A DNA stretch of 64,000 nucleotides. It comes from Moorena sp. SIO3I8. GTDB taxonomy: Bacteria > Cyanobacteriota > Cyanobacteriia > Cyanobacteriales > Coleofasciculaceae. The notes under the pieces are model-generated. The model was not told the DNA's origin. It worked only from the letters and a program-made list of their open reading frames with translations, and searched no databases. The stretch is taken from contig NZ_JAAHHW010000027.1 of the NCBI RefSeq assembly GCF_010692325.1, positions 2,640-66,639 of the forward strand, written 5' to 3'. Every line of letters starts with the position of its first letter. Position 1 is the first letter of the stretch. Position numbers and translations under genes: made by a program. Positions 1 to 64,000 of the stretch are shown piece after piece.

Positions 1-1
1 T

Positions 2-1495
2 TATCTTCTTGAGGAAACACTGAAGGCACAAAATCGCCAACTTCAGGAACTCAATCAGCAGTTGGAAAAAATCATCTGTGATCAAGCAGCACAGATTTCA
101 GAATATACTACAGCACCAGAACAAGCTAATCAAGAGTGGCAGCATCTGAGTGCTATAAACCGTCAGCAAACTGTCCTAGTTGACGAACTGCTAGAGAACC
201 AGTATCAATTGACCCAGTTTCTAGAAAGGATGCCTGTGGGTGTGGCTGTGTTTAATGATAAGGGGGTACTAGAATTCCTCAATTATAAGGCGCGGCAGTT
301 ATTCGGTAAGGGAGTCGTGCCATTAACTACAGCTGAGCAAATGCCAGAGGTTTATCAACTTTATGTTGCCGGAACCAATCAGCTATACTTTGCTGAAAAA
401 TTAGTTGCTGTAAAGGCATTAAAAGGTGAAAACGCCACCCTGGATGATCTGGAAATCCACCAAGGAGAAAAAATTATCCCTATAGAAAGTTGGGGAACAC
501 CTATCTTTAATGAATTGAGCAACATTGCCTATGCTATCGTAGCTTTTCACGATATCACCCAACGCAAAAAAGCAGAAGCAGAACACCTACGCTTGAAGCA
601 GGAATTCTCCCAAGTCAATCAAGCTTATGCAAGCTTTGTCCCCCATCAGTTTCTCCAATTATTGAACAAACCAAGCATTACCGATGTTCAATTAGGGGAT
701 CATGTTCAGCAAGAGATGTCGGTGCTATTTTCCGATATTCGCTCCTTTAGCACCCTATCGGAAAGTATGACACCTGAGGAAAATTTTGAATTTATCAATA
801 CCTATCTTTCTCGTATGGAATCTGCCATCAATGGAAATCATGGCTTTATTGATAAATACATGGGGGATGGGATTATGGCTCTGTTTAACGAAAGTGCTAA
901 TCATGCGGTCAACGCCGGAATTGCTATGCTAAAATCCCTAGCTGACTATAATCAATCTCGGCGAAGCTCAGGACACCCAGCCATCACCGTTGGGATTGGC
1001 ATCAATACTGGTTCGTTGATGGTAGGAGCAGTGGGAGGAAAAAATCGGATGGATAGCACTGTCATCAGCGATGGGGTCAATTTAGCGTCTCGTTTAGAAG
1101 AATTAACGAAACGTTATGGGGTGCCGTTATTAATCACTCAGCATACTTATTGGAAGTTAGATAATCCCTTAGCTTATGCCATTCGCTTGATTGATCGGGT
1201 ACCAGTCAAGGGGAAATCGGAAATGGTGACAGTTTATGAAATCTTTGATGCCGATAAACCTCAACTGCGAGAAGGGAAGTTAATTACTCGCAGCAAATTT
1301 GAACAAGCCTTGGTACTTTATAATCTCCATTATTTCTCCAAGGCATCAGTTCTGTTTCAGGAGTGTCTACGCTTGAACCCAGGAGATAGTGTAGCACAAA
1401 TTTATCTTGGACAATGTCAACTTCATACTCGTCTCTCTGGAGTGACTAAAAAGATGGGTTTCAAGCCCCGTCCTTCTAGGACGGCTTTCAAGTAA
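2..1495 (+). CDS. Class III adenylate/guanylate cyclase with N-terminal coiled-coil/PAS region and C-terminal TPR-like tail (5' end outside window)
   Basis: The reading frame is open from base 2, so the gene starts upstream of the window. The motif FSDIRSFSTL...YMGDGIMALF is typical of the cyclase homology domain. Confidence 0.75.
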   Translation, partial: YLLEETLKAQNRQLQELNQQLEKIICDQAAQISEYTTAPEQANQEWQHLSAINRQQTVLVDELLENQYQLTQFLERMPVGVAVFNDKGVLEFLNYKARQLFGKGVVPLTTAEQMPEVYQLYVAGTNQLYFAEKLVAVKALKGENATLDDLEIHQGEKIIPIESWGTPIFNELSNIAYAIVAFHDITQRKKAEAEHLRLKQEFSQVNQAYASFVPHQFLQLLNKPSITDVQLGDHVQQEMSVLFSDIRSFSTLSESMTPEENFEFINTYLSRMESAINGNHGFIDKYMGDGIMALFNESANHAVNAGIAMLKSLADYNQSRRSSGHPAITVGIGINTGSLMVGAVGGKNRMDSTVISDGVNLASRLEELTKRYGVPLLITQHTYWKLDNPLAYAIRLIDRVPVKGKSEMVTVYEIFDADKPQLREGKLITRSKFEQALVLYNLHYFSKASVLFQECLRLNPGDSVAQIYLGQCQLHTRLSGVTKKMGFKPRPSRTAFK

Positions 1496-1982
1496 TGTGC
1501 TAGAATAAGAGAGTGGCCTAACACAGACAGGATTCGTCGGTACTGTCATAATTTCACGACGTAAAGCGATGTTAGCACTTGAGGCGCGAAAAACCTCATT
1601 AAAAACGTATGGATCCTAACAGATACCGACAACCAGTAAAGCAAACTTTGAAAACAAAAGTACCGTGGGGCACACGGAAACTGAGGAAACTCAACGCTTA
1701 GGGAGACAAGCCCACTGGGGTTAGTTAAATTAGGCTAGATGTTTGGTTTTTAACGGGCATTTGGCTTAAATATTGCCTTTGACGGATAGCTAATTTTAAG
1801 GCATGTCGAGGAACTAAGAATCCCCGTTCTTACTTCGGCGCGGAGTGTCAATAAAATCAAGCAACACTTAAAATCTAGTTGACAAAATTTTGATTATGAT
1901 TTAATACACAAACCTAACAACACACTGTTGTTTTCTAGTCTGCGCTTCAGTTAGAGTAAACCCCAGATAAGGCAAGGCTTTT

Positions 1983-2008
1983 AGCTAAAGGCGCGAGAAG
2001 CCTTTAGC
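1983..2008. terminator. Perfect hairpin (agctaaaggc-gcgagaa-gcctttagct) just downstream of prfA, between convergent genes
   Basis: 9-10 bp perfect inverted repeat read directly in the sequence. There is no strong U-tract. Confidence 0.35.
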
Positions 2009-2018
2009 TAACTTGGCA

Positions 2019-3131
2019 TCAAGTTAAAGATTCACCGTTGGATGTAGAAGATGCCAATTTTTCCAATTGCTCCTGCTGGTCTTGGCTAATGCAAGATTGA
2101 ATCACTCCCTCCAAGTCCCCCTCCAGCAAAGGAGCGAGGGAATAATTTTGACCCAGTCGGTGATCGGTGACCCGATTATCTTTGTAGTTGTAGGTGCGGA
2201 TTTTCTCAGAACGAGCCCCTGTACCAACTTGGGAACGCCTCATCGAGGTCACCGCTTCCTGTTGTTCCTGTAACTTGATCTCATACAGCTTAGCCCGGAG
2301 AATTTGCATGGCTCGCTCTCGGTTTTGTAGCTGAGATCGTTCTTCTGTACAAAAAATGCGAATTCCTGTAGGTTTGTGGTACAAATCAACTGCCGTTTCT
2401 ACTTTGTTTACGTTCTGACCACCAGCACCACCAGAACGGGCTGTAGAAATTTCGATCTCCTTGGGGTCTATGTCCACATCCACGTCATCAACTTCTGGCA
2501 TCACGGCTACCGTTGCTGTTGAGGTGTGAACTCTACCGCCAGCCTCAGTCACAGGTACTCGTTGGACTCGATGAACCCCAGCTTCAAACTTTAGCTTGCT
2601 GTAAACTTGCTCTCCCTGAATTTCTAATATCGCTTCTTTGAAGCCTCCCATATCCGCCAGAGACTCACTCAATAACTTTACTCGCCAGTTTTGACTTTCG
2701 GAATAGCGTGAGTACATTCGTACCAAGTCCCCTGCCCAGATACTTGCTTCATCGCCACCAGTTCCTGCCCGAATCTCTAGCATGATATTCTTTTCATCAT
2801 TCGGGTCTTTAGGCAAGAGTAATATTTTAAGTTCTCTTTCCAGGTGCTCTAGCTTGGTCTGGAGTTCCTCAACTTCCAGAGCTGCCATTTCTTGCAATTC
2901 TGGCTCACCAGTGGATTCTTTAAGGATTTGCCGTGCTCCTGCCAACTCCTCTTGGGTTTGCTTCCAGTTGTCGTAGGTAGCAACAACTCCTTCTAGGGAG
3001 GAACGAGCTTTTGCCACTCGTTGCAACTCATTGGGGTCAGTGGCGATATCTGGATCAGCCAGACGCCTTGTTAATTCATGGTAGGTTTGCTCGACAGAGT
3101 TTAGTTTTTCCAGCAGGTAGGTTTCAGCCAT
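2019..3131 (-). CDS. prfA: Peptide chain release factor 1
   Basis: GGQ motif ([16 protein letters not shown]) and the RF1-type PVT tripeptide (QRVPVTE); 370 aa. Confidence 0.9.
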
Positions 3132-3351
3132 GGTTTATGCGATCGCTCTCTTGAAATAGCCTCAGAAGTTAGGAAGGATGAAGTATAAATTTATGAATTA
3201 TGAACTGGGAAGTATTAAGTGGGAAATTTAACTCCTAACTGTTTATCAAGTTTTTAGTCAACCTTAAGTTAGCCATCGCTAAACCCATTTCATCCTTCAT
3301 TCCTCCTGGTTCATCTTTTCTCCTTCATCCTTCACCCTTGAACGTTAGGAG

Positions 3352-3600
3352 CTATTTCTTTGTCCCATCAGAGCTAGCTGTATTTTCTGCACCATCCAGC
3401 ATCCCATATTTCCGCATAAAGCGTTCAACTCGCCCTTCCGTATCAATAATTTTCTGGGTTCCTGTGTAGAAGGGATGATTACCAGACCAAACATCTACGT
3501 GAAGTTCTGGCTGAGTTGAGCCAACGGTCATCACAACTTCCCCGTTGCAATAGACTTTGGCTTCTGGGTACCACTCTGGGTGAATATCTGGTTTTGGCAT
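3352..3600 (-). CDS. rpmE: 50S ribosomal protein L31
   Basis: 82 aa; DIHPEWY...CNGEVV...HPFYTG matches the L31 family. Confidence 0.9.
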   Translation of the reverse strand: MPKPDIHPEWYPEAKVYCNGEVVMTVGSTQPELHVDVWSGNHPFYTGTQKIIDTEGRVERFMRKYGMLDGAENTASSDGTKK

Positions 3601-3957
3601 AGTTCCTCCTTTGCTTTGTATTTTACTATATAATTAGCTAATTTTACATTGCTAATTGTTAAATTATGGTAATGATATGCGCTACACCACAGGCTAGAAG
3701 CCTGTGCCGTACGCTACTTGAGGTGCTATCAGCCCCTTAGCAGTCAGCTTTTCAATCCTGTCAAACTTAGGCATGTGGCTTAATATTGCCCATACATTAG
3801 CTATTGTGGACAACCCTTAATCAGCTAATTTATTAGCTTATTTATTATTGCTTTTAGCTAAACGTTTATTCGGAATGGCTGATAGCTAATAGCTAAGGTC
3901 TGAATGCTTACAAATTTTTAATTACCATGTTGAATTTTAAATTAGCCAGCTGATAAT

Positions 3958-4371
3958 TTATCGCTTCGAGTATTGGGGGGCTTTCCGAGCTTTTTTCAAT
4001 CCATATTTCTTGCGCTCTTTTGACCGTGGGTCACGAGTCAAGTAGCCTTCTATTTTAAGAGGTTGGCGGTTTTCTGGGTCTAGTTCGCACAAGGCTCTAG
4101 CCACCCCTAGACGCACAGCATCAGATTGTCCCGTTAAGCCACCACCGTGGGCATTGACTAGGATATCGTACTCATTTTCCAAACCTAAGGTTTCCAAAGG
4201 TGCTTTCAGGCTGGCTAGGTACATGGGGTTAAAGTTAAAGTAAGCGTCCCCTGGACGTTTATTAACAATCAACTGACCGCTACCGGGAACCAAACGCACC
4301 CTAGCAACTGATGACTTACGACGACCAGTTCCCCAGTAAACAGCGCGACCTGCTTGTTCTTCTGCTTGCAT
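3958..4371 (-). CDS. rpsI: 30S ribosomal protein S9
   Basis: [14 protein letters not shown]...[17 protein letters not shown] signature. Confidence 0.93.
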
Positions 4372-4376
4372 TGGTT

Positions 4377-4826
4377 TTAGCCTCCTGGAATTGTTTTAAT
4401 AGTTAGTTCTTGGGGTTGTTGTGCTTCATGGGGATGGGTCTGACCAGTGTAAACTTTCAGCTTCTTGAAAAGTTGGCGACCCAGAGAGTTTTTAGGTAGC
4501 ATACCCTTGACAGCTTTCTCGATAATTCTTTCGGGTATACGTGCTTGCAATTGGGCAAAGGTTTCTGTCTTCATACCCCCAGGACGACCGGAATGACGGC
4601 GGTATAGCTTTTGTTCGCGTTTTCTGCCAGTGACCATAACTTTTTCGGCATTGACAACAATCACAAAGTCTCCAGTATCCATGTGGGGGGTGTAAGTAGG
4701 TTTGTTTTTACCCCGCAGAATGATGGCAATTTCACTGGCTAGTCGTCCTAGACGTTGGTTGGTGGCGTCTACAACGTACCACTTTTTTTCGATTGAGTCT
4801 TGAGTTGGGATGTGGGTTTTTTCCAT
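4377..4826 (-). CDS. rplM: 50S ribosomal protein L13
   Basis: [20 protein letters not shown]... L13 signature. Confidence 0.93.
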
Positions 4827-4842
4827 CGGTTCAATTAATATC

Positions 4843-5000
4843 AGGTTTACGGTTGGGTTGAAACGTTGTTCGCGTAGCGTGGCCTTTTGGCCAAGCTTGA
4901 CAGGTTGTTCTAGCCCAGGGATCCCTTGTCAGTTAGTAGGTTGACAGGTTAAAAGGTTGACTATTGACAGATTCAGTGACCTTCAACCTTGTTACCTGTA
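4843..5000. repeat. Copy of a dispersed MITE-like repeat family (core ttgttcgcgtagcgtggccttttggccaag plus ggttg/cttcaacc units) in the rplM-truA spacer
   Basis: Same 30-nt core as at 29705-29811 (x3) and, inverted, at 29903-29933 and 45806-45836. Confidence 0.6.
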
Positions 5001-5004
5001 ACCT

Positions 5005-5841
5005 TCAACCGGTCAATTGAGGTAGTATAAATTTGGGTTGGGTATCATACCATATTTCTGGCGGGAAGGGGCATTCTGGGTAGCCAACCCTTAGCAAGCA
5101 CAAGCCTTTGGCTGGGGAAGCGTATTTCACCTTGTCCCGCTGTTGGTTAACCCAGATGTCAGTAAACTGTTCTGGGGTTAGCTTCCCTATTCCCACTTGT
5201 ACTAGCATTCCTACCAACAGACGCACCATACCATATAGAAATCCGTTAGCTTGAATTTCTATATGAATAAATGGTCCATTGCGATAACATTCGGCTGCTT
5301 GCACATTTACCCAGGAATGCGATCGCCCCGAGTTGCTTCGGTGAAAGGCTGCCAAGTGATGCTTACCCAGCAGTGGTTTTAAGGCTGCCTGAATCAGGGA
5401 TTCATCAAGGGGAGCTTGATAATAGTGCCAACAAAAGGGTTGCACAAACAAGTTAGGGCAGGCGTCGGTATAGATTGTGTATCGATAACGACGCCAGATG
5501 GCACTAAACCGAGCATGCCAGTCTGGTGATACTAATGCTGATGCTCGGACTAAGATATCCTCTGGCAGTCTACTATTGAGTATGGCTGCCCAGCGATGGG
5601 CTGGTATGGGACCTGTGGCATTAAAATGAGCGACTTGGGCAGCAGCGTGAACCCCTGTATCAGTACGACCAGCACCATATAGGGTTATGGCTCGCTGTTG
5701 CACGGTGGACAGAACTGTTTCGATTTCCGACTGAACACTGCGATGCTTTGGTTGTCGCTGCCAGCCATAAAAGTTATTACCCAGGTATTGAATAACCAGG
5801 GCAATTCGCTGGATAGCTTTAGCATCGTTGGCAGACATCAT
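5005..5841 (-). CDS. truA: tRNA pseudouridine(38-40) synthase
   Basis: IALVIQYLGNNFYGWQRQ...GAGRTDTGVHAAAQVAHF motif with the catalytic Asp region. Confidence 0.88.
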   Translation of the reverse strand: MMSANDAKAIQRIALVIQYLGNNFYGWQRQPKHRSVQSEIETVLSTVQQRAITLYGAGRTDTGVHAAAQVAHFNATGPIPAHRWAAILNSRLPEDILVRASALVSPDWHARFSAIWRRYRYTIYTDACPNLFVQPFCWHYYQAPLDESLIQAALKPLLGKHHLAAFHRSNSGRSHSWVNVQAAECYRNGPFIHIEIQANGFLYGMVRLLVGMLVQVGIGKLTPEQFTDIWVNQQRDKVKYASPAKGLCLLRVGYPECPFPPEIWYDTQPKFILPQLTG

Positions 5842-5899
5842 GGATTAACGATTAACAATTGACATTTTTAATGGTTAATTGCTTTAATGGTTAATTGCC

Positions 5900-6250
5900 T
5901 CAGACTAGTTCAATAATAGATATTTCAGCATTATCACCACGACGCCGCACCGTGCGCAGAATTCGGGTATATCCGCCATTGCGATCGCCATATCGCTCGT
6001 TCACTCCAGCAAAGAGGGAGTGAACTAACTTTTTGTCGTAGAGATAGGCAATTGCCCTACGTCGGGATGCCAATGAACCATCCTTGGCCAGGGTAATGAT
6101 TCGCTCCACCTCCGAACGAATGGCTTTTGCCCGAGCTTTAGTGGTAGTGATTCGACCATGACGCAGTAATTCAGTGGTCAGGGATCTCATCAGAGCCCGA
6201 CGTTGATCTGCTGGCTTGCCCAGTTTTGGCACACGACGCCCGTGACGCAT
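5900..6250 (-). CDS. rplQ: 50S ribosomal protein L17
   Basis: [24 protein letters not shown]... L17 N-terminus. Confidence 0.93.
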
Positions 6251-6353
6251 TTTTTAGCTTCCTCCTTTTTTTTGAACAAGATTTGCCTTTATTCCTAGGG
6301 TTTAGACTAGCTACTTGCGTGCTTCTCCAGTCCCTTAAGTTTAATTGTTGTGG

Positions 6354-7298
6354 TTAAGTCTTAGCGGATTTTTCGTGGGGCAGTGTAATTCCTAGACGTC
6401 GTTGCAGAGCTTCAATCACTTCTTCAGCCGACTTTTGACCAAAGTTTTTGATTTCTAGGAGGTCTTCCTGACTATAATCGAGCAAATCGGATACAGAATT
6501 TATCTGTGCTCGTTTCAGGCAGTTGTAAGCCCGAACCGAGAGTTGTAATTCTTCGATCGGGATTTGGCTGGTGGGATCGTCATCATCACCATAGTCATCT
6601 TTAATAGATTCTAGATTAATCTCCTTAAGAGGATTGAACAGATCGACCAGGGTACCAGCCGCTTGAGATAGAGCTTCTTGGGGAGTTATACTACCATTGG
6701 TCCAGACCTCTAAACTTAAGCGATCCTTTTCCAGAGCACCATCAATGCGAGTATTTTCAACGCTGTAATTTACTTTAGTCACCGGCATGAACACAGAGTC
6801 AATCTGGAGGAAATCTACCGCTGTTGATTCATCATGCCCCCGTTCCACAGAGCGATATCCTGTACCTTTTTCGATGCGGAACTCCATTTCCAGCTTAGCC
6901 CCTTCTGCTAAGGTAGCAACATACTGACCTGGAGCAATAATTTCCACCTCCGAGGGCAAATCAAACTGAGCAGCTCTCACAGTGGATGGCCCAGTAATCA
7001 TCACTCGACCTATCTGAGGTTGAGAGGTGTAGCTTTTTAGGACAACTTCCTTCATATTCAGCATAATTTCCAGGACATCCTCTCTGACTCCCTCAATTGT
7101 GGCAAACTCATTGTTTACGCCAGCAATCCGGACAGCCGTCACTGCTGCCCCTTCTAGGTTGGACAGCAAAACTCGTCTGAGGGCGTTGCCAACCGTTGTG
7201 CCTTGACCACGTTCGAGAGGCTCTAGGACAAATCTGCTATACTGACTTTGGTTCTTCAGTGTTTTGGATTCTACACACTCAATCTGAAACTGCGCCAC
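6354..7298 (-). CDS. rpoA: DNA-directed RNA polymerase alpha subunit
   Basis: 314 aa; N-terminal dimerisation domain and the C-terminal CTD motif LEIKNFGQKSAEEV. Confidence 0.93.
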   Translation of the reverse strand: MAQFQIECVESKTLKNQSQYSRFVLEPLERGQGTTVGNALRRVLLSNLEGAAVTAVRIAGVNNEFATIEGVREDVLEIMLNMKEVVLKSYTSQPQIGRVMITGPSTVRAAQFDLPSEVEIIAPGQYVATLAEGAKLEMEFRIEKGTGYRSVERGHDESTAVDFLQIDSVFMPVTKVNYSVENTRIDGALEKDRLSLEVWTNGSITPQEALSQAAGTLVDLFNPLKEINLESIKDDYGDDDDPTSQIPIEELQLSVRAYNCLKRAQINSVSDLLDYSQEDLLEIKNFGQKSAEEVIEALQRRLGITLPHEKSAKT

Positions 7299-7450
7299 AG
7301 AGTGACCTCCCTCTATTCATAAGACCCCTTTAACCGAATACAGGTTGAAGGGATAGTAAGCCAAAGGGTAAAAAGGGTAAGAAGTTCCTGATGAACCTCC
7401 TCCTTTCAAGCTACTTTCCTTTCAACCTAACGGTCGCAAAAAATATACTC

Positions 7451-7843
7451 TTATACTCGACGCCGTTTGGGTGGACGGCAGCCGTTATGAGGAATTGGAG
7501 TTACATCCCTGATTAGGGTGATTTCCAGTCCGGCTCCTTGCAGGGCCCGAATAGCGGTTTCTCGACCTGCTCCTGGTCCACTCACCATCACTTCCACCTG
7601 ACGCATACCTTGGTCTATGGCTCGTCGGGCAGCACTGTCAGCAGCGGTCTGAGCAGCGAAGGGAGTTCCTTTTTTTGCCCCCTTAAATCCACTAGAGCCA
7701 GCTGAAGCCCAAGAGACTACATCCCCTTTGGTGTCAGAAATGGTAACGATAGTATTATTGAACGTAGACTGGATGTATGCTATTCCATTGGGTACATTGC
7801 GTTTCTGCTTTTTTGTACCACCTTTTTTTGTTGGTCGCGCCAT
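7451..7843 (-). CDS. rpsK: 30S ribosomal protein S11
   Basis: [18 protein letters not shown]...[13 protein letters not shown] signature. Confidence 0.93.
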
Positions 7844-8029
7844 GTCACTTGACTTTACTCTATGGGTGATTGATTATCTTGGGGTTGAGTAACCTGTACA
7901 ATTTTTTCGAAAGTCTTTTGTCCAAAGTCCTTTGTCCAAAGTGACTAACAGAAGGTCTCCTGGCAGTTACTTTTGACGAATGACCAATGACAAGAAAGCT
8001 GTGGTGGATAGTTGGGCTGACTAGAGCTA

Positions 8030-8413
8030 TTACTTCTTAGCCGGTGCTTTTTTCTTTCCAGCGATAGTCACTCGTCTACCGCGACGGGTACGGGCATTAG
8101 TGCGGGTTCGCTGTCCTCTCACGGGCAGTCCCATGCGATGACGACGTCCGCGATAGGTACCAATATCTACTAGGCGCTTGATGTTCATTGACTGCCAGCG
8201 CCTTAAATCCCCTTCCACCTGATAATTTTTTTCGACAGCTGCTCTGAGGGCAGCCACCTCCGCATCGGTCAAATCCTTAACCCTCGTATCTGGGTTAACT
8301 CCTGTTGCTGCTAAAATGTCTTTAGACCGCGACAGACCGATTCCATAAATGTAGGTCAGACCTATTTCTACACGTTTATCGCGAGGTAGGTCTACACTGG
8401 CAATCCGAGCCAC
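8030..8413 (-). CDS. rpsM: 30S ribosomal protein S13
   Basis: [26 protein letters not shown] signature. Confidence 0.93.
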
Positions 8414-8484
8414 GCTTGGTTCTCCCTTGACTGAAGTTTTGTGCTACAAATTAAATGTATGGATTAAGTGTATGGATTTGAGAT

Positions 8485-8598
8485 TTATCCCTGACGCTGT
8501 TTGTGCTTGGGATTGGGGCAAATTACCATAACTCGACCGTGGCGTTTAATTACGCGGCACTTCTCACACATTTTTCGGACAGATGGTCTAACTTTCAT
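8485..8598 (-). CDS. rpmJ: 50S ribosomal protein L36
   Basis: Absent from the ORF track because it is under 60 aa. Manual minus-strand translation gives [37 protein letters not shown] (37 aa), the canonical L36 zinc ribbon. Confidence 0.88.
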
Positions 8599-8700
8599 GT
8601 CTTTTTTTTCTGGACATAATGCAGTTGGTTATTATATCTTTTTTTTTGTTGACTTGTCAAATTTAACTGATTTTTAATAAAACAGAAGTCACTGCTAGTT

Positions 8701-8925
8701 TTACTTCTTACGCAGGCGGTAGGTAATCCTACCTTTGGTTAAATCGTAGGGGGTTAGTTCAACTTTGACCCGGTCTCCAGGCAGAATTTTGATGTAATTC
8801 CGACGGATTTTACCGGAAATATGAGCTAGGACATTAAAGCCATTGTCCAAGTCAACCCGGAACATGGCATTCGGCAGGGATTCGGTCACCGTGCCTTCCA
8901 TTTCAATTAAGTCTTGTTTAGCCAA
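8701..8925 (-). CDS. infA: Translation initiation factor IF-1
   Basis: 74 aa S1-like fold; [46 protein letters not shown]. Confidence 0.93.
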
Positions 8926-9247
8926 CGTGTTTTAACCTCAATACAACTATCCCCCTAGGTTCTAAATTTTGATTATTTAATTCAGGGAGTCTTAACATAT
9001 TTTATCAAATCCAAAATTATACCAACTAAATGACTTTGCCACCAAATTTGGAGTAGCGGGGTGAGGGAAGCATTTTTCCCGTGGGCTAGCTCAAAGCATA
9101 GGTTACACCGGTCGAACCATTATAAGAACCATTAGTCTAAATTAGTCGTATTAGGCTAATGGTATTAGCTACAATAGGGTCAGATGATGGCTGACCTGCC
9201 GGACGCAGGGGGTTTCCGCGCTTAAGCACGGGCTTAACCTAAAATCA

Positions 9248-9811
9248 TTACCCTAGAACCTGTTTAATCGATTCTGTGACTTGCTCTAAGGAGAGATCAC
9301 CATTAATAGATTTTAAAGCTGAGTGTTCTCGGTAAAATTCCACCAAAGGAGCTGTTTGATGGTTATAGACCTCAAGACGTGTGCGGATAGTTTCCTCATT
9401 ATCATCTGTACGTCCCTCCTTACGACCCCTTTCCAATAGTCTGTTGATCAAAACCTGATCTGGAACTTCCAGGTTGATGGCACCATCCAAAGTTTGGTCA
9501 AGCTCTTGCAACAGGTCATTCAAGAAATGGGCTTGGCTGACGTTACGAGGAAAACCGTCTAATATCCAACCCTTTTGAGCATCGGGTTGATTTAGGCGAT
9601 CGCGGATCAGATCTATGAGCAACTCGTCAGGCACCAATTCTCCCCTATCCATATAGGACTGAGCTTTTTGACCCAGGAGGGTTTGAGCACTAACAGCCCC
9701 TCGCAAAATTTCCCCGGTTGAAATGTGAGGAATCCCTAGTTGTTCAGCCACAATTTTGGCTTGAGTTCCTTTACCTGCTCCTGGAGGTCCTAAAAAGATT
9801 AATCTTTTCAT
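9248..9811 (-). CDS. adk: Adenylate kinase
   Basis: P-loop [10 protein letters not shown] plus the LID region. Confidence 0.93.
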
Positions 9812-9935
9812 GTGTCATGTGTCATGGGTGATGTGTCAGTTGGTTTTTGTCCTAGGTAATGAACAAAAACCAACTGACCCGAAAATTTGAGGTTCATTCA
9901 CCGAAAAAAGCTGCTGCTTCCAAAGCCCAATGATT

Positions 9936-11276
9936 TTACTGCTTGACCATACCTTCGTAACGCTGGGAAATCACGTAGGTTTGAATTTGCTTGGCTGTAT
10001 CGATGGCAACTCCCACCAAAATCAGCAACGATGTGGCACCTAATCCTCTAAATGTGGTTACACCAGTGGCGCTTTCGACTGCAGTTGGTACTACAGCTAC
10101 CAGTCCTAGGAAAATTGCTCCTAATAAGGTCAGTCGGTTCAAAACTCTCTCTATATATTCACTGGTAGCTCTTCCTGGTCGAATACCAGGGATACTTGCC
10201 CCCATTTTCTTCAAATTCTGGGACATATCTACTGGGTTGATAATCAGGGAGGCGTAGAAGTAGCTAAAGAACAAAATCAACACTAAATAGACAGCAACAT
10301 AGACCCAAGGAGTTTGACCATTGGGGTTGAGATAATTGGCAATCTGAATTAGGACTTGATTGATTGGGGCTAACAATCCATTGCTATTTTCGCCACTAGT
10401 TATGCCAGCTAGAGATGTGGGTAGGATTAAGACGGCTGAGGCAAAGATAATTGGCATCACGCCACCTTGGTTTAGCCTTAGGGGCAAATAATTTTTCCGC
10501 TCCCGGTAAAGGCGCTTACCAACTTGACGTCTGGCAGTAATAATCGGAATGCGTCGGCTGCCTTCTTGCACAAACACAATACCGACAATCATTACTAGGA
10601 AAACTAACAGCAGCACAATTACCTTACCCACGGTTTCTCTACCACCGGTCTGAGCCAGTTCAATGGTTTGACCCAAGGTGCGGGGCAAAACAGCAACAAT
10701 ATTGACAAAAATCAACAGTGAAGCTCCGTTGCCAATGCCTCGTTCAGTAATTAACTCTGATAACCACATCACGAACATAGAGCCAGCCGTGAGGGCAAGG
10801 ACAGTTTCAAACACGAAGAATGCGCCTGGTTCAACAGCAAACCGCTGTGCCCACAACGATAAGCCAATACTTTGAATCACAGACCAGCCTAGGGCAACAT
10901 AACGGGTAATCTGACCGATTTTTCGACGCCCTGCTTCACCTTCATTTTTCTGCAAATTTTCTAAAGCAGGAATTGCTGCGGTTAGCAGTTGTAGGATAAT
11001 CGAAGCATTAATATAAGGCAAAATTCCCAAGGCAAAGATCCCTAGGGCGGAAAAACCACCACCAGAGAAAAAGTCTAAAAGACCGACAAAGGGGCTATTC
11101 TGCAGTTCTGCTGAAAATCTGGCTCGATCAATTCCTGGTACAGGAAGAAAGACACCCAAGCGGGCTAAAATCAACAAACCAACGGTGACAAGCAGCCGAC
11201 CTCTAAGGCCAGCCGCTTGAGCCATTTGCATAAACGTCTCTTGAGCAGTTGGGGCTTTGTCTCGACTGACAGTCAT
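9936..11276 (-). CDS. secY: Preprotein translocase subunit SecY
   Basis: 446 aa polytopic membrane protein with conserved SecY motifs, in the expected position between rplO and adk. Confidence 0.92.
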   Translation of the reverse strand: MTVSRDKAPTAQETFMQMAQAAGLRGRLLVTVGLLILARLGVFLPVPGIDRARFSAELQNSPFVGLLDFFSGGGFSALGIFALGILPYINASIILQLLTAAIPALENLQKNEGEAGRRKIGQITRYVALGWSVIQSIGLSLWAQRFAVEPGAFFVFETVLALTAGSMFVMWLSELITERGIGNGASLLIFVNIVAVLPRTLGQTIELAQTGGRETVGKVIVLLLVFLVMIVGIVFVQEGSRRIPIITARRQVGKRLYRERKNYLPLRLNQGGVMPIIFASAVLILPTSLAGITSGENSNGLLAPINQVLIQIANYLNPNGQTPWVYVAVYLVLILFFSYFYASLIINPVDMSQNLKKMGASIPGIRPGRATSEYIERVLNRLTLLGAIFLGLVAVVPTAVESATGVTTFRGLGATSLLILVGVAIDTAKQIQTYVISQRYEGMVKQ

Positions 11277-11320
11277 TTAAGGTACCTCTTGAAGATACAG
11301 GAGCATAAGGGCTAAAGGGG

Positions 11321-11770
11321 TTACTTAGCTATAACTTCCCAGCTGCCACCAGCCGCCTCGATTTTTTGGCGGGCACCACTTGTAAAGGCAGCAGCTTTGA
11401 TATTGAGTGGCACATTCAGCTCCCCATCACCGAGTAGTTTCAATGGACCATCATTGGTGGTGACCAAACCTGTCTCCAACAATGATTCCAAAGTTACCTC
11501 AGTATTGGCGGGAAGTGATGCCAACTTACCTACGTTGATTGTAGTGTAATGTTTGGGGTTAATTACCGTAAAGTGTTTTAACTTGGGAATACGGCGATAT
11601 AAGGGCATCTGACCCCCTTCAAAACCAGGTCTTGTCCCTCGACCTGAACGGGATTTTTGACCACGCATTCCAAAACCGCAGCTAGCCCCTTGACCAGCAG
11701 CAATGCCACGACCTACACGGCGTCGGCGCTTTTTGGAGCCTTGTTTGGGGACTGCATCATTTATTCTCAT
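11321..11770 (-). CDS. rplO: 50S ribosomal protein L15
   Basis: The ORF track extends to 11839. The family-typical start is [22 protein letters not shown] at 11770. Confidence 0.88.
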
Positions 11771-11872
11771 CGTTTTTTGTAAGGATAAAAATGTTTTTTT
11801 TTGATTGACGGCTGACGCTAAACCGTCAACCTTGAGCATATTACTTTTATTTCTACCTACCTGGTTTTTAAT

Positions 11873-12394
11873 TTATGCATAGATTTGTTCAAGGGGAATG
11901 TCCCGTTCTTGAGCCACCTCTGAAAATGTGCGCAGGGAATCAAGAGAGTTGATTGCTGCTCTAGCATTATTGAGGGGGTTATTGGAACCAAGCTGTTTAG
12001 CTAAGACATTTTTAACTCCAGCTAACTCAAGTACTGTGCGCACAGCACCACCAGCAATCACCCCAGTTCCTGGAGCAGCAGGTCGCATGATCACTTTGGC
12101 TCCTACAGCCCTACCTCTAGATGGGTGAGGAATGGAATTAGTTTTGGTTAAGGGTACATCAATGAGTTGCTTTTTGGCATCAGCAACTCCTTTACGGACA
12201 GCACCAATTACATCACTGGCTTTGCCTACACCAACCCCCACTTGACCTTTTTCATTACCTACAACTACGATGGCGCGGAAGCTCAATTTTTTGCCCCCTT
12301 TGACCACCTTACTAACGCGGCGGATTTGGATAACCCGCTCTTGCCAATTACTTTCTTTTTCTTTAGAGCGGTTGTTTTTTCTACGATTTGCCAT
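11873..12394 (-). CDS. rpsE: 30S ribosomal protein S5
   Basis: [27 protein letters not shown] signature. Confidence 0.93.
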
Positions 12395-12509
12395 AGTTCG
12401 CTATAGATTAAATCATGAATGATAGTAAGTAATCAAAGATTAGCTAATTTATCGCTGCTAACTCTTAACTAATTGCAATTGTCAGTTCTCAATTTTTAAT
12501 TAGCATTTA

Positions 12510-12872
12510 CTAAAAATCTAGCCCTGCTTCACGAGCAGCTTCTGCTAAAGCTTTGACACGACCATGATATAGGTAGCCCCCACGGTCAAAGACCACTTTC
12601 TTGAGACCTTTTTCTAGTGCTCGCTGGGCCACCAACTGACCCACTTTAGCTGAGGCTTCACAAGTGGCTCCAGATTTGAGTTCAGATCTCAGAGCTGGTT
12701 CTAACGTTGAAGCTGCCACTATGGTATGTTGCTGATTGTCATCGATAACTTGCACATAAATGTGCTCATTAGAGCGAAATACAGCTAATCTTGGGCGTTC
12801 AGCAGTACCACTGACTTTCCGGCGTACCCGCCTATGTCTGTGTCGTATAGATTCTTTTCGAGTAAGTTTCAT
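12510..12872 (-). CDS. rplR: 50S ribosomal protein L18
   Basis: [18 protein letters not shown]...[24 protein letters not shown] signature. Confidence 0.93.
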
Positions 12873-12875
12873 AGT

Positions 12876-13415
12876 TTACTTCTTACCTGCTTTACCAGCT
12901 TTACGTCTGACTATTTCACCGGCATATCGAATGCCTTTACCTTTATAGACTTCTGGGGGTCGAACTGCACGAATTTTTGCAGCTGTGTTGCCTACAACTT
13001 CTTTGTTGATGCCACTGACAATCACGTTGGTGTTGTTTTCAACTTTGACTTCAATCCCCTCAGGAGGAACGATCTCCACTGGCTGGCTGTAACCAACGTT
13101 TAAAATTAGATTTCGACCTTTCACTTGAGCTCGATAACCGACTCCCTGAATATCCAAACGTTTTTCAAAGCCTTTGGAGACTCCCTCAATCATGTTGGCA
13201 ACCAAAGTGCGAGACAAACCATGACTTTCACGGGCGGTTCGGGTTTCTTCGCGCCGGGAAACCTGTACAGTTTCATCGACTTGCTCAGCTTTAATTGTAT
13301 CTGGCAAAACCCACTCCAGTTCACCTTTGGAACCTTTGACCTTAACCTGTTGACCGTCTATTGTTACAGTAACTTTACTGGGAATTGGTATAGGGCGCTT
13401 GCCAATACGTGACAT
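12876..13415 (-). CDS. rplF: 50S ribosomal protein L6
   Basis: [17 protein letters not shown]...[10 protein letters not shown] signature. Confidence 0.93.
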
Positions 13416-13435
13416 AAAATAATCCTCCTAACTAA

Positions 13436-13483
13436 AGAAGTATGAACTATGAAGTATGAAGTATGAAGTATGAAGTATGAACC
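13436..13483. repeat. STRR heptamer tandem repeat (gaagtat/tatgaag x ~6)
   Basis: Direct tandem heptamers read in the rplF-rpsH spacer. Confidence 0.8.
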
Positions 13484-13680
13484 ATGTCATGAATTGGTTA
13501 ATCAGCTAATCCGATCAATCCTAGGTTGTTATCGAACCGTTGGGCATATACTGATCTGGCTGCTCGAACTGATGCTCTAAGCTACAGGGGCTTTCAGCTG
13601 ATACCTGGCAAGCCTAGATTTTTAAGTAGCGCGTCAGCTGACGGCTCTTAGTATATCCTTCATCCTTCATGCTTCATCGT

Positions 13681-14082
13681 TTACCATACGTAACACAGAA
13701 CTTCACCACCAATTCCCCGACGCCTTGCTTCCCTGTCGGTCATGATGCCATTAGAAGTAGAGATAATAGCAATCCCAATCCCTCCCAAGACTCTTGGCAG
13801 TTCTTTACGGTTGGAGTAAACTCGCAATCCCGGTTTACTCACCCGCTTCAGGGCTCTGATAATTGGTTTGCGATTGTTGCCCTTGTATTTTAGGGAAACA
13901 ACTAAGTATCTTTTGACCCCTTCGCCTGCTTCCTCAAAATCAGTAATAAAGCCTTCTTCTTTGAGTACTTGGGCAATCGCCCGGGTCATTTTAGTTGATT
14001 GTACATTTGTTGTTTGATGCCGAACCAAGCAGGCATTTCTAATGCGGGTCAGCATATCTGCAATTGTGTCGTTTGCCGGCAT
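13681..14082 (-). CDS. rpsH: 30S ribosomal protein S8
   Basis: [13 protein letters not shown]...GGEVLCYVW signature. Confidence 0.93.
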
Positions 14083-14105
14083 TGTTCCTTCCTATGATTA
14101 CAGGC

Positions 14106-14651
14106 TTATTTCTCCCGGAAAGGCATTCCCATCTCTTTGAGTAAGGCGCGACCTTCTTCGTCAGTGTTGGCAGTGGTGACTATGGTAATATCCATACCAC
14201 GAATCTGATCGATGCTGTCGTAGTCTACTTCTGGAAAAATGAGTTGCTCTCGCACCCCAAGAGTGTAGTTACCACGACCGTCAAAGCTTCTAGGGCTAAG
14301 ACCCCGAAAGTCCCGAATTCTTGGTAGGGCTAAGTTAATTAGCCGCTCTAGAAAGGAGTACATACGCTCTGAACGGAGGGTAACCGTGACACCAACAGGC
14401 ATCCCAGCACGGATTTTAAAACCCGCGATCGCTTGTTTTGCTCGTGTGACCACCGGTTTTTGACCGGTGATGATCGCAATTTCGCTTACCGACGATTCCA
14501 GAGCCTTGGCATTTTGAGATGCCTCTCCTAATCCTCGGTTAAGACTAACTTTGACTAATTTCGGTACTTGATGAATGTTTTTGTAACCGAATTGCTCTTT
14601 TAATTTGGGGACTATTGTTTCCTGGTATAGGATTTTTAACCCTTTTGTCAT
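14106..14651 (-). CDS. rplE: 50S ribosomal protein L5
   Basis: [12 protein letters not shown]...[11 protein letters not shown] signature. Confidence 0.93.
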
Positions 14652-14803
14652 AGTTTTTTTCCTTTGATTTCCCTGGGCTTGGTCAGGGCAATTGTCATTA
14701 GTTATTAGTCATTGGTGCTCATTAGCCATTAGTAACTGCCAAGAGTAATTTTTTTGTTACTTTTTTGATTACTGAGGACTAAGGATTAAGGACTAGGGAC
14801 TAA

Positions 14804-15166
14804 TTAGTCAATAATCTCACCAGTTTTTTTGAGCATCCGCACCTTACGACCCTCATCGGTAAAGGTATAGCAGATGCGGCTGGCAATTTTTTCTTTATTC
14901 GAGTAAAGCATAACGTTGGAGCTATGGATTGGAGCTTCAAACGTAGCAATTTGACCTTTATCACCTTCCTGTTGAGGCTTGACATGCTTAGTTTTGACGT
15001 TAACTCCTTTGACTACTACCTTGCTAATTTTGGGTAGCGTCCGCAAGATTTCTCCAATTTTGCCTTTATCTCGACCGGCAATCACTTGTACCGTGTCGCC
15101 CTTTTTAACGTGCATTTTGTAGCGTAATGGGGTATCAGTTTGTGCCTTCTTGTGTTTACTTGGCAT
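14804..15166 (-). CDS. rplX: 50S ribosomal protein L24
   Basis: [27 protein letters not shown] motif. Confidence 0.92.
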
Positions 15167-15534
15167 CAGAGTACCTCCGGAGCAAGGGATATAATTTTTG
15201 TGAAGTTTTTCTCTCGCAGTTCCCGCGCTACAGGGCCAAAAACCCGGGTACCTCTGGGATTGCCATCTGCGTTTATGATTACTGCTGCGTTGTCATCAAA
15301 GCGAATACTCATACCGCTTTCCCGACGTAGGCCCTTGCGGGTGCGCACAATCACAGCCCTAACTACATCTGACTTTTTGACCCCCATATTTGGAATGGCA
15401 TCTTTGACCACACCAATAATTACATCACCCACACCACCGTAGCGCCGATTTCCTGCACCAATAACGCGGATGCACATTATTTTTCTGGCTCCACTGTTGT
15501 CAGCAACGTTTAGGTAGCTCTCTTGTTGAATCAT
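15166..15534 (-). CDS. rplN: 50S ribosomal protein L14
   Basis: [24 protein letters not shown] signature. Confidence 0.93.
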
Positions 15535-15685
15535 CAGTGTTCCTCCTCTAATAGAGTAATCAGTTATGAGTTAAACGAGTTATGAGTTAAACCTTGGTAA
15601 GTTTCCAATTCCTAAAGGATTTTCTTCCGAGATCTCACGCACATTTGTAGGTCGTGGAGAACCCACATCGACTAGGGTTAACTCG

Positions 15686-15934
15686 CTATTTTGAGGAACT
15701 ACTGACGATTTCAGCAACCATCCAGCGTTTGGTACGACTCAGTGGTCGTGTTTCTATAATCCGAACGCGATCGCCTTCTTTACATTTATTTTCCTCATCA
15801 TGAGCTTTGTATCGCTTGGTACGCACAACAATTTTGCCGTACTTTGGGTGGGGAGACCGATTTTCAATAGCCACCACCACAGTTTTGTCCATTTTGTCGC
15901 TGACCACCAGGCCAACTCTCTCTTTTGCTGCCAT
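15686..15934 (-). CDS. rpsQ: 30S ribosomal protein S17
   Basis: [17 protein letters not shown]...KYKAHDEEN signature. Confidence 0.92.
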
Positions 15935-15942
15935 AATCTTTC

Positions 15943-16224
15943 CTATTCGTCTGATTCTGATTGTGGGGTATCACTTTGTTCTGATTGTGGGGTATCACTT
16001 TGTGAGGTATCTGTTGATTCTTTCTGAGCGAGTTGGCGTTCTCGTTCTACTGTCATTAGCTGAGCGATTCGGTGCTTCAGATGCTTAAACTGGTGAGGTT
16101 TTTCTAAGCGTTTGGTTGCCTTTTGCAGGCGCAAGTCAAACAACTGACGCTTAGCTGCTAAAATTTCCTGCTCCAGTTCGGCATCGCTCAGGCTTCTAGC
16201 ATCTTCTATCTTGGGCAGAGCCAT
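15943..16224 (-). CDS. rpmC: 50S ribosomal protein L29 with an acidic Ser/Gln-rich C-terminal extension that contains a 24-nt tandem duplication
   Basis: The L29 core ([22 protein letters not shown]) is followed by ...[18 protein letters not shown], encoded by two tandem 24-nt units at 15951-15998. Confidence 0.88.
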
Positions 16225-16227
16225 AGC

Positions 16228-16647
16228 TTATACCTGTTCCCCTTCACGAGAAATGAACTTCAATTTAATCGGAAATTTGTTAGCAGCCAGACGCATGGCT
16301 TCCCGAGCCACCTCTTCGCTTACCCCAGCGATTTCATAGATAATCCGACCGGGTTTAACTACTGCTACCCAAAACTCTGGGGAACCTTTTCCAGAACCCA
16401 TACGAGTTTCTGCTGGACGCATGGTGACTGGTTTATCTGGGAAAATTCGAATCCAGATTTTGCCACCACGACGAACGTAGCGGGTCATTGCCCGACGACC
16501 TGCTTCGATTTGGCGGGAGGTAATCCAAGCTGGTTCTGTGGCTTGCAGCGCATAATCACCAAAGTTAATGGTACTGCCACGAGTGGCCATACCCTTCATT
16601 CTTCCCCGGTGCTGTTTGCGAAATTTTGTTCTTTTTGGACTTAACAT
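16228..16647 (-). CDS. rplP: 50S ribosomal protein L16
   Basis: The ORF track starts at 16692. The family-typical start is [19 protein letters not shown] at 16647. Confidence 0.9.
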
Positions 16648-16732
16648 AATTTGTTCTTTGTTAATTGAAAATCGAAAACTGAAAACTGACAATTAACAAG
16701 CAAGCAATTTTAAAATGACTAGTTACTAATGA

Positions 16733-17458
16733 CTAGTCATTTGACCGGTCTTCAAACTGCTGGCGGCGTTTTGGCTGACGGCGACGAGGTTGAGCTGTGT
16801 TAGGGGTAGGCTTTTCTTCTTGACCGGGAATCACTTCCCCTTTGAACACCCAAACTTTAATGCCCAAAATTCCATAAATGGTTTGAGCCGTTTTGTAGGA
16901 ATAGTCAATATTTGCCCGGAGGGTATGGAGGGGAACTCGTCCTTCACGAGTCCACTCGCTTCGGGCAATTTCAGCTCCATTTAACCGACCACCTACCTGA
17001 ACTTTAATGCCTTGGACATCAGCCCGCTGAGCCCGCTGAATTGCTTGACGAACCACTCGTCTGAAGGAAACTCGGCGCTCTAGTTGTTGGGCAATGTACT
17101 CGGCAATTAGGGTAGCATCTGCATCCACCCGCGATACTTCTACAACGTTGATGCGAATTTGACGACTGTTGTGCAGGGCTTTTTGCAGACCGACACGCAA
17201 AGACTCAATACCACTGCCACCACGACCAACAACTACCCCAGGTCGAGCTGTATGAATTTCTAAATCAATCTGGTCAGCTTTGCGCTCAATCCGGATGTCA
17301 GAAATTCCAGCATTATTGAGGTTTTTCTCAACATATTGTCTGATTTGGTAGTCTTCCTGCAACAGAAGCGGATAACGCTTTGAGTCGGCAAACCAGCGAG
17401 AGCGATGCTCTTGCGTGATACCTAGCCGAAAACCAATTGGATGTATTTTCTGTCCCAC
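16733..17458 (-). CDS. rpsC: 30S ribosomal protein S3
   Basis: [15 protein letters not shown]... plus the KH domain. Confidence 0.93.
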
Positions 17459-17534
17459 TGTTCTTTTCTTTCCCTATTATCGAGCCATAGCGCTATTAGT
17501 GTTTGCCCTTGGTAATTCTCAATTAACTCACTAA

Positions 17535-17894
17535 CTAATCATCTACTTCTGGAGAAACAGCCACTGTGATATGACAGGTTGGCTTGCGAATCTGATAAGC
17601 ACGACCTTGAGCCCTTGGTCGATATCGCTTCAAGCTTGGTCCCATATCCGCAAAAGCTTTAGTGATGTATAAGCTAGCCGGGTCAATACCTGAATTGTGT
17701 TCAGCATTGGCAACAGCGGAGCGTAGTACTTTCAATACTGGTTGGCAAGCCCGGTAGGGCATGAATTCCAGAATGATCAGAGCTTCCCGATAGGAACGCC
17801 CTCGAATTTGGTCAAGTACTCGCCTGACCTTACTTGGAGACATTCGAATGTAGCGTGCGATCGCTTTAGTTTCTGCTGTAGTGTCTATCGCCAT
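17535..17894 (-). CDS. rplV: 50S ribosomal protein L22
   Basis: [29 protein letters not shown] signature. Confidence 0.93.
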
Positions 17895-17944
17895 CGTTCC
17901 ATCATTTGCTTTCTTTATAGCTACTAACTACTGAACTAATCACT

Positions 17945-18220
17945 TTAACGACGGGCCTTACCATCCTTAACATGTCCCCGAAATGTTCGAGTCGGGGCAA
18001 ATTCGCCCAGCTTATGACCTACCATCTGCTCATTGATAAAAACTGGTACATGTGTCCGCCCGTTATGAACGGCAATGGTGTGACCTACCATCTGCGGCAC
18101 AATGGTTGAGGCTCTTGACCAGGTTTTAATCACCTGTTTTTGGCCTTTAGCATTCAAGGTTTCAATCTTAGTCAGAAGACTATCGGCTATAAAAGGACCT
18201 TTTTTTAATGAACGACCCAT
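17945..18220 (-). CDS. rpsS: 30S ribosomal protein S19
   Basis: [16 protein letters not shown]...[10 protein letters not shown] signature. Confidence 0.93.
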
Positions 18221-18331
18221 AATTCAACGCTCGTTAGTTTTTAGTTGTTAGTTGGTAGTTAATAGTTGCTAGTTTGTAGTTAGTAGTTGCTAGTTACAAC
18301 CTTTAACCTGCTAACTTTAACGTTCAACTCC

Positions 18332-19195
18332 TTAAGAATCGCGACCGCCGCGCCCTCGCTTCGAGGATTTCCGCCTACGCCGGACAATTAAAGAACTACT
18401 TTGCTTTTTGACCTTACGAGTTTTGGCTCCCAAGGCTGGTTTACCCCAGGGGGTTACTGGACCACTTCTACCAATCGGAGCTCTACCCTCACCACCGCCA
18501 TGGGGGTGATCTACCGGGTTCATTACACTGCCCCGTACTTGGGGACGACGGCCTCTATGTCGATTGCGACCAGCTTTGCCTAAACTCAAGTTTCTCGCTT
18601 CAACATTACCGACCTGTCCAATAGTGGCGTAGCATTCTTTACGCAACATCCTGACTTCACTAGAGGGCAGCTTTAGGGTGACATAGTCACCTTCTTTTGC
18701 TTGCACTTGAGCAGTTGCCCCGGCAGCACGAACAATCTGTGCTCCTCGCCCTGGGATCAGTTCAACGTTATGCACGTTTGTGCCTAAGGGAATATCCTTT
18801 AGGGGCAAGGCATTGCCTATTTCGATGGGAGAGTCAGGCCCAGATATGATGCTTGACCCCACTTCCAAACCCACAGGATGCAAGATATATCGCTTTTCCC
18901 CATCTTGATAGTAGAGGAGCGCAATCCTAGCATTCCGATTGGGGTCATACTCAATTGCTGCCACTTTTGCTGGAATATTGTGCTTATCCCGGCGGAAGTC
19001 AATTACCCTGTATAGACGCTTATGTCCGCCACCGCGATGGCGACAGGTAATAACACCGCGATTATTGCGACCTTTTTTACGATGCTTAGACTTGGTTAGG
19101 GATTTTTCTGGCTCAGTCCGAGTAATCTCAGCGAAGTCTGAGACAGTACCCTGACGAGTGCCTGGGGTATATGGTCGATAGCTACGGATGCCCAT
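18332..19195 (-). CDS. rplB: 50S ribosomal protein L2
   Basis: 287 aa; ...[22 protein letters not shown]...[13 protein letters not shown] signature. Confidence 0.94.
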
Positions 19196-19318
19196 AACAA
19201 GTATTTTTTAATTAGTTTGTCTTGACTAGTTTGTCTTGACTAGTTTGTCTTAACAATTGACAATCTACCAATTGGCAATTAACCAAATTAATAATTAGCA
19301 TTTAGCAATTAGCCAGTT

Positions 19319-19621
19319 TTATACGTCTGGGAATAGAGTAATGGAATCTCCTGGAGCTAGGGTAACAATCGCCCGTTTGTACTGGGGTTTGTAACCTACA
19401 AATCTTCCCACTCGACGCTTTTTACGTGGCGGACGTAGGGTATTTACTGCCACCACTTTTACTTCAAAAAGACTTTCAATCGCGGCTCTAATTTGTGGCT
19501 TTGTCGCTTTGATAATCACATCAAAGACATACTTGTTCTGCTCCATCAGTAGGGTCGCCTTCTCAGTCACAATTGGGCGAATCACCAAATCAGCAAGGTC
19601 ACGGGGGTTATACTCAGTCAT
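19319..19621 (-). CDS. rplW: 50S ribosomal protein L23
   Basis: [28 protein letters not shown] signature. Confidence 0.92.
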
Positions 19622-20246
19622 TGTAAACCTCCTGAATTTTGGTAAGAGCCGTGTTAGTGGTCACGATTTTATCAGCGGCTAGGATATCATAGATATTCAA
19701 GTTGGTGGCATAAATCAACTTGACAGTTGCTAGGTTACGGACTGACAAATAAACCTTTTCTTCTGGCTGAGCTAGGATTATGAGAACTTTTGACTCAGGC
19801 TCAATTCCCCACCGACCAATTGCTGCCACCACATCCTTGGTTTTGGGTCGTGGTAGTTGCTCAACAAATTCCTCTACCACAATCAAATCCTCGGCTCGAC
19901 TCATAAACGCTGTTCTTAGAGCCAAGCGACGCTCTTTGCGGTTCATTTTCTGGCTATAGTCTCTGGGTTTCGGACCAAAGATCACACCACCACCACGCCA
20001 TAGGGGTGAACGATTCGAACCAGCACGAGCACGACCGGTTCCCTTTTGTCGCCAAGGTTTGCGTCCTCCACCTCTAACTTCGGAACGAGTTTTTGTACAA
20101 GCATTGCCTTGACGAGCATTGGCCATTTGTCTAACCAGTGACCGGTGAACAATGTGGGCAGCGTTTTCTTCTTTGGCAACTCGCATCTGGAGTGTTGCCT
20201 GCCCTACTTCTTCCCCTTGCCAGTTTCGCACTGAACAATCTACCAT
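19614..20246 (-). CDS. rplD: 50S ribosomal protein L4
   Basis: The ORF track extends to 20282. The family-typical start is [15 protein letters not shown] at 20246. The 3' end overlaps the rplW start by 8 nt. Confidence 0.9.
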
Positions 20247-20389
20247 TTGTTCTCTCCTTCTTAGGGACCAAGCATTTAGCAATTAGCTGTTAGCTTTTCA
20301 GCACTCAGTGCTAGTAGTAAAAATAAACAGTTACATATACATCAGGCTTACACCTAACGATGAGGGAGCTAATTGCTTTTTCGTTCTGA

Positions 20390-21046
20390 CTAACGTCCGA
20401 CTTTATTAGTTGGTGCAATGCTCAATAGTGTCCCTGGTTTACCGGGAACTGCACCTTTAATCAGTAGCAAATTGCGCTCTGCATCTATCTTGACTAACTC
20501 AAGTTTGCGAATTGTCACCTTGGTACCGCCGTAACGACCAGCCATTTTCTTACCTGGATAGGTACGACCAGGGGTTGTCCCTGCTCCAGTGGAACCTGGG
20601 AGGCGGTGGTTTTTGGAACCATGAGCCATCGGTCCTCGCCTGAAGTTGTGACGTTTCTGATAACCGGCAAACCCGCGACCAATGGTTTTACCGCTGACAT
20701 CGACAATTTGACCAATACTGAACATATCGGTATTGACTGGCTGACCCAGTTCAAACTTACTGCTATCATCCACGCGGTACTCACGTAGGTGGCGTAAGGG
20801 TGGGGCGCTGGACTTAGCCAAGTGTCCTATTTCAGGCTTAGTAATTGCCTTAGGCTTGACTTGGTCATAACCAATTTGAATGGCATTGTAGCCATCTGTC
20901 TGGTTGGTTTTTATTTGGGTCACAGTACATGGCCCTGCTTGGACGATGGTTACAGGAATCGCTCTTCCTTCATCATCGAACACTTGGGTCATACCGAGTT
21001 TGGTACCGAGGATACCGACAGACACGGGTTTCTCCTTTGTAGACAT
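20390..21046 (-). CDS. rplC: 50S ribosomal protein L3
   Basis: The ORF track extends to 21154. The conserved N-terminus [23 protein letters not shown] begins at 21046. Confidence 0.9.
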
Positions 21047-21680
21047 TGCAGCAGTCTGGCAGCAGGGATATTCACAAACCTGAATTCCCTTTGTGCCACA
21101 AACCTGGTCATTATAAACCTGGTCACTATTTATAGTGGATAAACCTCTCCTCAAAAAATAAGCAGAGAGCCCACTTTTATCTAGCTCGGCATGAGGGTCG
21201 AGCTAGATTATCCTTCAATTGCGTTTACTGGTCAGAAAAGGCTATTAAACTCGCCTGACTTCGCTGGGACTTAAGTTGCTAATAACTCAGTATCCCTTGA
21301 TCCACGAAAGTGTAAGCACTTATTGACCTAAAGCAGACCCAAGAACTGATGGGACTTGTTTATACCTAACTGTCTTTGACCTACTTTAGCCCTGATGCCA
21401 AACAAACGCCTGGTATGCTGTCTATATTATCTTGCCTCGAACCTATTTCTCAGCCCACAGCACACGCAGCTATTCAGTTGCTTAATAAGCAACTGTCATA
21501 ATGCCACTATTGTATAGTATATAGTATTTTGCTAAGGGTGTCTAGTTATTTTGAGAATTAGTTTGAAAAAAATTGCCTTCCTGTATGGATTTATCTGAAA
21601 TCGGGGGATTCGGGTCTCGAAGGATGCGTTCGCGTAGCGTAGCCCTTCGGGCTAATCGCATAGTCTCGAAATCAAATAAT

Positions 21681-31635: not shown

Positions 31636-31883
31636 AGAAACTTTATTACTGCTTTCAATGCAGTTAGCCCTGATCCACCATTCATTTTATCAGTACTCAG
31701 GGTAGAGATAGGGTTGGGTGAAGGTGGATGAAGTGAGGGAGATAAGAACCACCAGACTTCTTGACTGGTATTTCCCTATCTCCTCCCATCATCATCGCTG
31801 TAAGCACTTAATCTTCCTTAGATTTCCTATTATTTTGCTGCACTCAGAGCCATTGAGTTAGCTTCCCAACCTACTCCAACCCC

Positions 31884-32231
31884 CTAGAGGGCTGTAGCAA
31901 AAGCCTCATGGCTCTCAAAAATCTCAAACACCCCATCTAATTTAGTGAGCTCCAGCATAATGCGAATTGAAGGAGCTACGGAGCAAAGACCAAAGCGCCT
32001 CTCTAGACTTCTTGCTAGCTTCAGGGCATGAATTAAGGCCATTAAGCCAGCACTGTCGAGAGACTCTAACTTATGCATATCAACCAACAAAGCCGAATCC
32101 TCAGCAGCCACCACAGCTTCTGTCAACTGACTTTTAAACTCAATTGCATTAGAAGCGTTAATATGACCGGAAGGTTGAATAATTCTTAATTTTGCACTCA
32201 GGGTCGCCTGTGTCATGAGCAGAATCCTCAC
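31884..32231 (-). CDS. STAS-domain anti-sigma-factor antagonist (SpoIIAA-like)
   Basis: 115 aa; the region LESLDSAGLMALIHAL around the conserved phosphorylatable Ser. Confidence 0.8.
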   Translation of the reverse strand: MRILLMTQATLSAKLRIIQPSGHINASNAIEFKSQLTEAVVAAEDSALLVDMHKLESLDSAGLMALIHALKLARSLERRFGLCSVAPSIRIMLELTKLDGVFEIFESHEAFATAL

Positions 32232-32640
32232 TTGGTCAAATCCAATAAAATTTTCTAGAGAATATATTGAAGATAGTATGGAATTTTGCTAATTCCATAC
32301 CACTTCTGAGATACTTTGCCGAATCTTTACAGATGGCTAATGGTTTTTGAAATCTTCATAAAACTTACCATCAACAAAATGTATCATATATTACTTTTTT
32401 CAAGTTAAGTAATTTATTTATTTTTCATTTCCGATGGTCTAAGTCGCTAAGAGCATCGCTCAGTTCATGCCTATAAGTAGGGATTAAATTTTAATAATTT
32501 TTGTTACATTCACTAAATAGAGCTGCCCTGACATAGAAATATAAGACTTTTTTTATAGGCTTGAGCCAAATGTTTAGCTTTAGATAAGTATAACGTTAAC
32601 TAGGGTGTAGAGGCAAGTAGTACTAAGCAGTATGTCCTTA

Positions 32641-32725
32641 TAACTGCCTTAGGTGCGCGCCTCCAAGGGCGAGTAAATCGCCCTTGGGTCGCACCTTTGG
32701 GCAAAGCCGACGCTACGGGAACGGG
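32641..32725. repeat. Small palindromic repeat unit (ggtgcgcgcc...aagggcga-gtaaa-tcgccctt-gggtcgcacc...gggtcgcacc)
   Basis: 8-bp perfect hairpin flanked by direct gggtcgcacct copies, inside a 716-bp ORF-free AT-rich region. Confidence 0.5.
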
Positions 32726-33382
32726 TCGCACCTAAACTTCAATACCTCTAACCCTTGAAACGGCATAGCTTCTTACGTTCAGGTTAAGCTTTATGAGTTA
32801 AGTCCAAAAGGCTTATAATATGTATTTAAGAGAGTACCAATCCACCTTATCAGTGATTTAGATCACATACCAATAAGATAAAGATCACTATAGTGGCTAG
32901 TAACTTCAGAAGACAATAAATTTATATGGAATTTTGGGTAAGTAATTGTGAAAACTACCTTTGTTATTCGTCAACTAGTAGAAAAAGCCCTCTATATTAG
33001 GCAGTTGACTCCTGATATAGAGAATGCAATTAACTACGAACTAACTCAAACGGGTTACATCTCTGATGTGGATTACGAAGCACTGGAATTATTAATGTCT
33101 GAGATGGATGCTGGTCGTGTACAGCTAGTTCCGAGTCACTAGAAAAAGTGGTTATAAACTAAGGCTAGACCAGCTCGGAGGCTTGGTAACTACTCCATGA
33201 CTTTTAGCCATGACTTTTAGCCATGACTTTCAGGGTTGGGGCAAGCTCTGACAGCTACATGTGGCAAAACCCCTACAACTTTAGTTTACTCTCCTAAGGG
33301 GTCTGACTTGCTACTGCTTGAGTCGTGATCAGATCACCATTGAGTTGGCAAAGTCCTATTACCGATTAACCATTAACAAAAC

Positions 33383-33778
33383 TTAAAACTTGTCTGGATA
33401 AGCTTGCCAAACTGCACAGATAAAATAACTTAGTTGCTGGCGAGCATCAGGGTCACTTTCTACATTGACATCAGGGTCATCTAACCGAACCAAGAGGGGA
33501 ATTACTTCAGTGTCTAAGGCTAGTCGTAATAAACTCGCTGGCCAAAGTAAATCCGGTCCAGAGCGTAGGTCGTAAAGAGTAAGCTGTTCAGGGGGTTCCA
33601 CTGGCACAGGCTCTTGACTATGCAAGGTGACCAATATCATAGAACGCACCCAACACATTTGTCGCGATGACACAAATTCGATAACTTCAGCGTATAAACG
33701 AGTATTGTCATGCTCTAAGCAAATAATCTGATGAGGCTGGAACTCGTAAACCAAACTCCTTGATACGTCTTTATTCAC
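33383..33778 (-). CDS. Hypothetical protein
   Basis: 131-aa ORF with no recognisable motifs. Confidence 0.4.
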   Translation of the reverse strand: MNKDVSRSLVYEFQPHQIICLEHDNTRLYAEVIEFVSSRQMCWVRSMILVTLHSQEPVPVEPPEQLTLYDLRSGPDLLWPASLLRLALDTEVIPLLVRLDDPDVNVESDPDARQQLSYFICAVWQAYPDKF

Positions 33779-34060
33779 CAGGCATCAATTCCTAAATTGA
33801 GTCATTGCGATATAATACACTGTTCATATTACCAGTTTGGTTAACGGTGCTATTAGACCCAGATTTGGCATGACTGCAAGTCAGAGGCTGTCTCACGTAA
33901 GAAACAAAGGTTTCGTCTCCGGGATGAAGCGGCATAGCAGTTTTAACCCCAGTAAAGTATAATAGATATAGGTTGAAATTGGCCAAGGCACTCTTAGCTC
34001 TGGAGAAAACGGCTAGGCCAGTAGGTTAGTATCGGCGAGTGATACGTAAATCGGAGCAAT

Positions 34061-34140
34061 GTTGAAGAATCAAGAATCAAGAATCAAGAATTCAGAAATA
34101 CCAATTCTCAATTCTCAATTCTCAATTCTTAATTCTCAAT
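34061..34140. repeat. STRR-type heptamer repeats (gaatcaa x3, then aattctc x5)
   Basis: Read directly in the sequence. Confidence 0.8.
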
Positions 34141-34345
34141 GGGGTCGTCCGGGAATTGACTCGGTTGTAGAAGCTACGGGTTTCCGTAGAGTAAGCAGAC
34201 CTAGAGGTTCAGCCCTTAACCCTTAGGCTCAATTAATTGGGAGTCTAAGGGCGTTAGTTAGCTAGGGGTACTGAAAACCAACGCGCCTGTTGCCTGGGCG
34301 AAAGCCCCCGTGCTATGCCTGGCGGCAGGCTACGCCAACAGCCCG
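34141..34345 (+). ncRNA. Candidate structured RNA or 5' leader upstream of the 34425 ORF
   Basis: A GC-rich island with several perfect hairpins (ctacgg-gttt-ccgtag; gggc-gaaa-gccc GNRA loop nested in a 10-bp stem gcctgttgcc/ggcggcaggc) within otherwise AT-rich DNA. The strand is uncertain. Confidence 0.25.
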
Positions 34346-34424
34346 GGGTAAGCTTACTGCTCATCTTTGCTATGATGTATTAATTCAAATCGGTCTCAAT
34401 AGATTGAATAGCATAGCATAGATT

Positions 34425-34769
34425 ATGAAAGTCCAAGTATCCGTCGTCTTTACCAATCCCGTGGATTTCGTTAATTTTTCTCATCAGGCACTGCCTCGAT
34501 TTTGCGTGGATCTACCTTTTAAACCTCGCGCTATCCCAGTTGAAGAACTGTTGCCCAACATCCCTATGATTAATAGCAATTTAGACGATTGGACAACAGA
34601 CCTGCCCTTCGAGCAAATAGAATACAAGGAAGAAGGAGCAGAGGAATATGCCAAAATGGTAGTAGTAGTGGGAATCCCACAGGATGATATGCCCTTGTTT
34701 GAAGATGTAGTTAAGTCCTATGGGGGAAAGGTTATGCCATCAGAGGGGTTGGATGTAATGGACATGTAG
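34425..34769 (+). CDS. Hypothetical protein
   Basis: 114-aa ORF preceded by a long structured leader. Confidence 0.45.
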   Translation: MKVQVSVVFTNPVDFVNFSHQALPRFCVDLPFKPRAIPVEELLPNIPMINSNLDDWTTDLPFEQIEYKEEGAEEYAKMVVVVGIPQDDMPLFEDVVKSYGGKVMPSEGLDVMDM

Positions 34770-34911
34770 TGGACATGTAGTTTACACCCCATGTTTTACC
34801 CATAACCTGGCTTATAGGTCATAGAAATTCCTTGTTAATCTTGATCGAAAATTTAAGACTATCACAAAATATGTTTGAAGGAAAAATAGTCTGGAATACA
34901 CAAGGAATTAA

Positions 34912-36105
34912 ATGACGTCTGAGCAGGATAAACCTGAGGTGGCTAAAATCCTCGAACCATTTAAACCCGCATTGGCTGAGCATCTGAGCAACCCTGATGT
35001 TGTGTTAGACGAGGTACTGGCATGGACTGGCTCTCAGCCTTTTTTGACTCAGAAGCTTTGTCAAGTTATCCTTGACTCTAAATCTCCCATCCCTGTTGGT
35101 GAGGAAGCTCTCAAAGTCGAAGAACTCGTCAAAACTCACTTCGTTGAAAATTGGGAAACTCAGGAAGCCGCTGAACTTCTGCAAGATATTCGTAGTTTCT
35201 TGCTCGAAGAACAATTCCTGCGGCTGTATCAGAAGATTTTGCAAGGAGTCATGATCGCAAATGACAGTTGGGAACAAAAAGTGTTGCTCAACTCCGGTGT
35301 GGTGATTAACCAGGGGGGAAATTTAAAAGTTTCTAACCGTATTTATGAGGCTGTTTTTAATCCCAGCTGGGTAGCTCAAGAGTTAGCACAGTTGACCAGT
35401 ACAGACTTTTGGCTGGCATCTGAGCTGACCACAGACGCTACTGATGAAGCCATCGCCATGGCTTTTCCTAACCTACCAATTACCCCAGTTACTCAAGACC
35501 AAGATCTAACAACTGACGATCCCAAACACCGAGATCCAACAACTGACGATTCCAAACACCAAGATCTAACAACTGACGATCCCAACCGATTAACTGTAGT
35601 ACCTTTTGAGCCAGACCAAGCCACAACCTTGTCTACCCCATCAGCTAGCAGAATCCCATCACCTATTAGTTTTTGGGGTGGCTTGATCGCCTTGTTTCTA
35701 GTCATTACCTTTGGTGTATTTCAGTGTACTAGTTCTAGAAGAGCAGACGATCAACTAAAAAACCTTGCTTCTGAGGACATATGCAGACGCCAATTGACTA
35801 CCAGAAAAGAACAAATAGAGCAACTTAGAAAGATCAAGAGTCAAAATAATGCTTTTCCCCAGCTATGTCAGTCAATGTTATATCAATTGCAGTTTTCTTA
35901 TGCTATAGAAGAGCTCGCTAGTCAAGGTGAATTCAAGCAAGCTACTATAAATCTTTGTCAAGTATCACAGCGTTACTACCAGTTTAGACAAAAATCTCTT
36001 CCACGTTTTTTCCGTCGATGGGGTCGGAATAATGAGAATTATGCTAATTGGTTGAAAAACTATCTAATAAAATATGATTGTCCCGCTTCTAAATATTTGG
36101 GCTAA
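34912..36105 (+). CDS. Hypothetical membrane-anchored protein with internal 10-aa tandem repeats (TTDDPKHRDL x3)
   Basis: 397 aa. Three tandem 30-nt repeats at ~35500-35590 and one predicted TM helix (FWGGLIALFLVITFGVF). Confidence 0.5.
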   Translation: MTSEQDKPEVAKILEPFKPALAEHLSNPDVVLDEVLAWTGSQPFLTQKLCQVILDSKSPIPVGEEALKVEELVKTHFVENWETQEAAELLQDIRSFLLEEQFLRLYQKILQGVMIANDSWEQKVLLNSGVVINQGGNLKVSNRIYEAVFNPSWVAQELAQLTSTDFWLASELTTDATDEAIAMAFPNLPITPVTQDQDLTTDDPKHRDPTTDDSKHQDLTTDDPNRLTVVPFEPDQATTLSTPSASRIPSPISFWGGLIALFLVITFGVFQCTSSRRADDQLKNLASEDICRRQLTTRKEQIEQLRKIKSQNNAFPQLCQSMLYQLQFSYAIEELASQGEFKQATINLCQVSQRYYQFRQKSLPRFFRRWGRNNENYANWLKNYLIKYDCPASKYLG

Positions 36106-36291
36106 TCAATTGTTAAATTGTTAAATCATTAGTTGTGCTAACAGGAAACAGGCAACAGGAAATTTATGGATTTTTAGCAAACAGTTAACTAACTAATTAA
36201 TCTAACTTAATAGACTAGTTGTAATCAAGATAACTTTCTTTTATTTCCTACTTTTCAAGACTTAGCTATTTACTTACTGATAATCCAGAGT

Positions 36292-37908
36292 CTAAGGATT
36301 AAAAAAAACTCCATCGCTACCACTGATTTCTTCTTCCAAAGATACCCTAATCCCTCGACGAGCAATTTCAAAAATAGTTAATATAAATTCTCCCAATTGA
36401 AAATATTGGGTTTGACGGAATTGTTGTCTATGGCGTTGTTTGCCACTAATCCGCTCATTGATCTGGCTTGCATAATATAAAATTAGGCTAACTAATAGCC
36501 AACCTACTAAACTCAAGAGAGCTGTTACAATGATAATAATCAGCCAGCCTAAGAACTGACACAACACTTGTAATAATGGATCGTCATATACATCAAGTTC
36601 TGAGTACAACAGAGAACTATTGCTACTAAAGATTCCTAAGGCAATCGTTCCCCAAAATCCACAGAAAAGGTGAACAGGAACCGAACCAACGGGGTCATCA
36701 ATTTTCCAAACTTGTAGAAAATATTCGCCTAAAAGGACAAAAATACCGCTGATTGAGCCAATTATAAATGCACTTCTGATATCGACAAAAGCAGCTGAAG
36801 CTGTAATTCCCACCAACCCACCTAAAATGCCATTGATAATTGAGGCTAGACTAGGTTTTCCCAGGATAATTGGACTAAAAAATACGCTAGATATTCCACC
36901 AGCTGCTGCTGCCATCATGGTAGTTGTGATGGTATTGGCTACATAATCGAGATCCTTTGCTGATCCACCATTAAAACCAAACCAGCCCAGCCAAAGAATT
37001 AAGCAGCCTAAGGTTGCTAAACCCAGATTATCGGCAGAGAACTTTTCAGTTTCGAGACCTTCATATCTATCTGTTCTTAAATTGTAGCCAAAACGACCTT
37101 GTCGTGGCTTTAGTAGCCAAGCCCCTACCAAGCCAGCCATACCACCAACACTATGGACTACAGTTGAACCGGCAAAATCATGAAATTTTAGCGCCTTGGT
37201 TAGCCAACCATAGTGCCCCCAAACCCAGTGACCGGTTAGGGGATAGATAAAACCAACCAGGAAAAAACTAAATAGCAGAAATGCCCAGAATTTTACCCGT
37301 TCAGCCACAGCTCCTGAAACAATAGTGGCTGCAGTTCCAGCAAAGACTAACTGAAATAAAAATAGAGCGGAAAAGGAGTGATTAGACCAATCTTGATTGA
37401 GACAATTAAATCCTGATTCTGGAAAACCCAGATTTCCAAATTGGGGAAAGGGAAGATTAAAAAATAACCCCTTTTGACCCACTAAACTTAAACTAGTATT
37501 TTCTCCTGGAACACAACTGTAAGTGATGCCATCACCAAACATTAAGCCAAAGCCAAGTAGCCAAAATGCTAAGGCTGATATACAGAAAACTATCAAATTT
37601 TTAGCCAAGACATTAGTCGCATTTCTCCGTCTACATAAGCCAGCTTCTAACATGGCAAAGCCAGCATTCATAAAAAAGACTAGAAAAGATGAAACTAACA
37701 ACCAGATAGTAGACAGGTTAGTGAAATTATTCGTGTTACTATCTTGTGCTGCTGCTACACCAACCCATCCCAGTAGGATGGTAATAGCCAAAGATAGGCA
37801 GAAGTACCAACGGCTGGGTACCGAGCTGATTTGGTGTTTTAATCTCTTGTACTTATGTCGAGACATCAAAGCAAGCTTTCTAGTTTTACAATCGCAGTGT
37901 ATATCCAA
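36292..37908 (-). CDS. amt: Ammonium transporter (Amt/MEP/Rh family)
   Basis: FAMLEAGLCRRRNATNVLAKNL...WLLGFGLMFG Amt signature. The start may instead be the internal Met at 37866 (MSRHKYKRLK...). Confidence 0.88.
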   Translation of the reverse strand: MDIHCDCKTRKLALMSRHKYKRLKHQISSVPSRWYFCLSLAITILLGWVGVAAAQDSNTNNFTNLSTIWLLVSSFLVFFMNAGFAMLEAGLCRRRNATNVLAKNLIVFCISALAFWLLGFGLMFGDGITYSCVPGENTSLSLVGQKGLFFNLPFPQFGNLGFPESGFNCLNQDWSNHSFSALFLFQLVFAGTAATIVSGAVAERVKFWAFLLFSFFLVGFIYPLTGHWVWGHYGWLTKALKFHDFAGSTVVHSVGGMAGLVGAWLLKPRQGRFGYNLRTDRYEGLETEKFSADNLGLATLGCLILWLGWFGFNGGSAKDLDYVANTITTTMMAAAAGGISSVFFSPIILGKPSLASIINGILGGLVGITASAAFVDIRSAFIIGSISGIFVLLGEYFLQVWKIDDPVGSVPVHLFCGFWGTIALGIFSSNSSLLYSELDVYDDPLLQVLCQFLGWLIIIIVTALLSLVGWLLVSLILYYASQINERISGKQRHRQQFRQTQYFQLGEFILTIFEIARRGIRVSLEEEISGSDGVFFNP

Positions 37909-38013
37909 CTGGTAAGTAGGTGGACACTACTAAATAACACTTTCAATAACACTGTATGATGTTTCGTTACATAATTAACTGCTTACATCCAAGCCTTATA
38001 GAAGGACAGAGAT

Positions 38014-40071
38014 TTACGCGAACCTGTTCACAGCAGAAGCTGAGTCATCTTCTAGCTTTGATTTAAAAGCAAGCTGAGCCTCTGAGTTCGCTAGTTCTTG
38101 AAAATGAATAACTTCTTTACGGGGATCAGCATGACTGACTTTGACGTGTAAGCGATCGCCTAATTGAACCGAACGCTGGAAACGCATGGGCAATTCTAGA
38201 CCTAACTCTTCTAGGAGAATGTTGCCCTTATTCTCGTTTTCTCGCCACCAACTGAGTACTAATACTTGCCAAACCTGATCTGGGTTACGCCGTAAATATT
38301 CCAATCCCCAATATTTGTTGGTATCACGTTCTACTTCACTAGCATCCTTAGCTGTTCTGGTTACACTCTGCATCGTTTCGAGCAAATGTTCAGCTTCAAA
38401 GGGTAGGGGGTCACCCCGTAGATGAGCTTTGAGCTGGAAATGAGTCATTAAGTCAGTGTAGCGGCGGATCGGAGAGGTTACCTGGGTGTAAGTTTCCAAA
38501 GCCAAACTAGCGTGGCGTGTTGGGGTAATGCTCATTTCACTTCTAGGCATACACCGACGCATGGCACAGAACCGCACTGGACCCGCTGGCAATAGCAGCA
38601 GTTCTTCTTGGGAAGGAAGTTCTGGCTGGGGTTGTCCTCGGAATGGTAGCGGAATTTGGTGCGCTTGACCATAGCGTCCAGCCACTTCACCTGCCAGAAT
38701 CATCATTTCTGCCACCATTTGCCGTGATGGTGAATCTTCTAACACCTCAATGGTAATTTTGTCATCATTTCCCACCTTGATTACCGACTCTGGCATATGG
38801 ATGCTAATCGCCCCCTGAGACTTGCGCCACTTTTGCCGACGCACAGCCGAGTTAGCGATCGCAAACAGTTCTGTTTCTGCCTGTACCCCTAACTGCAACA
38901 TTTCATCTACATCTTCATAAGTCAGGCGATAGGTAGGTTTAATCAGGGTGGGGTGAATCTGATAGTCATAGATGGCACCATCTTCATCCAAGATCACGCC
39001 AAAACTGAGTGCCCCACAGACTTGACCTTGAACTAAACTCATCGGACCAGTGGCCAGTTCCGATGGGAACATGGGAATCATGCCCGTGGGTAGATATATG
39101 GTGGTACTACGCCGTCTTGCTTCTAGGTCAAGGTTATCCCCTGGCATTACCAAGCGGGTTGGGTCAGCGATGTGAATCCACAGACGCTGAGTGCCATCCT
39201 CTAGATCTTCTATACTCAACCCATCATCTATTTCTTGGGTACTTTCATCATCTATGGTGTAGAGTTTCAGATGAGTTAAATCCAAGCGATCTGAATCTGG
39301 GTCAGTAGGAGGATTTGCCAGGTATTGCTGGGTCAATTCGAGTACCTCACGACGAAATTGAGTTGGGATTTTATGACGCAGCAAGTACTTTTGGTGAGGA
39401 TGCCACAAACCCAGATTTACCAACAAATTGAAGGCATTTTCTGGGTTTTGATGGCGTTTTACTGCTTCCAGAGTTTCCTGAACTGCACGAGAGGGTTTAT
39501 CTGGTTCACTAACGAACCGTTCTAGAGCATCAAAGCGAGTGCGATCGCTATCAAGCCACTCTACTTCCTCACCCCCTAGCTTTTGTTGTACTCGCTTCAA
39601 AAATTCTTCTTGTTCCTGGTGCTTTGATTGAGCCGCTGCCAGTTGATGCTTGATTTCAGCCACCATGCTAGCGGAGCGGGGTTCATAGGTTTGTGCTTTT
39701 TGTTTAAAATAGATTTTGTCTTCAAAGAGAATACAGTGTGCCGCATAGCACTGGGGTGGACTTTGCTCAGAAAATAATAACTGTGCCATGTCAGCACAGG
39801 TAACCGCCTCTCCTTCTTCCACCAGTAATTCCCAGGCTAATTCTAAGCTATCTGGGTCTAGATAGGGTTGTACTCGAGCGAGAAACTCTGGTATTTCTGA
39901 TGGCTTATAAGTAGAATCTGCCACTGCGTAGGTGACTTGTCGAGGATGGAGCTTGTGCAGTTTCCCCCGTTGATCCAAAGCAATCAAGTGATTCTTGCCT
40001 TCTGGACGATCGACAACGGCGAGATGGCGTTCTCCTTGTAAGCGAAATTCGATTAGTGTTCCCTTTTCCAC
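38014..40071 (-). CDS. rnr: RNase II/RNase R family 3'-5' exoribonuclease (RNB domain plus C-terminal S1 domain)
   Basis: RNB motif I YTIDDESTQEIDDGLSIE. 685 aa, downstream of rpsR as in other cyanobacteria. Confidence 0.85.
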   Translation of the reverse strand: MEKGTLIEFRLQGERHLAVVDRPEGKNHLIALDQRGKLHKLHPRQVTYAVADSTYKPSEIPEFLARVQPYLDPDSLELAWELLVEEGEAVTCADMAQLLFSEQSPPQCYAAHCILFEDKIYFKQKAQTYEPRSASMVAEIKHQLAAAQSKHQEQEEFLKRVQQKLGGEEVEWLDSDRTRFDALERFVSEPDKPSRAVQETLEAVKRHQNPENAFNLLVNLGLWHPHQKYLLRHKIPTQFRREVLELTQQYLANPPTDPDSDRLDLTHLKLYTIDDESTQEIDDGLSIEDLEDGTQRLWIHIADPTRLVMPGDNLDLEARRRSTTIYLPTGMIPMFPSELATGPMSLVQGQVCGALSFGVILDEDGAIYDYQIHPTLIKPTYRLTYEDVDEMLQLGVQAETELFAIANSAVRRQKWRKSQGAISIHMPESVIKVGNDDKITIEVLEDSPSRQMVAEMMILAGEVAGRYGQAHQIPLPFRGQPQPELPSQEELLLLPAGPVRFCAMRRCMPRSEMSITPTRHASLALETYTQVTSPIRRYTDLMTHFQLKAHLRGDPLPFEAEHLLETMQSVTRTAKDASEVERDTNKYWGLEYLRRNPDQVWQVLVLSWWRENENKGNILLEELGLELPMRFQRSVQLGDRLHVKVSHADPRKEVIHFQELANSEAQLAFKSKLEDDSASAVNRFA

Positions 40072-40162
40072 CAGTTCTGATAACCCGGGTAGCGTTTACC
40101 AAATCCACCTGCCCCCAGTCTATCCTGTGTTGTTGAGATGCCCAACTCAGCAGAGGGGGTCA

Positions 40163-40224
40163 AGTCTAAAGTCTGAAGTCTGAAGTCTGAAGTTGTCAGT
40201 GGTCAGCGCTCAGTGGTCAGTGTA
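40163..40224. repeat. STRR heptamer repeat (aagtctg x4) followed by cagtggtcag repeats
   Basis: Read directly in the sequence. Confidence 0.8.
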
Positions 40225-40477
40225 ACTCCTGGTTGGGTCGCAAGTTTTTAGTTACCATCTCAGCCATGCAGAGCGCGAGTGGGGCAAATCACGGCAGTTA
40301 CTCATGGCTCATGGGCCATGAGTAACTGCCTCACCTTGAGGCCACTGCATCCCGCGCCTCAGCCATCGATCACCCGATTTCATCCTTCATTCTTCATCCT
40401 TCATCCTTCATCCTTCTTATTTGATATTTCATTCTTCACACGGGAAATATCCCAGAGGAAGACCGTGATTGTTCACC

Positions 40478-40693
40478 TTAACCTTCTTTATTAATATAGG
40501 GTAGCAAAGCCAAGAACCTTGCTCGCTTAATGGCTGTGGTTAGCTTTCGTTGCTGTTGAGTCGTTAGATTAGTAATGCGGCGGGGTAGGATTTTTCCCCG
40601 TTCAGTGATAAACTTGCGCAGCAACTCAACATCTTTATAGTCGATCGGTTCATCGGGTTTGATCGGAGAGAGACGTTTACGAAAGTAAGTCAT
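40478..40693 (-). CDS. rpsR: 30S ribosomal protein S18
   Basis: [50 protein letters not shown] signature. Confidence 0.93.
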
Positions 40694-40818
40694 GATTGGT
40701 TATTGGTTATTTGGGTTACTGGTTACTGATTATAGTCATTTGTGCTTTGGTCTTTGTTCTTTGTCAATAGTCCATTTTGAATTAAAAAATTCAATTCACA
40801 AATGACCAAGGAGCAAAT

Positions 40819-41013
40819 CTACTTGATTTCTTTGTGAATTGTGTGCCTGTTGCAATTGGGGCAAAATTTCTTCAGTTCCAGACGTGATGTTGTGTTACGG
40901 CGATTCTTCCTAGTGGTATAGCGGGAAACACCAGCCGAACGCTTATTGGAGTTACTGCGACATTCCGTACATTCTAGAGTAATAACGATTCGGACACCTT
41001 TCTTACTTGCCAT
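40819..41013 (-). CDS. rpmG: 50S ribosomal protein L33
   Basis: [16 protein letters not shown]...[33 protein letters not shown] signature. Confidence 0.93.
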
Positions 41014-41620
41014 AGTTTTTTTTCTAAGAACTCAAATATTACAATTAAACACAATTTACTATTATCTCATGGGATCCCCCAGTCTATCAAGTAGATGCAA
41101 AATTGCTCAAGTCTCGGGAAAAACCTCACCCCTTGTTGGCACCATCATCGTGCAGCGCAATCCAGTTACAAGGGGAGCCCACAGCAGTATACTTGATATG
41201 CCTTTAGATAGACCAATGTTGAAGCCAATCCGAAGCGCTTGCTTTGCAGCCAAGCCAACCATGCCCTAGGATTTTGTTAGAGTCAGTAACCGGTGCAAGG
41301 GTAAGGAATCTCACCTCGAGAATCAAGGTAACCGCGCACCCCACTACCCTAAACTCTGAGCCTGATTGGTGTATAATACCATGACTCCTGTAACTAGGCA
41401 GACCAACAGGAAGATAAGCATCACCGCACAGATGAAAGCCAAGAGGATTTGTTCTAAGCAGTGAGCTGACCAGCCTCAGTCTAGTTATGCTGGTAGTGCA
41501 GCCAATATGCCTGCACTAGGGTTCACAACTGAATTACAATTGCTATAGTGATTGTTGGGATTTTTGAAACCCTTGGACTTGGATTCACCTCGGATTTGAG
41601 ATAAGGGCTAATAATTCGGT

Positions 41621-42235
41621 ATGATAGACGGTTTAGCAAGATTCCGATACAGGACTATTACATATAGTTGCTGTGTAAGGCGCAGATTTGTTTCCAAATG
41701 CCTATTGATTCTTGTCGGCTTACTGAGCTGCTGGTATCTACTGGGAACACCATCAGCATTAGCAAGTTTCGATGATGACAGCTTTGATGGTAATATTTTT
41801 GCTCTGTATGCTGGTAATGGCTCTATAGTCCCACCACGAATTACCTTAGAAGATTCTTTGCGCAGGAAAAAGCCAGCTTTGTTGGTGTTCTACGTAGATG
41901 ACAGTAGGGATTGCAAGCTATATTCTGTGACTATCTCTAAGTTACAGGAGCCTTATGGTAGGGCAGCGAGTTTTATTCCAGTCAACATCGACACTTTGTT
42001 AGCCGATGCTACCTATACACCCACAGAAGCGGGATACTACTACCAAGATTTAATTCCCCAGACAGTACTGATTGACCAAAATGCAGAGGTAGTACTCAAC
42101 GAAATTGGACAAGTTCCTTATGAACAGATAGATGATGTGTTTCGGGAAGTGTTTAACTTACTACCCCGTTCAGAATCTGTAGAGTTAAAGCTGCGCACTG
42201 TCAATGATATTAATGCTCAGTTAACATCAGAGTGA
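41621..42235 (+). CDS. Hypothetical secreted/membrane protein, possibly with a thioredoxin-like fold and no CxxC
   Basis: 204 aa with an N-terminal hydrophobic segment. The start codon is uncertain. Confidence 0.45.
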   Translation: MIDGLARFRYRTITYSCCVRRRFVSKCLLILVGLLSCWYLLGTPSALASFDDDSFDGNIFALYAGNGSIVPPRITLEDSLRRKKPALLVFYVDDSRDCKLYSVTISKLQEPYGRAASFIPVNIDTLLADATYTPTEAGYYYQDLIPQTVLIDQNAEVVLNEIGQVPYEQIDDVFREVFNLLPRSESVELKLRTVNDINAQLTSE

Positions 42236-42390
42236 TTTAATTGGCTTAGTGCTTAGACCTCCATCCAATCAAACTCCCACAACTTGACATGAACAAAATT
42301 GTTTTAGTCATGAGTGAACTGCCATTGGCGTTTACCCTATTTTTTTGTCACGTTTACGGGTTAAGCTATTTGTAAGTACAGTTAACATCC

Positions 42391-43005
42391 GTGCTGATGT
42401 CCAAGGTTTACAGCACACAGGAGCTAATCGAAATTTTGGCTCAAGAACGTCGTTCGTGCATGAATGGGCAACGTCTTAATCTGGCAGCTTCGGTGTCTGG
42501 TAACCCTGTGATTGATCGCTTTCTGAAACCGGAGGGAATTCAAAAGTTCAGTGCTTATAACGACTTTAAAGCCGCAGTTCACAGCTACCAACGGCAACAC
42601 CAAGTTTCAGGCATTATTTGGTGCGAACTGACTATGAAAGGAAAGACTCTACGTTATCCTGCTATTGACGAGCAGTTAGCCGCCCTAGACAGTGACCTGA
42701 AAATCCTTAAAGCTGCCAAAGCTGACCTCTTAGAGTTTTGGTATACAGGTATCCAAGGTATGGACTTATACCTAAGTATTAATTTTGGTAAAGACTATCA
42801 AAAAATTATGCCCAATGATGTAAAAGAGGTCGCCCAAAAAACCGAATGGGCAAATCTCTATGAATATAAGAATTACAACTTTTGGGAAATTATATTGCAG
42901 CTAGGTTGGGGGAAACCTGAGGAAGCATCCTATAAACGGGGATGGCCGACATCAGGAAGTGAGTACATTCATGCAGTTAATCCAGGCAAGTGCCCAATTT
43001 GTTGA
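42391..43005 (+). CDS. Hypothetical protein
   Basis: 204-aa ORF ending in CPIC. Confidence 0.45.
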   Translation: MLMSKVYSTQELIEILAQERRSCMNGQRLNLAASVSGNPVIDRFLKPEGIQKFSAYNDFKAAVHSYQRQHQVSGIIWCELTMKGKTLRYPAIDEQLAALDSDLKILKAAKADLLEFWYTGIQGMDLYLSINFGKDYQKIMPNDVKEVAQKTEWANLYEYKNYNFWEIILQLGWGKPEEASYKRGWPTSGSEYIHAVNPGKCPIC

Positions 43006-43076
43006 CCGCTATCGCTAGGTCGATGGGTTGTGGGGTGCATAAAGCAGTATGATAACTATACTAGGAGCGGTCAAAA

Positions 43077-43310
43077 ATGAAAGAACAAACTATTAATCAA
43101 GTTATTGATCAACAAATAGAAGAATTGGACTATTCAATTCGACAGGAATTAACCAAGCTTGGCAATCAAGCCGCAAAGATGGGTTTAATTGGTGGACATG
43201 GTTATTACTTAGGAAGGTACGAAATCCTATGCAAAGGTCAAATCTTCACTCTTTCACCAGAAGAAGCTTACTCTTACCTAAAAAAATTGGTAGCACAACA
43301 CCAAAGATAA
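43077..43310 (+). CDS. Hypothetical small protein
   Basis: 77-aa ORF. Confidence 0.35.
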   Translation: MKEQTINQVIDQQIEELDYSIRQELTKLGNQAAKMGLIGGHGYYLGRYEILCKGQIFTLSPEEAYSYLKKLVAQHQR

Positions 43311-43383
43311 TTGGTAAACTATGAAGTGTGAAGGATGAAGGATGAATTATGAAAATTTATCCTTCATCCTTCATCCTTTGAGA

Positions 43384-44256
43384 TTACCAGCGTGCCTGGG
43401 AACCAGACCAAATGTGTTCTACTGATTCACCATAAACCATAGGTTCATCCTCAAAGGTAAGAGCAGTGTAACCATTGGGTTCAACAGACCACATTGGCCA
43501 ATACTCATTGCCCAACTCACCAGCCTGAAATAGCACTTGATTTGGATTAGCTTGACTCCAGCCTAGCAACAGTGCATTAGTATAATGAATGCGCTTAGGA
43601 GCCAAGGTGGTGACAGTATTTTGGTTCCGATCCCAAATTACTGCGTAATCAGAACCACCTGAGGTATTAAAAAAACCTTCAAATTGTCGCCCTAGAAGGC
43701 GATCGCTTGACTCTGTCCAAGACACGGGAATCAGAATAGCGATCGCGCCGCTTAATTTATCATCATTATGATGGTTAGCTAAGGGAGAAGATGCAGTGAT
43801 GATGCGCAAATGTCCAGTCTGCAAATTTTCTATAAACATCACACTACTGATGCGGCTGCGGTATAGTTCCGGCTGTCCTTGTAGTTGAATGCGACTATAG
43901 GCAGCATACTTGCCATCAGGAGACACTAGTGATTGGCTGCGATAGTACCTAAACCCAAAACTCTGATTAGCAACCAGTTCAGCATGGGTTTCCAAGACCC
44001 AATTCCAAGGAATAGGATAAGGGCTATTGAGTGGGTCACTCTGAACGTATGGTTCGGTTAGATCAGGTTTGATAGCTTCTGTTACTTCCCTTAAAGGCTG
44101 GGAAGATAGCACCGATGATTGACTGGCTACTAAGGATTCATTAGCCTTGGCTTTCTCGGCATATAGGCTAGATGTTATCAACATCAAAGTTGCTAACAAC
44201 AGTCCTAGTGGTTGATTTTTAAGCCATCCTGCTAAACTCAATTGCCTTTTCAACAT
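43384..44256 (-). CDS. Hypothetical secreted protein
   Basis: 290 aa with a signal-peptide-like N-terminus (LLLATLMLITSSLYA). Confidence 0.5.
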   Translation of the reverse strand: MLKRQLSLAGWLKNQPLGLLLATLMLITSSLYAEKAKANESLVASQSSVLSSQPLREVTEAIKPDLTEPYVQSDPLNSPYPIPWNWVLETHAELVANQSFGFRYYRSQSLVSPDGKYAAYSRIQLQGQPELYRSRISSVMFIENLQTGHLRIITASSPLANHHNDDKLSGAIAILIPVSWTESSDRLLGRQFEGFFNTSGGSDYAVIWDRNQNTVTTLAPKRIHYTNALLLGWSQANPNQVLFQAGELGNEYWPMWSVEPNGYTALTFEDEPMVYGESVEHIWSGSQARW

Positions 44257-44733
44257 TGATTGGTTTTTCAGTTACTAATTAGCGTTTCTAGTTAGAGGAG
44301 CAACCCCAAGAAACTAGAATATAGTTCCTTAAATTTAAATTTAAAAGGTTAAAAAGTGATCAACTACCCCGTCCGACCCTGAATTACGAACCGGGTTTCT
44401 TACACTTCGACTCAGTCAGTTGGCTAAACCCTCCACTATCAAGCTACCGAAGGCAGACAAAGAAAATAAGCCAGGGAAAAATAAAAAATTAACACTCTTT
44501 CCTTCCCCTAAGAGGTCTTGGCTGAAGTGGGTAGCCCTCACACAAAAGTTGTCAGGCTTGACATTGGAATTAACTGGTTGGTTTGGAGGTTTTAGTGTTA
44601 TGATAGCCATTTGGAATTCAACCTTGTTTTTTTGAATTCTTCTATAATGTTAAATACCCGCGTTTGACCCCTAACGGAGTACAATTGGAGCATCCTGCCT
44701 CATTATGTTGAAGGATATCTAACAAAATTCGGT

Positions 44734-45597
44734 GTGACTCAACCCGCTACTTCCAACACCAATACCAGACCTGAAACCTCAATAAGTATACTGAACTGCC
44801 TACTAATCTTAATTTTCAGGCTACTACTGCTAGGCGTAGGGAGTGGCTTGGCCGTGATATTTGGCATTGTTGTTGCCAATGCTTACCCTAACCCGAATCC
44901 AGAAAAACCCCTGATCTTAAAATTACTGGAGCATCTGGATAACAAGCGAGAATCAACGTTTCTCAATTTTAGTTCAATTCGGGAACCAACGGAAGCCAAT
45001 CTACTAAAACAATTGACACCGGTTCAAAGAGTCCAGGTCAAAGCTCAGCTAAGTGAGTTAGACAAGCGACTGAAGAGATTGAGTGAGGAGGTGACAATGT
45101 TGGAAACTCAATTGGGAACCTCGGGAGGGAATGAATCTGTTGAAAGGCGCATCCAAGGGATCACTTTGCTTCTGAAGGAACCATCGACTTCAAGTAGCAA
45201 TGCTGCATTAGTTGGTAATAGCAATGGTAATCGACTAGCTGCCTCGGCTGCCGATAAGTTGAAAGTCACATTGCCCAGTGATATTTTATTTCAGGAAAGT
45301 AAAAGTACGTTACGTCCAGAAGCAGGTTTGATCCTAGACAAAATTGTCACAGATTTGCAAGCCTATCCTGGTAGTACAATCCGAATTGCTATCCACACCG
45401 ACAACCCCCGCGAAGCCAAAGAGAATCGAAACCTTTCATTTGAGCGTGCTAAAGCAGTTCAGCAGTATCTTAGTAGCGCTTTAGACGATTCATACCGTTG
45501 GCTGATTATTGGCTACGGAGAAACTCGTCCTCTGGTAGCTAATGATACTGAGGTTAACCAGCAACGCAATCGTAGGGTGGAAATTGCTGTGGATTAG
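44734..45597 (+). CDS. OmpA/MotB-domain protein with N-terminal TM helix and coiled-coil
   Basis: C-terminal OmpA-like peptidoglycan-binding motif ...ERAKAVQQYL...NRRVEIAV. Confidence 0.8.
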   Translation: MTQPATSNTNTRPETSISILNCLLILIFRLLLLGVGSGLAVIFGIVVANAYPNPNPEKPLILKLLEHLDNKRESTFLNFSSIREPTEANLLKQLTPVQRVQVKAQLSELDKRLKRLSEEVTMLETQLGTSGGNESVERRIQGITLLLKEPSTSSSNAALVGNSNGNRLAASAADKLKVTLPSDILFQESKSTLRPEAGLILDKIVTDLQAYPGSTIRIAIHTDNPREAKENRNLSFERAKAVQQYLSSALDDSYRWLIIGYGETRPLVANDTEVNQQRNRRVEIAVD

Positions 45598-45705
45598 TCA
45601 TTAGTTATAAGGTTAGAAGGTTATTTGGTTGAAAGTTATTTGGTTGTTTCCCTTGGGCGTCCCTTGTAGGGTAGGTTGAAGATTAGAGCCTTAACAACTC
45701 AAATC

Positions 45706-45836
45706 TGGATGTATAACCAGCTAACTTTCAACCAGCTAACCTTCAACCAGCTAACCTTCAACCAGCTAACCTTCAACCAGCTAACCTTCAACCAGCTAAC
45801 CTTGGCCAAAAGGCCACGCTACGCGAACAACCCATT
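45706..45836. repeat. MITE-like repeat copy: 15-nt tandem unit ccagctaaccttcaa x6 followed by the inverted core cttggccaaaaggccacgctacgcgaacaacc
   Basis: Read directly; same family as 4843-5000 and 29676-29935. Confidence 0.75.
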
Positions 45837-45855
45837 AGTCATTGGTAATTTCTAG

Positions 45856-46857
45856 ATGCGAGTTGTATTCTTTGGTACTCCCCAATTTGCTCTACCTTGT
45901 TTGGAAGGTTTGTTGAACCATCCTGAATTTGAGGTGGTGGGTGTGGTAACTCAGCCAGATAAGCGTCGAGGACGTGGTAACCAGCTGATTCCTTCCCCAG
46001 TGAAATCAATAGCATTAGCACATAAACTACCAGTTTGGCAACCGCAGCGCCTGAAAAAGCATAGGGAAACCCTAACTCAGCTAAGGCAGGTAAAGGCTGA
46101 TGCTTTTGTCGTGGTTGCCTATGGGCAGATTCTCTCCCAAGAGATTCTGGATATGCCTACGGTAGGTTGTATCAATGTACATGGCTCAATTTTGCCTAAG
46201 TATAGGGGAGCAGCTCCGATCCAGTGGTGTCTTTATAATGGTGAAGCCCAAACGGGCATCACAACGATGTTGATGGATGCTGGAATGGATACTGGAGCAA
46301 TGCTCTTGAAAGCATATACACCAATTAGACTATTGGATAATGCCGAGGATTTGGCACAAACTCTGAGCAATTTGGGAGCTGATTTGCTGATTGAAACCCT
46401 CCTCAAGCAAGAGTTACAGGACATCCAACCAATTCCTCAAGATGACTCATTGGCTACCTATGCACCACTGATTCAAAAGTCAGATTATGGCCTAGATTGG
46501 TCACGCTCTAACTTGGAGTTACACAATCAGATCCGGGGATTTTTCCCGAACTGCGTCACCTCATTTCGGGGTAAATCTCTGAAAATCAGTGCCACTGTTC
46601 CCTTAGATTCGGCTTACTTATCCGAGTTGCCTTCACAGTTAAAAATGCGATCGCAGGAGTGGTCTACTCTTGATGTTGGTTCAGGTCGTCCTGGAGAAGT
46701 TGTAAAGATTGCGAAGGGAATCGGTCCAATTATTCAAACTGGAAAGGGACTGTTGTTGTTGCAGCAAGTGCAACTAGCTGGCAAACGTGCTCAATCGGCT
46801 TGGGATTTTGCCAATGGTATGCGTTTAGAAGTAGGAGAAGTTCTAGGTAATGGTTAG
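45856..46857 (+). CDS. fmt: Methionyl-tRNA formyltransferase
   Basis: [20 protein letters not shown]...[15 protein letters not shown]...[16 protein letters not shown] signature. Confidence 0.9.
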
Positions 46858-47226
46858 TTAGTTAGTTGCGGTTTTCAAGGGTTCGTAAAAGCGGCAAGAA
46901 TCACATGGTCCGTCTGGATTGACTGCACAACGAATCAATTCAGAGTGAGCATTGAAATAACAGCTGGCATCCCCAATCACCCAACGCCCCTGGAGCAGGC
47001 TTTTTTCACTAGGGTGTCCAGAAGACTGCACATACAGAGCAATTTTATGCAAACGATAGCGCCCTGACTTAAGACAGTAGCGGTGGCGGCGCTCTAAAAC
47101 TGTGTAGGTTTTACCTTTAAAGTCGAGATAGTTACCGGGTTGAGGTATCCAATCCAGTTGAACATTGCCAATGGTCTGAAGCGGGTGCGTCAAAATTAAC
47201 TCCGTGGGTAGAGAATCAGGCTCCAT
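46858..47226 (-). CDS. Hypothetical Cys-rich protein
   Basis: 122-aa ORF directly abutting the fmt stop codon on the opposite strand. Confidence 0.4.
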   Translation of the reverse strand: MEPDSLPTELILTHPLQTIGNVQLDWIPQPGNYLDFKGKTYTVLERRHRYCLKSGRYRLHKIALYVQSSGHPSEKSLLQGRWVIGDASCYFNAHSELIRCAVNPDGPCDSCRFYEPLKTATN

Positions 47227-47974
47227 AGTGCTTATTGTTAATCACGCTACATTTGGATGGTATCGCAGGCTGTGGGCTGACTATCTAGCCCAACAGAATT
47301 CTACATAGAATTGTCTGGTTAAGTACAACACACTGGCGCTCTTCTTGAAGACTGGATTGATCAACGAAGTGATTAACCGAACTTGATATTACCCATATTG
47401 GGAAATTGGTCATTGAGCAAAAAATGCCTTAAATTCGTGATTGGGGTGCATAAAGTTGGGAATGCGCGCAAGTTAATTCTGTAGTCAGCTTAAAAGACTG
47501 TCAGATTAAAAGACTATCGTTTCTGTTCTCTTCGTTCCATTAGCAGTTTCTACTTGTTTGCCCAAAACCCCATGACAGCAGTTAGTCCTGTGGTGTGAAA
47601 TTCATCCAATGTTGAACCAAAAGCCGAGGCTACCAACCTTGTAACATCCTTGAGTTGCAATGTTGGTGGCTTGGGGGTAGAACTGGTGGAGTTGTTCATG
47701 GACCTGGATCAATTCACCAACTGACATTGTCTGCCAAGGACTTGAAAAATTTTCCAGCTATACCCCCATCAAAAATGCATTTACAACAAAGAACAAAGTA
47801 TGAACATCTCTGGTATTTTACCGAGGACTAACGCACTTGCTTGCCTCGACGGCTTTTTCAAGTCAGAAACCCATGGGCGTTTCGCCGACAACAAAGGAAT
47901 GAAAATCTCTCTTCCCTATTCCCTATTCCCTATATTCAGATTAGCTTAATGCACTATATTCGTGTTTTAGATAT

Positions 47975-50197
47975 ATGAAGTTATTCTTTGGTCGCCGCTC
48001 ATCTCCTGTTGTCGAGCCTACTCAGGAAAAAACTTCAGGTTTGGGAACATTCGGTGGGGTCTATACTCCGTCGATTCTCACCATCCTGGGGGTTATTATG
48101 TACCTGCGCTTTGGTTGGGTACTTGGTAATGTTGGTTTAGTGGGTACCCTCATCATTGTTACCCTCTCCACCAGTATTACCTTTTTGACGGCTCTGTCTA
48201 TTTCTGCGATCGCAACTGACCGCATTGTTAGGGCTGGTGGTGCGTATTACATGATTAGCCGTTCCCTAGGAATTGAAACTGGCGGTGCCGTAGGAATTCC
48301 CCTTTACTTTGCCCAAGCTCTCTCAGTCGCCTTATACACTATTGGTTTTGCCGAGAGCGTAGTTCAGACCTTTCCCCAGCTCAACCAGCTTTATGTAGCG
48401 CTAATTACTACTATTTTAGTGGCAATACTGGCTTTGACTTCCGCTAGCCTCGCCATCCGCATTCAATACTTTATTATGGCTGCGATAGTGCTATCCCTGA
48501 TTGCTCTATTCGTCGGTAACCATGATTACCCTTATGATGTAGCTAATATTGAGCTGTGGGTGACCTCCAAAGAATCCTTCTGGCGTGTCTTTGCTGTCTT
48601 CTTCCCTGCCGTGACCGGTATCATGGCTGGGGTGAATATGTCCGGTGATCTACGCAACCCGATCCGCGCCATTCCCATCGGTACTCTGGCAGCTGTAGGT
48701 ACAGGATATGCCGTTTATATGATCGTACCAATTATTCTATCAATGCGGGTAGGGGGAGATGCCCTAATTGCCAATCCTTTGATTATGACGCAGATGGCAT
48801 TTTGGGGTCCGGCAATCCTACTCGGGGTATGGGGTGCTACTCTCAGCAGTGCCTTAGGGAGTATTCTAGGGGCTCCCCGGATTTTACAGGCACTAGCTAG
48901 AGATGGAGTATTACCCCGTTGGATGCGATTTCTAGGTACGGGTAGTGGACGAGATGATGAACCACGGATTGGCACCGCTGTAACCTTGGGAATAGCTACT
49001 GCTGCAGTTTGCCTTGGTAAATTAGATATCATTGCACCAGTGCTAAGTATGTTCTTTCTGACCACCTATCTGGTGTTGAATGTAGCAGCTGGCATTGAGG
49101 GCTTTTTGCAAAGTCCTTCGTTCCGACCCTCCTTTAAAGTTAACTGGTTTCTGTCACTGTTAGGGGCATTGGGTTGCCTGATCGTGATGTTTTTGATCAA
49201 TGCCTTTGCCACAGTGGCAGCAGCTGTTATTGTCTTGGGGGTTTACCTTTGGCTACAGCAGCGGGAACTGCGCACAGCTTGGGGGGATGTACGCCGGGGG
49301 ATTTGGATGGCACTGTTGCGCACTGGTATTTTTCAGATTAGTCATCATCCTGATCCGAAAAACTGGCGACCCCACATCTTGGTGCTTTCGGGAGCTCCCA
49401 CTAAACGATGGTCTTTGATAGAGTTAGCCGATGCTCTGACCCATAATCGCGGTTTAGTGACCGTTTCGAGTATTTTACCCAGTAGTTCCCATAGTGTTGC
49501 TAAGCAGGCAAAGTTAGAACAAACCATCAGTGAGTATCTCGAACGGCGCAGTGTACAAGCTCTAGTGCGCTTGGTAACAGCACCGGATCCCTTTACCGGA
49601 GCCCGGCAACTGGTGGAAACTTACGGTATAGGACCACTAGTGCCCAATACAGTTTTACTCGGGGATAACGAAACCCTTAGCCGCCGCCAGCCTTACTGTC
49701 GCTTGATTACTCACATACACCAAGCAAAGCGTAATGTAGTGATTCTGCGGGAAAATCGGGAGCAGGGTTTCGGTAGTCGTCAACGGATTGATGTTTGGTG
49801 GGGCGGTAAGCAAGCCAATGGTAGCCTGATGTTGCTCCTCGCCTATCTATTGCGCAGCGACCTGAAGTGGCAAAATGCTGAGATTTACCTCAAGTTGGTG
49901 CTTCCTAATGAAATAGCAGCTCAAGCAGCACGGGCAAACCTAAGTAATTGGGTGAAACAGTTGCGGATGGGGGTTATTTGTCAGGTGCTCGTTTCCGAAG
50001 GGCGTTCTTTTAATACTATTCTTCATGAGTCATCGGCTGATGCTGACTTAATCTTTATGGGTATGGCTACACCAGACGATAAGTTTACTCAATATTACGA
50101 AAGTTTACAGCTAAAAACTGCTGGTCTTCCTACCATTGTCTTTGTACTAGCTGCCCCTGGGTTTGCTTTCCATGAAGTTCTTAGTGAAGATTTGTAG
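47975..50197 (+). CDS. APC-superfamily permease resembling cation-chloride cotransporters (SLC12-like) with a large C-terminal cytoplasmic domain
   Basis: 740 aa; ~12 TM helices followed by a ~280-aa soluble domain. Confidence 0.6.
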   Translation: MKLFFGRRSSPVVEPTQEKTSGLGTFGGVYTPSILTILGVIMYLRFGWVLGNVGLVGTLIIVTLSTSITFLTALSISAIATDRIVRAGGAYYMISRSLGIETGGAVGIPLYFAQALSVALYTIGFAESVVQTFPQLNQLYVALITTILVAILALTSASLAIRIQYFIMAAIVLSLIALFVGNHDYPYDVANIELWVTSKESFWRVFAVFFPAVTGIMAGVNMSGDLRNPIRAIPIGTLAAVGTGYAVYMIVPIILSMRVGGDALIANPLIMTQMAFWGPAILLGVWGATLSSALGSILGAPRILQALARDGVLPRWMRFLGTGSGRDDEPRIGTAVTLGIATAAVCLGKLDIIAPVLSMFFLTTYLVLNVAAGIEGFLQSPSFRPSFKVNWFLSLLGALGCLIVMFLINAFATVAAAVIVLGVYLWLQQRELRTAWGDVRRGIWMALLRTGIFQISHHPDPKNWRPHILVLSGAPTKRWSLIELADALTHNRGLVTVSSILPSSSHSVAKQAKLEQTISEYLERRSVQALVRLVTAPDPFTGARQLVETYGIGPLVPNTVLLGDNETLSRRQPYCRLITHIHQAKRNVVILRENREQGFGSRQRIDVWWGGKQANGSLMLLLAYLLRSDLKWQNAEIYLKLVLPNEIAAQAARANLSNWVKQLRMGVICQVLVSEGRSFNTILHESSADADLIFMGMATPDDKFTQYYESLQLKTAGLPTIVFVLAAPGFAFHEVLSEDL

Positions 50198-50390
50198 TAT
50201 ACCAACAGCAATTTAAAATTGTTAATTGCCAATTGACTATTACGATCAAGTCCGATTAATCAGTTATCAAAGCGATGCAGCGCGGTCTTGGGGAGGCAGC
50301 GCGGTCTTGGGGGTTCCCCCCATGAGCGACTGCCGTGGTTTCCCCCATGAGCGACTGCATCAAGACATAGTCTTGGGATTTTTGGTAATG

Positions 50391-50450
50391 GGTAATAGGT
50401 AATTGGTAATCATCAACTACCAATTACCTATTAGCTATTACCTATTACCA
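50391..50450. terminator. Long AT-rich inverted repeat (ggtaataggtaattggta / taccaattacctattagc) between convergent genes
   Basis: ~18-bp-arm hairpin read directly. Confidence 0.4.
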
Positions 50451-50482
50451 GATACAAACGCTATACCATGAATTGGAAATGC

Positions 50483-50932
50483 TTAATTTTTTGGTGGCAG
50501 TTTAACAATACTTAGCCAGAAATTTTCAATTGACTTCAATACTTTGACAAACTGCTCTAATTCAAGGGGCTTAGTGACGTAGGCATTGGCGTTTAGCTTG
50601 TAGCTTGTGAGGATGTCCTGGTCAGAATCTGAGGAGGTGAGAATAATCACGGGAATCAGACTCAATTTTGGATCAGATTTGATCTGTGCTAACACTTCAC
50701 GACCATCCATCACTGGTAGATTCAAATCCAGCAAAATTACGTCGGGACGGGGTGCCTTAGTATAAGGGGACTCTCGACGTAGAAATGCCATAGCTTCCTT
50801 ACCATTGCTAAACGTCTGCAGATTGTTGCGGATATTGCTATTTTTCAAAGTAGCTTTGGTCAGGTCTACGTCACCATGATTGTCTTCCACTAGCAATATT
50901 TCAATCCGCTGAATAGCATTTCTATCATTCAT
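50483..50932 (-). CDS. Single-domain CheY-like response regulator (receiver domain only)
   Basis: [10 protein letters not shown]...[12 protein letters not shown]...ANAYVTKP receiver motifs. Confidence 0.85.
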
Positions 50933-51538
50933 AATTACTAAAAACTAGTTTTTTATGTTGAGATTAAATTAATCAAAATACCTGGATTTTAGACTTGATT
51001 TTTTCTAAAATTAATACCACATATACTTATCGATATTCATTGGTTCGTTATCAGGTTTAATCGTTACTCATAATACCCTTCGTTATTATAGATTAACCAT
51101 TACCAAATTTGAGAATTAATATGTGGATAATTTTTATAAAATTAATAAGTGCGAATATATTCAATATTTTTAATCCTAAATTAATAAGTATTGGTTCAAA
51201 AAAGCTTAGCTGATTAAGGAGAAGATAAAAATGCTCTCCACTTAAAGACGGGAGAGTCGATGGTAAATGATAAACGGTGATGGCTATAAAATTGGTATAA
51301 TTACCCATTAATCATTACCCATGACCTATTATCCTTTATCCGTAACGATAACCCTTTAAGGGATTAGCAGTTAAGCAGATAGTTGTCATCCTACCCTCCG
51401 GATTTTGGGCAAGTATTAAAACTATCTCTTGACTTTGGGTAATAATCTATCCATCAGTACCTATCAATGTATAAAAATTATGATGAAATTATAGATAGTA
51501 TTTTTACGGATTTTTTTTTAGCTGTGCCAGAATCTAAG

Positions 51539-53539
51539 ATGCTATTTAACCTCGAAGCCCCTTTTAAACCAACAGGGGACCAACCCCAAGCTATTTCCCA
51601 ACTCACCACTTACCTCAAGGCTGGCAACCCTATCCAAACTCTACTGGGTGCTACGGGGACAGGTAAGACTTTCTCCGTGGCATCGGTAATTGAAAAAGTC
51701 GGCAAACCTACCCTAGTACTTGCCCACAACAAAACCTTGGCTGCCCAGTTATGTAACGAATTGCGGGGGTTTTTTCCCCATAACGCGGTGGAGTATTTCA
51801 TTTCCTACTATGATTACTACCAGCCGGAAGCTTATATCCCGGTCACTGACACGTACATCGAGAAAACCGCTTCAATTAATGATGAAATTGATATGCTGAG
51901 GCACTCAGCTACGCGATCGCTTTTTGAACGGCGGGATGTAATTGTGGTGGCTTCCATTAGCTGTATCTATGGCTTGGGTATCCCCTCAGAATACTTAAAA
52001 GCCTCGATTCCTCTGCGGGTAAATACCGAAGTTGACCAACGCCAACTCTTACGGGATTTAGTCTCAGTACAGTATTCCCGGAATGATTTAGAATTGGGAC
52101 GCGGACGGTTCCGGGTGAAGGGGGATGTATTAGAAATTGGCCCGGCTTATGAAGACCGAATTATTCGGGTAGAATTCTTCGGAGATGAAATTGATGCTAT
52201 TCACTACGTTGACCCAGTTAGCGGTGGAATTTTCCAAAGTGTAGAGGGAGTCAATATTTACCCTGCTCGTCACTTTGTTACTCCCGATGAACGGTTGGAA
52301 GAAGCTTGTAATGCTATTAAGGCAGAACTTGAGGAACGTTTGGCTCAATTGGAGCAAACTGGTAACTTGCTAGAAGCGCAACGGTTGGAACAGCGTACCC
52401 GCTATGATTTGGAAATGTTGCTCGAAATTGGTTACTGCAATGGTGTGGAAAACTATTCTCGTCACTTGGCTGGACGCCAGCTTGGGGAACCACCAGAGTG
52501 TTTGATTGATTATTTTCCCGAAGATTGGCTTTTGGTAGTGGATGAATCCCATGTTACGGTGCCGCAAATTCGGGGAATGTACAATGGCGATCGCGCTCGA
52601 AAGCAAGTGTTGATTGACCATGGCTTTCGCTTACCCAGTGCAGCAGATAATCGACCCCTGAAGGCAGAGGAATTCTGGGCAAAGGTGAATCAGTGTATTT
52701 TTGTCTCTGCTACTCCTGGGGATTGGGAGATGGAACAATCTCAAGGACGAGTCGTGGAACAGATCATTCGTCCTACCGGAGTGCTTGACCCAGAAATCTT
52801 TGTTCGTCCTACAGCAGGTCAAGTCGATGATTTGTTGGCTGAGATTAAGCAGCGGGTGGATTGTCAGGAAAGGGTGCTGATAACAACCTTAACCAAGCGC
52901 ATGGCTGAGGATTTGACAGACTATCTGCAAGAACGGGATATTCGAGTAAGCTACTTACACTCGGATATTAACTCTATTGAACGGATTGAAATCTTGCAGG
53001 CGTTGCGCCAGGGTGAATTTGATGTGTTGGTTGGAGTTAACTTGTTGCGAGAAGGGTTGGATTTGCCAGAAGTCTCTCTGGTAGCAATTTTGGATGCCGA
53101 TAAGGAAGGGTTCCTCAGGGCAGAGCGATCGCTTATTCAAACTATAGGCAGAGCAGCACGTCATGTCCGAGGGCAAGCCATTATGTATGCTGATACCTTT
53201 ACAAAAAGCATGAGAAAAGCGATTGATGAGACTAATCGCCGTCGTAAGATTCAAATTGAGTATAATATCAAAAATAACATTATACCACAGCCGATTCGCA
53301 AAACCGCAAACAACCCGATTTTGACATTTTTGGATGTCTCCCGACGGTTGAATTCCCAACAGTTGGAAGCGGTGTTTGAACAGGTGGATGATGTACCTTT
53401 GGAGAAGATTCCGGAGTTGATTAATCAGTTAGAAGAACAGATGAAGGAAGCAGCAAAGACCTTGGAATTTGAAACGGCAGCAAAGTTACGCGATCGCATT
53501 AAGCAGCTGCGGGATAAACTGCTAGGTAATCGAACTTAA
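51539..53539 (+). CDS. uvrB: Excinuclease ABC subunit B
   Basis: The ORF track starts at 51467. The family-typical start is [19 protein letters not shown] at 51539. Helicase motifs and a C-terminal UVR domain are present. Confidence 0.9.
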
Positions 53540-53926
53540 CTAAGAGTTTTTACACTAACAGGAGTTGGAGGAATTATTGGTTTAGGGCTATTGAGGCAAG
53601 CAGACACGCCCTAGAGTATGTGTTTAAAGTAAATTATATATAGTTTAATATGTAAAGTCAAGTATGTAAAGTTTTGTGACAAAAACCAACAATCTGCATA
53701 AAAGGGAGGCATTAGCCCTGATAAATACATAGTTTAAAGGAAACTGAGATGATCGATATTTCTCTAAAATTAAATAAAGTGTCCTCATCCCAAGGGGGAT
53801 TTCTCCCAAAGAATGAAGCAATAGAGCTTTGATACCAAATCCGCTCTAGTAACCCTCTGTTCAATCTAGGTCTACTTTCTTGAAAAGGGTGTATTCGACC
53901 CAGATTCCCTATGAATTATATAATTT

Positions 53927-56900
53927 ATGAGACTAAAATTGAGCTGTCTTAACCTGTTGAGCCAGATCATGGGTAAGGGAAGATGGGCAGCAACTAAGTT
54001 TTTCCTGCTTGTTTGTTCTTCAACCTATTTGAGCTGTTGCCCGTTGCCAACCCCTGTGCAGGCGCAACCGATAGTTGAAGCCAACGATGGTACTGGTACT
54101 GTTGTCAACCCTGAGGGTAACCAATTCAACATTGATGGCGGTAAGCTGTCGGGAGATGGTGCGAATCTCTTTCACAGCTTCCAGAAATTTGGTCTGAGTG
54201 AAGGTCAGATTGCCATCTTTCTCTCTCATCCTAATATCCAAAATATCCTAGGGCGAGTGACTGGTGGTGATGCTTCTGTAATTAATGGCTTAATCCAGGT
54301 TACAGGGGGTAATTCCAATTTATTCCTGATCAACCCCGCTGGGATTGTCTTTGGTGCTGGTGCCAGCATCGATCTACCTGCTTCTTTTACCGCCACCACT
54401 GCTACTGGTATTGGTTTTGATGGCGGCTGGTTTAACGCCATTGGTAGCAATGACTATGCTTCTTTGGTAGGCAAGCCCAATACTTTTGATTTTGCTGTTT
54501 CCCAACCAGGTGGGATCATCAATTTAGCTGATTTAGCAGTTAAAGAGGGGCAGAATTTAACCTTAGTAGGTGGTACTGTTGTCAGTAATGGCACTCTTAC
54601 TGCATCTGGTGGTCAAGTTACTATTGAGGCTGTGCCTGGAGAAAATTTACTCCGTATTTCCCAGCCAGGTAATATTCTGAGTTTAGAAGTTTCCCCCTCT
54701 GCCACTGTTCCCTTCACTCCCCTTTCCCTACCCGAACTGCTGACAGTTGGCGGCGGTGATGCTACAGCAATTGAGGTAAATCGTGAGGGTACAGTACAAC
54801 TGATCGGTTCTGGTATCCAGGTGGAAGATGGCGATGTAGTAGTGCAGGATATCAGCGCTGGTCAGCAAGTAGTTATTGAAGCAGAAGGTAATATTCGGAC
54901 AGCATCAGTTACCTCGGATGGTGGAAGAATTTTCCTCAATAGTAGAGAAGGAGGGATTGATACTAGTAGTGGCACGTTGGATTCAACGGCGGTAAGTGGT
55001 GATAGTGGAAATATTGACCTAAAAGCAAAAGATAATATCACTACCGGAAGTATCAATGCTTCCAGTAATAATGGTGATGGTGGTGATATTACTGCCGTAA
55101 GCGATAGAGGAAGTATTGATACTAGTGCTGGGGTAGTTGATTCTTCCTCTGTGGAAGGTAAAGGAGGAGAGGTTCAATTATTCGCTACCGAGGGAAGTAT
55201 TAATCCTGGCGATGTAGTAGTGCAGGATATCAGCGCTGGTCAGCAAGTAGTTATTGAAGCAGACGGTAATATTCGGACAGCATCAATTACCTCGGATGGT
55301 GGAAGAATTTTCCTCAATAGTAGAAAAGGAGAGATTGATACTAGTAGTGGCACACTGGATTCAACGGCGGTAAGTGGTGATAGTGGAAATATTGACCTTA
55401 AAGCAGAAGGTAATATCACTACCGGGAGTCTCAATGCTTCCAGTAATAATGGTGATGGTGGTGATATTACTGCTGTTAGCGATACAGGAAATATTGATAC
55501 TAGTGCTGGGGTAGTTGATTCTTCCTCTGTGGAAGGTAAAGGAGGAGAGGTTCAATTATTCGCTACAGAGGGAAGTATTAATGCTGGTGATATAAATGCT
55601 GCTAGTAGCAATGGTGAGAGTGGCAATGTTACTCTTGTTGCTGGTAGTGACATCAGTAAAGGAAATGTTACTGCTACTTCTACTATTATTTCCATTCTAG
55701 ATTTCAGAAACCAGAATTCTACTATAAAAAGTTCAGAATCTCCAGTCTCACCAATACCTGAACCTCCACCTTTTTTAGATCTAGATCCACCCACGATTGA
55801 ACCTCCTTCAGTCATCGTCTCAGAGCCATTACCACCGCTACCACCAGCAAATATAGGTATTCCACCACTACCACCACCAGAACCTCCAACACAAGAAGAG
55901 CCAGTTTTTCAACCAGTACCACCGCCAGAACCTCCAACAACATCAGATTTAGGTATTCCACCACGACCACCACTACCACCGCCAGAACCTCCAAAACCGG
56001 TAATTCCTGCACCTATAAATCCTGTAAATCCTTCAAATCCTTCCCCAACAACACCATCACCAAGGTCAGACAATCAAAACTCTGCCTTGCCAACCCAAGT
56101 TAATCGATCAGATGTGGCGGTCAATCAGAGCAAGAGGTCAAACAAGACTCCAGCAATTGAACTAGAACGACTGACAATCCTGGTACTGGAAATTACAGAG
56201 TGTCTGGCAGAAGAACAATTGCTCAGAAATCCTCAAGGATTTTCTATACAAGTTGCTGCCAAAGATTACACTAAAGCTGCCGAATGCTATGACAAAAATT
56301 TAGAATTTGCACGAAAAACTGGCGATCAATTGCGAGAAGCAAAAGCTTTGCATAACCTCGGAGTAACTCACTATAGATTGGGAGACTATGGCAAAGCTAT
56401 AGACTATCATAAGCAGCATTTTAATCTTGCCCAATCAGACCCAAACTTAAGAAGAAAACCACAAGCTTTTAGTGGTTTAGGAGCCGCTTATGGCGCAATA
56501 GGAAACTATGACAAAGCTATTGAATACTATAAACAGGGTCTAGAACTAGTAAACTCAACCAATGAGTCTGAGCTGGAAAGGAATATAGTAAGCAATCTCG
56601 GATTAGCTTACTACGCTAAGAAGGAATATACCAAAGCACTTGAATACAAAGAAAAAAGTTTAGCGATCGCTAAAACATCCGATAACCTACCTGGAAAGGC
56701 AAGAGCATTATCTAATTTGAGCTTGCTGTACTATACTCTGACCGACTATAACCAAGCAATTGAATACTCTCAGCAGAGTTTAGCGATCGCACAAAAACTG
56801 CAAGATAACTATGGAGAGTTAGTAGCCCTAGAAAATTTGGGAATAATTTACCATGCTCTAGAAGACTACAACCAAGCAGTAAACTACCAACGCCAGAGTT

Positions 56901-58153
56901 TAGAAATTGCCAAGCAACTAGGTGATCGCCACGCCGAGGGACGAGCTTTGAGCAACTTAGGTGATGCTCTCTACAAAGCCGGAAATCCTCAAGAAGCAAA
57001 TGAGGCTCTATTTGCTGCCATTGAAATTTGGGAGTCTTTGCGGTCGAACTTAGGCAGCAATGACCTTGAGAGAGTATCAATATTTGAAACTCATCAAACA
57101 ACTTATAGCGCTTTACAAGAGTATTTAGTAGAACTAAAACAATTCAATCAAGCCCTAGAAATTACCGAAAGAGGAAGAGCAAGAGCTTTTGTTGAACTAT
57201 TAGCAAGAGGTTTATCAGAGTCTGAATCAAAACTCAAAACTAATAAACCGATTGCTCCTCCGACTATCAAACAAATCAAAAAAATTACTGAAGAACAAAA
57301 CTCGACAATAGTTTTATACTCGATTATCAAAGAATTCGTCGAAGCCCAAGGTGTGCGGCAACTTCAAGACAAAGAGCTTTACATTTGGGTAATTAAACCT
57401 ACAGGGAAAATCGCTTTTCGTCAGGTTGATTTAACTAATCTGGATACATCTCTGAAAGAATTGGTTGTTATCACTCGTAAATCGATTTTTTTAAGAAGAA
57501 GCCCATCCCTAGTTGATTTAGTTCCCAGAGAAAGATTGACTAAAACAGAGAGAGCTGGTCAAACTGAACGATTAAAACAACTGCATCAACTGCTCATTGA
57601 ACCAATTGCCGAACTCTTACCTACTAATCCGGAAGCTCGTGTCACCTTTATTCCCCACGAATCCTTGTTTCTAGTACCTTTCCCAGCACTACAAGACGCT
57701 TCTGGTCAATACCTGATCGAAAAACATACTATGCTCACTGCTCCCTCTATTCAGGTGCTGGATTTAACTAACCAGCAACGGCAACTGGTTTCTGGAGAAG
57801 AGATGCTAGTAATTGGTAATCCCACTATGCCTCAAGGTTTGCCCCCTCTTCCTGGAACAGAAACAGAAGCGCTAGCGATCGCTGAGATGTTCAATACTCA
57901 AGCCCTGATTGGCAATCAAGCCACCAAGAAAGCAGTTGTTGAGCAAATGTCAAGGGCAAAGATCATACATCTAGCTACTCACGGCTTACTGAATGACTTC
58001 CAGGGATTAGGTTTACCAGGAGCGATCGCCCTTGCTCCGACTAAAACAGATAAGGGTTTGTCAAGAAATAAGTTCATGGTTTTTGAGCAGATTGAGACCG
58101 AGGATGAATCATGTAATTCCACTGGGGACAAATGGGACGATGGGTCAAGTTGA
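53927..58153 (+). CDS. Large secreted protein: filamentous-haemagglutinin-type TPS (two-partner secretion) N-terminal domain, near-identical 126-aa tandem repeat, Pro-rich linker, TPR array and CHAT (caspase-like) domain; the 3' end is truncated by an IS insertion
   Basis: TPS/haemagglutination-activity motif region [12 protein letters not shown]...[11 protein letters not shown]...[13 protein letters not shown] repeats span ~56.2-57.2 kb. The CHAT N-terminal half ends HLATHGLL...APTKTDKG and then reads into IS sequence. Confidence 0.8.
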
Positions 58154-59413
58154 GTGCTGCCATTTGTTGATCTGAAACTTTGATTCGAGTGGGGTAGACT
58201 CCCTTGATTTGAGCTGCTTTCACCCTCAGTCCTGTTTGTGTAGTCGTTCCACGAATCAGAGCAGTCATCTGAGCCAAGGAACGCAGTGGTTTTCCTGCCC
58301 AATTGAGTGAGATAAAGCTGAAGAGGCGATGCTCAATTGGGTTCCATTTAGAAGCTCCTGAGGGATAGTGACAGACCATAACTGTGATTTCGTGTGGGTC
58401 CGCCAATTTTTCCTGTAATTGGAGTTTCCAGTTGCGAACCCGATAACCGTTACTCCCACCTGAATCACACAGAATCAAGATTTTGCTTTCATCAGCAAAA
58501 CGAGGTCGGTCTTTTCGTTTAAACCAGCGCACGATGGCATCGACAGCAAAAGCTGCCGTATCTCCAGAAGTACCCACATAAACATAACCTTGATTGTGAA
58601 CCAAGTCGTAGATGCCATAAGGGACGGCTTTAGCCAAGGCATCTTTGGGAAAGTCATGGTCGTTGACTGCTTCGGCTTGCTGAGTCCACTCTTGCCCAGG
58701 GTTTTTGAAATTCCCAATTAGCTCTTTCTTCTTGGTATCGACACTGAGCACCGGATGTCCGGCTTTGATAAAGCGTTCTTTGACTCGCTCCAGGTAACGG
58801 AATTGCTGGTCACGCTGAGGATGCTGGGTGGTCGCAACCGACTTGCGGTTTGCTTTGAGGGAATAGCCCAACTGTTTCAACAGTCGTCTAATGCTGGTAT
58901 GACTCACCAGAAAACCGATACTGGCCAACCTGGCTTTGATGCTCCGCAAACTCTGACGAATCCATTTGCAAGCACCACTTGGGTCTCCTGCTACATCTGC
59001 TTCTACTACTGCTTGCAAGCTTGCCGAGACTCCTTCGAGTTTTTTTCTACCCGTTTGCGTCCACCCCCTGCCAATCGAATTCGCTCTGTTGGACGATTGA
59101 CTAACCCCTGATCAAGTTCTCGTCGCCCTCGTCGAATCGTGTTGATATCTAACCCTGTGACCTCACTCATCCTCTGAGTCCCCCCATGCCCTAACTTTTT
59201 CGCTTCTAAAGCCGCTAGCCATCGCCGTTGCTGTTCATCCAGGCGGCTCATCAACAGATTGAGTTGCTGATGTTGCTTTTGGATGGTTTTGTTTCCCTGC
59301 TGACACTCCCAACACTTGCACTGATTAATGTTTTGCCTCCCCATATGAGTACTCCGATTCTGATATTAGACTCCCTTGTCTAATTCTAAAACCATGAAGT
59401 TGTTTTTTAACAA
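58058..59413 (-). mobile_element. ISAzo13-family insertion sequence (DDE transposase in two overlapping frames) inserted in the CHAT domain
   Basis: Imperfect ~35-bp terminal inverted repeats (ttgtcaagaaataagttcatggttttt / revcomp ttgttaaaaaacaacttcatggtttta). ORF 59006..59344 has an HTH N-terminus (LDEQQRRWLAALEAKKLGHGG...). ORF 58074..59018 has the DDE core (...HYPSGASKWNPIEHRLFS...). Flanking sequence ataagggttt / ctaaaggttt looks like a short target duplication. Confidence 0.75.
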
Positions 59414-59754
59414 GCCCTAAAGGTTTTCTCAGTGCCAGTGAAATACTCGACCTCAAGCTTAGTGCTGAGTTAGTAGTTTTAAGTGCTTGCAACACTGGTA
59501 GAGGTAGAGTTACCAGTGATGGCGTGATTGGATTATCCCGTTCTTTAGTTGCTGCTGGTGTACCTAGTGTGGTTGTTTCCCTCTGGAAAGTACCTGATGA
59601 CTCCACAGCTGACCTGATGATTGAATTCTATCGCCAGCTACAACAAACACCTGACAAAGCAGTTGCTCTGCGTCAAGCCATGCTTACGACTCTTAAACAG
59701 TACCCAAATCCAGTGGAATGGGCGGCTTTTACCCTGATTGGGGAAGCGGAGTAA
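59414..59754 (+). pseudogene. Detached C-terminal fragment of the CHAT domain belonging to the 53927 gene
   Basis: Translation ...KGFLSASEILDLKLSAELVVLSACNTGRG...GLSRSLVAAGVPSVVVSLWKVPD... continues the CHAT domain exactly where the upstream ORF leaves it. It includes the catalytic Cys of the LSAC motif. Confidence 0.75.
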
Positions 59755-59841
59755 TCAAGCAGTTGCAGGAGTTCAGAATCACAGAGTTTAGGATTGCTAT
59801 AGTTTCCTAAGGGTGATAAATCTGTACACAATAATAAACCG

Positions 59842-60321
59842 ATGAACACTGAGCTCCAATTTCCTTGGCAACAAGACCCAGTAATTCGCCAGAGCCAACG
59901 TCTAATCAATAGCTTTCATCATTGGACAGGGCATTCTCTAATCGATACCAGTGGCTTACCTATCGAAATTGCACAGGCACTATTTGAAGCTCCCTTTGCC
60001 GTCTTCTCTCACAACACTGAATCAGACCCCATTTACAACTATGGCAATCGGAAAGCTTTGGAATTGTGGGAAATGGATTGGAACCAATTGACTCAGATGC
60101 CTTCGAGATATTCAGCTGAGCCAATGGAAAGGGAGGAGCGCTTACGCCTGCTTAACCAAGTGACAAGCCAGGGCTATATTAGCAACTCTCAAGGTGTCCG
60201 CATTTCTAGCACTGGTAAACGGTTCCAGATTTTAGATTTTATCGTCTGGAATCTCATTGATGAGGAAAATAACTATTGTGGTCAAGGGGCTACGTTTTCC
60301 CAGTGGATACGGATTAATTGA
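59842..60321 (+). CDS. MEKHLA-domain protein (PAS-like)
   Basis: FSHNTESDPIYNYGNRKALELWEMDWNQLTQMPSRYSAEP...YCGQGATFSQW matches the MEKHLA consensus of cyanobacteria and plant HD-ZIP III proteins. Confidence 0.75.
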   Translation: MNTELQFPWQQDPVIRQSQRLINSFHHWTGHSLIDTSGLPIEIAQALFEAPFAVFSHNTESDPIYNYGNRKALELWEMDWNQLTQMPSRYSAEPMEREERLRLLNQVTSQGYISNSQGVRISSTGKRFQILDFIVWNLIDEENNYCGQGATFSQWIRIN

Positions 60322-60803
60322 CGATGTCGCGCACTTAAATTGTCGATTTTTGAGTAAGGGAGAAAAACTACAAAGTCCTTTCCCTTACTCCTGAGTACCC
60401 CTGCCCCCTTACCAATTCAATCAAAGAAATCAAATCATTTGTAGCATTAATAGTGCTAATTCATAGTGCTAATTCATAGTGCTAATTCAGATTATATGCC
60501 TCACAGGTTACTTCCCCTTCTTGCAGTATCTTCCCCCACTTCCCGTCTCTTCCCGATCTCCATAAATCATCCCGCTACAATTACAACGCCGTTATTTGGG
60601 TCGGACTAGTCGGGAACTCTATATGTAACTGGTATATCTAACTGGCATCACAGAAGTCCATGTTGTTCAATGATTCTAACCCATAATGAACAGCTCTAGG
60701 GTATTCCATCACTGAGTCAATAGACTCTGGCACTATAACTGTACTTGGTATTGCCTATTGGTGGCATGATTTAGCCAAGTCTTACCTAAAGACCTTCCTC
60801 ATC

Positions 60804-61316
60804 TTGATCACTCATCAAACCGAAAGCCATATTGGGAATGAAAACTATGGAATAAAAACTATGATAAAAGCCAGGCTTTTCGGCAAAACTAGGTTGCCCA
60901 AACCATTTGTTTGGACAGTCATTTTTATCTGCATTTTACCCTATATTCTGCATCAATTAGGGGTTGATTTTAGTACCCATCAGGAACTGTTTGACCTCTC
61001 GGCAGCCTCTGAATGGGAACCCCATGAAGTTAATGATGCCATGCACTCGGTCTTTTCCGGAAGTTTTGTACACACACTCCTGGAGTGGAGTGGTGTCTGT
61101 ACAGCGTTTTTTACTGTTTGCTTAGCCTTCACGAACTACAGCATCACCAAAGACCCAATCGTTCCTATCATCGGCGTATCACTTTTTTTTGCTGGTGTGA
61201 TAAATGCCTTTCATACTCTGGCTGCTGACCGCTTAATTGATGTTGTCGCCGATAATCGTAATTTAACTAGCTCGGCGGGAATTCCCACGCTTAAGCCACA
61301 GCTTAGCGTGGGATGA
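60804..61316 (+). CDS. Hypothetical membrane protein; its last ~10 codons run into the IS200/IS605 left end
   Basis: 170-aa ORF with several hydrophobic helices. Confidence 0.4.
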   Translation: MITHQTESHIGNENYGIKTMIKARLFGKTRLPKPFVWTVIFICILPYILHQLGVDFSTHQELFDLSAASEWEPHEVNDAMHSVFSGSFVHTLLEWSGVCTAFFTVCLAFTNYSITKDPIVPIIGVSLFFAGVINAFHTLAADRLIDVVADNRNLTSSAGIPTLKPQLSVG

Positions 61317-61359
61317 AAGCCAGGTTGGGTGATGGGGTTCGATGCCCCATCACCCAACA

Positions 61360-61790
61360 TCAGTCAGGTCTGTCCTGACTCTGAACGTATTCTTTGAGTT
61401 GTTCAACGGTAACCCCTCCACAACTAGCAATGAAGTAGCCGCCAGTCCAGAACACTTTTTTCGAGTAATACTTATTCACTTGATCGGGAAATTATTTCCG
61501 TAGGTATCGACTGGAAACGGTCTTGAGATTATTGATTAGTTTGCTCAGCTGAGTCTGGGGATTGTATTGGATCAATAAATGAACGTGATCCGCTTCACCA
61601 TTGAACTCGACCAAACTACCTTCCCACTTAGACATCAGTTCTGAAAATATTGATTCTACGCGGGTTAGCATCACCCCTGTGAAGACTTTACGCCGGTATT
61701 TTGGGACTAACACGTTGAGGAGCTTTCAAGTTTGAAACGCCTCTAGCACGGTGGATATCATCTTTAGGCATGGGTTGACACTAATTCCTG
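61360..61790 (-). pseudogene. tnpA: IS200-type Y1 (HUH) transposase TnpA, inactivated
   Basis: ORF 61492..61713 carries ...VPKYRRKVF...HVHLLIQ...SRYLRK and then a TAA stop. The next in-frame codons continue the family C-terminus (FPDQVNKYYSKKVFWTGGYFIASCGGVTVEQLKEYVQSQ). The N-terminal region upstream of VPKYRRKV is also out of frame. Confidence 0.7.
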
Positions 61791-61842
61791 TGCTGGTGCT
61801 ATAATAACACTAAGCCCCGCAGTAATGGTCGGATCGGCCGCT

Positions 61843-63246
61843 ATGAAATCAACGCTTCAGTATCGAGCTTACTTAAACACTAAGCAAAAACTTGAGGCTA
61901 ATTATTGGCTTCGAGTGTGTCGCTATTGGTATAACCGCCAGCTCGGAGATCGTTTCGATTGGTGGGACAACAATAGAACCAAAGTCAACGCTTGTCCGTT
62001 AGTTTGCCCGTTACCTGAGCTCAGAGATCAGCCGACTAGATACGGTCAACAGTCACAATTGCCTGGACTCAAAACAGATCTGATCAAGGTGTTTCATAGC
62101 GGTGAGCTGTTGGACTTCACCCGATTAGATTCAACCGTTTTGCAGGATGTCTGCAAACGGGCTGACGATGCTTTCAAGCGTTATATATCGGGTGATTCCA
62201 ATGGCTTGCGTAGCGGTAAGCCACGGTTTAAGAACCAATCCAGCTACCGGACGATGGTGTTCGCAATGGTCAAACCAAGGTGGATTTATCTTGTCCGCAA
62301 AAACTGGCTCTATATCAAGCTTCCCAAGCTCGGAATGGTGAAGGTTCGGATGCACCGACCAATGCCGGATGGTGCCGTTGTCAAACGTGTTAGCTTGACT
62401 AAAAAAGCCGATGGTTGGTATATCAACCTGACCGTAGCAGATCCTACGGTGCCTAAGTTGACGCCTGATCAGATTGTCCCCACTTGGGATAACTCAATCG
62501 GTCTTGACGCAGTGCTAGAGGGCGATGACTACATTGCCACATCTGAAAATACCAAATACAAATCAGCTAAACCGCTGCGTAAGTCTTTACCAAAACTCAA
62601 GGCCGTCTCTGCTAAGAAATCATCGAAACGTAAAGGTTCTAAAGCCCGTCGCCAGCTAGCATTGCGTGAATCTCGAATACATCAACGCATTGCTAGGCAG
62701 CGCCAGAATCACCGTTACAACCTGGCTCACTTGCTGGTGAAAACCGGCAAGAAAGTGTTTTTCCTAGAGTTGCTAAATATCAAGGGACTGACAAAACGAA
62801 ATAAACCCAACAAAGCCGCTGATGGGACGTATTTGCCTAACGGCCAATCGGCTAAGTCTGGGCTGAACAAGTCTTGGTTAGACGCGGCGTTTGGTGAATT
62901 TATAACCACACTGGACTACATAGCCTCAAAAGCTGGAGCAGTGGTTATCAAACAAAAACCGGCGTATTCATCAATGATTCTGAGTTATCGGAACGAAGTT
63001 ATATTTACCGATTGCTCAATCAGAAAGTATTACGATCCGGTTGAAAAGGTTTTGGTTGACCGGGATGTGAATGCCGCAATCAACCTCAAACGACTTGGGC
63101 TGGGCGTTTTCCCAAGTATAAAACGGCGTAGTGGGAAGCTAGTCGTATCTGGCGATATGGACAATAGTACCACGAAGCAAATCGTGTCTATCCTAAGGGA
63201 CGGCACGGACACTCGATCGCTTCTCAGTCTTTGGCCTATGGCCTAG
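61843..63246 (+). CDS. tnpB: IS605 OrfB-family TnpB (RuvC-like RNA-guided nuclease homolog)
   Basis: N-terminus MKSTLQYRAYLNTKQK and RuvC-like motifs (IGLDA, FLELLNIKG, DRDVNAAINL). The usual CxxC...CxxC zinc finger is replaced by SSMILSYRNEVIFTDCSIRKYYDPV, which has a single Cys. Confidence 0.75.
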   Translation: MKSTLQYRAYLNTKQKLEANYWLRVCRYWYNRQLGDRFDWWDNNRTKVNACPLVCPLPELRDQPTRYGQQSQLPGLKTDLIKVFHSGELLDFTRLDSTVLQDVCKRADDAFKRYISGDSNGLRSGKPRFKNQSSYRTMVFAMVKPRWIYLVRKNWLYIKLPKLGMVKVRMHRPMPDGAVVKRVSLTKKADGWYINLTVADPTVPKLTPDQIVPTWDNSIGLDAVLEGDDYIATSENTKYKSAKPLRKSLPKLKAVSAKKSSKRKGSKARRQLALRESRIHQRIARQRQNHRYNLAHLLVKTGKKVFFLELLNIKGLTKRNKPNKAADGTYLPNGQSAKSGLNKSWLDAAFGEFITTLDYIASKAGAVVIKQKPAYSSMILSYRNEVIFTDCSIRKYYDPVEKVLVDRDVNAAINLKRLGLGVFPSIKRRSGKLVVSGDMDNSTTKQIVSILRDGTDTRSLLSLWPMA

Positions 63247-63652
63247 CCTTTGGCGAACGGATGAAGAAGCCCACGCTATAGCGCCAGCTTAGCGGTGGGA
63301 GTGCGTCACTTCCATTTACCTGGGCACTCTGTCGGCTTTTCAATGCACTAATCCTGATTCTAGGAACTAGCCTTTGCTCAAGGAGAAGCTGGGTAGAAAA
63401 AAACCAAACCAGGAGCTTGGGTTTTGTCATTATTGTCAGCTTGGGGTTTGGGTTGATTGCCTATGGTATAATTCCAGGGTAAACGCATCTAAATTTGTAT
63501 CAAAATTAACAGTTAAAAATTAAACAATAGTATCAAAAATCTAGAATTACCCGGTTGATTCTCAATAAGCGCCACTTATTCTCAATTATAGCAGTCGCCA
63601 GGGCAGGCGCGGACATGACAAAAGTCTCAAACCTAAGTAAGCGCAAGAGTTT

Positions 63653-63688
63653 GACTTCTGACTTCTGACTTCTGACTTCTGACTTCTG
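63653..63688. repeat. STRR heptamer tandem repeat (gacttct x5)
   Basis: Read directly. Confidence 0.85.
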
Positions 63689-64000
63689 CTATATTGGCTG
63701 TGTTATCCAAGGTCGATTTGAGAGTACTCTACATTCTGGTTTCGTACGGAAATCCGACTTTGATTCTTGTTTAAAGTCAGCGGAAAATTTGTTGACTTTG
63801 AACAAAAAAAACTGCTTTTAGGATGGGATTTATTCGAATTTAACAAAAAATTGAGTTAATCATTTTTTTTTCTGTTACCATTTATATCAAATAAGATGCG
63901 TTTACCCTGGCTTTTCTATTGCTTCTTGCCTATTCCCTATTCCCAATTGCGTATTCCTTATTGCGTATTCCCTATTTCCTATTTGGTATTTCCTATTCCC

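Follow-up and report, generated by a model that had tools for sequence, protein, structure and literature searches.

In the two-partner systems FhaB/FhaC, ShlA/ShlB and CdiA/CdiB, the exported TpsA protein carries an N-terminal TPS domain of the NPxG type followed by a long repeat-containing passenger. The partner, TpsB, is an Omp85-type channel whose POTRA domains receive the TPS domain, and the canonical gene order is tpsB-tpsA. In the CdiA toxins, the functional module is located at the C-terminal end. A TPR array followed by a CHAT domain, a caspase-fold His-Cys protease, is known from the cytoplasmic proteins Csx29 (type III-E craspase), separase and HetF (PMC11506125). The same order occurs outside the cytoplasm in the periplasmic TPR-CHAT protein DdvA of Myxococcus xanthus (PDB 8ROT/8RW5), whose His-Cys dyad has been defined (PMC11506125); DdvA is a membrane-anchored anti-sigma factor and not a TPS substrate. 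Proteins that combine all three domains are common in filamentous cyanobacteria, and a literature search on TPS and CHAT in cyanobacteria returned no characterised TPS-TPR-CHAT member and no paper on TPS-CHAT proteins. Among insertion sequences (IS), the ISAzo13 family includes ISNpu10 of Nostoc punctiforme (pNPUN01, NC_010631), whereas its Streptomyces members have a single-ORF transposase, unlike the element described here.

The window, i.e., the whole 64-kb stretch of DNA analysed, contained a TPS–TPR–CHAT gene interrupted by an IS. It was concluded, with a probability of roughly 90%, that a TpsA-type CHAT gene was recently disrupted by a functional-looking ISAzo13-family IS that uses programmed recoding.

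Architecture of the interrupted TPS–TPR–CHAT gene

The host gene is flanked by uvrB on one side and a MEKHLA-domain gene on the other. As it stands in the window, its ORF (53927..58153, forward strand) codes for 1408 amino acids (aa) and extends 100 nt into the IS. The host-derived 5' portion was placed at 53927..58053 (+; codons 1–1375 plus 2 nt) using in-silico excision, Pfam and NCBIfam, and the 3' portion at 59421..59754 (+), from the last base of codon 1376 to the stop codon. Excision of the IS together with one TAA, which joins these two intervals, produced a single ORF of 1486 aa. The earlier note had proposed to join the frame up to 58057 with that from 59419; this is in frame and adds two codons compared with the correct junction. 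The start annotated by NCBI for the orthologue of Moorea sp. SIO3I7 corresponds to Met15 (53969).

The domain order read by the earlier note (TPS domain, repeats, proline-rich spacer, TPR array, CHAT) could be confirmed using Pfam, NCBIfam and Tandem Repeats Finder. The TPS domain (54086..54799, +; residues 54–291) matched PF05860 with an E-value of 3.6e-42 and TIGR01901 (adhes_NPXG) with 3.5e-22, and contained the NPxG-type motif NPAG at residue 136. The preceding N-terminus resembled, by eye only, a Sec-type signal ending in …PVQA|QP. The passenger repeat consisted of two tandem copies of 378 bp (126 aa) at 54829..55591 (+), with 95% matches in Tandem Repeats Finder; BLASTN maps revealed one copy in strain 3L, two in the window strain and SIO3I7, and three in PNG. 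The proline-rich spacer (55694..56026, +; approximately residues 590–700), visible in the translation and as a GC-skew trough, contained a degenerate 48-bp repeat at 55854–55973 according to Tandem Repeats Finder. Pfam matches to TPR_12, TPR_1, TPR_2, TPR_7 and TPR_10 located the TPR array at 56249..57076 (+; approximately residues 775–1050), with about 7–8 units instead of the approximately 10 counted previously.

The N-terminal part of the CHAT domain (PF12770) occupied 57566..58053 (+) up to the insertion point and carried the HLATHG motif, in which His1352 is encoded by 57980–57982. The 3' portion carried LSACNTG, with Cys1399 encoded by 59488–59490. The previous assignment of the second half of CHAT with its LSAC motif to this fragment was therefore sound, except that its proposed start at 59414 is out of codon phase. 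In the joined product, CHAT covered residues 1214–1484 and matched PF12770 profile positions 2–289 of 289 (E 8.5e-72). The domain was complete only after in-silico excision; in the uncut sequence it is divided in two.

A search of PDB sequences with the TPR and CHAT regions together was dominated by TPR matches, while a query with CHAT only retrieved DdvA as the closest solved structure by sequence. His1352 (THG) and Cys1399 (SAC) aligned with H862 and C907 of DdvA (PDB 8ROT), although the similarity was weak (E 4.6e-4 over approximately 140 residues). The C-terminal module can thus be described as a TPR array with a predicted His-Cys protease of the CHAT type (clan CD, caspase/separase-like). 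The order of the two domains is that of Csx29, separase and HetF (Pfam); the Moorena protein differs from these in its added signal-like sequence and TPS domain and in having no CRISPR context. The PDB sequence search gave no match to Csx29 or separase, no Cas protein was found among the 10 largest window ORFs scanned, and the gene, with uvrB and the MEKHLA gene as its immediate neighbours, showed no association with a craspase (Cas7-11/gRAMP, CRISPR array).

Based on the family, the host gene would encode a 1486-aa TpsA-type exoprotein; its domains were detected directly and their roles are read from family knowledge. By analogy, its TPS domain is predicted to bind a TpsB channel of this kind through the POTRA domains, and export of the Moorena protein is predicted likewise. 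In contrast to the nuclease or pore-forming toxins of known two-partner systems, its cargo is an all-alpha TPR array with a caspase-like CHAT domain, and neither a TpsB gene nor an immunity-like gene is adjacent. Pfam scanning of every ORF of 397 aa or longer detected no TpsB gene in the window, in agreement with the earlier note, and a tblastn search of the window and of 42 loci with a Calothrix TpsB was likewise negative (best E 0.18, in the window). A wider search, which the earlier note had suggested, yielded none for Moorena: no TpsB was present in the 20-kb Moorena loci or beside the Moorena, Microcoleus, Kamptonema or Halomicronema homologues, and no Moorena entry occurred among the best 120 of 2924 cyanobacterial-type homologues of the Calothrix TpsB. 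The TPS-TPR-CHAT homologue of Calothrix NIES-4071 lies directly downstream of a POTRA_2/ShlB gene, which matches the canonical order. The neighbours of 41 related CHAT loci (CHASE2, Peptidase_C14/DUF4384, DUF1822) were considered as a clue to secretion and rejected, as they belong to non-TPS TPR-CHAT paralogues.

Insertion at a TAA site within the CHAT domain

The IS was 1364 bp long (58054..59417, reverse strand) and was bounded by two copies of TAA at 58051..58053 and 59418..59420, the latter defined by in-silico excision and empty-site comparison. The 1.36-kb size and the imperfect terminal inverted repeats described in the earlier note were correct, while its limits, 58058..59413, fell 4 nt inside the element at either end. 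The empty site ACAGATAAAGGTTTTCTC, in which TAA occurs once, was present in four other Moorena assemblies that do not carry the IS (L002, L003, L023 and L043), namely M. producens 3L, M. bouillonii PNG, Moorena sp. SS36440bin_2 and SIO3I7; the occurrence of empty sites in related strains, which the earlier note had proposed to look for, was thus established. The DNA of SIO3I7 was 99.71% identical to the window over 6900 bp, and its intact protein (P0001) showed 100% identity to the joined product across the junction. An ISAzo13-family element has therefore transposed into the CHAT domain at TAA, duplicating it, and the same empty sites show the insertion to be recent and strain-specific as judged from the sequences compared. 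As sister strains keep an intact gene, the knockout is ordinary and well explained.

The insertion point follows codon 1375 and leaves the codons of the catalytic His1352 and Cys1399 on opposite sides of the IS, as the earlier note had recognised. Translation would run 32 codons into the IS and then stop; the 1408-aa ORF thus ends in 32 IS-derived residues (58054..58153, +; GLSRNKF…DDGSS) and is chimeric, as had been claimed. With the two dyad residues separated by the IS, any product of the interrupted gene would be unable to act as a cysteine protease, and the proposed inactivation of the predicted secreted caspase-like protease agrees with this, the product stopping inside the IS. If made, the product would keep the TPS domain, the repeats, the TPR array and half of CHAT.

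Such a product might be exported as a protease-free adhesin or TPR scaffold, or the insertion might be present in only part of the population; an altered function of this kind was judged unlikely. It is true that everything from the TPS domain through the repeats and the linker to the last TPR lies upstream of the insertion in a frame that stays open into the IS, and the host gene varies among Moorena strains. Besides the differing numbers of passenger repeats, inspection of the junction in the SS36440 metagenome-assembled genome (MAG) revealed an out-of-frame deletion of 3752 bp in the same gene, and this variation suggests relaxed or diversifying selection. However, half a CHAT domain is likely to misfold, no mechanism for precise excision is known in the ISAzo13 family, and gene loss in another MAG fits dispensability better.

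The ISAzo13-family element and its split transposase

The terminal inverted repeats of the IS were located at 58054..58086, downstream of the transposase (GGGTTTGTCAAGAAATAAGTTCATGGTTTTTGA), and at 59385..59417, upstream of it (reverse complement GGGCTTGTTAAAAAACAACTTCATGGTTTTAGA). The arms (58053–58086 and 59385–59418) were imperfect and 33–34 nt long, with 82% complementarity over 34 nt, and a 30-nt terminal probe gave no chance match in 100 shuffles. Their ends coincided with the limits of a second copy in a different assembly (L001), adjoining a glycosyl-hydrolase gene, and were kept in diverged copies. Over 1365 aligned bp (58054..59418), this second copy showed 100% identity to the window element; the one T by which the alignment exceeds the IS is flank or coincidence.

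The transposase was divided between two reverse-strand ORFs. ORF A (59006..59344, frame 0, 112 aa) represented the N-terminal DNA-binding part and matched NF033519 positions 2–79 (E 1.2e-17). ORF B (58074..59018, −1 frame, 314 aa from TTG) represented the DDE part and matched PF07592 (E 2.2e-113; 378.8 bits against a cut-off of 26.9) and NF033519 positions 82–387. The fused 423-aa transposase matched NF033519 over positions 2–387 of 387 with 477 bits (cut-off 200), and a distant relation to IS630 was also seen (NF033545, E 4e-11). With both models matched above their cut-offs, the IS can be placed in the ISAzo13 family, as the earlier note had done. Two Moorena assemblies encoded proteins identical to ORF A and ORF B, and relatives of ORF A with at least 90% identity were present in three more. 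No close relative of the IS was found in the plasmid collection, where every match was below 60% aa identity.

Approximately 25 nt upstream (in the transposase sense) of the overlap of the two ORFs at 59006–59018, the motif G-AAAAAAA-C could be identified at 59039..59047 on the reverse strand, with the A7 run at 59040–59046. In the frame of ORF A it reads as the slippery heptamer A_AAA_AAC, and a −1 shift there fuses ORF A to ORF B. A frameshift motif had been sought at the overlap itself; it does exist, at this upstream position. The heptamer is one of the consensus heptamers of programmed-frameshift clusters (PMC3711429). A 10-nt palindrome, GCAAGCTTGC, was present in the window copy and was not conserved in L006, L053 or L054. 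In E. coli, A_AAA_AAC shifts more weakly than A_AAA_AAG, and a run of seven A is short for efficient transcriptional slippage.

The motif GAAAAAAA was found at the identical position in five lineages with 63–100% aa identity, in all of which both halves were open. All database clusters with at least 66% identity (89/89) were split and lacked the N-terminal part, none being fused, while those at 53–63% identity (31/31) were single ORFs with the signature GGGR..VEKK.. and were colinear with the fused product. The observation of two frames in the earlier note stands, but the damage it implied does not, since the arrangement is conserved and apparently programmed. From these comparisons, the split transposase appears to be a case of programmed recoding by ribosomal or transcriptional slippage and not of decay. 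The full transposase would result either from a −1 ribosomal shift at A_AAA_AAC or from an extra A inserted by slipping RNA polymerase; in both cases the DDE domain would become linked to an N-terminal DNA-binding part of 101 residues, as happens in IS1/IS3-type regulation. By default, only ORF A would be made. The shift needed at the A7 run was −1 in four lineages and +1 in one (L055–L057). As opposite corrections are needed at the same run in sister lineages, RNA-polymerase slippage, which could add or drop an A, may be the shared mechanism rather than a direction-specific ribosomal shift; this is a tentative reading, at somewhat less than even odds.

The opposing view, that the transposase was broken by a frameshift mutation and the IS is a dead relic unable to move alone, would account for two ORFs in different frames, and homopolymer runs are hot spots for replication or sequencing errors; moreover, NCBI labels ORF A a hypothetical protein and marks no programmed frameshift for the IS. 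It was nevertheless considered improbable, as mutational damage does not fit a run and split kept down to 63% aa identity or the lack of any fused member among the close clusters. Identical copies also occur at different loci and in several assemblies of Moorena, their inverted repeats and duplications being intact, and a split relative (P0204) was listed in 80 contig-collection blocks, which fits active spread. With its ends, target duplication and both transposase frames intact and an identical copy elsewhere, the IS looks functional in sequence.

TAA duplications could be observed at independent insertions: the window, L006 and L053 show them at both ends, L054 and L058 at the one end seen; the L001 copy was flanked by AAA, not TAA. 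An assembly chimera, in which a repeated IS was misplaced inside an intact gene, can be dismissed as very improbable. In its favour, the window probably derives from a MAG, given that Moorea SIO MAGs contain the exact IS proteins; assemblies are often broken or confused by IS copies, and the contig of L001 stops 3 nt past the IS. Misassembly would not, however, generate a target-site duplication, and here a TAA that is single in the empty site is precisely duplicated; its 3-bp length recurs, and for the most part its sequence too, where related copies have inserted independently.

The window element shares with ISNpu10 an end-to-end match to NF033519 and PF07592, a size of approximately 1.3–1.4 kb, imperfect terminal inverted repeats and a transposase encoded across an A-run frameshift, while the two are only 42.5% identical. 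In ISNpu10, PGAP annotates a CDS span of 1232 nt with a protein accession, and this length implies a join across the frameshift, there at an A9 run. That run lies inside the catalytic DTKKKE motif (approximately query residue 205), whereas the window element has its A7 run after residue 101, where the DNA-binding part gives way to the DDE part, and encodes DTKKKE with no homopolymer. A TAA-biased 3-bp duplication was found in the present analysis for the window element and its relatives, and no paper treating frameshifting in the ISAzo13 family was found. Tentatively, and at somewhat less than even odds, these elements of filamentous cyanobacteria may form an undescribed ISAzo13 subgroup, defined by TAA/3-bp duplication and a transposase gated by an A7 run between its DNA-binding and catalytic parts.

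Implications for annotation and biology

None of these results overturns current understanding. The locus should be treated as a pseudogene with a chimeric 1408-aa "protein", while ORF A and ORF B should share a single annotation, as a transposase with a programmed frameshift. The IS data add a clear example of recoding at a short A-run throughout a clade, together with a preference for TAA targets. In this strain of Moorena, a marine filamentous cyanobacterium rich in natural products, a caspase-like protease predicted to be exported has been lost, and the loss is dated and strain-specific. The window strain, as a knockout, and SIO3I7, with an intact gene in 99.7% identical DNA, are near-isogenic and together would constitute a natural experiment on TPS-TPR-CHAT function.

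Boundaries of the insertion and empty sites in relatives

The truncated host ORF (53927..58153, plus strand, 1408 aa) was found in the ORF listing, with uvrB (51467..53539, same listing) on its 5' side and a MEKHLA-domain gene (59842..60321), recognized by Pfam, on its 3' side. Junction reading placed the ISAzo13-family element, 1364 bp long, on the minus strand at 58054..59417, with a direct TAA repeat on both flanks (...ACAGA-TAA-[GGGTTTG...CAAGCCC]-TAA-AGGTTT...). The repeat finder revealed one long inverted pair at 58053-58086 / 59385-59418 (34 nt, 82% complementary), and a 30-nt probe of the left end matched the window once and none of 100 shuffles. The terminal inverted repeats described in the earlier note were therefore present, although its limits for the element, 58058-59413, fell 4 nt short on each side. 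When 53927..58053 was fused to 59421..59754, dropping the element and one TAA, a single uninterrupted ORF of 1486 aa was obtained, hereafter the joined product. The join suggested before (..58057 + 59419..) also kept the frame but carried two surplus codons.

Scanning of species-representative genomes with the C-terminus of the joined product recovered 41 loci, headed by Moorena producens 3L (99% aa identity) and M. bouillonii PNG (98%). In the BLASTN comparison with Moorena relatives, the sequence up to 58059 directly joined that from 59418. The empty site, which it had been proposed to seek in related strains, could be read in 3L, PNG and Moorena sp. SS36440bin_2 as ACAGATAAAGGTTTTCTC, with a single TAA. 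It was present as well in Moorea sp. SIO3I7, whose contig shared 99.71% identity with the window across 6900 bp and whose intact orthologue (P0001) matched the joined product at 100% identity in the protein search, junction included. The empty sites in relatives, together with the TAA duplication, show that the insertion is genuine, recent and confined to this strain, with duplication of its target.

A second copy of the element, 100% identical over 1365 aligned bp, was located on a contig of GCA_010692345.1 beside a glycosyl-hydrolase-9 gene, and a 78%-identical copy was found by chance in a Tildeniella nuda locus (L006). A 3-bp duplication could be seen at the ends of six located copies. It read TAA on either side of the element in the window, L006 and L053, and likewise TAA at the single visible end in L054 and L058, whereas L001, the locus with an identical copy, had AAA.

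The surrounding loci differed in other respects. A 378-bp (126-aa) passenger repeat, at 54829..55591, occurred in two copies in the window and in SIO3I7, in one copy in 3L (L002 7594-7978) and in three in PNG (L003 6841-7981). PNG also contained about 1.58 kb more than the window (at 59776/59792) between the CHAT stop and the MEKHLA gene (L003 10799-12379). The SS36440bin_2 orthologue (L023 9975-10040) carried a 3752-bp out-of-frame internal deletion, equivalent to 54205-57956 and situated at an AAGG microhomology; this represents either an independent inactivation of the host gene or an assembly collapse in the MAG. An IS200/IS605-type element of 2043 bp (61267..63309) contained a truncated Y1 TnpA fragment (61492..61713, minus strand) and a TnpB/OrfB of 473 aa (61825..63246, plus strand). 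It was lacking in PNG and SS36440bin_2, where 61266 meets 63310. A MASE3-domain sensor gene (60804..61316), the PNG version of which runs to 878 aa, seemed to be cut by this element and would be a second IS-disrupted gene less than 2 kb from the first. Elsewhere in the window, an 879-aa ORF (24388..27027, minus strand) matched Vault, Vault_2/3/4 and MVP_shoulder (E 2.5e-67); its Major Vault Protein repeats make it a bacterial homologue of the protein that forms the shell of eukaryotic vaults.

Effect on the host protein

Domain analysis of the joined product assigned residues 54-291 to TPS (PF05860, E 3.6e-42; also NPxG domain TIGR01901 in NCBIfam, E 3.5e-22), approximately 780-1050 to several TPR families (Pfam/NCBIfam), and residues 1214-1484 to a CHAT domain. 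The latter covered positions 2-289 of the 289-position profile (E 8.5e-72), so that the two halves do form one domain, as had been claimed. In a sequence search of the PDB, the sole significant match of the CHAT part was DdvA of Myxococcus xanthus (8ROT, E 4.6e-4). His1352 (THG) aligned with DdvA H862 and Cys1399 (SAC) with C907, the two residues forming the catalytic dyad of that structure (PMC11506125).

The codons of the catalytic His1352 (57980-57982) and Cys1399 (59488-59490) are separated by the element. Everything from the TPS domain through the repeats, linker and TPRs to the His half of CHAT was retained in the truncated ORF, which ended in 32 IS-encoded residues (GLSRNKF...DDGSS), the chimeric tail recognized in the earlier note. 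Since the element lies between the dyad codons, a knockout of the host gene with loss of the predicted protease function follows directly, in agreement with the inactivation of the caspase-like effector proposed there.

Recoding of the transposase

The transposase, previously read as ISAzo13-type and split over two frames, could be resolved into overlapping ORF A (59344..59006, 112 aa; NF033519 positions 2-79) and ORF B (59018..58074, 314 aa; PF07592, E 2.2e-113; NF033519 positions 82-387), both on the minus strand, opposite to the host ORF. Identical proteins for both are on record for Moorea sp. SIO4G2 and Moorena sp. SIO3I8, and ORF A relatives of at least 90% identity were found in SIO4G3, SIO3B2 and SIO2I5. 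Passage from ORF A into ORF B requires a -1 shift. A search for a frameshift motif at 59006-59018 had been suggested; one was present, but its A7 run lay outside that span, at 59046..59040, within GTA-GAA-AAA-AAC (heptamer A_AAA_AAC), 30 nt ahead of the ORF A stop. A shift at A7 gave a 423-aa fused protein covering NF033519 positions 2-387 of 387 with 477 bits. Consensus heptamers of programmed-frameshift gene clusters include A_AAA_AAC (PMC3711429).

The A7 run was kept at the equivalent position in L006, L053, L054 and L055-57, related copies with 63-80% aa identity to that of the window, and a short ORF A was called 5' of ORF B in every one of L053-L057. Among the best 120 database clusters, every one of the 89 that reached 66% identity or more comprised ORF B alone, starting at query residue 85 or later, and all 31 at 53-63% identity comprised a single ORF of 378-423 aa that crosses the site as GGGR..VEKK.., colinear with the fused product. 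A broken transposase was dismissed because A7 is kept across lineages and the 89 close clusters are split likewise; by this comparison, the two-frame arrangement is to be read as programmed recoding and not as damage. In ISNpu10, another ISAzo13-family member, the PGAP CDS spans 1232 nt and has a protein accession, implying a join across a frameshift, and tblastn placed the frame change at an A9 run within a DTKKKE motif. A-run recoding thus recurs in the family, at differing sites.

Such runs can act during transcription or translation (PMC3711429). The shift required at the shared A7 was -1 in four lineages and +1 in one (L055-57; 69% aa identity, A7 at about position 700 in L055), and because both directions share one run, the evidence leans towards RNA-polymerase slippage over ribosomal slippage. 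The contig collection listed the ORF B protein of the L055-57 lineage in 80 of its blocks.

The TPS-TPR-CHAT family

PF05860, TPR families and PF12770 were present in essentially all of the best 120 matches to the joined protein, from Moorena, Microcoleus, Kamptonema, Oscillatoria, Trichocoleus, Coleofasciculus, Calothrix and others, annotated as 'CHAT domain-containing protein' or 'filamentous hemagglutinin family protein'. The architecture is thus common and already annotated; no functional study of such proteins was found in the literature search. In Calothrix NIES-4071, the homologue lay directly 3' of a 562-aa POTRA_2/ShlB gene, which is the canonical tpsB-tpsA order. No TpsB transporter gene adjoined the Microcoleus, Kamptonema or Halomicronema homologues or any Moorena locus, and a search of the 64-kb window found none, as noted earlier. 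The Calothrix TpsB query had thousands of cyanobacterial relatives, with no Moorena entry among the 120 matches listed.

In a Halomicronema MAG (L049 1-5238), a second TPS-CHAT gene, with no TPR matches and adjoining a DUF928 gene, lay near the TPS-TPR-CHAT homologue; the pair suggests paralogous TPS-CHAT cassettes. TPR-CHAT genes lacking TPS (L005, L006, L011, L014, L024 and others) had recurrent CHAT-CHASE2/CHASE2-cyclase neighbours (13 loci), caspase-like Peptidase_C14-DUF4384 proteins (10 loci) and DUF1822 proteins (6 loci), often with several CHAT genes in tandem.

The earlier note correctly described an IS knockout of a TPS-TPR-CHAT gene; the element comes from a known IS family, and the protein architecture is likewise of a known kind. 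New details are the precise limits of the element, its TAA target duplication, its placement between His and Cys, the sister strains with intact alleles, and the conservation of an A7 recoding site. If the analogy to FHA, CdiA and DdvA applies, the TPR-CHAT module would have a periplasmic or cell-surface site of action.

Follow-up and report, generated by a model that had tools for sequence, protein, structure and literature searches.

The window, by which we mean the whole 64,000-nucleotide stretch of the Moorena sp. SIO3I8 contig analyzed here, contains a MASE3 membrane sensor gene that is split by an IS605-type element of 2,043 bp (positions 61267 to 63309). The 5′ part of the host gene occupies 60804 to 61266 on the forward strand, and the gene resumes at 63310 to 63482. 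When exactly 61267 to 63309 is deleted in silico, the MASE3 frame becomes colinear and no base is left duplicated, indicating insertion 3′ of TTTAA without target duplication; the junction 61266/63310 (TTTAA joined to TTCC) restores a contiguous MASE3 reading frame, and a shift of one base fails to do so. The score against the Pfam MASE3 profile rises from about 30.7 to 30.9 bits for the 5′ fragment to 45.3 bits after excision, with residues 87 to 209 of the rebuilt protein aligning to profile positions 7 to 128 in one stretch. The host gene also bears a second insertion, at 63474 to 63910, where all three frames are open to the end of the window.

Homology with four other copies of the element (L001 to L004) extends from 61261/61262 to 63309/63310, and these copies, together with the rebuilt host gene, fix the left end. 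A first-pass annotation of this DNA had recognized an IS200/IS605 element, a call that stands, but had drawn its bounds at 61284 to 63310, which have to be corrected to 61267 to 63309. The features that it described are all present in the sequence, at or within 1 to 2 bases of where it had placed them. The motif TTTAA (61262 to 61266, forward strand) is host sequence lying 5′ of the left end, outside the element, and is the putative target and transposon-adjacent motif (TAM). All five close copies share TTTAA with a C directly after it, and the sequence farther upstream is unrelated among them; more distant members of the family have TTTAG, as in the Microcoleus copies, or (T)CTAG in its place.

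The assignment to the IS200/IS605 family is based on profile matches for both TnpB and TnpA, on the divergent arrangement of the two genes, which is likewise that of IS605, and on direct-oriented subterminal hairpins. IS605 and IS608 from Helicobacter pylori and ISDra2 from Deinococcus radiodurans are the reference members, which have in common a Y1 HUH transposase, TnpA, and a TnpB. Like them, the element has no terminal inverted repeats, carries subterminal imperfect hairpins that share one orientation, and is inserted without duplication 3′ of a short motif, although this motif is TTTAA here versus TTAC for IS608 and TTGAT for ISDra2. Overall, 61267 to 63309 is very probably an ordinary IS605-type insertion sequence of the IS200/IS605 family in which the cysteine-free TnpB is a trait of the lineage. 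For annotation purposes, this is no more than a non-autonomous IS605-family copy that has inactivated a MASE3 sensor gene.

Element ends and the tnpA pseudogene

The left end (LE; 61267 to 61359, forward strand) contains a subterminal imperfect hairpin at 61284 to 61312 (CCCACGCTTAAGCCACAGCTTAGCGTGGG) and a second, perfect hairpin of 14 to 15 bp at 61324 to 61358, located just past the tnpA stop codon in the direction of tnpA. The right end (RE; 63270 to 63309, forward strand) consists of a hairpin at 63270 to 63299 (CCCACGCTATAGCGCCAGCTTAGCGGTGGG), on the same strand as that of LE, followed by a 10-nt tail, AGTGCGTCAC, that closes the element at 63309. Direct-oriented end hairpins had been proposed at 61284 to 61312, exactly as found, and at about 63269 to 63299. 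The two form the longest direct repeat in 61200 to 63400 (25 nt, 84% identical; 61284 to 61308 and 63270 to 63294). Folded as single-stranded DNA, the LE hairpin has a free energy of −13.5 kcal/mol (z, −3.6) and the RE hairpin one of −10.2 kcal/mol (z, −2.0); the second LE hairpin has a dG of −17.7 (z, −6.3). Both LE hairpins are kept in L003 and L004 despite changed stem sequences, and the subterminal one is kept, with an altered stem sequence, in distant copies as well. Each pair of the RE hairpin shows 12 to 24 compensatory changes across 45 copies. Homology in all copies ends with GGAGTRYGTCAC, and several contigs stop at exactly that point. From the left cleavage site to the LE hairpin there are 17 nt, and from the RE hairpin to the right site there are 10 nt, a geometry close to the 19 and 10 nt of IS608.

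The tnpA gene for the Y1/HUH transposase (61360 to 61771, reverse strand) is a pseudogene. Two regions of it match the Pfam Y1_Tnp profile, namely, 61492 to 61713 (profile positions 10 to 82; 82 bits, E = 5e-23) and 61360 to 61479 (positions 89 to 121; 32 bits, E = 1.5e-7). These fragments share one frame on the reverse strand, with a TAA between them, and both are hit by the NCBIfam model transpos_IS200 as well (73.8 bits; cutoff, 55). The HUH motif (HVHLL) and the region of the catalytic tyrosine (WTGGYF) remain readable. When the gene is aligned, as DNA, with its intact counterparts in L001 and L004 (136 aa), the nonsense codon proves to be codon 93, changed from GAA to TAA (61492 to 61494), and a +1 insertion that disrupts the N terminus is located near 61712. 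The first-pass annotation had likewise described a dead TnpA with a TAA in place of a sense codon, a C terminus continuing in frame beyond the stop, and a broken N terminus, and the alignment bears this out. Unlike the reference elements IS605, IS608, and ISDra2, this copy has a dead tnpA, and it can no longer move by itself because its Y1 transposase gene carries both a frameshift and a nonsense codon. However, both subterminal hairpins and the sequences at the cleavage sites are intact, so that the TnpA of another copy could still mobilize the element in trans.

An intact 136-aa tnpA in the same divergent layout is found in L001, L002, and L004 and at roughly 40% of the 84 loci fetched for comparison. 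Filamentous cyanobacteria carry the family widely (421 matching loci in cyanobacterial genomes), and the copies closest to the present one are in Moorena genomes. Single genomes may hold several copies with unrelated flanks (e.g., L057 to L059 and L068 in Scytonema HK-05); judging from these multiple copies and differing flanks, the family is evidently active and mobile. At the present locus, the element would have entered as single-stranded DNA directly 3′ of TTTAA in the MASE3 sensor gene, splitting it.

The divergent starts of tnpA and tnpB are separated by a 71-bp spacer (61772 to 61842) that contains TTGACA at 61775 to 61780 and TATAAT at 61800 to 61805. At 19 nt apart, the two hexamers are conceivably a promoter; the consensus scan, limited to spacings of 16 to 18 nt, did not report them. 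Promoter and terminator counts from that scan did not exceed chance.

A predicted structured RNA at the 3′ end of tnpB

The region from 63093 to 63309 (forward strand), which overlaps the final ~50 tnpB codons and extends to the right end, is the predicted omega/re-RNA scaffold region. ISDra2 is similar in that its guide-RNA scaffold overlaps the 3′ end of tnpB (PMC10097598). RNAalifold analysis of 45 copies gives four helices (63093-99/63111-17, 63126-33/63171-78, 63143-49/63154-60, and 63183-93/63200-09) along with the RE hairpin, and a single-sequence fold yields the same scaffold helices. Over the 39 pairs and 45 copies, 94.7% of cells are paired, compared with 36 to 43% with slid partners; changes on both sides, i.e., compensatory changes, are present in 27 of the 39 pairs, and the observed values were reached by none of 500 shuffles. 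Synonymous divergence is also depressed across the last ~50 tnpB codons. A conserved secondary structure extending from the 3′ end of tnpB through RE is strongly supported by this comparative evidence, and we infer that the region gives rise to an RNA. The scaffold had been expected at 63100 to 63310; the region stands, with the start moved to about 63093 or earlier. A covariance search had been suggested as a way to find it, but a scan of 60500 to 64000 with all Rfam 15 families at permissive E-values returned only chance-level matches and no omega-RNA family; support for the RNA therefore comes through the covariation counts instead.

An additional, lineage-specific stem-loop (63219 to 63270, forward strand; −9.7 kcal/mol, z −2.4), inside which the tnpB stop codon falls, separates the conserved scaffold from the RE hairpin. 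It is found in the window copy and in L003 and is shorter in L004; L001 and L002 have a short GCTTCT..AGAAGC hairpin, and the wider family lacks it.

Position 63310 is the first base past RE that diverges in all copies. The 16 nt of host sequence from there to 63325 (forward strand), TTCCATTTACCTGGGC, are the predicted guide, with the length taken by analogy with ISDra2, the mechanism of which also underlies the guide role given to RE-flanking sequence (PMC10097598). By the same analogy, TnpB would be expected to use both a TAM and a guide: the 3′ extension of the RNA, beginning with TTCCATTTACCTGGGC, would act as the guide, and the complex of TnpB and RNA would recognize TTTAA followed by a guide match, as for ISDra2 and Geobacillus TnpB. 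TTTAA and the guide match together would be the scar remaining upon excision of the element, and cutting of this scar may lead to restoration of the element through recombination with the sister chromosome.

TnpB and the condition of this copy

The tnpB gene (61843 to 63246, forward strand) encodes an intact protein of 467 aa with the residues D222, E309, and D408 and a cysteine-free TNB domain at about residues 372 to 406. Alignment to TnpB profiles had been put forward as a check on its identity, and these profiles are clearly matched: NF040570 (guided_TnpB) scores 160 bits (cutoff, 100), with residues 12 to 423 on profile positions 2 to 388 of 389, and the Pfam domains HTH_OrfB_IS605, OrfB_IS605, and Cas12f1-like_TNB are all above their cutoffs. 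The last of these matches full-length at 34.3 bits versus a cutoff of 26.3 bits, even without the cysteines. TnpB also matches the ISDra2 TnpB structures 8EXA and 8H1J (E = 2.7e-13), and the catalytic and zinc residues of ISDra2 were mapped by alignment to these structures together with PMC10097598. D222, E309, and D408 align with D191, E278, and D361 of ISDra2. Thus, an intact TnpB with RuvC-I/II/III-like motifs, as described in the first-pass annotation, is what we find. The triad is intact in all 84 fetched loci and invariant in the family alignments, and TnpB is presumed to be an active nuclease. At 467 aa versus 408 aa, the protein is longer than that of ISDra2, having an insertion of ~19 aa after RuvC-II and a conserved C-terminal tail of ~45 aa.

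The tnpB dN/dS ratio is 0.15 against L001 and 0.11 against both L003 and L004. Set against positions conserved in at least 95% of homologues, the window TnpB deviates at 16, as compared with 12 to 17 in intact close relatives. Two of its deviations are unique to it, E199A and K274L, both at highly conserved positions and neither occurring among 120 homologues: position 199 is Glu in 120 of the 120, and position 274 is Lys in 117. Given the dead tnpA as well as these two substitutions, the TnpB of this copy may be starting to decay despite its open frame.

A stronger form of this idea, that the element as a whole, including tnpB, is a functionally dead fossil whose open frame reflects recent inactivation, with TnpB impaired by E199A and/or K274L, is possible but on balance unlikely. 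The two independent tnpA lesions and the two substitutions fit it, as does the presence of a single copy of the element in the 64-kb window; the second insertion in the host gene also points to a locus under no selection. However, tnpB is open over 467 codons with every catalytic and family-invariant residue except E199 kept, its deviations at conserved positions are as numerous as in intact relatives, and neither the ends nor the RNA helices are damaged.

The missing zinc finger

The CxxC...CxxC motif is absent from the TnpB of this element. The first-pass annotation had already noted that the zinc finger was lost and that one Cys was left; alignment to the ISDra2 structures identifies that residue as C391, the only Cys of the TNB segment, and places it off the zinc-ligand positions. 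The zinc cysteines of ISDra2, C331, C334, C351, and C354, correspond to L380, R383, D398, and E401 in the window TnpB, with the spacing unchanged. Leu380, Arg383, and Asp398 are invariant in 121 of 121 aligned homologues (60 to 93% identity), whereas the fourth position is variable in the lineage (Asn, His, or Glu), and all 84 fetched genomic loci read L-R-D-x. A first homologue alignment was likewise without the cysteines in 20 of 20 sequences. Comparison of these sequences indicates that the absent zinc finger is a trait of a large cyanobacterial TnpB lineage, not damage to this copy, and that strong purifying selection acts on the residues that took the place of the cysteines.

Cysteine-free representatives extend down to about 48% identity, and relatives at about 40 to 44% identity or less have CxxC...CxxC at the same alignment columns. 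Since these distant relatives still have the motif, a single old loss is suggested, in which the cysteines disappeared once, long ago, in an ancestor of the lineage. At that point the zinc site most likely gave way to an arrangement in which the same small TNB domain is packed without metal. A salt bridge between Arg383 and Asp398 would be the obvious candidate for a stabilizer of the TNB domain; in an AlphaFold2 model built from a 66-sequence family alignment (mean pLDDT, 68), residues 372 to 467, TNB included, are poorly modeled, with values below 50. A replacement of this kind is seen in the C-minus paralogues of zinc-ribbon ribosomal proteins, in which CxxC...CxxC has given way to a metal-free version of the same domain across a lineage. 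The ribosomal proteins are an unrelated family, and the evidence here does not link zinc economy to the loss in TnpB.

Zinc-finger loss is already known from the literature, so that what is gained here is a well-characterized case rather than a new principle. Altae-Tran et al. (2023, PNAS; PMC10691335) reported that the zinc finger has been lost, or is mutated, in certain large TnpB branches, including clade RIIIr-4, and the C4 zinc finger is therefore typical of TnpB but not strictly defining. The catalytic site is conserved in those branches, which the authors take to be active (PMC10691335). The present lineage resembles them in having lost the C4 site between RuvC-II and RuvC-III branch-wide while keeping the catalytic site. 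Our literature search for a described TnpB that is zinc-finger-less, or cyanobacterial and Y1 associated, returned nothing specific.

Whether the lineage is fully active is an even call: it may well be a zinc-independent TnpB in which an invariant Leu/Arg/Asp packing (e.g., with the Arg383-Asp398 salt bridge) took over from the C4 ribbon in a single event and which then spread through filamentous cyanobacteria. A nuclease insensitive to metal and redox state was possibly favored in oxygen-producing, metal-limited cells. If this is true, RNA-guided cleavage would not need the TNB zinc site, and compact genome editors could be built on a naturally metal-free scaffold taken from the lineage.

It is improbable that the cysteine-free lineage is instead a non-nuclease RNA-guided DNA binder, either a TldR-type regulator or a non-cleaving homing factor, with the loss of the zinc finger marking the change. 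TldRs are defined by RuvC inactivation, whereas all 84 loci keep the D-E-D triad; moreover, the genes lie between IS ends with TnpA adjoining at many loci, copies within one genome differ in their flanks, and the RNA retains the transposon right end. What favors such a change in role is that the loss of a structural motif sometimes accompanies exaptation and that the role of the zinc finger in TnpB has been called unclear (PMC10691335).

The first-pass annotation had left two options for the missing zinc finger, a TnpB variant and a decaying copy, and only the variant survives, because the cysteines are missing from every sequence of the family that was compared and Leu380, Arg383, and Asp398 in their place are invariant. 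That point mutations removed the cysteines from this copy alone, other copies having normal CxxC pairs, is refuted: although tnpA of the same element is clearly dead and two substitutions at conserved positions are unique to this copy, the cysteines are absent from all 121 proteins and all 84 loci, tnpB dN/dS is low, and copies with an intact tnpA (L001, L002, and L004) share the cysteine-free TNB domain.

A TnpB zinc finger that is missing across an entire mobile lineage under strong purifying selection amounts to a natural experiment on its role. A few hundred sequences with known ends and a predicted TAM and guide RNA could serve to test if RNA-guided cleavage depends on the TNB zinc site, and the lineage is a possible source of metal-free TnpB.

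Several other assignments were considered and set aside. The defining feature of clade RIIIr-4 is a RuvC-III residue that has moved, but D408 in the DRDxNAAxN motif of the window protein aligns with D361 of ISDra2, and the protein is therefore a canonical-site TnpB. A Pro-Fanzor or an IS607-type TnpB does not fit an element whose TnpA is of the Y1 type and whose TnpB has its Glu at the canonical position, nor does TldR-type domestication fit an intact RuvC triad with IS ends and tnpA present. Subtype V-U2 (C2c8) proteins are known from cyanobacteria, and their model NF038192 gives the second-best NCBIfam match (121 bits, E = 7e-35); however, the cutoff is 350 bits, the repeats of the region include no CRISPR array, and the gene lies between IS ends.

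Boundaries, host gene, and gene content

The element was delimited against four related copies, with nucleotide identities to the window of 90% (L001 and L002), 83% (L003, from Moorena sp. SIO4G3), and 79% (L004). Their similarity to the window begins at 61261/61262 and stops at 63309/63310. On the left flank, TTTAAC is invariant among the copies and all sequence 5' of it is unrelated; on the right, every copy finishes ...GGGAGTGCGTCAC and diverges from there on. The reading frame that the element cuts into on its left side (from 60804) codes for a MASE3 membrane sensor domain. When 61266 is joined to 63310 in silico (...DNRNLIPFTWALCRLF...), the MASE3 match improves from 30.7 bits to 45.3, and residues 87 to 209 lie on profile positions 7 to 128 in one stretch; shifting the junction by one base produces an early stop. 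The copy comparison and the restored frame therefore place the element at 61267 to 63309 (2,043 bp). TTTAA lies immediately 5' of it and no target sequence is duplicated, in line with the way IS200/IS605 elements insert; more distant members have TTTAG (in the Microcoleus group) or (T)CTAG (in the Scytonema group) at the equivalent flank. No second copy was found within the 64-kb window.

The MASE3 gene (60804 to 61266 plus 63310 to 63482, with the remainder past the window end) is also broken by a MITE-like insertion of about 437 bp (provisionally 63474 to 63910) just 3' of the IS; with these two interruptions, it is a pseudogene here. The MITE-like insertion has no long ORF, and at its ends are perfect inverted repeats of 17 bp (CCAGGGTAAACGCATCT at 63474 to 63490, reverse complement at 63894 to 63910), which have no further copy within the window. 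It contains a heptanucleotide array (TGACTTC, 5.3 copies, 100% matches, 63652 to 63688), and 10 CCTATTC-type repeats run from 63916 to the window end at 64000; filamentous cyanobacteria typically carry short tandem repeats of this kind.

The element carries two divergent genes. The 467-aa tnpB ORF (61843 to 63246, plus strand; homologues do not use the ATG farther 5' at 61825) matches nearly the whole of NCBIfam NF040570, “RNA-guided endonuclease TnpB family” (160 bits; cutoff, 100), and its product is above the cutoffs for Pfam HTH_OrfB_IS605, OrfB_IS605, and Cas12f1-like_TNB. The IS200/IS605 assignment made in the first-pass annotation is correct. The 71-bp tnpA-tnpB spacer holds a perfect TTGACA and a perfect TATAAT pointing toward tnpB (61775 to 61805), which a consensus scan passed over because they are 19 nt apart.

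The tnpA gene survives on the minus strand as two fragments in the same frame, at 61492 to 61713 and 61360 to 61479, covering positions 10 to 82 and 89 to 121 of the IS200-type Y1 transposase profile. In an alignment with L001 and L004, in which tnpA is intact (136 aa), this copy shows a one-base insertion near 61712 that disrupts the N-terminal strand (KAHLVLVP... becomes KAPQRVS...) and a change from GAA to TAA at codon 93 (61492 to 61494); apart from these lesions, the HUH motif and Tyr region can still be read. TnpA is dead, as had been proposed from the sequence, and this copy is nonautonomous. Among the 84 loci fetched, about 40% have a tnpA match without interruption, likewise divergent from tnpB, and the others are tnpB-only. 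The left-end hairpin is separated from the tnpA stop codon by a perfect 14- to 15-bp GC-rich hairpin (61324 to 61358; dG, −17.7 kcal/mol; z, −6.3), which is retained with other stem sequences in L003 and L004, has an analog in distant copies, and may act to end tnpA transcription or to block transcription reading in from outside.

Loss of the zinc finger

The element is a textbook IS605/IS608/ISDra2 in everything but the TNB cysteines. In a HMMER alignment to the solved ISDra2 TnpB (residue numbers from PMC10097598), D222, E309, and D408 fall on the catalytic D191, E278, and D361. The zinc ligands of ISDra2 TnpB (C331, C334, C351, and C354; PMC10097598) correspond to L380, R383, D398, and E401, and MAFFT alignment with Cys-bearing relatives gives the same positions with equal spacing. 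The missing CxxC...CxxC reported earlier is thus real. It had been read either as decay of this copy or as a variant that no longer needs the finger. Cysteines are absent in 20/20 homologues first aligned (62 to 93% identity); L380, R383, and D398 are invariant in 121 proteins, as are the neighboring Y382, E385, F388, and R394, with N, E, or H at the fourth position; and every one of the 84 fetched loci, of which 80 come from cyanobacterial genomes, has L-R-D-x and the D-E-D triad. The dN/dS of tnpB is 0.15 (versus L001), 0.11 (versus L003), and 0.11 (versus L004), indicating strong purifying selection. Since the other copies also lack the normal CxxC and dN/dS is this low, plain decay is excluded, and the loss is an old, selected family trait. 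Among 50%-identity representatives, cysteine-free sequences reach down to about 48% identity, and relatives at ≤44% (P0125 among them) carry CxxC...CxC/CxxC at the corresponding columns, a pattern that fits a single ancient loss.

The window TnpB deviates at 16 positions conserved at ≥95%, compared with 12 to 17 in intact close relatives, and 14 of these deviations are common to at least one such relative. Those unique to it, E199A (Glu in 120/120) and K274L, are not catalytic. Judged by its sequence, this tnpB may retain full function or may only just have begun to decay.

A salt bridge between Arg383 and Asp398, along with packing of Leu380, is a reasonable guess as to what stabilizes the cysteine-free TNB domain; the AlphaFold2 model has pLDDT of <50 over residues 372 to 467 and is thus uninformative on TNB packing. 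Relative to ISDra2 TnpB, there is also an insertion of about 19 aa after RuvC-II (62810 to 62870; residues ~320 to 342, KRNKPxxxxDGTYLPNGQSAKSGLNKSW), in a region disordered in the ISDra2 structure. It is common to Cys-bearing relatives (28 to 42% identity) and so predates the zinc-finger loss.

A pro-Fanzor was rejected, as pro-Fanzors are IS607 associated with a relocated Glu, as were a V-U2 effector (its score of 121 bits lies below the cutoff of 350) and a TldR (the triad is intact and IS ends are present). The RuvC-III position is canonical, so the lineage is not RIIIr-4; most simply, it is one of the other zinc-finger-loss branches of Altae-Tran et al. 2023 (PMC10691335), who note that some large TnpB branches, RIIIr-4 included, have lost or mutated the finger. 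Literature searches returned no paper specifically on this cyanobacterial lineage, and the element is a well-delimited new example of a known element kind and a known phenomenon.

RNA structure and element ends

The last ~50 tnpB codons and the right end are much more conserved in DNA than the remainder, and synonymous divergence in those codons is between one third and one half of the level elsewhere in tnpB. From 45 copies, RNAalifold predicts several helices (63093-99/63111-17, 63126-33/63171-78, 63143-49/63154-60, and 63183-93/63200-09), which the window sequence also forms when folded by itself; they are followed by a lineage-specific extra stem-loop (63219 to 63270) and the right-end hairpin (63270 to 63299). 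For 39 pairs in 7 helices, standard pairs occupy 94.7% of cells, compared with 36 to 43% when partners are slid by 1 to 3 columns, and 27 pairs have changes on both sides, compared with 6 to 12; none of 500 shuffles reached these values. Covariation thus supports a structured RNA at the tnpB 3' end, where the scaffold had been predicted; the search for a known omega-RNA found no matching Rfam family for the region. The structure has the form expected of an omega/re-RNA scaffold, and the predicted guide is the flanking TTCCATTTACCTGGGC.

The longest direct repeat of the region (25 nt, 61284 to 61308 and 63270 to 63294) underlies the end hairpins, which fold imperfectly on the same strand and so are direct oriented, as first described. 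The left cleavage site is 17 nt 5' of the left hairpin, and the right end is 10 nt past the right hairpin. Across 45 nonidentical copies, each pair of the right hairpin has been kept through 12 to 24 double changes (for example, CCCACGTCA/TGACGTGGG, CCTACATCA/TGATGTAGG, and CTACCCTG/CAGGGTAG), and the tail GGAGTRYGTCAC is almost invariant.

Going by ISDra2 and studies related to it, excision of the top strand between TTTAA| and GTCAC| would depend on TnpA, provided in trans if at all. Once resealed, the donor, TTTAA-TTCCATTTACC..., would be exactly the transposon-adjacent motif plus the guide match, so that TnpB-RNA could cut it, forcing repair from the element-bearing copy.

Several assemblies stop precisely at ...GTCAC, as expected of a repeated element. 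One family copy (L048; contig JBOFSK010000192.1, 3.6 kb) is binned as an “Aeromonas sp.” MAG, all other hosts being cyanobacteria; most likely, this label reflects a binning error rather than horizontal transfer.
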